Assembly (NCBI GenBank): GCA_040954595.2
Contig: CM082578.2
Coordinates: 16,290,998 to 16,354,997, forward strand
Length of the DNA: 64,000 bases
From: Balanoglossus misakiensis
Lineage: Eukaryota; Animalia; Hemichordata
Reading direction: 5' to 3'
A program made the position numbers and the translations under genes. The notes under the pieces were generated by a model. The model was not told the origin of the DNA and searched no databases. It was given only the letters and a program-made list of their open reading frames with translations. How positions within the stretch are numbered: the first letter of the stretch is position 1; every line of letters begins with the position of its first letter. Below are positions 1-64,000 of the stretch, in pieces.

Positions 1-1944
1 CCTGCTTTCACAAGCAGCTTGCATTGCACACATGTTGCTTCAGTGATCTAGCAATGATAGCAATGCTGGAGTGGGTTTTCAGGATTGGGGTTTTTATCAC
101 CGCGCATCCATTGCCCAATAGAAGTCTGTTGGTGTTTATGAAAATATAAAGCACTCTTCTATCTATATACATGTATACAAATGTAAGCACCAACTTAATT
201 TAACTAATTGTTTATAAAACTAATATCCAGTCGGCCACTTGCTTTTTCAAGAACAGAGCAATTCTTTGGTCATTTTACACATCAAAGTGTGTCTTCCATG
301 ATTTCTTAGTTACCTTTCTGTTACATTTGTAGTAAGACATTGTACAAGATGTTCTTACATCTATATCAATCAGAGTAATAACTCTGTGGGGACTGTCATC
401 ATCAATGACTTTTCCCAGTGTACCGGTACTTGTGTGTTTGTTGCGTAAGTTGATTATTTTGTACTCGTCAACAGATGCAACCGTGTTTACGCAAAGTTGG
501 GTGCCAGAATTTCATTTCTGACAGGTTACTGTTGAAATTCACGCCTTCATACAGCGTCTTATGAAAAACTTCATTCCACCAAAGTTTGACACTTTACACA
601 ACATCCTCATTTAGTTGCTCATAAATGCAAAAAGATTAACCTTCGTGCCTTTAATTTTCTCACACACGTCGTGTAACGCGTTCTGTGCACCTCAGAAGAC
701 TTTTTGTCGCCAAGCAGCGCATACATATTAGATTTAGAAAAACGGGTGTCCTGTAGTTACAGTGCATCAGTAGTTGTTACATCATGGTCAGAATACTTTT
801 TTGTTGCTTTACTGGGACAAGTGCTGGTCACTTCAAACCCTCGTTTCATTATGCAGAACACTTTACAAGTTTTGGAGTGTTTCAAATATGGGTAAGAAAC
901 TTTATTGTTTAATTGTTGTAAATATGAAGTATAGCTCATTAAAAGCACAAACTGGCAAGGTGTTTGCCGAGTGATGTGCATTGATGATGAATACCCGACT
1001 GTTTTGGAGACTGTTGGCAGAGTATAGGTAGAATGGTTAAATGTATATAGATTTGGATCACAGAGAGTTTTGATAATAGCCGTCCATATAAATGATAGCA
1101 TGTGAGAAAAGGAGGTGAACACTTTCACCAACCTGACTGCCTGCTCTGATGAGGGAGTTAGTGACAGTCTTACAAGAATATGTATTGGCAACTTTCATTT
1201 TCCCCAGCAATGACTGTTCAGGAATTCTCACCATCTTCGGAAATACAGTGTCTAGAATACATTAACTAATATTTGGTAGAGTAGATAATGCTGGATGTGC
1301 ATGAGCTTGTATCAATGCTCTATAGTTCTGCTTAAAGGGTCAAAGGTCAAATGGACCTCTATACCGGTATGTACAAAACTGGTACATTTGTGTGTTTCAG
1401 CAAATATGTGTTGCCTTTCCATTATGATATATAGGTAAATGTCGGTAGCAAGACAGATAAAACAAGTCTGCTTGAGAAATTTCACCTGTGAGAATGAGTA
1501 TGTAAAACAAGAATCGTGTGGTGTATGCAGTGGGGCATCTGTCCACAGTTTAGGCACATGGTAGAGTATCACACGCCCGGTTACTGCAAACAGGGCCATA
1601 AGTACAGCATCTGCAATGAAGGAATGTAACAAGACCCCTAAGTTAGGATGTCCGGGAACAAAAGGCAAAAATTCAGCCAATTGCTGGAAATTGTTTGCAA
1701 TGGCTATGCATTATGTAAATGATGAGCAGCCTTCATGGAATCAGGCAACTGGAATAGCATAGTCTGTACGAAACTTACCTTACTTGTATATGGAAGTTGG
1801 TCTTCTGATTTTAAACTGTATGTAACAAGAAATACACATAAAGGTGGATATGATTAGTTGTATCTTCCACTATGGAAAAAAAAACTGTATCAAAACAATC
1901 AATTTTCGCCAAGTCATTGTATGCAGAGCAACTGAGAAAATGCT

Positions 1945-2297
1945 TTAAAGGGACAAAGTCTCTCTCTCGCTGCCCCTTTTCCATTAATTATTTGATCCAA
2001 GACACCGTTTATATTAGTCTACATGTGGATTTATAGTGAAACAACGTTCGACCACACATAACTTCCATCCAACTTGTAGACATGAGAGTGAAAAACTCGC
2101 CAACATGAATAATCGGTGTTTACCATTTATTCATTTTGGCATGATTTTTACTCTCATATCCTACAAATGGGATGGAAGTGGTGTGGTGTTGAATGTTGAT
2201 TCACTATATATCCACATGTAGAATAACATGAATGGTGTCTTGTATCAAATATAATTAATGGAAAAAGGCCTGCTAGAGAGAGACTTTGTCCCTTTAA
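1945..2297. mobile_element. Non-autonomous DNA transposon (MITE) with 19-bp TIRs and TTAA target-site duplication; Kolobok/piggyBac-type target
   Basis: TTAA(1945-1948)-AGGGACAAAGTCTCTCTCT ... AGAGAGAGACTTTGTCCCT-TTAA(2294-2297). The terminal inverted repeat is a perfect 19 bp and there is no internal transposase ORF. Confidence 0.75.
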
Positions 2298-2354
2298 TCT
2301 AAAAGCAGTCGGATCTTCCGAACAAAAATGTGGAAAACACTTGACGGGTCAAAA

Positions 2355-4265
2355 CTAAACAAAATTTACACTCACTAGGTTTTTAGGGTCGAAGGACGAA
2401 TTGTCAAGTCGTGGATCGTCATCAGCTATGCTGTCTCCAAATTTCCAACTGCTGCGCCAGTTTCCAAACGTTTCATCATTGTTGCTTGTACCACTACCGG
2501 CGGATAATCGTTGAAGTGAGGACACTTGATCGTCACTGGCTTTGCTGTCCCTGGTTGACCTCGTTCCTTGGCTCTGCGGATAGTCCGCCTGCGGCACGAA
2601 ATACCGCTCCGTGAGATCCATTGTTGCGTTATCTTGGCCGTCGACTTCCATGGTTACGTCCCGCGCACGATGTTTCGTCAACATTTCCATTTCAACCATT
2701 TCTGGCTTATAATCGCTGGGGTCTTCAAAGTCTGATTCCTTCCAAGAATAGACGGGCACGTCGACGCCGTTGTAGATATACCCGGATTGACGTTTCCGGT
2801 AGTTGCCCCAAGTATGTGCCGTTTCGTGCAGCTCGCTTGATTCAAACATGTCCACATGTCCACTAGTTTTCTCCCGCGATTCAAACCTGAAAAGTGAGGA
2901 ACTATCTCGTATTTGTCCGTAACAGTGGAACAAGTCATCATGATATACACCGAAAATAATAGAACTAACCTTTAATTTACATGATGTCAACATATACTCA
3001 CTCACTCACTCACTCACTCACTCACTCACTCACTAACAATTCTATGTATTCTGTATCTGTACCATTACACTTTCAGTTTCAATCCCATCGACTTTCATTT
3101 GTACACTTCTCACCTCCCCATGCTGTCACTTTTCTTCTGTTTCTTGAACCTCTTTGTTATTGATACCATTACAAATACCACAATGATGACAAGTGCAGAC
3201 AGTGACAAGGCCACGGCCAAGTAGACGTATGTCTCATTTATATATGTTTCGCAATGTTGTCCTTTGTAGTACCAGTTTGACCCTGCGCGACACCTGTGAG
3301 CGTAATGAGATGTTCGTCATATACGTAAACACGGATTGTCTTTCCTGTGCGATTGACACAGGTGCAAAACTACATGGCCACATTTGAAGGTTTAACAGTC
3401 TCAAAGTGAACGCCAGTAATTGGCGTGTCTTTCGAGGAAAATATTAAACCTTCACATTATCAGCGCAAAATGTTGCATTCATCTGTTCGAAAATTTAATT
3501 TTACCAGTAATGCGCTCTCCCTTGACAAACGTCTACAATTTAAGGCAAGATTCATTTTTCAAATTTTCAAATAGAAGTATTAAACTGAACCAATTTACCT
3601 GCATTCAATCTCATTGGTTGTACTGTGCGTGCAATGGGCTTCATTTTTACAGTAGCCATAGTAACAGTCTGATCGACAAACTGAACCATCGCTTTTACTT
3701 TCGCACTTAAAATTTGCTTCACAAGCTTCCACCGTTTCGGAGCTACACCAATTCACTGAAAACATAACAGCATGAAAACAATATTATGTGGTTTAATTTG
3801 TTAACACATTTGACCTTCCTGTGTCTGTCTGTCTGTCGATGTCTGCCTCCCTCTCTCTGTCTCCCTATATCTCTCTGCATGTCCGTCTTTGCGTCTTTCT
3901 CTGTCTATGCGTATAGGTCTGTCTGGTTCCCTCATTACCTATACCGCCAAATCATGGTTTCTCCACTTTAAGTTTTTATCACTGTCAATATAATTCAATT
4001 ACCTCCACATTTCTCTTGGTCACCCTCAGTGCAGCCTTCATAGTCATCAGGTATCATGAGACCTCCGACAGTTTTGTTGTCAACACTTGCTTTTAGAGTG
4101 GATTTTTCGTAGACATCATAGGCTGTGTAATTTTTAATTGAATCTGTCCTGTTATAAATGGCTTCATATTCGACCACTACGCTGCCACGACTGCAAATGA
4201 TGTAATTGGATTTGTTTAATGTAATTTGACTTCAATACTGTCACACACACACACTCACACACATA

Positions 4266-4297
<32 letters not shown>

Positions 4298-7200
4298 TAC
4301 ATACATACATACATACATACATACATACATACATACATACATACATACATACATACATACATACATACATACATACATACATACATACATACATACATAC
4401 ATACATACATACATACATACATACATACATACATACATACATACATACATACATACATACATACATACACACACACATACACACATACACACACATATAC
4501 TAAACAAAAGCATGGGAGTATACTACGAATATCGCTTTTCAGCAAACATCCTTAATTTACCTTAACTTCTTGATTTCGAGGCGAACAAATCCTGGAATTA
4601 ACTTGTAGTAGACTCCAAACTGTCAAAAGATCATTCACAAGAATTTGAGACGTTTCTGTAATTTAATACGACTTGAAAGAAAGAAATGCTCAAACTTCCT
4701 AACATTATAAGACATTTCTTTAATTGAATTACCGTAAATTGCCATTGCTTGCCAGAGTATCACACATTTTTCTAGGAGTGATAAATTCATGAAACTGTAC
4801 TGTCACACCTTGGAAATTGTATGGATAAAATCAGGTTACGAACGTTTACTCACTGCATCAGTAAACTCTTTCTCAAATTCCTTGAACTCTTGTGAATATC
4901 TTTCATTGAGCTTCGTATTCCACGTTTTAACAATGCTGATGACGTAGAAAAACACCCTCTTTGCAAATTCTTAAAGAATGAAAAAATATTAGTAAAACTC
5001 CTTGTAGTGTGTCATACTTATGATTGCAATAAATTTGTCTAGCTAAGTATATTTAAATTGTATACCATTAACCAGTGCCAGAATCATGACGTCATGTAGA
5101 TAAAAGTCCAAACTCCTTGAAAAGATATTGTTGTATAATGTATAATTAGATACGAATGGCTATACTTTATCAACAAAATTATAAAACTAACCTTTTTCGT
5201 TTGGTGGATGATCTACCGGAGCTTCAATCAATGGGACTTCTGTTGTCAGTTTAGTGACTGTCGTTGAGCGAGTAGATATATGTTGACCTGTTGTAACTAT
5301 AGGTGATGTGTTGTCTGTAGTTTGGGGGAGGGAGACTGTAGTGGAAATATCTACAGTTGTTATATCCACACTAGTAGTTTCTGCAGGTGATGTGTTATCT
5401 GTAACTTGGGTGGCAGCATCTGCAGTAGTGACAATGTTTTGAGTAGTCGCATCTGTGCCTGTTGGTGTGTCACTTCTAGTCTGGGAGGCAGAGTCTGGCG
5501 TTGAACTAGCTTCAGTTGTTATATCCCCACCAGTTGCTTCTGCAGGTGATGTGTTATCTGTAACTTGGGTGGCAGCATCTGCAGTAGTGACAATGTTTTG
5601 AGTAGTCGCATCTGTGCCTGTTGGTGTGTCACTTCTAGTCTGGGAGGCAGAGTCTGGCGTTGAACTAGCTTCAGTTGTTATCGCCACACTAGTAGGTTCT
5701 GCAGGTGATGTGTTATCTGTAACTTGGGTGGCAACATCTGCAGTAGTGACAATGTTTTGAGTAGTCGCATCTGTGCCTGTTGGTGTGTCACTTGTAGTCT
5801 GGGAGGCAGAGTCTGGCGTTGAACTAGCTTCAGTTGTTATCTCCACACTAGTAGGTTCTGCAGGTGATGTGTTATCTGTAACTTGGGTGGCAGCATCTGC
5901 AGTAGTGACAAGGTTTTGAGTAGTCGCATCTAGATCTGTGCCTGTTGGTGTGTCACTTGTAGTCTGGGAGGCAGAGTCTGGCGTGGAACTAGCTTCAGTT
6001 GTTATCTCCACACTAGTAGGTTCTGCAGGTGATGTGTTATCTGTAACTTGGGTGGCAGCATCTGCAGTAGTGACAAGGTTTTGTGTAGTCGCATCTGACC
6101 CTGTTGACTGCGACAGTGGTGTGTCACTTGTAGTCTGAGTTACAGAGTCTGTCGTTGAACTAGCTTCAGTTGTTATATCCCCATCAGTTGCTTCTGCAGG
6201 TGATGTGTTATCTGTAACTTGGGTGGCAGCATCTGCAGTAGTGGCAAGGTTTTGTGTAGTCGCATCTGACCCTGTTGACTGCGACAGTGGTGTGTCACTT
6301 GTAGTCTGAGTTACAGAGTCTGTCGTTGAACTAGCTTCAGTTGTTATATCCCCACCAGTTGCTTCTGCAGGTGATGTGTTATCTGTAACTTGGGTGGCAG
6401 CATCTGCAGTAGTGACAATGTTTTGAGTAGTCGCATCTGTGCCTGTTGGTGTGTCACTTCTAGTCTGGGAGGCAGAGTCTGGCGTTGAACTAGCTTCAGT
6501 TGTTATCTCCACACTAGTAGGTTCTGCAGGTGATGTGTTAACTGTAACTTGGGTGGCAGCATCTGCAGTAGTGACAAGGTTTTGAGTAGTCGCATCTAGA
6601 TCTGTGCCTGTTGGTGTGTCACTTGTAGTCTGGGAGGCAGAGTCTGGCGTGGAACTAGCTTCAGTTGTTATCTCCACACTAGTAGGTTCTGCAGGTGATG
6701 TGTTATCTGTAACTTGGGTGGCAGCATCTGCAGTAGTGACAAGGTTTTGTGTAGTCGCATCTGTGCCTGTTGGTGTGTCACTTCTAGTCTGGGAGGCAGA
6801 GTCTGGCGTTGAACTAGCTTCAGTTGTTATCTCCACACTAGTAGGTTCTGCAGGTGATGTGTTATCTGTAACTTGGGTGGCAGCATCTGCAGTAGTGACA
6901 ATGTTTTGAGTAGTCGCATCTGTGCCTGTTGGTGTGTCACTTCTAGTCTGGGAGGCAGAGTCTGGCGTTGAACTAGCTTCAGTTGTTATCTCCACACTAG
7001 TAGGTTCTGCAGGTGATGTGTTATCTGTAACTTGGGTGGCAGCATCTGCAGTAGTGACAATGTTTTGAGTAGTCGCATCTGTGCCTGTTGGTGTGTCACT
7101 TCTAGTCTGGGAGGCAGAGTCTGGCGTTGAACTAGCTTCAGTTGTTATCTCCACACTAGTAGGTTCTGCAGGTGATGTGTTATCTGTAACTTGGGTGGCA

Positions 7201-9067
7201 GCATCTGCAGTAGTGACAATGTTTTGAGTAGTCGCATCTGTGCCTGTTGGTGTGTCACTTCTAGTCTGGGAGGCAGAGTCTGGCGTTGAACTAGCTTCAG
7301 TTGTTATCTCCACACTAGTAGGTTCTGCAGGTGATGTGTTATCTGTAACTTGGGTGGCAGCATCTGCAGTAGTGACAAGGTTTTGTGTAGTCGCATCTGT
7401 GCCTGTTGGTGTGTCACTTCTAGTCTGGGAGGCAGAGTCTGGCGTTGAACTAGCTTCAGTTGTTATCTCCACACTAGTAGGTTCTGCAGGTGATGTGTTA
7501 TCTGTAACTTGGGTGGCAGCATCTGCAGTAGTGACAATGTTTTGAGTAGTCGCATCTGTGCCTGTTGGTGTGTCACTTCTAGTCTGGGAGGCAGAGTCTG
7601 GCGTTGAACTAGCTTCAGTTGTTATCTCCACACTAGTAGGTTCTGCAGGTGATGTGTTATCTGTAACTTGGGTGGCAGCATCTGCAGTAGTGACAATGTT
7701 TTGAGTAGTCGCATCTGTGCCTGTTGGTGTGTCACTTCTAGTCTGGGAGGCAGAGTCTGGCGTTGAACTAGCTTCAGTTGTTATCTCCACACTAGTAGGT
7801 TCTGCAGGTGATGTGTTATCTGTAACTTGGGTGGCAGCATCTGCAGTAGTGACAAGGTTTTGTGTAGTCGCATCTGACCCTGTTGACTGCGACAGTGGTG
7901 TGTCACTTGTAGTCTGAGTTACAGAGTCTGTCGTTGAACTAGCTTCAGTTGTTATATCCCCATCAGTTGCTTCTGCAGGTGATGTGTTATCTGTAACTTG
8001 GGTGGCAGCATCTGCAGTAGTGGCAAGGTTTTGTGTAGTCGCATCTGACCCTGTTGACTGCGACAGTGGTGTGTCACTTGTAGTCTGAGTTACAGAGTCT
8101 GTCGTTGAACTAGCTTCAGTTGTTATATCCCCATCAGTTGCTTCTGCAGGTGATGTGTTATCTGTAACTTGGGTGGCAGCATCTGCAGTAGTGACAATGT
8201 TTTGAGTAGTCGCATCTGTGCCTGTTGGTGTGTCACTTGTAGTCTGGGAGGCAGAGTCTGGCGTGGGACTAGCTTCAGTTGTTATCTCCACACTAGTAGG
8301 TTCTGCAGGTGATGTGTTATCTGTAACTTGGGTGGCAGCATCTGCAGTAGTGACAAGGTTTTGAGTAGTCGCATCTAGATCTGTGCCTGTTGGTGTGTCA
8401 CTTGTAGTCTGGGAGGCAGAGTCTGGCGTGGGACTAGCTTCAGTTGTTATCTCCACACTAGTAGGTTCTGCAGGTGATGTGTTATCTGTAACTTGGGTGG
8501 CAGCATCTGCAGTTGTGGTAATGTCTTGAGTAGTCGCATCTGTGCCTGTTGACTGCGACAGTGATATGTCTGGCGTGGATACACACAATACAAATGATAG
8601 TTTGAAAAATCGCACAAATATATTCTACACAGTGCTATATGTATTGCATTATAGCAGCGGTATGTTGCATTATTGTGTGCGTACTCAATTTACTTGTCAT
8701 TGCGTACTTTTAGTCAAACTTTTGACTGTATTTCGACAGACGGTTCAGTTGGCAAGCACAAAATTGTAAATATATACTGTGGCGTTCGTAATGACCAGTG
8801 GTATGTGACGTGGCATATCCCCACCTTTTTGTTCCTGAGAATCTGACAAATACCTTTAAATAGTACAGGAGAGCTAGCTTTGCTCGCGCGTGTTGCCACC
8901 TGATATATGATCAACATACAGAAGAATTCTGCTCTCTTTGTCACCCAGCCTGTTGGAAGCATTGCTGGAAACACAATCGTCACCACAATTATGGAGATTG
9001 TTTTAATCGACTTACCTGAAATAGCAATACAATAAACAATTGTAATAATTGGAATAATCTTTCGCAT
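2355..9067 (-). CDS. Membrane-tethered mucin: signal peptide - Thr/Ser/Pro tandem-repeat domain - SEA - EGF-like - TM - cytoplasmic tail (MUC3/12/17-like architecture)
   Basis: Frame-consistent GT-AG exons (minus): 9067-9016 (MRKIIPIITIVYCIAIS, signal peptide; alternative ATG 9073), 8569-5192 (PTS repeats), 4969-4854, 4619-4561, 4190-4003 (SEA domain with RGSVVVEY), 3755-3599 (Cys-rich EGF-like: CEANFKC...CRSDCYYGYCKNEAHC), 3293-3114 (CRAGSNWYYKGQHCE + TM YVYLAVALSLSALVIIVVFVMVSIT + KRFKK), 2886-2355 (tail, stop TAG). Confidence 0.85.
2995..3033. repeat. (CACT)n microsatellite, intronic
   Basis: Direct reading of tandem cact units. Confidence 0.9.
4242..4500. repeat. Compound (CA)n/(TACA)n microsatellite, intronic
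   Basis: Long perfect tacatac array; it explains the spurious MYVC/HTYI ORFs. Confidence 0.97.
5330..8550 (-). repeat. Coding minisatellite (mucin VNTR), about 20 units of 159/165/171 bp (53/55/57 aa)
   Basis: Unit TGTDATTQNIVTTADAATQVTDNTSPAEPTSVEITTEASSTPDSASQTRSDTP repeats nearly identically, with in-frame DL and LSQS insertion variants. Confidence 0.97.
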
Positions 9068-12000
9068 CGTCATTGCAGTGTGATATGCACTTTCGTTGTC
9101 AGTCTGGCCAAATAAGACGACGCGCTGGTAAGCGGCAAATTGCAAACTGTAACTGTAAAACACTATACTGCTAGTCCTCCAGTTTACCTACTTCACCTTA
9201 CGTGGCCAGAGCGAAGTATTTTCATACATGGAGATATATTTATGATAAGCATATAAAGCATGACAGGTTATTTGCTGTGTTATGTTGACTCTTTGGGTGT
9301 AACGATCTCGTCACATGGCGAATTTATTGTGTACATGGCAACATTGGCCCTTCAGAGCAATTGAACCACAGTTGGGTTTAGCAACAGTATTGAAAGTTTG
9401 GCATGACGAAGTTGTTTCCGTCAGTTGTGCGCGATAAGGTTGACTTGCTTCCGTGTAATCTTAGTATGTGACGGAATCTATAAATACTAGAATGACGGAG
9501 AGTTTCACGTGTATGCGTGGTGACACACATGAAATACTGTTCGAATAAAGTATTTGCGGTCATTAGCAGAGTCGTGCATTTCACTTAATATACTGCCGCG
9601 TTTTAAGCATTATTTATGGGGTCCACATATGTTAAAACATAACGCCCCAAAAGCAAACAATACTTTACACAACAAACTTTAACTGCCCATTACCAAACTT
9701 TCAACGCGATATTATAAGACGTGCTCTCGTAGCAAATATCCAGACGTGCGAGTTGGTTAAAATAGCACGATATATGACAAACGGCACAGGTATTTAATTT
9801 TACATTCAGGCACATCGATGATGTCATTTTTTAAAATAATTATAGTTTCAGGAAATAACGCCTAAGGACCCATTTTCTAGTATTTGAGTCAGGGGTGAAA
9901 GGTCACCTTCCTCTGCTTCATACATGTATCTGGCAATTTTCCAGAATTCTACAAAACCGGTCAGCTTTCCACCAAGTTGTTTAAGAATGGGGGTGATTTT
10001 TATTGTTTTAATACAAGGCCCACCAACTTTAACTTTGAACTATTTTCTAATCGTTTTTGTTTCGGGTATCAGTAGGAACATTTATTCCCACAGTGAGTAG
10101 TTGTATCTATTATACTATTATTTGTTTTACAATATGTATAAATTCACGTGTGAAAATATGAGATCATTCGGCTAATGTTGAGGTATATTTGGTTGAAATT
10201 TGATAAATAGCTGTAAAATAAGAAACTGTACGCTAATTCGAAAAACAACAAAACAATAACAGAACTTTCATAAGACAACCTTTTATAAGTGAAAGTTACA
10301 CACCCGTCCACATTTCCTTATCTTATCAATAAAATAAATTCGTAGGAATATTTCCAATCTCAAACTTTAGCAATGACTGAAACCGTCTTGAAAAACCAGC
10401 CATTTGATACCTACCGAATAGGCTATGTAATTAGTTTCATACATTTTACATCTCTCCGAACAACAGGGAATGCACGGATAATCCATTAGCTTTATCATAG
10501 CTAGCCAGAAAAAATGAACCCATATTAATAATGTACGAGCCAGGGTGAAATTTGATATTTTGAAATTAATTTGCTGATAAATGGGAGAACAGAATATTAG
10601 TCGACCATGATGAATCGTCGGCCTCGATGGAAAACTATCTCTCTGACAACTTGTCTCTAATTCGAATGGATTAAAAGACCTACATAGTGTACAGTTCGAT
10701 GTCTGTTTCACTAAACTTGAAGTCATATTTAAGAAACCTATGAACGTTGAGACAGAACCCCGAAATCAAATTCATTAGGAAATTGACTTTCTTACAATGC
10801 AGGTGTCATTTTACATCCCCTAAGCAGTTTTCGTTCCAGACTCAATACACTGTTTCCTAGCTGACTTAGGCCTACAATATTTTTTTAGAGTTGACTTGCC
10901 GCCAACAACGAGAACATAAAGCACACTGTCATGTCTTCTCGTGGAAATATAGGCGTTCAGTGCCCAAGTATAAAACAGGCTTAGTTTTCACATCTCATAG
11001 CTGAAAATACGCATCTCTTGTTAACGCAAATATTCGATTACAGAATCTCAGATTAACGTATATTATATAATGAATTGATTTGATAGCCTGAAGTTTTTAC
11101 CCCAAAGTTTTCATTTAACAAGGATTTAATGCTGAACTTTGTACCAGTCCGATAGCTTTAGGCACCAAGTGGGCATTCTCTGTCGTCAATAGATAAATAA
11201 GACATGCTATTCATCTGGTATGATTCTGAACAATTTCTTAGAAGCATATTTGAAACCAAGCGGATTTTGTCTCATATATGTCATAAATATATAATTATAC
11301 TCGTTTTTTAATCTGCGAAAAGAGAATACGGGTTTCACTTTTCGATAGTTAGAGGTAGTAATTAACGCTGAAATGCGGTATTATAATATAATTATTCATT
11401 ATCTCTGAAACTTGAAATATGGGAGGCCTTGTATATTTCCTGTTAGAGACTTCAGATTCTCGGATGTCAGATTTTGGATGGTTTTGATTCGTTTAAATGA
11501 GAAGGAAGGAATATTATAATACCTGCATTAATTTCACATTGACAGCGATATCTGACGCTCTGAAGATACCCACTAGCTAGTAATTATCCTGGGTTTTCGT
11601 TTCAGACCATTTGTCTCAAATCTTTTGAGACATCATCATCTGTACCTAATTTCCTTTGGACACTTCCCTGCTATGGCAACTGCTTCTCAAATTCGTTCAC
11701 CCGATCTTTTGGCTTCGACGCTGAAGTCACGGTGGGCTATCTTTCTTGTACAAGACATAGAGAATACTTTAATACATCGTAAGAATCTTTTTCGCGTGTA
11801 TTTTTTTCAGATTTCGGTTACAGTACACAATATATTCTTATTTTCTGGGAACACTTACTTCAGATATACGAATAGTAAATCAAGTCCTCGAACCTTTCTG
11901 ATATCAACTTAGCGCTGCTGAATTCGAAAACAGGCTTTACAGAGTCCAATTGAATGTGTTTTCATGAAAGACCTAATCTATACAGACGATATTGTCTAAT

Positions 12001-13151
12001 AAGTCCCTCTGACACCCTGTTGATTCTTTAGGGATACTTGTTATTGCTTCTGCATGGCGGATGGGTGGAGTAAAATCACATTTGTTGACAACAAGAAAAG
12101 TCGAGGTTTTAATCGGGTTTTGCCCTTGGGCCATGATTTGTACACAAGATGTTGTGGGCTTTGAACACCGTATTAACAGAGACGATGTCAATGAGGATAT
12201 TCTGTCTACTACATGTATACTTGTGATTTTCTATTAAGGCATGCTGTTACCGATTTATGGAGACCATGACATTGTTCCATATAAACAGCTGAGTCATCAC
12301 AAATGGGATGTTTCCATATTGTTTTCACACCCCCACAGAGGAATAGGGTTCACGGCGGTCCACATGTAACTTTACCGATTCGGGCAGTGTTGGACTACTG
12401 ATATTTAAAGTTGAGTAAACCATAGACAGTCTATGCGTAAAGGTGGGGGGACTGCGTGCACTAGTATGAATGACGCCCTCATAGTTGAACACGTCCTTGC
12501 GGTTGTTTTACAAACATTTGCAAACCATCCATAAGGATAAAAGTGACGAACAAAAAAACTGAAGATTGACAAAGTTTGAAAAACAGTTTCCTTTATTCTC
12601 TTAAATGTAATGTTCTGAAAACACTGAAAAAAATATTTCTGTGAGTCCTTTAAAACCTCGCACATTATAAGAGTTGGAAGTGCATGTAGCTAAGTTGATT
12701 ACCCACTGATCCAAAATTCTCATAAGAATAAGACAACTATATATATATCAGAATGTGAACATTGTGATCAGATTTGGCAGAGGATATCAAACAAACTAAT
12801 ATGGCAGTTGGTTCATACTCCCTTGTCCCTACCCCAGTTAACTTAAAATACCAAGGCACAGTTCCTCAATGAAGGGTGAACTCTGCTGAATATATTTTGG
12901 GGAAGCACCCCATTAACATTTGCCCATATACCACCTTTCACAAAATCAATCATCAAAATCTTTGACTTTGATAAAGACATATATATCACAAAAAATGAAT
13001 ATTTCAATTTATGCACCAATGGAAATTGTTAATCAAAAACCTGCAATTGTCATTAGTTAACATCTAACATGAGTTAATTGCAATTAGATTTGAATAAAGG
13101 CATGCTCTGAAGACCAAGAAGCATCAGAGACAGATTTCCACTGTCACCTTT

Positions 13152-15699
13152 TCACATCCTCTTGGTGTTGAATAATTCTTTGGATTGGTAAAGTCCTAGA
13201 GCATATGCATAGACTCTGGAATCGATGACGACATCCTCTTTTTTGGCTAAGTCTGAAAAATGAAATGAGATAGTTTATGATGCAGGCCTTTCCAAGGTCA
13301 TTGTTTATGACATTATGTCGCTTGTGGTACATTCAGATTTTCTAAAAAGTCAAGTATTGCACTGACAGAAGGGGTGAGTGAGACCTGGGTATCTGCGGGG
13401 ATATCAATATGTGACACCATCAAGATAATTGCATTGTGGCAACCAAAATACACATTCAAGCTCCATGTCAAATTATTCCTACCTTGTAATTGGAAGACGA
13501 GTCGATGGATTGGAAGCAGAAGAACTTCTATTGATTCACCCTCATCTGAAAACAACAGTAGCATATCAGTCTTTTTCATGCGTATTATGTAAATTTGTAA
13601 CCAGGTCATCAACAAACATACAAAGAAAATACTGAGAGATGTCTATCATATGGTTCATATGTTGATGTACTCACCTGTACTCTGACGAGGCTTTTCATTT
13701 GCGGGATCATCACCATCAATCTGAAAACATAAACCAGTATGTGCTGTCATATCATGATTGGTCCAATGATTGCTATATACATGAATAGTGGTCATCGTAG
13801 ATGGCTTCATAATGGTCATCTCACTTGGAGAACACTGCCAGGTGGTATCAGGGAGTTTATCAAACAGGCTTCAAAAGATCACGACAAAATTCGTTTTTCT
13901 CAAAGTTTTAATGGCAGGTGGGTAACTTACTTGCATTGAAACTTGAGCCACATTACAGTTAGAAACACCAGGATCGAGAGCTGTTGCTGGAATAAATAAA
14001 ACACACTATATCAGTACAGTAAGCTGGATAACTCCACAGATGCATGGAAGTGACTGTGTGAATGACAAGTATCCAAGAAATGCACAGCTCTCACTGCCAC
14101 GTAATTTACTTATTCCAAGAGAGTGTATAATAGAGACAGCTGTGTGACCTTTATTCCTACATGTATTCGATTCATAAAAATGCATGCCTACCAGAGCCAA
14201 CATGTGTGACTGTGGCAGTATACCCCGTTTCCTCCTTCATTTCTCTCAATGAAGTCTCTTCTAATGTTTCATTGGCATCAACAAGACCTATTGGCATAAA
14301 AATAAAGGATCACTTTGCATTATGGCATATGACAGCAGAATTCAAATTATTTCTCATCTCCACCAAGATGCCTTATATGTTACGTTACTGTACTCTGTGA
14401 TCGTCCAAAACGCAAACTCAACAGAATGGAATGGCCAGTTCCTTCCTTGTTCTACTGCATTTGAAAGGAACAGGTATATCATAACATGGATGTTAACCTT
14501 GAAAAATGATAATGTTGTCAGTCTGGCCAAACACTTTACATGCCATGATGTAACACCAGAGTCCAAAGTGTTACATGATATGACATCACAATAAAAAACC
14601 CTCAAGTGTCCTTGTAAATCAGCTATGGTCACCAACTGCCACATAAACATACCTGCTGGAAACTCGATGGTGTAAGACTTCATGGCTGGTCTGTACTGCT
14701 TTACAAATACCATGCAATCATAATGTAGAACTCGTTTCAATACTGCTACCATACACACTGCTGCAATAAAGGCATCACAAAAATGTGGAAAAATAAGGGT
14801 TTTCCAATCTAGTAGGAAGATAATCTTTTCTTTTACTCTAAATCTGTGATATAATGATTCTAGTTGTACAACTCACAATGGCAGCACATTTTATATTTAC
14901 CATCAACTTTGACATGTTCCCTTCTGGTTGTCCTTTCCACTGTTTCCCAGGTCCTGTCTTTGCCTCTTGCATCTCTGTACGTGGTCTTATTCAGAGACAG
15001 CCATTTACCAGTACACATAGGCTGCATAAACACAAACATGTCCATTAAAACTATTACAGTATTAGACTATTGAGGTTAGCAAATCAATTCTTACAGCCTT
15101 ACTACAGGTTTTCTTTTTAGAAGCTGAGCATACAGTTTTAGAGATCACAAGTGACAACTCCTGATTTTATTAATAACCACTCAGATAGATATGCCTTATG
15201 GACAATTTTTGTGCAATGCTGCCACAATGTGCTATTTCAGTGTTTGTAAACATACATATGTACAGACTGCGCACGCTCAGTTTACCATGTGCGTGTGACG
15301 CTCATATGGGGGTATCTCAACACCACATCACTGCTGTAATTATCACCTCTTGTGTCCTAATTATCTCACCTCTTGCTTTAAAAACTCGCACTTCTTATTC
15401 GCCGCATCGCTGTTCATATTGTTGTTCATTGTTACTGTATAACTGTCAAAGGCGGAGACCAGGCTGCGATTGGACTTGGCAGTTGGAATGAGAATGGTTG
15501 ACCGTGAATGTGATAATGATGATATTGCAACCCCAGGTTGCAGAAACTTGTATGGCTTCTGGAAGCCCCTTTTCAAATTTAGACAATTCCTGACCGATGC
15601 GTATCCCCTGTTGATTGACAAATATGGGGAATTTTGCACAACGGGGCTTCCTTCCAGGCCAATCGCAGTAACACAGATTGTACGGACCACCCTTTTCAT
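13152..15699 (-). CDS. NUDT5: ADP-sugar pyrophosphatase (Nudix hydrolase 5)
   Basis: Exons (minus): 15699 or 15429-15370, 15021-14901 ([28 protein letters not shown]), 14760-14653 ([18 protein letters not shown]), 14287-14192 (Nudix box [23 protein letters not shown]), 13986-13931 (ALDPG), 13720-13675 (IDGDDPAN), 13545-13483 (DEGESIEV), 13252-13152 ([16 protein letters not shown]). The start codon is uncertain. Confidence 0.92.
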
Positions 15700-17817
15700 C
15701 AGTCTCTCACGTTTGGCCGCTGCACAAATAAATACTTCCGCTCTCGTAACCAAGTTACAAACGACATTATTCAGAGCAAGCTTAAGTGTACGGCTTTATG
15801 CAATAAACACACGCTTAAAAATCTGAAAAGCGTTAATTTTAATGAGATGATGCTGCGGTGAAAAAGTTAATGAATTTTGCCTTTGTTCTTTCTGGTCTGC
15901 GCATTAATCGCCAGCCGTTCGTCCTCAAATGACTTGGTCAAAGGTCAGTCAGCTGGTGTTTACGCGCGATCCTGACGCATGTAAACAAGTTTACGTCGAC
16001 CCGACCATTGGACTACATGTATGAGTGTTAGTGTGCGGAGAAACTGACGCAAGACATCAATATAAGGCAGCGACCTCCAGACGTGCAGACAGACAACACC
16101 TGTACGAGGATAGGCCTGGGCAATGTGAGTATCAGTATAATCATGATAATGTCATTTTTTAAATTCGCTATACGTTCGATCAGAGGTGTTTATAGTCGTG
16201 GGACACGAAGCGGAAATTTTGACTGGTGATGAGAATGTGCGATCACTGTGTGCTGACTGATAGCGATAATGTTTGTTCCTCAATATTTGCAGTGTAGAGC
16301 GACCAACACAACATAACCTCAAACGCAGACAAACGGCATGAATTGCCATATAGTCCATAATTATTCAATTACACTTCTTTCTTACTTGAAAGTTGAATAA
16401 GATATTGAAAAAGGCACATTCAGATGTACACGTAGTCGGCTGAGTTTTAAAGTAAATGGAAAATCATGAACTGTTGTCAGTTTCAAGCTCACAGCAAGAT
16501 TTTTATCGGATTAGGAGTTAATACGGAAATTAAATGCGATCCTGCTGAAGGTCCGATTTTAAAAGAAAACAAAACAATACAAAAATGTTGTCACATAGCC
16601 AAAAGAACAATGGCGTGGAAATATTAGCTTTTCTATTATGGAGAGTATTGAACGCACGTATACACGTTGATTGTTGAAAACAAGGTCATCCAAGTGTCAT
16701 TCTCTGAGTGAGAGAGCACAGTGACCTTAGCAGCTCAGTCTGGGCTAATCATAATCATGATATTTCATGGATCATGAGACTGTTGAGTATAACCAATCAA
16801 ATTACTTGTATGTCATCTAGTGTTTAAATTTGCCAATATAATTATAAAATGTGTAAACATGTCAGTTTTATAGTAGATTTTGAAAAAGCAACTTAAAAAG
16901 AATTGTACATGTACTACAATGTACTTTATTTGAAAAATTTGCCACTGTTTAGCACTGTGGCCTGTAGAGGGGTGTGTCTTACCTGGTTGACATACCCCCC
17001 GCCCCATCCCACAGCCTGTAAGTACCACCCACACATTGAACCAGTTCCTTGAAACCATACTGACTTACTATTCATATAAAGCACAAGTTGCATGTAAGCA
17101 AGGACTCGTAAATTAATTGCTCACATATTGGAATGCTTTCCTGTTGCAAATATACAATAGCATGATTTGTTACACATATAAAAAAAGGATATTAAACTGA
17201 TAAGCTGTGTAACGGCTGTCACCATGTTATGTACATGTATGCTGTTTTGTGTAGCATTATGTTGGAGTTGTCAAAGTCACATGATCACGTTATCCTCATG
17301 TCGTGGGGGTCATGAAACCTGGCAGCCAGAATATTTATACAAAGTGCACTTAACAATTCAGCCTACCAAGGGGTATGTTTTCTGGTAAACTAATCAGGTT
17401 AAGATTTACCACATTGGAAAGAGACTGTCACTGGTCGATGGCAGGTAAAGGGCAATAGTCATAATAAAAAAGCTGTTTCTGGTCATGACTTTTTTCTAGA
17501 AACAGGCGGCTGTGAAACAGCCCCCCCCCCCTCTACTTGTCAAGTTAAACTAAGTCACACATAATTTAGCATGAAAAACTGATAAAAAGGGTCAATGCAA
17601 GGCTTTGACCCTCTGATACAGGCAGGTGATCCAGGCACCCAACAGTGATACAGGCAGCAGACCAGAAACAAATAATTTTTGGCCTAAAGACAACTCATTG
17701 TTTGACTTTTCCATAAATCAGTATATTTTTCTATGATAAGCTGTGACAGACTTGAACAATTTTGTTGTATTTATACAGCTAATGTACTCTGGACAGAGGA
17801 CGTTAAAGTGAATCACC

Positions 17818-17902
17818 ATGCAAGGGTCATCTGGTCACCTGGCGTCTAAAGAAAACAGCCACCGGATTATCATAACATCACCAAAAAGAAGAGAAGGTGA
17901 AA
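17818..17902 (+). CDS. Putative alternative first coding exon of PFKFB (MQGSSGHLASKENSHRIIITSPKRREGE)
   Basis: Pyrimidine-rich acceptor ...ttatacag (17778), CACCATGC start at 17818, open frame to A|GTAAGT donor at 17902. It is phase 1, matching PFKFB exon 2 (22785). Confidence 0.55.
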
Positions 17903-18874
17903 GTAAGTGGTTGATTAAGATGACTGAAAAAGCAACAAGAGCACCACAGTCTTATTTGCACACATTTACAAAAATACAATGTTAAGTGCCTGCTGGATGA
18001 GCAAACGACCGGGGCAGACGATGATTGCTATGGGAAATTGGCAAAAATTACAGCACCACCTTGAGTTCTAGTTTTGGCCACTGGTGGCACTAGCATTCCC
18101 AGGGATGGGAGCTGTACTGTACCAGTGCTACTGTGTAGTGACTGTGACAGCACACATCAATCAAACTGACAGTTATTCTCACATTTTTTTTCACAATTTA
18201 CTTTGCATTTAATAATACAACTTAAATGAATTTTCACTGCAAAGTTACATTTAATAACACTACATACTGGTATAAATAATATTTACACAGATGTCATTGC
18301 ATAGATATCAAGTTTACTGTTGCCATTTGGTGCTTATTTCATTCCCAATGTTTAATATGTGTTTGATAGTGTTGGCACCAAACTTTTTCAATTGCAGATT
18401 TTATATACACTGTATCTGCTATAATCTGCATATGCAAATTTTCATATTTGAAATATACATAGCATTTTACTGCTTTTATACATGTACTACCTTTTTGAAA
18501 ATTATAAACATTTCACATATGTGAAATGAGCGATGATCATGGCAAGCTCAATATTTCAGAAATATTTAAAGACGAACAAGGTTACATTTATCAAAAGTGA
18601 AAACGATTTTCCAATCATGTTATGGCTTGACGTACTGTAGAGTTCAAAAACTGAAGTTCATCACCTTGCTCATACAATACATGTATTTGTACAAAGTCAA
18701 TGTGTTTTCAAGTTTTGTCCACAAAATCTTTATTTGTATAATGCCCATTGTCATGGAAACGTGTCGACCCAATGTCTGAAAATACCTCTGTGACTGAATA
18801 CAGAGTGTTCATTCTTTCTGTCTGTTAAGTGTTCAGTTCTTGTAATGTCAGTGTCGGTGTTAGAAGTAGTACTT

Positions 18875-19801
18875 TTACATTCCAACTTCCTCAAAGTTTT
18901 TGTGGCCAGATTTGGAAGCATGATACTGGGCTTCAGCTTCTCCGGTCAGGCCAGTATTGCAGTCGATACATCGTAACCGGAATCTGGCCAAGTCAGTGTA
19001 TTGTTTCATCTGTCTTTGCTCCTCTGCCAGAGAAAGTGCCTTCGCCAGCACGGTGTCGTCTGTTGTCGGAAAGACAGTCTGGATAGGTTCGTCTGCATCC
19101 CCTGTTTCTAACACCAACGGATCATAATGAATGCCACAGTACAGAAGCAGTATTCTGTTTTGATAGTTTTCCGATTCTCCAAAACGACTGATGCGAACTG
19201 ATTGTGTGTCAACTACGTCAATCTCCACGCCGTAGAATTTGGACAAAATGGAAACTTCAATGGCGCCACCCCAGGTTTCATCGCTCATAATCCATGCGCA
19301 ATATTCATCATTATCCCTGCCGAGAAACGCTGTATTGTATGTACTTGGATCGTCAGCCACAACACGAGCAATAAGTTTTCGGAGTTCTCCAGCTCTACCA
19401 GGAGACGCCTGTCCTTGTTCCAACAGCAAACTTATGCTTGTGAATAAACAGGAGTTGTCTGCATCGACCGATAATTTGATCAACCTGCCACCGATTGTAC
19501 TTTTTCCAGTTTTAGTAGCATGATGAGGAATAGATTTAGCTGGGCCTTCCGAGGGCTTTTCTTCCACAAGTATAGTATCTCCGGAACGAAATGGTAAAGT
19601 TTCCAGGGAAGCATTTCTGTCTGAAAGATCAAGGACTCTGGGAGGATATCCATATTTGATTACTTGTGATTCAACAGGGACTCCAGAAAGAGTTGATAGC
19701 TTGTGCAACAGGGTACCAACACTTGAATGCAGAGTCAAATTTTCAATCAGCTTTCTTCCATTCTTTGACTGACACCGTAGATGTAAGCGGCGATCTCCCA
19801 T
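18875..19801 (-). CDS. YOD1: Ubiquitin thioesterase OTU1 (UBX-like + OTU + C2H2 zinc finger); CDS intronless, 5'UTR intron ~19839-20058
   Basis: N-terminal ubiquitin-like region (IKYGYPPRVLDL), OTU catalytic motifs DNSCLF, WGGAIE and GIHYD, and C-terminal CIDC...HASKSGH zinc finger. Confidence 0.96.
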   Translation of the reverse strand: MGDRRLHLRCQSKNGRKLIENLTLHSSVGTLLHKLSTLSGVPVESQVIKYGYPPRVLDLSDRNASLETLPFRSGDTILVEEKPSEGPAKSIPHHATKTGKSTIGGRLIKLSVDADNSCLFTSISLLLEQGQASPGRAGELRKLIARVVADDPSTYNTAFLGRDNDEYCAWIMSDETWGGAIEVSILSKFYGVEIDVVDTQSVRISRFGESENYQNRILLLYCGIHYDPLVLETGDADEPIQTVFPTTDDTVLAKALSLAEEQRQMKQYTDLARFRLRCIDCNTGLTGEAEAQYHASKSGHKNFEEVGM

Positions 19802-20058
19802 GATGATGTTATTTGGGAATTACGATAGTCACTGCATTCTGCAAAATAAAGGAGGCAAGCAGTAAATAATGAGGCAGCTTACATAGGCTGTGATATTGTT
19901 TACTAATTACAAACTGTATATTGCAAAGAATGAAAATCACTTTATTAGGTCAGTCACTGTCATCTGCTGTACTGCAGCTTCCTGTCGCAAATGTAGTATG
20001 AAAACGTCTATTTTTTATAGATAAAATTATATCGGTCCTTGTAAAGATTGATACTCAC

Positions 20059-20227
20059 TAAATTTTGACCAAAAGCAGATGGTGAAATACGTGAATGTTG
20101 ATTAGATCGGTGAATAAACGGAGTCCGACGGCCGGCCGTGTGTCATCACTGAGCTGCAGTGAATTTGTTGAATACGTCACCCAAGTCTGTGCTCGAAAGC
20201 AGTGACGTCACTTGCATTTGAAGGAAA
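20059..20227. promoter_or_regulatory. Bidirectional promoter region YOD1/PFKFB with palindromic CRE (TGACGTCA at 20203-20210)
   Basis: YOD1 5'UTR donor at ~20058 (minus) and PFKFB ATG at 20228 (plus) lie ~170 bp apart. The region is CpG-enriched, with AGTGACGTCACT palindrome and TACGTCA half site at 20173. Confidence 0.6.
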
Positions 20228-31472
<11,245 letters not shown>

Positions 31473-33553
31473 TTGCCAGATATTGCATGAATGCATTTAG
31501 ATCCCAAGCAGAAGGAAAAATCCCTAGTGAACATCAAACAGCCAGAGCAGAATGTTACACTTTGATGTTCCAACAGTCCGTAATTGTTTGCAACTCTGTA
31601 GATGACAACATTTTCCTGTCTGACACAGTCATCAATAATGATTGTACACATCCTGCAACATGAAGCCAATGAAGATATTCATTTGAATGCTTGAGGGCGC
31701 TGTGCTGACAGTTGTCAAGTAACTAATGATAAAACTCATAAGAATGTGTTGCGTTTCAGTTAGTGTTCCAGTGTAACATTATTCCCTGTAAGTGTGGTGC
31801 TGGTATAGAATAAAAATGGGAGGGATGGTGCCATATATCTATGCTGACGATATTTACATAGTCTGTGGTGCAAATCAAAACACTAAATTAGCCTAAAAAT
31901 AAGGAAACTTAAACTATATCAAGTGCTTCATCCCTCTTGTAAATAAGGAAGTTGGGTAACTATTCAAACCATGAGTGAAATTCAGATTTGTATTCTGTCT
32001 GTTCTGTAGAGAATCTATATTTTGCTAGGAAAATATGTCATCAGGTGTAACATGTCCTGTAGGTTGGGAAGATAGACAACAATAGAAACTGCAATGGGTG
32101 TATTTCAGATTTGTATTTTTGTCCTAGAGAATTCTATAATTTTTGGTAGGAAGATGTTTAGAACTGCATTGTATTCCAATATGACAATGGTGCTTGTGGA
32201 TGATACTTCCTGGTTTGAGTTTGCTCAATGCAAGCATTATATCTCTACTAGGATTGCAGTTTGCTTTGCATGCTTCTGGTGGCCTGTAATAATTGTGCTT
32301 TCTGGGCATATCCTTTAATAGAAGCTGCACAGTATGCATGCATAACAGCTGTGCAGATAAAGATTTCCAGTTAGTTTTGCAGGCATGATGAACAGTATCT
32401 TGAGACTGAAGCGACTGCAACCTTTGTAACCTTTCAGTTCTACTGCGATGCAAGTATCCCACCTAACTGTACATTCTCCAATATCTGCTTTCTGGTGTTT
32501 GACTTGAGACGACAGATGCCTTCAACTACAGCGGGCAGGCATTAGTGCTCATTTTCCTGTATAATAATGTGGCATGGATTGCTTTGACATGTCAATGTTT
32601 TGTGTCATGCAGTTGTGACATGCCACGTTTAGATTTTGTGATTGTGTAGGAACAATCATCTGAAATGAAACCTTGAATATTTTATGTTCAGTACAGCATT
32701 GCAAAGACAAGTGTTATTTGAGCTTTGAACGGCTGAACATAATAAAAAGAATAAAATGCAGCAAACCTGAAACCAGCTTGCGTCTGTTATTCTATTCATA
32801 TTGGCCTTAGTAAGACTGAGCTTCATTAAAGACAGACATGGGTGCAGACACAAAATGCAATTTCATACTGTAGTAAATATTATTTTTCGATCAAATTCCC
32901 ATATTTCTGTATGTATCCACATATGCATGGGGTGATGAACAGCCATTACTTCCAGAAATGCACAAGTACACAGATGCAAAGTTTTGTAACAAAAAGCTAT
33001 TTAATGAACTCAACAATATAACACTATGTAACTACATCAACTATAAAGAAATTTATGACAGATGATGTATCTTCTCATTCCATATGATGAACAACTGAGT
33101 TGTACATTTCAAGTATCCTAGCTGAAAAGCTTTGAGAGAAAACAACTGGTAGCCACAGGTTAAACTGTTCTTGATACAACTTCGAAGGAGACCGTCAGCC
33201 AGTCTTGACTGGTCCCGGAAAACAGCTGTGGAAGTCGCCATATAACTACTAACAGAACAAGGTTTGTTTTCAAACCAACATCAAAAACTGCAGTGTATGT
33301 AAAACTATGCAGATTGTAGCATTCGCTATGAAAATACATGATGTGATCACAGTGAGATAACTCGCATCAACTGACGCAAGTGATCAGTGAACTGGAAATG
33401 AAATATATCATACACTGCCGAGAAACTTTTGCCAAAAACAAACATAACACAGATGAAACACCTGATCAATCAGTAATCTTGATAACATCAACATCACAGC
33501 CACTTTATTTGACTGTGCCAAAGTTCCTCACGTACATCAGAGCTGACTAAGAG

Positions 33554-35289
33554 TTAATCACCAGTATAACCACAGGATCCAGATCTTGGGGAGTTGACAT
33601 ACGGTAGGGCCATCTCAGGATCTGCATCGTCATCAGCTCCACAGCAACTCTCTGTGCAATAGAACTGGCCGTCGAAATCGCAATATACATACTCTGCTGG
33701 CTTGTCGCACTTTTTGCATGGCACCATCGGCTTCACGTTTCGCACAAGGATGATCCCTTGGTTCTCTTCAGTTGACAGCTTATCAAAGTCGCCCGGCTTC
33801 AGACGTTTCTTGCCTGTGAATATGCATTTTATTTACTGTGTATTTTAAAAGACATGATATGCAAACAAGGTCCTATTACAGGCCCTGTGGTATGGATCTG
33901 TGCCAGCAAAGCCATCACATGGCAGTCACAATCTTTTACATTCTATCCTGAGGCCACCATCTGCAATTCAATCTTTTGGAGTTTTGTTGAAGGGTGAGAC
34001 AGCTCTCATAAAAAGACACTCACCTAGGATTTGGATCTTGGCTTCAGTAGTTGTTCCCATATCGTAATCATAATTGATACTGTACTGGTCTCCACAATAC
34101 TTTATGATCTTGTCATCCATTGGTCGTTGTCCCGGCAACGTATCGAAGTCAGGATCGTAGTGTGATGTCAAGATTATCTCCTGGCTGGTTGCCGCAAAGA
34201 GAGCTGCAAAAAAGTCTGGCTATTTTTTTTTTTTTGGGGGGGGGGGGGGGTAGAAATCAAAATGAGTTATGAAAGAACAAAAACCACTAAACATCAAAAT
34301 CAACAAGAAGAAGCAAGGATCAGTGATTGGTCTCAGAAGACCTCCAAAGATTCTTACCATGAAAGGAGGTGCAGGTGGAACTTGGTTGCCTAGGATCTTC
34401 TTTTTGATGTTGAACTGACTCATGTGACCACAGCACTCCATCCATACATCACGCAGGATTGCATCCAGGTCATCGAAATCAGCATCTAACTTAAACGCCA
34501 GAAGCAACTGGAATGCACCTGTGATTAAGAATTGGAGCATGGTGAGATGGTAAACAAACTACGGGTACATACAATGCCACAATGCCAGCTTGCAAAAGTT
34601 ACATGCATGCACACACACACCAGTCAAGTACTCACCATGCCAGTCTCTACTTTTTGCATGTACAAGTAAAGCATTGGGATCACCTTCTTCACACCAACAA
34701 TCATCGAAATGTAACAACCATTGCTGTTTTGACATCACTTTGTCACATTTAGCGCACTGCACAGGCACATTGCTGAATGGGTTTTTCTTCTTAGCTGCTA
34801 CAAGATAGAATAATTTAACATCAGCTTACCCAGTTGCCTTTGATAGAATACACCTATTTTCACATTCTAGCTAGTACATGTAGCACTCAGTACACTACAC
34901 CCCTGCTGCATCATCAGTGTAGATTAGATCAGCAAAATGCTTTGTGTATATGAGATCAATGCTGGGATTTGAAGAAGACAGACTAAAGAAACCTAAAAGG
35001 CCTTCCCCAAGTAAGAAACTCGAGTGCAATAATTACCAGACTTCTTTTTATCCGCCACATCATCTGTGCCTCTCTGCAATCTCATCACCAACTCTTGTTT
35101 GCTCCCTTCAACGGACAGCTTACGTTCTTTGAGTTTATCTTTCAGTTCCACCTCAGTCATGTCGGCCAATTCTAAGCGTTGGACGAGGTCATCCTTGACA
35201 CCGCTTAAAATGTAACCAGTCGCTCGAAGCTTGTCTTTCAGTTGCGATACCGTCATAGACTTGTAATTCACTGATGCGCCAGTCGCCAT
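33554..35289 (-). CDS. Tandem SAP-domain protein fused to a Cys-rich pRiA4b ORF-3-like (prokaryotic-type) domain, ~330 aa
   Basis: Five GT-AG exons 35289-35037, 34797-34636, 34518-34358, 34180-34024, 33813-33554 total 993 nt in one open frame. Two SAP motifs (MTVSQLKDKLRATGYILSGVKDDLVQRL; MTEVELKDKLKERKLSVEGSKQELVMRL) are followed by CAKC..H..C, LDAILRDVWMECCGHMSQF, YDYDMGTTT, LVRN..PCKKC, and PYVNSPRSGSCGYTG. The gene model is firm; the family assignment rests on motif recall. Confidence 0.8.
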
Positions 35290-36586
35290 TGTTTTCTCGG
35301 TCAGAAGATGAATTCACCGATCTCGCTAAAAAGTAACCGTCAGAGGAAATATTTAGTCAACTGTGTCGATCTATATACGAGTGTTCAAGTCAACTACCGT
35401 AAGTCACAACTTACTTGGTCTGTTAATTTCAGCTTTATGCGTTGAACTTGACTGACTGATGGAGAAATGTGCCCTGTCTGAAGTCACGTGGTAAAATATT
35501 GAAAAATGGCGCCACTTGGCGGCAGAAACGGAAAGCTACTGAAACTAGCAAACTAAGCCGAAGTTACAAGCCCACTGGGAGAATCAGCAGTGTTTCATTG
35601 GATTACGGTTGTCTAACCTCACGTGATTTTTTACACAAATTTGCTTCGAATACACTGGATCTCGTTTTTTATCTACTTGCCACTTGGTGGCGCTGATCTG
35701 TCTTATGCATGTGTGAACGACGTCACAGCGCGCACATTGTACAGGTGGTGGCGATTTGCAGATCGGCACCTGTAAACGCCCGGCAACAAAATCAATGGGC
35801 CGTCGGACATCAACATCACGACATGGCAGAATTCGTTTTATGCTGCTTTCTGAAATTTTCTTCGGAATGTGACGAGAAATGTATGCATGGTAGACTGATA
35901 CGCCGACTGCAGGCGAAGCTACTAGTATATGCCAAGGCCTAGGCCCACTCGTTTTTGTGCGACATGTAGGGGCCCAGGCCATGAGCTTTCTATTCATGCT
36001 ATTGGGCGACGACGTCGATGATGATGATCTATGAACTTCAGAAGAAAGACAGTTATGATGTAGCCTAGGCTTATCAAGAAAGACAACTTTCGCAATATAC
36101 AATACGTGTATTTGAACATTTTACTACAAACTTGTGTAATTATTCATACGGTAATACATAAGTTGTATAGATATTGAATTTCAGACTCTAAACTAATGCC
36201 TGATCAGAAAGTATTCAATTGTGTCGTGTACAGTAGTCTTATTTGTTAAGTAGACAGACATTTTAAATTCAACAACAACGCGCAAATCGGGTAATACATG
36301 CTTTTTATCGTATTGCTTTATCCTGAATGAAATAACGACTGGTGTGCGTTTACTGACAGCGCTCTGTCTAAGGCTGTAAATACCTCTCGTGAGCAAGTTA
36401 CAATAAGCATGTTACAATGTTGTGCATGTTTTAATTGGGGGATGATACTATAGTAGTCGTTTTAAAACGGAAGACTTGCCGTAAGATAATAAAAAATAAT
36501 TTCACTTTGTAAAAGTGACTGATCCAGCCACCCCCCGAAACATCGACTCTCCCCCTGTAATTTCTGTGCAATCCAACAGTGGAGAC

Positions 36587-37446
36587 TTATACATGTTCAG
36601 GCGGCGGAGAAGCATGTGGATACGGCTGCTGCCGGGTCGGGTACTGCTGGGCTGCGGCCGGGTACTGCGGCGACGGGTACTGCTGGGCTGGGTACTGTGG
36701 TGGCTGCTGCTGTCCAGGTGGGACCTGCCCGGGTTGGTATGGTTGTTGTTGCTGCTGTTGGTTGTGTCCTGCGGCATAATAGGACTGAGTAGGGTATGTA
36801 CCAACAGGTAAAGTCACTGACGACATCGGCATACTTCCTGTGGAAGCTGTAGGATAGACAAAAAGTGTGCAACAATTACATTTCCTTTCATGCTCCTGTT
36901 TATTCGGATGATAGTTGATCGTGAGCTATCGACATCACACATGTATCTTGAGATGTCCAGAGCACAGGTGACACCGAACGGCCTCTATACTATATACAAA
37001 ACCCGGCTGTTCGATATCACCATTTTCAAGCACCCGTGGTCCAGTCATTGCAGAGGGTTGTTTTTTTTCAACACATACTATTGTAGTTGTCCTTTTGACA
37101 TAAAATCTCTAGTTTCCTCTGGAATGTGTGGGATGTTACTGTACTACCGTATATATACTCATTCGTTCTTTAAATGTCAAATACGAAATATTTGTGGAAT
37201 CGGTTAGGGCCTACAACTGTAACGTAATACAGGTGGCGTTTTACTTACTGGTGTGTTGTGATCGCCGACGTCTTCTCGATGCGTTGATTGGGCACCCAGA
37301 GCACACACAGCAACATATCATGACGCAGATGAAAACAAGTAACATTAAACCAAATATCGCAGCAATGGTGATATATAGGCTGGCGAGAGAAACGAGAGAT
37401 TTTATTTTATTTTCACGAATATAATGGCATATATTGTACCATAAGA

Positions 37447-37545
<99 letters not shown>

Positions 37546-39048
37546 TCAGACAGTGCGCATGCTTTTTTCGCTCTAAGTTTCACCATGTTGTCCCTGCGAT
37601 TATCCCACTTCACCAAGAAAGGCACTCTACGTAGGTGTTTTTTTCCATTTGTACCAGCCAGGATATGTCATGACGGTCAGCTAAATGCTAAACCATATTT
37701 CACCTGCACCTCAAGACAAATCAAGTTTTCAATGTAAGCCTTACTTACGCTGCCATGCTATAGTCATAAGATTCACCACCGTCGTAGCTGTAGTAGTCAT
37801 AATCACAGCAGTACTTTTCGGTGCTAGAACCACAGCAGTAGATATTCCTATCGTCCGGCGAATCACGACCGCCGCAACGGAAACCGCTCACCCAATCTCC
37901 ATACTTATCTAGGTAACCGTCACAGTACTCGCCGTCGTCCATGTAAGCGTCTTCGGTGTTACAGCAGAACTTGTCTTGCCAAGTGCCACAACAGTACGGT
38001 TCGTAGGACTCGCAATAGAAACCATCTTGCCACTGCGAGTATCTGTCATAATAACCGCCGCAATACTCATAGGCTGTGAGAATAGGAATAATTGAACATT
38101 TCACAGGATCGTGTTTTTTAAAAGAAAAAATAATTTTTATTGCTTATTATAAGATGTACAGCTCCCATTATTGTGACCAGGATTTCACCCGCCAAGTGAA
38201 CGGGGATTCAGCTATACCAGATCGAAAATATTACTTAGACATGTAGTACTGAGAAATGTTTTGATGAGTGACAAGCTGAATACTGACCATGTGCCAACAT
38301 GTTGAAGGGAGTAGAACAAGAAACTGTATGGCTACATTAAAAGTATAACCAGTCAGGGCCTGATAATGGGACATGTATATACAATAAATCCTCTATACTT
38401 TTGAATGCACAATCATCGATATAATAGTGCGAAAATGAGGCGGGTCGTTGGGCTGTAAAATGCAGCTTTCAAGCTCAAAAACATTTTTTTGTTCATATTA
38501 CGTTAAGTGCAGCTAATTGTTCTGCCAGTCATAAAACTGTCTCTATTGCGTGTAGGCGATGCGCTCTTGACATCGTGGTATATATGCACTATATAGGCCT
38601 TGGTCTGTAGGACATGTCGTCAACTGTCGTCGGTATGATTATGTCCATCACAAGAGAGTCGAAAGTACGTGTACTGACGCAGCTTTGCAAACACAAAGCT
38701 GCAAGCTGCTTCTAGCAGTTGATATCTCTCGGTGCGGGTCTGTAACCGTGGGTGGGGTGGTAAGGCTACGGACCCACAGCAAGTAATCTACCTATAAAAC
38801 CGATACAAGTGATCGACGCGAGTTAAATACGCTACAATTTATAAAGGGCGTCACCAGACGGTGCTTGTGACTTTCACTCTCAAAATCTAGTACGCTTATG
38901 TGTGTTTTCCGTCTCAGTTCATTTCAACATTGTCACCATCGAATGTCCTTTCGGTAATTGTAAATATTATCTTACCTAAACAGGCACTCATCTGTATGAC
39001 AAGCAGAACTATAACTTTCCCCGACATACTACTCGTCAAAGCCGCCAT
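36587..39048 (-). CDS. Shisa-family single-pass membrane protein (Shisa4/5-like) with two Cys-rich Shisa modules
   Basis: Exons 39048-38976 (signal peptide MAALTSSMSGKVIVLLVIQMSACL), 38073-37749 (EYCGGYYD..W..GFYC...YCCGT...FCC, twice), 37379-37249 (TM + CCCVCSGCP + RRRRR), 36846-36587 (Pro/Gln/Tyr-rich tail with PPQY). Confidence 0.88.
37447..37545. repeat. (GAT)n microsatellite, intronic
   Basis: About 33 perfect GAT units; source of the poly-D, poly-M and poly-I pseudo-ORFs. Confidence 0.97.
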
Positions 39049-39645
39049 CTTGTATGTAATATTTAATGTGTGTCAAGGTGACCTTCAACTAAAGGTGACC
39101 TCGGTTAACAACACTGTGTTACATGTAAACAACATGTTGGTTGAGGTAAGGGTTCATTTGCACTCCCTGTACATGACGTGAGTGATGCACTCGCCACTGA
39201 TGGTTACTTACTCATTTAAGCATTGCTTTTCATCTAAATTATTATCAGTACAGCAACTGACAGATCTAGACAGCCCAACAACCCAGTGCTTCTGTGCGAA
39301 ATATATCTCTTTCTAAAATCAACCCATGTCATCTAAACTGTGTACACGTGTACAGTTTGACTAGGCACAATATTTCCCTGGGGTCAAGGGTTGGAGGTCA
39401 TGGTGTTATGGGATCAATGCAAATGAAGTCATCCTTTGCATCCGTTTAACTCAGTCTCTCCCAGATGAAAAACTAAACGACTGATCCTGAAAAAGGATTA
39501 CTTGGAGTGAAACACCAAGGAAGAAATCATCACAAATGTTCGGCTGGTATTCACAATTCACGATTTATTTTCTTTTCTTGCTCATACAAATAAATTCCAC
39601 GCCAAAAACAACAGCCCATGAACCAGGGTGTTACATTCAGCTGGC

Positions 39646-41851
39646 TTACTGGAAGAAAGTTTTGGGCTTCCTTGTAGTGAAACGTGGTTTGTGCAGACGA
39701 GCTGTGACACGATGTGGCAGAGGGAATCGGATCTTGGAATTCTGCAAGAGGAACAGAATGCATTGATGTGAATGGGGCACATGAAGTAAAATGACAATGA
39801 ATGGCACATACTCCATTATGTGTGTAGAATGTTGCAACTAGGATTCACTTTCAAAGACCTGGGGTAGTGGTCTTGAAAGGCGACTAGCCACATGGGATTT
39901 AATCTGTGCACATTATGATGAGCATTTGAACAACGAAATGTGAAAATGCTTCAGGGTTTCATGTGCACTGCAAAAATATGTACACTTATTCTAAATTATC
40001 GACTGCATTTTCAGAATTATTGGCCATCTTCCACTATTATTTGCACTATTATGCATTATGTTTCACAAGCCACCAAACGGTTGTTGGTCTTCAATTTCAT
40101 GCAACAAGCCGACTATGAATGAAGAGTATTTTGACTTACGTGAAATTGCTTGACATGAGGTCTCCTGCATTTGTTGGCTGCAATTTCTTCAACCTTCAAG
40201 ATCTGAATGGAGTGGGAGCGAGCTCTGTGACGTGCTCCCATGTCGCGATCTGTCAAATGAAAATAAAATGTCAAGAGTTTTTGCTCCAGCATTCAACCAC
40301 ATTAAGTGTTGAGGATCTGTCTGTTCATTTCTGTTATAAACTATGTGTAGCACACATCAGATTCTTGAAATTTAAAATGTATCACTGGAAATGAGAGCTT
40401 CATTCACCGAATGTGGTCTGGAATTTGTGTTTTATGTGATAACGTTTGAACACACCATCTCGCCTTTTGCCAAATACAACTAAACCAATATTTAGCCTGC
40501 CACGTCCACAGCAGCATAGATATGCCAGTGTCACACTATGTCATTGAACTGAGGCCATATAGATTACTTACAACACTGAGTAACAGCCTTGGATACAGTC
40601 ATGTCTCTGTATTCCCTGTACATGTTGTGGGTGCCACTACGTGAATCGTAACGCAGCCAAACAGCAAAGTTCTTAATCTTCAGGGGACTTTTGTCGTAGA
40701 TCTGTCAAGTTGAAAGAAAAGTCATTGTAAGTCTTAACACCTGTCTGTACCCTGGCATGCAATATTGTCCTGTGTCTCACTCTGCATTTACCCTGGTAAC
40801 TATAACATCCCTGACATGCCAATACATCACAGATCTCATGTCATATCACTCATCTGAGCCTTAACCGGCCACCAGCAAGACAACATACAGATGCCACTGA
40901 CCAACACATACAGCATTACAGTAAACTGTATCAGACTATCACCTTTATCAATGTATATTTAGTACGTAGAAATGTGCATGCTTTACATAGAATACGCTTT
41001 GCTTACTCTGTTGCAGGAGACAATCTCTCCAACAGACTTCTTGATCTTCTTGATTCTGTTACAGAAATACCAAAAGCGTGATTTTGCTACGACACTGTCA
41101 GGGGCAAATATCCTCATTTTAAACAACTTAGGCACAGGGTCCTTTTTCGTTGGCAAATGCCTGCCAATAACTTCATACTCCCGCAACTGAAAAACAAATG
41201 AAAGTAAGAAAGTGAGCAAATAGCTGGAAAATTGACACTGTGCTCACAAATTTTAATCATGCGTCAGAAAATCCACAGTTTTGTACAAGTGGAAAATGCA
41301 TCACTGCCATGACTGCTGACAGACACTGATATCCGTTTCTGGGCTACAACATGAAATTTGGGAATATTTCTTGTGACCGTGCCACGTTTTCTCCAGTCAA
41401 AAGCTTCCAACCTTATCCCAACTCAAACATAAGCCGAAGTGTAGGATTCTTGTCTTGAGACATATGATGACCCAAGTCTTAAAAAGACTATTGGCCAAAG
41501 AACTTGCCAATAAAAGATTGGTTCTCAAGTCACACATAGCGGTCATATTTGAACACTGGGACAACTGAAACCAGCTAACCAATAGTGTGAATGGGGTTGC
41601 TTATGTTCCTTGTGCAACTGGCAAGGCGGCCATATTGGTCATCCGCTCACCGCATATCTCGTGTTGCATGTGTTGGTAAATTACCGGACAACGAAGCAAA
41701 ACTGTGTGCCAACAATCACACTTTACGGGTATTAACTATTTCCGTTTGATTCATGAAGCTATATATTTATGATCTATCTATTTCTGTGCTTCTTATGATT
41801 CGTAACAATGTGCAATTTTGGATTTTTATTCACCTCGCCTTTCGCCTTCAT
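39646..41851 (-). CDS. RPL18A: 60S ribosomal protein L18a (eL20)
   Basis: Exons 41851-41834 (MKAKGE), 41186-41007 ([13 protein letters not shown]...[18 protein letters not shown]), 40701-40572 ([18 protein letters not shown]), 40249-40140 (MGARHRAR), 39741-39646 (KIRFPLPHR...RKPKTFFQ*). Confidence 0.97.
39827..39970 (-). ncRNA. SNORA68: Box H/ACA snoRNA, SNORA68-like, in the last RPL18A intron
   Basis: Minus strand: GTGCAC...GTGCAC hairpin, H box AGATTA, second hairpin CTAGTCGCCTTTCAA...TTGAAAGTGAATCCTAG, then ACA 3 nt from the end. The GTCGC/TGAA pocket complements 28S UUCAUAGCGAC. RPL18A is the known vertebrate SNORA68 host. Confidence 0.8.
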
Positions 41852-41871
41852 GGTGGATCGACTGCACACGC

Positions 41872-41882
41872 TGGAAAGAGGC
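41872..41882 (-). promoter_or_regulatory. TCT/5'TOP-like initiator of RPL18A (CCTCTTTCC)
   Basis: Polypyrimidine CCTCTTTCC about 25 nt upstream of the RPL18A ATG on the minus strand, typical of ribosomal protein genes. Confidence 0.55.
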
Positions 41883-42506
41883 AGGTTACGGGCAAAGCAT
41901 TGTGGGCATCCTCTTGCAACATTCGTTATATGACTTCGTTGGGATCGCCAACTAGATATGATACTCTGTTGGTTATGTTTTGATAAATTACCCAATTAAA
42001 TTTCAAAGTAATATATAAGACCACACAAAACTCGAAAACTTTGTACAAACGAATCTTTTAAATTGTTCTGAAATAAGCCGTGGAAAGAGCCTATAGGTCA
42101 GAGGTCATATTGCACGTTATGGTGGCGAAGCAATGATGCAAACCTATGTAACGAATTGATTGGAAAATATGGACTAGTTCACCGACAACAGTGATAGAAA
42201 GGTGACGAAATCTACATATAATTACGTTCCTAGTATAAATTTACCGTTTTATTGTCGTCGTTCGTATTTTCAAGGAAGAAATTTGGCGAGAACTGAGTTC
42301 GAAAAAAACATGTCACCATACTTCATGAGATAACTGCACAACGTGGACGTCTGCAAATATCGCTGGCTTCCGATACATTGACAACATCGCAATGAATGAA
42401 CCTACATCCTGTTTTTGAAGACTCGGTGTCGACATTCGTATTACATATTTTACTTAATTGTCATATCATGCTGCTTTCTAGGAGATACGAAAGCTGCTGG
42501 GACACA

Positions 42507-45500
42507 ATGGACGAGCAGGCTTTGACGGGTTTACGCCCCACGTCAGACTCAAATTCACAGAGAAGGGTAAGTATAAATATTAAGTGTTCATTCATTCATT
42601 CATTCATTCACTCATTCATTCATTTTTTATTAAATTAGTTTACACTTGTTGACTCAAAACCATAATTTGTTAGATTTTGATAAAACTATTTACATGCAAA
42701 CACTTATAATCATGTTCTCAGTCATAATTAGAAAGTCAAAATGACTATGTCGCATTTTAGCTAAACCTTGACAAAAAGGCCAACTTTCCACATAGGTGGG
42801 CTAACTGATTTGCATATTGTTCTGAACACCTGTACACTCTTATAAAAACAGAACACGTAGACATGCAGTTTCAAGTGGTGTCTGCTCAATGCTGATTTTG
42901 ATATGGAGGTTAAGTGTGAGTAAGCCCTACCCTACACATAAGTTATATACCCCTTTAAACTAGGATACCCCTATTCTCATATTCTTGACCGTTTCTCACA
43001 TTTTAGGCATTAGCGTACTTCGAACAGATGAAACAAACGGAAGATGGCTGGCAGATTTGTGGCACTGCTCTCACACAGGGACTGTATGAAGATGATCATG
43101 TCAAGTTCTTTTGTTTTCAAATTATTGAACATTTTATAAAAACAAGGTAACGTGATAAACCTTATGTTATTTAGATCTACCACTAACATCTTTGTCATTT
43201 GCCATGTTGATATATTCCTGTTTGAATAAGTTGGCCATAATTGAACAAGTTGGCCAAAACTAAAAAAAAACTGACAAGATCATTTCTTTCAAGTATAACA
43301 TTGTCATGGTAATGTACATATGATATATTGCATTGTTACAGATACAGAACAGCACCTTCAGAACAACAGACTCAGTTGCGGCAGATGTTACTTAGATGGC
43401 TTCAAGTTCAAGTAAGTCATTCAAACTTCTCTTTTACTTCATTGCCAGCAAAAGGCATAACACGATTGGGTGAGGTATTTTTGAATGGGAGGAGCTAATG
43501 ATTTTACATGATTAGGGAACTGGGGGGTGAAAGGGTTATGAGCTCTGGGAAGAACATGTAACATCATTGTAACAGATTTGATCGCAAGGGCACAAAAAGT
43601 CTATGAAATGACAATATTTTCATGACTTTTATTTCAGAGCATGTCTGGGAAATCAGAGAAGACATTCATTCGCAACAAATCAGCCCAGTTGTTTTCTTTG
43701 GTGTTCGTCCTCGACTACCCACACAAGTGGCCATCCTTCTTTTCTGATCTGCATCAGTTGCTAGGTTACGGCAGTAAAGCTGTGGATATCTATCTGAGAA
43801 TCTTGATGGCAATAGACACAGAAGTTGTGGACCGAGAAATAGTACACACAGCTGAGGTATGATGGTTTATGGCTCAGATTCTAGTTATATGTTTAAACCA
43901 ATATCCTATATTGTATGAAGCTTTCTGATTTAGAGGTTTTTATTTCAATGATATACATATACATCTGTATCTTTTGACTCTTCTTTGCAGGAGTGTAATC
44001 GCAACACAGTGATAAAAGATGCCATGAGAGAACAATGTGTGCAAGACTTGGTAAACACATGGTACCAAATTTTAGTGAGTACAGTTTCTACTCTGTTGTT
44101 ACTTAACCAGTGCCCAGGCGGAAACAGACATGTAGCCAAAGGTCATAGAAGGTACATGTGAAGACTGTTTAGGCACAGTGGTTTAGGCATATCAATAGCA
44201 CTTTCGCCCGGCATTAGAGTTATTCACAATTCAATGTGTAACTTCTGTTCTGTGATGTTTGCAGACTACCTATGAAAACACATGTCCTGAAGTGACATGC
44301 CTATGCCTTGATGTGGTTGGGGCCTATGTTTCATGGATAGACATCTCGCTCATTGCCAATGACAAGTTCATGAGTCTCTTGCTGAAGCACCTGGGCGTAG
44401 ATGTCTTGCAGGAGAGCGCTTGTGATTGCCTGCTGGAGATCATCAGCAAAGGCATGAACCCCATGGCCAAGACAGAACTGGTGGAGTCATTGATAAAAGT
44501 GTTAGAATCTGCCGGAGTGCTGCCACCGAAGGAAGTAAGTATCAACTGTAATGGGTTGAGATTGGGCATCTCATTTGAAGAAATTATTTCTCTTTGTCTA
44601 ATAGTTGGTACACCCCAATCCATTCTTTTCCTGCTTATTCAGGGTTAGGAGAAGTAGCTTATTGTGTTAATTTTTCGCACAAGTATGAGTTTAAAATATC
44701 TTTCATTTTTTGACAATACAGGATGAAGATATTGACTTTTTGGCCAAACTGTCCAAACTCATCAATGGAGCTGGTACCAATCTCCTGGTCAGCTGGAACA
44801 AGTGAGTATTCTGTTGCTGATCGGTTAAAGACCTGCAGCAATTACTTGCAACCTTCCACCAATTGTATAAAAGCACTTGATGTGTAAAAAGTGGTCATGT
44901 GATTGAATATAATGCAGCACAGACACAGGTGTAGCCTTGACCATGTTTGAATTTGATCTTTTCTTACTGAGCAATGTTTGACCCCAAGTGTTATGTCTCT
45001 ATGGTTACAGGTTAGTCAAGGCAGGTGACCAAGAGAATGCCCAGAAAACATTACAGGCTGTGAACATGAAAGTGCCTTTAATGCTGGGTTTCCTCGGCAA
45101 TGAAGACGATGACATCTCAGCAGCTGTGTCAGAATTTGCGCATGATTATATAACAACTCTAAAACAGGTACCTGCCGATTCCTTCATTGAAAATTTAATT
45201 ACACAGCATGATTTTCTCAGCTATGTGGTTGGCTGAAATATCAAAATGTTAAAAGAAAGTCTTAAAGGTTTTTTTATGTGGTTGAGCATTTTAATATCCA
45301 TGTGACAGATAACTTTAAGCAACAAGGTCTTTTAGTTTTGGCCTGGTCTGTTGTCAAACATGTATATTTTATTTGAGGTGCACATATATCCCTAGAGCAT
45401 GTCCCTCATCTCATGGGTCAATGCTTAGAAGAATGTGCATAGAGTAATTGTCGCAGCTAGTCGCCTTTCAAGGTCATTATGACCCAGGTCTTGAAAGTGA

Positions 45501-48500
45501 ATCCTAGTTGTCACACATTTCGCACCCGTCCAGTAACATCATAGTTTTTTTTTCCATTTTATATGTATTATGCACATTCCTCTGTTCCTTTAAAATGTTT
45601 GTATCAAATGTTGCCCTGTTTTCAGATTCCAAATGGCAGTCAGATCTACAAAAGCCAGCTGCAGAACATCATGTATATCATCATCAAGAAATTTGAGTAC
45701 GACGAGAGTTACAACTTTGAGAAAGAAGGAGAGGATGAGATCATGTTCATGGAATACAGAAAGCAACTCAAAGTATTGTTTGACAATATAGCGCAGTTAG
45801 ATCATCAATTGGTCTTAGCAACCATTCATCAGGTTGTTGTGACAACACTAAGGTAATTAGAAGATTCCTTCCCTTTCAGCCTGAATTACTGGTGTGGAAG
45901 TGGTTTTAATTAATGGTGCACATATATCCCTAGAGCATGTCCCTCATCTCATGGGTCAATGCTTAGAAGAATGTGCGCAGATTAATTGTCACAACTAGTC
46001 GCCTTTCAATGTCACCATGACCCAGGTCTTGAAAGTGAATCCTAGTTGTCACATGAGTGTCACTACTGTTTTACACAAACCACACACTGATGTTTGGCTT
46101 GCCTTTTAATCTTTTAGTATGATATCACAAAGTCCAGTCATGAATCACCTCGTACATGTATTCATGTTCATTTGAGATGAACGCTAATGGTCAAAGGTTA
46201 AAGAGCACCCCATATTTTGCTTCATTGATGGATAGCAAGCACTGAGTTGCACGAACTAAAATCTTGGACTGACGAGTTGTTTGCTTCTCACAGACAATGG
46301 GAAAGTGTGAAGTTCACAGAAGTGGAGTTAGCTGTGAGGTTCCTCTACAATATAGGTGAAGCAATCCCGGCCAATCAGAGCAACCATTTCATGGGTGACT
46401 CTCCAAAAGTGACGGCCATGAAAGAAATGATGGCGATGGTAAGTCGTGGTTTTACTGCCTTGACATAATTGGGTTTCAAATATGAGAAGATGTGACTGGG
46501 TAGCAGAATTGGTGACTTGAAGTTTCTATGGAGATGGCACTTTAAAACCAGGGAGATTCACCTCAATTTAACTTACCTTTTGCACACCTCTATGACATCA
46601 GCATCCTAAATACACATATAATTCCATCTTGCAGCTGGTGACCAGTGGAGTTGTTGGCCATTCACACTTTGCTGTTGGTCTACAGGTAAGTTTGCCCTTG
46701 GTATTTTCGCTATCATCAGATGTATTTCATTTTGCCAGCTATATCTACCATGGTTATCATTCCCCTCTCCCGATCACATTTCCCTCACCGATTTCGCTTC
46801 CACCAGGTGTTCGAGACGATATGTCGCTACGACAAGTTCTTCAACCTGGAACCCCAGCATATCCCACAAGTGATTGCAGCATTTCTGGACGAGAGAGGGC
46901 TGAGAAATCGGCATGTGAATGTCCGCAGCAGGACCTCCTACCTGTTTTGTCGCTTTGTCAAAGCCGTCCGAAATCACTTGCATCCGTATACAGAGGAGAT
47001 TCTGAAAAGACTGCAAGAAATCATGGTCATCGCCCCACCAGTAAGTGCTCCTTCAATTCTTCAATGAACGTGAAATAGGAATGTTGTGTTGCTCATGCAG
47101 TTCAAATTCTTCACACCTGAATGTCAGTTTTAAACACAAGTTATGTACATTTCCTTTCTTCTCAGGATAATGGCCACCCAGCCCTCCTCTCTAGCGATGA
47201 CATGCTGTTTATTTTTGAGTCTGCTGGCGTTTTGGTCGTAGCAAGCCAGTTCTCACCAGAGGTAAGATGGTCACAGTATCTTGATTTCAACTATGACAAC
47301 TCACCATTAGGATTCATCTCAGCGTGAGGGGGGAGGGAAGAGACTCCAGGCGCGATCCTGTGAGACAGCAAAGGGTCATATGTATAGTTGTGATTCATGA
47401 CAATTGTGTTTATTTTTCACAGAAAAAACTACTTCTGATGAAGAACATTTTAGCACCACTGATTGCTAAGTTTAACTCGGTTTTACCCAAACTGTGCAAA
47501 GAACAAGATGAAGAGCAACAATTAGTATATGCAGAGCTGGTCAGCCAGTGTATTTCATGTGCAAGGTATGTGTATTATTAGCCTATAGATGGTGCTGTTC
47601 ATATCATCGATCATTGCTGCAGAGAGTTTCTGAGTTGCCACTTTGACCCTTCCAAGAGACATCACAGGACAGGAGAGGGTCAGAGATGCATTATCTATCA
47701 CTGCTATCTTTCTCACACCTGTCTTTTAAATCCAGAAAAGTAACTTGTGATAAAGCGTAACAGTCAAATTGCTAATTTGTCAATTTGATTTAGATGAATT
47801 AGTTTTGTGTTTAACAAATAACTTTTGGGATTGTATGCATGGATGTTTGTGATCAAACATGTATGTGTAAGTGTCTATCATCAGTTTAGCTTTTTGTATA
47901 CCTGATAATTTAAATAATTTCTACAGAAATAACATAAACTTCACTTTTCACAATGTAAAGTGCAATTATACACTAGTTGGATTTGTAGCTACACATGTTT
48001 TGAGTAAGTCACATGGGTAATCCATTTTTCCCATTACTAAATATCTTAGAAGCCTCATACCGTCAAATCTTGGCCCAGAAGCTCAGCCAAGTGAGCTAGA
48101 GTATGTGAAGTAAGTATAAACCGAACAAGGGTAGTTCGGATTTCAATCAATTCCAAATCCAAATTGCTGCATTCTGAATTCCTAACATGAATCAGAATCA
48201 GAAATTTTCAGATAAAAAATCTGATATCTTTGTTGACTGCACATTGACACACCTCCATCATCTTCTTCTTGCCCCCACAGCCGGACCAGCAAGGCATTTC
48301 ACACCAACCAGACCATGAAGCAATGTGGCTGCGAACCCTGTTACCTAGAAGCTCTTCAGGTCTTCCTGCATGCCTTGGACACACCGTATCAACGACAGGT
48401 CGTCCACTCAGCTGTACGCCAGTATTTGCATCGCATGATTGTATGTCTGGAGACTTCTGTACTGCCATACATCCCCATAGCTGTGGAGCATTTACTCAAG

Positions 48501-50613
48501 GGCTGCAGTGCCAAGGACATTCAAGAGTTTATCCCTCTCATTAATCAAATTATTAGCAAATTTAAGGTGAGTGTGTAGGCATGTTTTATTCCAAATGTAC
48601 AATATGTCTTTCAAATTATCAGCAGTGTGATGTAACCACATTCATAAAAGTTTACGCTTTTTCTTCACAAAACCTCCAATGATGTGAAATCATTCAAGGA
48701 TCTGCAAATATGGTCTAACACTTGTCCCTTTTTCCACCTTTTGCAGAAATTAATCGTCCCCTTCTTACAAGAAGTGTTCATGCCGGTAGTGACGACCATT
48801 TTCGCAGTGTTGATGCAACCGGTGGACGCCAATGATACTCAAGCTGCAAAAGAGAAACAGACACTGCAAAGAAGTTACTTTCAGTTCCTACAGGCGCTTG
48901 TTGTCAATGACGTGGTGGAAGTCATTTCAAATCAGAGTGAGTATTATCCTGATGGAAAACCAAAACCCAAATGTTTGTTTTACTTTTGTCACCTTTTTGT
49001 GGTACATCTGTGTAACTAATTCATTTTATGGTTAATTTTCGATCACGCTGCATGGGGATACTGAAGATAGCAAAGTTGCTTGTTGATAGAACTTTTTCTC
49101 TTAGCATTCACACCTTACTCTTAACTCTCCAGGTCCTCAAGATGGCCACCGTGTTCTCTTGACGGTGATAGAGGGCGCTGTTAACTTTCCTGATCCTGTG
49201 GTGAGTGTGTGGAAATATCTTTGCTGAATTATCCATTAACATGGGTCAGCTAGTTTTAGTAAGATTGTTTCATTTCCACCGGAAACCAGCTGATTGCAGT
49301 CATGATGATATCATTTCCTAAATAGTAGAATATCAGTTTCTAATGATAACTCTAATTATCATAAATGTGCAGTATCGATGACTTGACGTGTCAGTGTAAG
49401 AAAAATTCTATTATCAATCAGACTGATACTGCTGTTGTTTTTGTCCAAAACGAGACAGCAGGTGGCCAGACATAACATTTAACACTATACATCATCTTGC
49501 ATGCTAAACACCACTTGTGTAATCCAGTACTCAATGGATGCCATGGTGATTCACGATTAACCTTTTTTATCTGAAGGACATGTAAATTAACAAATGGTGA
49601 GCAGCTGAACAAACTGACAGATGGCCTCCTAAAATGGAAGTTTTATGTTCAGAACAAGCTATTCACACGTTTGCCTATAGACGCAAGCACAGCAATATCT
49701 TCATGTACGTCATTCACTCTGTAAGTTATAAAATGACAACATCAATCAATCAGTTTCTGTTTCTGTTTCATTTCAGTCTCAGAAGACCTGCTTTGCAATT
49801 CTGCGAAAATTGGTTGAGGTATGGGGTAGCGAAGACGGACCTGCCGGTTTCCGAGAGTTCATTTATAAGAATATTATTCCCGCCTGCTTCCATGCACCAC
49901 TGAAATCCACGTTCGATATGAACGACGGCCAGACTTTTCTGGTGAGTGCATTTTGTCATAATGATCACATCATCTGGTGTTTCCCCCAGGCAGTTACTTT
50001 TTTGCACAGAAGCCCTTTCGATAACACCTGATTTATGAAAAAAAAATTTGGACTTTGATTTTTGCATTCTATCATTTTCCTTTCAGGCTCTGCAGGAAGA
50101 CAGTGCATTGCTGAAAACAATACTAGCCAAACAGGGTGCCAAAGCACACACATTTCTCCAACAGGAATATTTACCTTCTCTACATGTTTTGCCAGACCTT
50201 GCACAGGTTAGTGACTGTTATATATTTTTAATTCAGTGGAAATGACATGTTGATTTTGCTACAGGTAAGCTGTTCAAGCAGTGTTTGTGAAGAGCTGATG
50301 AACTGAATTCTCTGTCCTTTACTATTCAAGTCAACCTTTTTGATTGACTCATCCGTGTTTTTAATTTTGCAGGAATTCTGTCAAGCACTGGAGCAGACTG
50401 ACACAAAAGTTTTTAGAAATTATTTTAAGGCAAGTTGAGGTTAATGATCCGTGTTTACCATTAGAGCGACCATCCAGAGAAGGCGTGACTAAACAAAAAA
50501 GAAATTGCAACTTTAAGTGACATTTGAAAATCTACCTCCCCCCCCCCCCCAACTCAATGTTTACCAATGTGTGTTTTGTCTCACAGGCATTTCTGCAGAG
50601 GTTGAAGTCGTGA
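42507..50613 (+). CDS. XPOT: Exportin-T (tRNA exportin)
   Basis: About 21 exons from MDEQALTGL (42507-42566) through EKTFIRNKSAQLFSLVFVLDYPHKWPSFF, VDREIVHT, YVSWIDISLIAND, GEDEIMFMEYRKQLKVLFDNI, FLDERGLRN..VRSRTSYLF and VRQYLHRMIVCL to AFLQRLKS* (50587-50613). Motifs are recognisable as XPOT/Los1. Confidence 0.96.
42586..42624. repeat. (TTCA)n microsatellite, intronic
   Basis: Tandem ttca units. Confidence 0.85.
45377..45519 (+). ncRNA. SNORA68: Box H/ACA snoRNA, SNORA68-like copy 2 (XPOT intron)
   Basis: GTGCACAT...AATGTGCAT hairpin, H box AGAGTA, CTAGTCGCCTTTCAAGG...TCTTGAAAGTGAATCCTAG, then ACA. Same guide pocket as the RPL18A copy and sense to the host. Confidence 0.75.
45915..46056 (+). 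ncRNA. SNORA68: Box H/ACA snoRNA, SNORA68-like copy 3 (next XPOT intron)
   Basis: Near-identical duplicate of 45377-45519 with H box AGATTA and terminal ACA at 46051-46053. Confidence 0.75.
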
Positions 50614-53600
50614 CAGAAGTTTCCGGAATTCACGTGACCACAAGTGCAAATAGTCCAGACCAGGTATAATACAAGGTCCAAGAAAAAGCTTTTTAGTTAC
50701 AATTACAAAGTGGAGGTCTATTATTTTTGTGGCATTCAGTTGTAGCTGTATATGCCAGGATATCTGACCTAACATCTCTCCTCCTAACTTTCCTTGATTG
50801 AGGAGGAAGCAGTCATTATCGTAGAAAATGGTTTATAACCCCAAACAAGAGGAAATTGAGGCAGGGAGTTTGGTCAGCCACTATTTGTATCACTGAATGT
50901 TTTGTGTAAATTTCTATAAAGGTGTAATGTACAAATGATATATATATTTTTTTTCGTCAAGTACTGAAATTTAAATTTCTTCATAGGTGAGAGCCGCTTT
51001 CATTATGTCATTTTTACAGTGATAGGCCCAGTACTGGTCTGCTTAGTTAGACGGTAGGATTGAATGGAAAAATTCAATGAAAATTTTTGAAATAATCACC
51101 TGTGGCATTATAGCGTTGAAAGGTGACCAGACTACTGAATCTTGAGGCCTCTTCTACTGTGTTTTTAACTTCCTTGAAATATTCTCACAGTTGGAACTGT
51201 TTTTAAGCCCAGTTTGTCCCGGTCAACCAAAGCTGCGTATCAGAATTCTGAAACCTTTTTTCATACTTTTTTTGGTCAAAATGGAATTTACTATATGACC
51301 TCATTTCAAGAAAAGTAGTGAGGTATGAACTCCAATCACGACTGTAATTGAGAAACAACTTGCAGTCTAGTTTTACTGAAAACATGCAAATGTCAGCAAA
51401 TGATAAAAGAATCAATTTACTCATTTCATGGTATGTTTTACTTTAAATTACCAGTTTATTAAATTTTAATCTGAAAATTTACATAGTAAAGTATGGAAAG
51501 GCAATTAACTACTTTCTAAAAACTTTCTTTGGAAACAAAAGATGACCATTCAAAAGTCTTCTGAAGATTTTTAATATTTATTTTGACCAAAATTCAATTT
51601 GAAAGACATGTTTGTTACTGTGTCAGTGCTGTCTATGATTAGGCGTGCTGCCATTATTCATTTTCACCATCCATTGAAATGGACAATATAAAGGCATTAA
51701 TACATGATTTTTTCCCTCAAATTTGTACTGATAAAACTTGCAAGTGCAGGACATTTTGTTTTGTGCAATACCGAAACTAACGTAGATCCCAGCCATTAAT
51801 TATGTTATATCCACACTGATTAACTAGGACACTAAAATATCCTCAGTATAATTGGTGCAATTACAGAGCTCTGTGACAACATACAGTATGAATCCCCATT
51901 TTGTTTTGCAATACAATCCAGTATGGAATAGCAATGAGTCATTTTTCACACACACAGTCATCTCTTTCAAAGTTGGTACTGATAAAAACTAATACTACCT
52001 TAATTTTTTTGTGTATTTGATTAAAATATGATCCCATGTGGTCCCAACACAGACACTTTTTATTCAAGGCTCGGGTGCTCATAAAGGATTAATGGCCTGG
52101 TGTTCTATGTATGCATATTCATGACCACCGAGGTCAATAATCAGCTGGGCATAGATAGAATGGGAATTCCCCAGCGCAGGGGATTCCCCTGATATCTTCT
52201 ATATACGCAGTGTGCAAAATAACTGATTATGCTTTACTCAAAGCGAAGTTTCGAGCGAATGTTGCAGTTTTGGCTTTATGGAGCAAACGCACCAAAAAAG
52301 AAAACGTTCTTGGGCTCAGAGGTAAGCTTTCTTGTTGAAATATGTGTCTCACATGGTCATTGTGATGGCACCAATCGAATCACTACGTATTGCAAATGGC
52401 ATCTACCGTTTGAGGGCACTGTTGCAGGGTCAACACACACCCACGCAGTTTGTCTGCCAGGCTAAATATGGCTATGTCTCTTGAAAAAAAGACAAAAAAT
52501 GTGAACACTGAATGATAAAACTGCCAAAATATCGTCTATGGAAGCCCCATTAAACATATTTAAAAGTGGTAAGATTACTACTAGTATATGTGCATAGATG
52601 TACCATATGCGTTGAATGCCACTGCTTGGTATTGGTAAACGACTGTTGTATTGGATATCCAGCGGGATAATACCTGTCAAAACTAGTTTTTACATGTAAT
52701 GACAGGTTTTAAAACTGCGCTCCACCAAGTACATACTGCGTCAAACTCTGGCGCATATTCTGTGGCTTGCAATGTATTGCATTTTATCACGATGCAATAC
52801 ATTAACTGCCTCGTGAAACACTGGCAGACATTCTTATGTAACGAGGGCGGCCCGAATTCCTCAAACCGTAATCGTATATAACTTGGTAACCTTCAGTAAC
52901 GATATCTTCATGTATGATACATGTATTTCACCACTATGCAAGACCCATGCACGGAATGCGTATAGTAACTGTATCACTATGTCACCATGTCAAGGTTAAA
53001 TAAAGCTGTGACGCATTTCGGATGAGCATCTTCAATGCTTACAAAAATATCGTGTTTTCACGGAGCCAAATTAAACACACATATATTTAGGAATATATAT
53101 TACTAGAACTATCTACTGATGAAAGATTTTCAGCAGTGCCGATGTTTTCTAAACCTCTTCGAGAACCACAATTTGATGTCTTCCATTAGCCCACATTGCA
53201 TTTGTTGTGTCGGTATGACCGGTGTGTGATAAGTTTGCATCACACACAGTCCATCACACGTACACAGTTAGAATTAAAAGTTGTGCCCCCATAGCATGCT
53301 GTCAAATATTGCCATCTGGACAGCCTATACATGTATATGCAAATGTACGTAAAGCCAAGGAATGCATAGTTCTGATCATCGCCACCTGCCGTGGTCGAGT
53401 CAACGACCCAAGCGAGCGGATGATGGGCGGGATGATGGGTTCCGATAACCAATGCCCCAAGTCTACCTGTCGACCACATACATTTAGGGCCAAACAAATT
53501 GGACAGTCAATTGCAATTCACCAGAGAATGGTAGCATTTTAGGATTACCCACGTATCGTAAATGCATATGGAGAAATACAATCGGAAAAGCCGCGGCAAT

Positions 53601-55766
53601 GGACTGTATCATTCAAATATATCCCAGAGTCTCCGGTGACAATGCGGACTAACGATCTGGGAGAAAGCCTTCCTTTGACAGGAAATGGCTGGCGTTTTTC
53701 CTGCTGCAACTGTGGTATGTGAGGGCTAATTTTGTAGACTGGAAATTGCCAAATAGTCGATTACAGGCACTTGCTTCGCTATCATCCTGTCTGCAGGAAC
53801 CGTTGTCCCTTCTTCTCTTGTGAATTCACAGATTATTTTAAGATTCACAACCTCTCATCACCCAAAATTATATATGAGGGAAAAGTTTGACTTGTTTCGG
53901 TGCAAAATACAAGCCTTATTGTGTGTGGGTGTTATCGTTTCAGCAATGCGCTACTCCGGTTTTCAATCTTATACTCTGGGATTTCTAGACTCAAGTTACT
54001 CCGAGTCGGCTGGAGGATTTCCTACCATCTTGTTACATAAAGATATACGTTTACCGCAGAAAAAAGGAAAGTTTCCATTTAGTGTTCAGGAATAGATCCA
54101 GAAATATAGGACAAAGTCTAAGGTATCTTAATACAGATATGTTGAAACACATGATGTACAACTTTGTATATAATTATGTAAATGTTTGTATTGGATATTT
54201 TATAGCAGTTCGATACTTAGTTGGCCTATACCTTTGCAGTTCAAGTTCCGCCTGTGGGAAGATAAAAGTCTAACAAAAAGTGGTTAACCAAGATTAGCCA
54301 ATAGTCGTCCTTTAAATCATAAAGTTGTTGCGTTCTCACTACTTTTATTTTTACCGAGTGGAAGTCGCGTAATACAGAATGTGCTGATCGTGTGATCGTG
54401 ACACCAGGTCACGTGTATATGTGTTGTTTCTTGGTCCGTCACGGACAAAAACGTGGATCTGACACATGCGCACACTCTGTATATATACATTTGTATTTCA
54501 TACACAGATATTTTCTCCTGGAAAGTTGACAATCTGACATGATTTTTTGTAAACACGTGACGTGTATTTGGTAACCTTTGGTCAGTTTCTGGCCTCAAAA
54601 GTGACATTCACGAGGGTATGACAATACTGTCACGTGGCAGCCGAAGGATTACTATTTCAAAACATCGCATCATGTGTATAAGCTTATTGCCGTTCCTCAG
54701 TGTAACACCACGAGTTTTCGCAACTGAAAAATTGTCTCGGTTGCATGTAGAAATGAGAATGTGCCGAAGGTTTAGGCCCCCTACAAAGTTCAAATCCTCT
54801 GCGACTTTCTGCAGTGGTTATACGACCAGTAGGGATTTGAGAGCACATTTTATGAGCCTATTTTTAAGTGAACTGTGCCACCATTGTATGCTAAATTTAC
54901 CTTGATCAGTATCACATGACAGAAAATTAGATGCGTTGCAGGCCTACTACATGTACACACACTAATATCTTCCATGCTGTCGACTCAAGAATCCCATGGA
55001 TGCAGAGGTGCTGATGAATTTAAGTGTAGGTGCGCTCTAACCTAACGCCCGAAGGAAATAGTAAGTGTCGTCTCTTCCTTGTTACATGTCACTGTCAGCT
55101 GTAACGTTGCGCGAAAGAGCAGGTCGCAACCACCTTTTCCCGATTCTATGCTTTGTACAAAGTAAGCATCTCCGAAGACGAGTTGTTTTATCGAGTTGTT
55201 TTTTCTTCTGCCTATAAATTCTGAAACACTTGGCACCTGAACCTCGTTCGCAAAATACCAAGTATGTATAAAGAGACGGTAGTTGCGATACAGGTCGATA
55301 GAGGGCAATGTTTTCACTTGTACGGAGACATTCGACACTGATTAGGTTTCCTGTTAATAAAGCAACTCATACGTCATCATCTGCGTGTACTGGGGAAAGT
55401 ACCGCAAAGATTATTGTCGGGGAAATCCCATTGGTGCATATAGCATGAGACCTGAGCAGATTGTTCGCTAATACTAGTAATAGCAGAAGTCTTCTATTCA
55501 TAAACCTTCCTCGTCTTTTCTGGTGTGTGTTGTGGTATCCACTTATTTACACCTTATGATAGGCCTAACCTGATCATAGATTCAGTCAGATCGCAAGCAA
55601 GCAAGTAACAATCTCATTTCTGTTTCACGTGCAAAGCACAGTACGTGTATTGATCTTTTAGTAGCAGAGCAGCGCCATCATACGTGTATACCTGGAAACA
55701 CATTATGTTTGACGCCAAAATAACCCATGATCGGGGCACCGAAAGCTGTATGTGGGGTGATAGTTA

Positions 55767-55802
55767 CAGAGTCCCTCCGTCCACGTGTATGGAGGGGCTC
55801 TG
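55767..55802. repeat. Short palindromic element (possible MITE remnant)
   Basis: CAGAGTCCCTCC ... GGAGGGGCTCTG imperfect inverted repeat. Confidence 0.4.
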
Positions 55803-56396
55803 ATAATGATTACTAAACGATTATGTGATGGGAATCTATGTTAATCTTTATTCTATTTCTGTCCTGCAGTACCTCATACAAACTATTAGTTATAGGGAAA
55901 TCCCATGATTTCGAACAGTTTCACTTCAAATTTGTCCATAATATGCAACAGCACTTCACGGAGTAGGTTACTGCTGCTACATACGCATTTGCTCTGCAAG
56001 GTTGTGCCGTCTCAAAACAACACACAATATAGGAAAGTCCGAGATCGGCTGAAAATTCAGTGTCCATGTTGTTGACGATCGGGGGTAGCATCACGGACGA
56101 TCTTCAATGGCTGGATTTACAAGGTAGGGATGCAGCATACAGCAGTTTGTAGAGACTACTTTGTTTAGTCAACGTCCTTTTACTCATACTTTTCTTCATG
56201 TGTTGACGACACTGCAAGCGAATTCGCGGTTCTCTGTTCTGGGGAACGGAAAACAATGTTTTGAATTTAATATAAGTTTATTGCAAATAATCGGTGACAT
56301 GCGAAACTGGTATATATTGTATACTTTTCAGTTTTGCACCCGTGTTCACGTCGTGTAGTTCCGTGTTTCAGGGGTAATCTGTGCCGTTGTAATGAT

Positions 56397-56432
56397 TTGT
56401 GTTGTTGTTGTTGTTGTTGATGACGACGACGG

Positions 56433-56490
<58 letters not shown>

Positions 56491-56530
56491 CATGATCATG
56501 ATGATGATCATGCTCATGATGATCATGATG
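56397..56530. repeat. Compound (TTG)n/(GAT)n microsatellite
   Basis: Direct reading. Confidence 0.93.
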
Positions 56531-59474
56531 GCAACTAGTCTCAGTCTCATTTTATTGTAAACTGGTAAAGCGTTGTGAGAAGGATACGCTATAGTCGATT
56601 AGGGACCCGCGAGGGGGCGCTCATCGATCCGGCACGAATAAGTGTTGGTCAGAGACAGATGTTTGCAAAAAAATCGCGATATCGTGTGGCCAAAGTTTGC
56701 TCATATAGTACCAGTCTGTCTAACGCCAAGCCAACCCATAACAACCGCCTGCATATTAAGAAGTCTTTAATTCACAAAGATAATGTTTGAAGTGACGTCA
56801 GCAAAGTAATCTGTGCACTTACATCACAAAGTTGAACATTCAGGTGAGCTGTACTGTGTAATCTGCAATAAGTATAAATGAAAAAGCTGAAGTCTCTGAT
56901 AGAAATGAAAACGAAAATGCACTGCAGCACAATGGTCGTGTCATTCGATTCCGTTCACGTCAACCTGGGATATTGGACTCTGATCAGAATCCATCATGTT
57001 GAACTGAACCTGCATTCTTATATGCTCTATTGTTTCTGTTGACCTTTGTCATGAATTGTAGTAGGTAAGCAAAGAGTCAGCTATACATAACATAATGCTG
57101 TCAGTATATTTGTGTCATTTTAGTTGTGTATACCGGTATATGGCATATGTCATTTCAATCTGATTAACCGTCGTTAGCTGTCGAAGATTGGTTCCTCCTT
57201 TCGCCGTGTTCCTTATACTCTTATTGTGCCAGACCCGCCTCTCTCATCTGCACGGAGAGGAGAGAACAACAGAAATGAATGATGTTATTAGAATTGACTT
57301 GAACAAGCACTTATTTTGAGATAGCTAAATAGAATATAGCGAGTTCATCCAACTTGAAATGTGATCAGAAGGTCGGTCGGTCACTTGAATTATTAGTGGC
57401 ATCGTAATTGTAGTTACTGAAGCGCTTGACGACTACAGTATACCACCGATAGTGGTTCATGCTTGCAATAGTCGGGAAAAAACACACGTGTAAATTATAA
57501 AGACGTAGATTCTGTATGACTTTAAATTTTCTAAAACTGTTTTGAAATAAATCACTATAAAACTATAAATGCATGAAATCTATAAATATATGAGTGTAAA
57601 GTTACGGTCTATACGTATACCAGACCGCACCTAAATTCCTGAATTCTTTTGCGCTGAGATAATTTCAAGTACTAAGAGTCCTATGCGAAGAGAATTCTTG
57701 TGCTGGTAATTTCTTGCCATTTTGGACCCTGTATTCCTGTATTGGTGAGTCCCATCGATTTCTGTATCCTACATTAATCAGATCATTGATTTAATCACTT
57801 GGATAACAGGTGAGAAGAATAAGACAAACTAAGCTCCCAACACACATACGGGAAGTCATAAAAGTAATTTAAAACATTTTGTAATAATGGCTCCTGCAAG
57901 GGTGGCATCTGATGCATGTTGCCCTCCGATACAAGTCTTTAGGTTACATACATGTACATACCATTCTGACTAAAATCGTGTGCAGAGATAGGTGGCGTCT
58001 TTACCTTTCCTTCGACTGCTGTTGGCGTTCTGTTGCTGTTATTGGTGGTGGGTGACGACTGGTTGTTCTCGCGAGTACAGTATCGTTTAATAAATGTGAA
58101 AAAGAACGTCACCAGCACATGTACAGGTCCTATAATTTGGGGGAGGGAGGAAAGGAGGGGGACAATCCCCCCGGAGACCCGTTCGTTGAAAGCTGTCTGC
58201 CCTGCAAATATTGATGGTAGGTGGAAGACAGTTTACATCCAGAAACACGATGTCGTTGACAGCGGAAATGAGATGTTACGTAACGACGACAAGACAGGTT
58301 TATAACCTTGAAAAGAAATGTTTACTAAAGAGGTCACGATTTAAGGAGGATATAGGGTCGAATATTAGGCCACTAACCGCGCATTTCCGGGTAAAGAGCC
58401 TATAGTCGGAGGATATTCCATCGGAATACGTTGTGGTCAAAGTCTTGGCAAATATTGGAATTGCGGTGACAACTGAAAGTCAGTACATGTATATACTTTA
58501 TCGACATGATTAATCATTTTGGATGAAATGTTCGAGGTACATGAGGTAAGAGCGCTCTCAAAAAGTGGGTGGGCGTTGAGATACTTTTTGCGTTTGTGTG
58601 GATCTGTATATAAACAAAAACAACCCCGAGATCGCGTCTTGGTGGCGGTGTTGGTTGGTCTGCGTCCATGGCAATGGATTTGTTACCTGTGCTGTATTTT
58701 GTGGGTTTTTGGTGTTATTGATAGAAAACCGGGCAGACTAACAATAATGCCACAGTTGGACAAGGAAGTAAACAGACATGTGTGTACTTCACATTATGGC
58801 CTCAAAAGGCTACCCCCATCCCCACTTCCTTATACTCGGTACGTCGTCACCGTGCTGTGCTTGATTCAGTCATAATACAATATTTTAAAAATACTAGTAC
58901 ACATGAAAACGATAAAATAACAAAGAGTTTTCGCGTTTACAACAACCATTCAATATGCTTGCATGTGATTTTTGTGTTCTCCTAGTTGGTGGTTTTACAC
59001 GGCCATGGACAACAACCGGACCCAAAGAACCGGGATGTCAGGTCAAACTGTTCCGAGTCCGGATTTACGGCAGGGCACATAGAGTTTCATTTAATAAAAG
59101 AGCGCCTATACAGATGTGTGAAACACAATTCATGGGTTTGTTTTTAAGACATCTGGATCTTCCAGTTTATTCGATTGGCGCGATTGCGTTGAAGTGTATA
59201 AATTGAGGTCGGGACCCTATAGGCCTACACTTGTCAAATCGGACATGTGCTCCGGTGCAGTGATCGATGTCGCAATTCGTTTGTAATACCCACGCAATTT
59301 GTACATGTGGCATTTTCGCCACATCTGACACCGGCTCGTGTATATGTCATCGAACTTTTCGTTGTTCGTGGAAGTTAGAACTAAATTGTCGTTACCATGT
59401 TTTACATGAGGTAGGTAAGGTAATGACTATGTTGTGATTCCTGGTTATTTTGATAATTTGGAAGAGGGTTGTGA

Positions 59475-59682
<208 letters not shown>

Positions 59683-60802
59683 CTTTGCACTTAAAAGGGC
59701 GATGATTAAACAGTTTGTACAATTGCAGCAACCAGCAGAATGAGCACTGAGTCATAAATGAACACAAAAGCAGAAATATATTCATGACCGGTCTCATTTC
59801 ATCACAACAGACAGAACGATAAAAACCTGAAGTTACCTGTTTGGTAAGTAACTAGCCTAGGCCTATATCAATTTGGTTAAGATTAATGAAACAGACTTGT
59901 CTCAATGGCGAGTGCGACCGGTGTGGAAGACTTCTTAGAAACAGGTGTAAACAAACAATAGGCCTGCTTCTAATAGAGTTACAGTAGGCCCCCTACACTT
60001 CGTTCAAATGGATATCGACACTATCACGGGGAAATGGACTAATAATTTTGTGTCGATGTATGTTTGTAGGTGGGTAGGTAGGCCTGTCTGTGTTCCATTC
60101 ACCAAGGATTTTGGCCAGTGTAGGATTCTTGAATTCTGAGCCGGTTTGCAAACGTTATAATACAGCTAAGGACTATGTCCTATCAGGCGTCGATTTGGTA
60201 CGATAAACCAAAATTAGAAGCCTACTTTTTAGCGTTACGGGATAGCCAATCCAGGTATCTTCAGCCTAAGTGGTGAAAGGAAGAGCGAGCATGAAAACTC
60301 ATAAATAATGACAGCTTTTTTCCTCTCTTCAACAACCCTCTTCTGTTTGAGTTACTCATTTTACCCATAGACGCTAATGAATCGAATTTTCCATTCGGTG
60401 AACGATCGTGATTGTAAGCATGACTTGAACAAATGCCGGGTGCGGTGATACCGCGTGACTGTCTGTGATGACTCACCCTGATCTCGTATGGACCTGGTAC
60501 ATCGCTCGCATGCATCATGGTTTTCTGGAATGGAAAATGTCTCCGCTCCGATAACTTCGAAGCCCCGGGATTCCACACATTAGCCCCTCTCTCGCAGAAT
60601 GCATATATTGTTTCCGATCGATCTTTGTGGACGTTCGAACGTTGCAATCGCACAAGGCGGACGATACTACATGTACATGTATGCGCTGCTTGAGTCGACT
60701 AGTGACGTCATGTTTTGGTTGCGGTTGGGGATTCCCCCTTCGTTCGCGCATGTGTAATGCCAACTGGGCAACCACGCACACACCAGCCTATAACCTGTTG
60801 CC

Positions 60803-60880
60803 TAGTCTCGGTTACCCAGACCCCTCTGCTTTTCCGTGGGGCCAACGGAAGAAGCAGAGAGGTCTGGGTAACCGAGACTG
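60803..60880. mobile_element. Palindromic MITE with 9-bp TSD
   Basis: AGTCTCGGTTACCCAGACC...GGTCTGGGTAACCGAGACT fold-back, flanked by direct repeat CCTGTTGCC (60794-60802, 60881-60889). Confidence 0.8.
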
Positions 60881-60993
60881 CCTGTTGCCATGATATCCAT
60901 GTACATCCACATGTACAATGATACCGTTTGCGTGTCTGAGTCTACATGGTCTACGCAAGGACGCGGTTAAATGTATAACTGCTGATCCCGATA

Positions 60994-61145
60994 TAGACTC
61001 TCTCACAGCCCCTCTCGTCGTCCATGCAGGCTTATGGACTGAATGTGTGCCCGCCGAGAAGGTTAGCTACACAACACCAGACGGTGCTTCTCCCTTGCCA
61101 AACGGTTGAGGGAGCATAGCGAACCGTGGGCTGTGAGAGAGTCTA
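60994..61145. mobile_element. MITE with 18-bp TIRs and near-perfect 9-bp TSD
   Basis: TAGACTCTCTCACAGCCC ... GGGCTGTGAGAGAGTCTA; flanks ATCCCGATA / AACCCGATA. Confidence 0.75.
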
Positions 61146-64000
61146 AACCCGATAGGGCCTACTATGTACTAATAGCCGAGAAAGCTACTCGTCTTTTGAC
61201 AAATTTCGGGGTGTAAGTCCAGCGCATTAAACTTTAACACTTAAACGTCATTGATGGCTTTTTATAACTCCTACCCTAAACAATTTGAGTGGCCTCGAAA
61301 CAGAATTCACTTATAGTTGGCCATCGCTCTTCCCATAAGTTTATACACTGAAAAGGATTTTTGTCTCATAGTTACTACGCCTGCGCGTGCTGGGGCTTCC
61401 CCTCCGATTCCTGACGTTTTCACCCATGACAGACATAGGTCATGTTTCGCTTTGGCGTACCCAGTAACCAAGTAGGTTACTAGGTTTTCCACAACCGTTC
61501 AAATCACACATTACCACGACACGGGTGTTCCAGTGTGCTCCCGAGATCTCGGGAACCAATCTGGAATATATGATAAAAAAGATGAGCTGTAGTACATGAA
61601 GTAAATGTTCATGAAAAGCTCAGGATGCTGAATTGCCGCTCCGGGATGTGATCTTTTTATTTTACTTGACACGCCTAAAGTCATTTTGATGCGGATCTTT
61701 CGCATTTGATGTCTTTGGTTCGCCGGTATTACTAGATACTAGTAGGTCCAAACGCCTACCTGATTATGACCTGTTCGTTTGATTCCCAGAAAATGTTAAC
61801 AATATGCATGCGTTTCCGAGAACTCAAGTTTAGGTTAAACATGGCGGAATAGCATGTAAGGTAACGTATAGGAAATACTGGTAAGAGAAAATAACGCCAC
61901 TTGTAAAATTCGCTTACTTTATTTTAAAATATCCGCAGCAGTATCAAATCCATAAAATTGTTGTCAACCGCCACCTAGTGAAATTCGCCTGTCACTAGTG
62001 TCAGCATTACACAATCTGTTACATGCGTGGTACCATATAGGCCCTAAATGTCGCCGTAGTAATCTGTTTTGTGCGTAGTTTAGGGGCACAAGTTGGCAGC
62101 GACGTTTTCAACATTAAGGCAAAAGTATATATTTTTAGACCAAAGAAAAAATAGTCAGCTTCATGACTGACAGTGCCAGTGGCCAAGGCGTCGTAGTGCC
62201 CGTCGCCAGGGTGATTTGATGTCAGACGTTCAGTCAGTCTGAAATCGCCAAGAGGTTGCCACTCTTCAAACATAATGTTACTGTAGTCATGCACATACAT
62301 GTACATGTACTATATGCTACCAGTATAGTTTATTGTAGTAGCAGTTTTTATATAATCCGATAAGTCTAGTTTTGGTTTCGATATGTGCAGTGGTACAGCG
62401 TATAGGCTACCCCATCATGCACTGCTGGCGTGAATGTATTGCTCAATGTCGCCTAGCTTAAAGTATTACTATATGTGAATATTTCCAAACTTTCCGGACA
62501 CTGAGAAGATTGAAAGTATAGGGGCAACTGCATTGAGTTGCGTACACTGTCACTGTATTAATACACTATGGCCGTAAAATTAAGTGATATTACCTAAGTA
62601 AATTGGTGTCAAAGTGAAACCTTAATGGGGCTTGTGTATGACAACCGAATTCTGTGAAGTTCAGACGTGTCAAAAATACGATCAATATCATTAGAGGGTT
62701 ATAAGTAGCCATTGTTAACGCGAGTTAAACAATCCGCAATCGCATGGCGATGTATAGACAGCATTAGGTAAGTTTCTTCGATGTCTCCATAGAAGGCCAT
62801 ATAAATTACCAATCATATTCAAAGTTTTTTGTGTATGGTGCTTGATTGATGCTTGCGTTATCGTCGAAGATGACGACATGACCTCGAAAGTTGCAAGAGT
62901 TTAGTTACGCGAAGGTTAGGGTAGACCCTTTTTGCCAGGTGGCCGTATAATACGCGAAGTTCATCAGACCATCCGACGGAACCGGTACTTCTTGAGACAA
63001 TATCGTACTGATATAATTATACAAGGTAAAAGCTTCTTTGTAACAGCCTGAGTCCCATCGATGACGTGGAACGGGTCTCATTGTGACGTGAATTCTTCTT
63101 GAGCGTAAGTTTAAGGGAAAACACTTGACAAGCGATACTTTTGTAGACGTGAAGCTTTGCATGATGAGGCAGTTATGAGGTCGGAGAATATTAGTGTACA
63201 GTCACAATGATGTGGTATATATCATAAAGTTCTTTGTGTGTACGTGTGTTGAAAGCTGAAGAACAGCAACTCAATCGACTGTGGGGGCGCCCTTTATTAA
63301 CAAAATGGCGGGTCGTGTGCCATATATATTATAGGTCTACGCAGTTCACATTGCAGTTGTAAATAGACTTCGCAAATTGATCTTAAGTTATTAATAATAC
63401 CCTAAAACGTGTTCGGAAGATCTATGGATTAATTTACAATACATCAGTTCCGGTTTGCCTTGAAAAAGCGCCTTGTACTTCTGAAAGTGCAAAGGTCAGT
63501 ATATGTATATGAACCTAGTACATTCATGATGTGTACACAATGTGAATTTCACAAATTTTAGTCCCAAAAGTGTAAACACCACATTGGAAAATGCCCGAAA
63601 GGCTAGCTACTCGATGGTTAGTTCACAGTCGTCCCTCTGTTGGTTCAACCATGGGCATGCTTCAACCATGAACATTTGTGGCACCTCCTCCATAGCTCAA
63701 CATATAGTATAACTGGAGGTGTAGCCTCCTAGTATTTCCTACCTTCATGGTAACGACTTAGTTCCTGTGAATCTGTAAGAGACAGAGACAGATGAGATGT
63801 GTTACTGGTTAAGGATACTGTTTGCAAAAACAAATGATGAATTAAATCCTGTTTTTATATATTACAGGATCCAACAATAACATGAGAACAATAAAAACCA
63901 CCAAAACTGGTTTCTCATTGTATAAGTGTTCTCAGTATATTGCCACTTGGACATTTTAACGTTAACCCTTTCACCCCTAGTTTCCTCTATAAAGGTCCAG

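What the first reader, a model, noticed from the sequence alone, without database searches (positions are those of the whole stretch)
33554..35289. Intron-containing animal gene apparently built from a prokaryotic pRiA4b-ORF3-like module: candidate domesticated horizontal transfer
Seen: five canonical exons splice into an intact 330-aa ORF between ordinary animal genes (PFKFB, Shisa), so this is not a contaminant contig. Exons 2-5 encode, in order, a CxxC...H...C finger, LDAILRDVWMECCGHMSQF, YDYDMGTTT, ILVRN-x-P-x-CKKC...C..C..CC and a terminal LPYVNSPRSGSCGYTG. Knowledge (from memory, not searched): this ordered motif set (LDxFLRxIWLECCGHLSxF / YxYDFGxTT / LLARN / PVVNSPRxGxCGYxG) marks a Cys-rich bacterial/archaeal subfamily of plasmid pRiA4b ORF-3-like (PF07929, MM3350-like; IS1096 passenger 'TnpR') proteins. 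I know of no characterised animal member. Inference: a prokaryote- or giant-virus-derived gene entered the germline, gained introns and is maintained intact.
Basis: partly seen in the sequence, partly recalled or inferred. Interest (0 to 1): 0.9.

Follow-up and report, generated by a model that had tools for sequence, protein, structure and literature searches.

The report
Microbial zinc protein domesticated in animals
This intact five-exon animal gene joins two SAP (DNA-binding-type) domains to a cysteine-rich module found mostly in bacteria and archaea; the same fusion exists in acorn worms and one annelid, so it likely entered animals once, long ago, by horizontal transfer and likely acts on DNA in the nucleus.

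Summary
The gene is real. Five GT-AG exons on the minus strand (35289-33554) give a stop-free 330-aa protein (343 aa with a somewhat better-supported exon 4 acceptor) between PFKFB and Shisa genes. Exons 2-5 belong to a Cys-rich family of about 1,200 clusters at 50% identity, sporadic across bacteria and archaea, whose predicted fold matches MM3350 (PF07929-like) and, over a longer stretch but more weakly, the DNA-binding core of SNAP50/SNAPC3. The gene is not species-specific: the same SAP-SAP-core fusion occurs in three hemichordates (49% identity to Ptychodera) and the annelid Owenia. These animal proteins form one clade; no non-animal relative examined has SAP. A slime-mould and a giant-virus copy group elsewhere in most trees, but AU tests do not reject a joint eukaryote clade, so horizontal origin is favoured by distribution, not proven, and no donor is identified. 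The animal proteins fall below the PF07929 cut-off. Expression and function are untested. Best reading: one ancient prokaryote-to-bilaterian transfer, SAP fusion, many losses; likely a nuclear zinc protein tethered to DNA.

The parts
35037..35289 (-). Exon 1: start codon, two tandem SAP domains (about aa 7-72) and the start of a Lys-rich, NLS-like linker (NLS role inferred)
   Evidence: PF02037 67.4 bits, 2 stretches; internal 29-nt direct repeat 96 nt apart (D3); aligns with all animal homologues
34636..34797 (-). Exon 2: N-terminal CxxC...H...C zinc finger (C99, C102, H114, C118) and first strand of the ubiquitin-like domain; tandem acceptor 34797/34794
   Evidence: C99, C102, H114 conserved in 89-95% of 167 rows; profile hits UBZ/Sgf11-type fingers weakly
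34358..34518 (-). Exon 3: helix and WMECCGH motif (D157, R161, W164, E166, C167, C168, H170)
   Evidence: 95-100% conserved columns
34024..34219 (-). Exon 4: begins at 34180 (330-aa form) or 34219 (343-aa form); carries the YDYDMGTTT motif (Y244, D245, G247 in 343-aa numbering)
   Evidence: Y244 and D245 in about 100% of 167 rows
33554..33813 (-). Exon 5: RN linker, C4 zinc finger (C290, C293, C310, C314), terminal NSPRSGSCGY motif (N331-R334, C338) and stop codon
33504..33509 (-). AATAAA 44 nt downstream of the stop codon, candidate poly(A) signal (use inferred)
34223..34250 (.). T13/G15 homopolymer tract inside intron 3, next to the upstream candidate acceptor; contigs break here
22739..25755 (+). 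Flanking host gene: PFKFB exons (only the stretches with Pfam hits)
   Evidence: PF01591, PF00300
36502..38143 (-). Flanking host gene: Shisa-like (Shisa_N exon at 37748-38143; Pro/Gln-rich tail read from the sequence)
   Evidence: PF13908, 67 bits

Best explanation
The window holds an intact five-exon gene for two SAP domains fused to a Cys-rich MM3350-like module, which likely came from a prokaryote in one ancient transfer into an early bilaterian and likely works as a nuclear, zinc-binding protein held on DNA by its SAP domains. Shown: gene structure in DNA, domain content, animal context, orthologues with the same fusion in Ptychodera, Glandiceps, Saccoglossus and Owenia, one animal clade, homology to the prokaryotic family. 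Predicted: a ubiquitin-like (beta-grasp) core flanked by an N-terminal finger and a C-terminal C4 finger, like the C-terminal two-thirds of SNAP50. Inferred: transfer before the protostome-deuterostome split, fusion to an animal SAP pair, intron gain, loss in most lineages, later duplication in acorn worms (a conserved subfamily A, to which this gene belongs, and an expanded, motif-eroded subfamily B in Saccoglossus and Ptychodera). Inferred mechanism: the SAP pair binds DNA with little sequence preference and brings the zinc-stabilised core, whose invariant surface (DxxxR..W.ECC.H, YD.G, NSPR.G.C) would bind nucleic acid or a partner as SNAP50 does, so the protein would act as a chromatin-bound regulator or adaptor.
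For: Exhaustive phmmer of the Ptychodera core against 1.84 billion representatives: 1,201 hits at E<=1e-3, 566 at <=1e-10, 3 at <=1e-30; those 3 are Ptychodera, Glandiceps and Owenia. About 1,900 stretches in the prokaryote species collection are estimated to match, and 580 of 600 examined encode a relative; the 80 kept loci span more than 15 bacterial and archaeal phyla. Presence is sporadic, as for an accessory gene: 2 of 401, 5 of 401 and 6 of 301 sampled genomes of three archaeal phyla, the last Asgard (incomplete MAGs, centre genome included), which argues against a core gene passed to all eukaryotes. A SAP profile hits 15 of 383 proteins, all animal. Animals are one clade at full support in all five trees; no unnamed sequence falls inside it among 475 rows. 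With a giant-virus sequence added, animals plus five unnamed prokaryote-type proteins are split from the rest at 95.8/95, and Heterostelium joins the giant-virus group at 83.6/83; the free tree is preferred. The animal homologues lie on contigs of 36-47 Mb (Ptychodera, Glandiceps, Owenia). A second allele differs at 6 synonymous and 5 non-synonymous sites (pN/pS 0.21, binomial p 0.013) with all indels outside the coding exons. The break between Glandiceps isoforms X1 and X2 falls where the window has intron 1. Fold: model pLDDT 85.8; MM3350 Z 11.7, rmsd 3.9, 159 aligned; SNAPc chain 7xur_B Z 7.2, rmsd 4.7, 179 aligned; a prokaryote-type model gives Z 13.8 and 8.8, the latter spanning residues 11-218 against 152-411. 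Three prokaryote-type relatives are fused to a Rho_N domain, a helical nucleic-acid-binding module like SAP (likeness seen, rank 5). Precedent: msp130, argued to be a transfer predating bilaterians (PMC11878542, abstract).
Against: AU tests do not reject animals plus Heterostelium (p 0.88, where the constrained tree was 28.6 log units better than the quick free tree; 0.335; 0.21 and 0.11) nor animals plus the giant-virus group (0.44; 0.23 and 0.11); a control union with a Chloroflexota sequence was not rejected either (0.19), so the alignment has little power. The trees are unrooted, the animal stem is long (0.7-1.0), and the nearest proteins have no known taxon; the sister group was unresolved. 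Only the best 150 of 1,201 hits were shown, and Heterostelium was not among them, so more eukaryotic members may be hidden; most of the 150 have no name. The word-based search missed its own input Owenia sequence. A single early transfer needs many losses (no hit named from chordates, echinoderms, ecdysozoans or most spiralians). The SNAP50 match is middling (Z 7.2-8.8, 8-11% identity; Foldseek E 5e-3) and its DNA-contacting tryptophans are not evidently kept. The allele test rests on 11 sites of one sample, 7 of them in exon 5. No DNA-binding, localisation or zinc data exist. The host lineage of the window was not determined.
Confidence: 0.5

Rival explanations
1. Vertical inheritance: the family was in an early eukaryote (at least the ancestor of animals and Amoebozoa), perhaps beside the SNAP50 ancestor, and was lost nearly everywhere; SAP was added in animals.
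For: Heterostelium album has a member on a 2.3 Mb contig; its union with animals is not rejected; an Asgard archaeon carries the family (L005). GH13_1 amylases show a similar hemichordate-plus-few-protostomes pattern for which retention is discussed (PMC7003070, abstract).
Against: Only 6 of 301 sampled Asgard-phylum genomes have it and those sequences do not join animals; Heterostelium groups with giant-virus-type sequences; it is a poorer match to the window protein (64 bits) than prokaryote-type P0021 (119 bits); only one protist was found.
Confidence: 0.15
2. Later transfer into one marine invertebrate lineage (acorn worms or annelids), then animal-to-animal transfer to the other.
For: Named animal carriers are only three hemichordate genera and Owenia; Owenia joins hemichordate subfamily B at 85.7/84.
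Against: Owenia is more distant (36% core identity to the window protein against 45-47% for hemichordates), as species divergence would give; its place inside the clade is unresolved.
Confidence: 0.15
3. A giant DNA virus carried the gene into the animal germline and may have supplied the SAP domains.
For: Hyperionvirus and Barrevirus proteins share the fold (E 1e-8 and 3e-8; TM 0.72-0.73 to the prokaryote-type model); a giant-virus MAG contig has two tandem members; SAP proteins are frequent among giant-virus rows; union with animals not rejected.
Against: The giant-virus member scores 59 bits against the window protein, prokaryote-type proteins up to 119; it groups away from animals across a 95.8/95 branch; it has no SAP region (207 aa).
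Confidence: 0.12
4. Function rival (independent of origin): the core is a metal-dependent enzyme, for example acting on nucleic acid, and SAP only tethers it; subfamily B would be catalytically changed or dead.
For: Invariant polar residues beyond plausible zinc ligands (D157, R161, E166, Y244, D245, N331, S332, R334) suggest a conserved pocket; subfamily B has E to Q in the WxECC motif and an eroded YDxG motif; SAP is often fused to nucleases (rows; general knowledge).
Against: No enzyme is among the top fold matches; in SNAP50 the zinc fingers are structural (PMC9652321, passages); no recurring substrate-pathway neighbour beyond one clade.
Confidence: 0.3
5. Contamination, a mobile element or a mis-spliced chance ORF.
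For: No transcript was seen; pRiA4b ORF-3-like genes ride on some prokaryotic transposons (PMC3942029, passages).
Against: Spliceosomal introns, animal neighbours, independent contigs covering the locus, full-length orthologues in other animals, no flanking terminal repeats in 30000-38500, GC 0.46 against 0.45 for the host OTU1 gene.
Confidence: 0.01

Closest known systems
Pfam PF07929 (PRiA4_ORF3) / MM3350 of Methanosarcina mazei, PDB 2I1S; NCBI label 'plasmid pRiA4b ORF-3 family' or 'IS1096 element passenger TnpR family'
   Same: Best solved fold (Z 11.7 and 13.8); by hand count 96 of 150 relatives scanned hit PF07929 at E<=0.01, 43 at or above its cut-off; Deinococcus plasmid members carry the pRiA4b label; function unknown in both.
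   Different: MM3350 matches mainly the ubiquitin-like domain (residues 36-159 of the prokaryote-type model); this family adds an N-terminal finger, CC in the WxECCGH motif, a C4 finger and the NSPRxGxCGY tail; animal members score below the cut-off, have introns and carry two SAP domains.
SNAP50 / SNAPC3 (PF12251), DNA-binding subunit of the snRNA-activating complex, PDB 7XUR chain B (chain identity inferred from its 411-residue numbering)
   Same: Second-best fold, aligned across both the ubiquitin-like domain and the C-terminal C4 finger (Z 7.2 and 8.8); SNAPC3 is described as a ubiquitin-like domain with a C2H2-type and a C4 zinc finger (PMC9758055, passages); one bacterial Atlas cluster carries both PF07929 (98%) and PF12251 (47%).
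   Different: 8-11% identity; no PF12251 hit for the window exons or the Ptychodera protein; no counterpart of the N-terminal lasso was aligned; SAP domains instead; SNAP50 binds DNA only within SNAPc.
Uncharacterised animal orthologues: Ptychodera flava XP_070558320.1 and XP_070568842.1, Glandiceps talaboti XP_077982574.1, Owenia fusiformis CAH1788522.1, Saccoglossus kowalevskii APU50780.1 ('SAP domain protein-like protein 224') and paralogues
   Same: Same SAP-SAP-core layout and motifs; 49%, 46%, 31% and 29-31% identity to the window protein; one clade.
   Different: Annotated only as uncharacterised or by SAP; no paper found with the six identifiers searched. Subfamily B has eroded motifs.
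msp130 and other bacterial-type genes of marine bilaterians (Simakov et al. 2015 candidates; GH13_1 amylases)
   Same: Prokaryote-like protein, introns, patchy presence in marine bilaterians, argued as early transfer or as loss (PMC11878542 abstract; PMC4729200 passages; PMC7003070 abstract).
   Different: Those are enzymes or surface proteins; this is a predicted nuclear zinc protein made by fusion with a eukaryote-type DNA-binding domain.

Membership tests
PF07929 PRiA4_ORF3 | HMM score at or above the gathering cut-off (26.6 bits) | tested here: not met
   No hit for the four core exons scanned singly or Ptychodera P0001; Glandiceps 20.4 and Owenia 20.7 bits. The spliced window protein itself was not scanned.
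PF07929 PRiA4_ORF3 | MM3350 (2I1S) fold | tested here: met
   On the Ptychodera orthologue's model: Foldseek rank 1, probability 1.0, E 1.5e-3; Z 11.7, rmsd 3.9, 159 aligned
PF07929 PRiA4_ORF3 | Clear homology to proteins that pass the cut-off | tested here: met
   43 of 150 relatives at or above cut-off (hand count); animal-core profile against 133 prokaryote-type proteins probability 100%, E 1e-52
IS1096/ISAzba1 passenger gene | Location inside a transposon next to a transposase | tested here: inconclusive
   No terminal repeats around the window gene; among 107 of 214 neighbour clusters of prokaryotic relatives scanned, one TnpB-like domain and no recurring transposase
SAP domain (PF02037) | HMM score above cut-off | tested here: met
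   67.4 bits against 23.9, two stretches
SAP domain (PF02037) | DNA binding | not testable with these tools
   Inferred from the family
SNAPC3/SNAP50 (PF12251) | Sequence profile match | tested here: not met
   No hit; one prokaryote-type relative hits at E 0.0048, below cut-off
SNAPC3/SNAP50 (PF12251) | Ubiquitin-like domain followed by a C4 zinc finger | tested here: inconclusive
   Aligned over both parts, but Z 7.2 and 8.8 with rmsd 4.7 are near the range the tool calls middling
SNAPC3/SNAP50 (PF12251) | Assembly with SNAPC1 and SNAPC4, binding of the PSE | not tested
   No partner sequences at hand
Domesticated horizontal transfer (criteria of Simakov et al. 2015) | Defined locus among bona fide animal genes | tested here: met
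Domesticated horizontal transfer (criteria of Simakov et al. 2015) | Microbial match much better than any non-deuterostome animal match (deuterostome-stem transfer) | tested here: not met
   Owenia (E 3e-40) beats the best prokaryote-type hit (8e-35); so it is not a deuterostome-only gene
Domesticated horizontal transfer (criteria of Simakov et al. 2015) | Shared exon-intron structure across carriers | tested here: inconclusive
   Only the Glandiceps isoform break at intron 1; no animal genomic DNA could be fetched
Domesticated horizontal transfer | Nesting within a prokaryotic clade with eukaryote monophyly rejected | tested here: inconclusive
   Moderate support; unresolved; AU tests do not reject alternatives
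Domesticated horizontal transfer | Spliced transcript | not testable with these tools
   Only DNA runs were offered for this stretch

The most novel reading that the evidence does not exclude
The Cys-rich PF07929-like family is the prokaryotic source of the SNAP50 DNA-binding core (described in 2022 as having no known homologous structure), and animals acquired that module a second time: an early bilaterian took it from a prokaryote, probably an archaeon, fused it to two SAP domains and made a stand-alone SNAP50-like chromatin factor that survives in acorn worms, Owenia and this species.
Probability: 0.3. Interest if true: 0.82.

Novelty: new variant of a known kind. Interest (0 to 1): 0.6.

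Why it matters
Most accepted transfers into animals are enzymes. This would be a transferred nucleic-acid-related module rebuilt by fusion with a eukaryote-type DNA-binding domain and kept since before the protostome-deuterostome split. It gives a small, tractable animal and prokaryotic model for a family of unknown function, and a testable lead on where the SNAP50 fold of the snRNA transcription machinery came from. Saccoglossus, Ptychodera and Owenia are laboratory animals, so expression and knock-down can be done. Interest is held down because ancient patchy transfers are a known kind, origin is not proven and function is inferred.

Tried and rejected
No whole genome is held for the window, so copy number, the host's own SNAPC3 and the host lineage were not examined. 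No RNA holder listed; three DNA runs of one sample only. First-pass acceptor at 34204 looks best but is out of frame with the strong donor at 34357. NCBIfam and PADLOC: no informative hit for the animal proteins or the core among 9 proteins. PDB sequence search with the family profile: only weak finger hits and 2I1S at E 0.078. Phage records: no match; plasmids: 4 of 72,556 records. Five scans of viral contigs gave six distinct contigs: five that look prophage- or integrative-element-like where read, and one giant-virus MAG. Gene neighbourhoods of 164 prokaryote-type loci: no family-wide partner; haem-biosynthesis genes beside 24 of 164, all in one clade, so not taken as the family's function. 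Searches to name the animals' nearest prokaryote-type proteins in two archaeal phyla found nothing closer than 41%; donor unidentified. Literature: eight searches found no paper on this family in animals; two readable supplements of Simakov et al. 2015 hold no 'SAP', 'pRiA4b', 'PF07929' or 'MM3350', but its Supplementary Information PDF, where transfer candidates are discussed, and one table could not be read, so prior mention there is not excluded. Rows left out: 2 fragments of 383 and L085 for short coverage; the ML trees used 77, 42 and 43 hand-picked rows of 381. No complex prediction was run.
Full report
Observation. The minus strand of 35289-33554 holds five exons with GT...AG introns of 239, 117, 177 and 210 nt that splice to a stop-free 330-aa frame. 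The 13 extra residues align with a predicted helix in both hemichordate orthologues; the combined gain was reached by 15 of 1000 random 13-mers, although by 121 of 1000 against Ptychodera alone, and the acceptor follows an A run. I use 343-aa numbering but the point is open. The gene lies between PFKFB and Shisa genes, with OTU1 and Exportin-T farther off; no terminal repeats flank it. Contigs of DNA runs from one sample cover it; a second allele has 6 synonymous and 5 non-synonymous differences (pN/pS 0.21, p 0.013) and indels only outside coding exons. That is a small sample, and the sample may be the window's own source.

Animal relatives. Exon 5 alone found a Ptychodera flava protein with the same layout, 48-49% identical end to end. 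An exhaustive search with its core found 1,201 clusters at E<=1e-3; the best 150 were shown. The three best are Ptychodera, Glandiceps talaboti and the annelid Owenia fusiformis; three more with SAP are a second Ptychodera gene and two Saccoglossus kowalevskii genes. An animal-core profile added a Saccoglossus expansion, one member deposited as 'SAP domain protein-like protein 224'; that search missed its own Owenia input, so it is insensitive. A SAP profile hits 15 of 383 proteins held, all animal. The animal proteins form one clade at full support in five trees, with no unnamed sequence inside among 475 rows. The window protein is nearest Ptychodera P0001 and Glandiceps (subfamily A, motifs intact); subfamily B (Saccoglossus, second Ptychodera gene) sits on a long branch with eroded motifs. 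The window's host lineage was not determined; its protein is closest to acorn worms.

Non-animal relatives. The core is homologous to a prokaryote-type family of about 200-240 aa (probability 100%, E 1e-52, 34% identity over 208 columns). In the prokaryote species collection 580 of 600 matched stretches encode a relative, with about 1,900 estimated in all, over many bacterial and archaeal phyla. It is sporadic: 2 of 401, 5 of 401 and 6 of 301 sampled genomes in three archaeal phyla including Asgard archaea, 4 of 72,556 plasmids, no phage record. By hand count 96 of 150 relatives hit PF07929 at E<=0.01 and 43 reach its cut-off; the animal proteins reach at most 20.7 of 26.6 bits. One protist member was found, in Heterostelium album. 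Giant viruses have the family: two fold matches and a tandem pair on a giant-virus MAG contig.

Origin. In a 43-row ML tree the animals plus five unnamed prokaryote-type proteins are separated from all others at 95.8/95, while Heterostelium groups with the giant-virus sequence and three compositionally similar proteins at 83.6/83; FastTree on 475 rows agrees (0.91; next node 0.93 includes two archaeal loci). The 77-row mixture-model quick tree left the sister group open. AU tests never rejected animals plus Heterostelium (p 0.88, 0.335, 0.21, 0.11) or animals plus the viral group (0.44, 0.23, 0.11), and did not reject an arbitrary control (0.19). So the tree neither names a donor nor excludes vertical descent. 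The case for transfer is the distribution: more than a thousand prokaryote-type clusters, sporadic presence in Asgard archaea, and a handful of eukaryotic carriers that tend to fall in two places. Its limit is that 1,051 of 1,201 hits were not seen and most seen ones are unnamed. A shared SAP fusion in a deuterostome phylum and a protostome puts the event before their split unless the gene moved between animals. Similar patterns are published for msp130 (PMC11878542, abstract read) and GH13_1 amylases (PMC7003070, abstract read); Simakov et al. (PMC4729200, passages and two supplements searched; main supplement unreadable) list criteria that this gene meets for locus but not for deuterostome restriction.

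Structure and mechanism. The Ptychodera orthologue was folded as a stand-in (pLDDT 85.8). Its best solved match is MM3350 (Z 11.7, rmsd 3.9, 159 residues), then SNAPc chain 7xur_B (Z 7.2, rmsd 4.7, 179), then SAP-like and ubiquitin-like domains. A prokaryote-type member (pLDDT 91.3) gives Z 13.8 to MM3350 over residues 36-159 only, and Z 8.8 to 7xur_B over 11-218 against 152-411. SNAPC3 is described as a ubiquitin-like domain with two zinc fingers, the second C4 (PMC9758055, passages); the other structure paper says SNAP50 has no known homologous structure, that its fingers are structural and that loops contact DNA (PMC9652321, passages). An Atlas bacterial cluster carries both PF07929 and the SNAPC3 family. 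Conserved columns suggest three metal sites: C99/C102/H114 (with C118), C167/C168/H170 with C338, and C290/C293/C310/C314; the assignment is inferred, as coordinates could not be inspected. Invariant D157, R161, Y244, D245 and NSPR mark a conserved surface. With two SAP domains, a Lys-rich linker, no signal peptide evident in the sequence, and separate Rho_N fusions in three prokaryote-type relatives, the most likely role is a nuclear, DNA-tethered zinc protein acting as a binding or adaptor module (about 0.55); a metal-dependent enzyme tethered by SAP is the main rival (about 0.3). Prokaryotic neighbourhoods give no family-wide clue. PF07929 itself is of unknown function and rides on some Mutator-type transposons (PMC3942029, passages).

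Membership and novelty. It has the MM3350 fold and works, as far as can be told, like neither a characterised PF07929 protein (none known to me) nor proven SNAP50; it is not filed as a PF07929 member (cut-off not met) or a SNAPC3 orthologue (no profile hit). Eight literature searches found no account of the family in animals. One earlier AI note of this scan reports PF07929-like intron-bearing genes in arthropods; I did not test it, and no arthropod protein appeared among my named hits, so it may be another subfamily. If right, this fold has entered animals more than once, which lowers the uniqueness of the present case. Verdict: real gene, new variant of a known kind (probable ancient domesticated transfer with a new domain fusion), interest 0.6.

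Noticed in passing
L172:4977-6664 (giant-virus MAG contig, 17% GC): Two tandem family genes, one intact (207 aa) and one diverged with an acidic insertion (341 aa), among DnaJ- and RNase H-like ORFs (those labels read from the sequence, not scanned).
   Followed up: partly
24 of 164 prokaryote-type loci, e.g. L079, L069, L026, L107, L111, L122: One clade of the family (Planctomycetota where named) sits among haem-biosynthesis genes: hemA, hemC, cobA/hemD and a ResB-like gene. May hint at a metal- or haem-linked role in that clade or be a single old insertion.
   Followed up: partly
P0009, P0013, P0106; P0016, P0130; P0085, P0090, P0139, P0148; P0068, P0088: Prokaryote-type members fused to Rho_N, SEC-C, DUF7309 plus DUF6930, or DUF6398.
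   Followed up: no
P0169-P0171, P0275-P0279, P0025, P0035, P0022: Saccoglossus has an expanded subfamily B, with several genes on shared contigs, E to Q in the WxECC motif and an eroded YDxG motif.
   Followed up: partly
PDB 2I1S and 7XUR chain B: SNAP50 was published as having no known homologous structure, yet both models here match MM3350 and SNAP50, and an Atlas cluster carries both Pfam families.
   Followed up: partly
P0005, P0066 (unnamed ENA/metagenome proteins): Proteins with one full core followed by a second degenerate copy; they group with the giant-virus sequence and Heterostelium.
   Followed up: partly
window 18875-19819 (-): OTU1/YOD1 deubiquitinase encoded in a single open frame of 314 codons.
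   Followed up: no
window 5187-8624 (-): 1145-codon Thr/Ala/Asp-rich tandem-repeat, mucin-like exon.
   Followed up: no
L003:1928-3982, L001, L004: Family genes on IMG/VR contigs lie beside genes that look like a BREX-type Lon protease (L003) and phage terminase or recombinase genes (L001, L004); labels recalled from sequence, not scanned.
   Followed up: no
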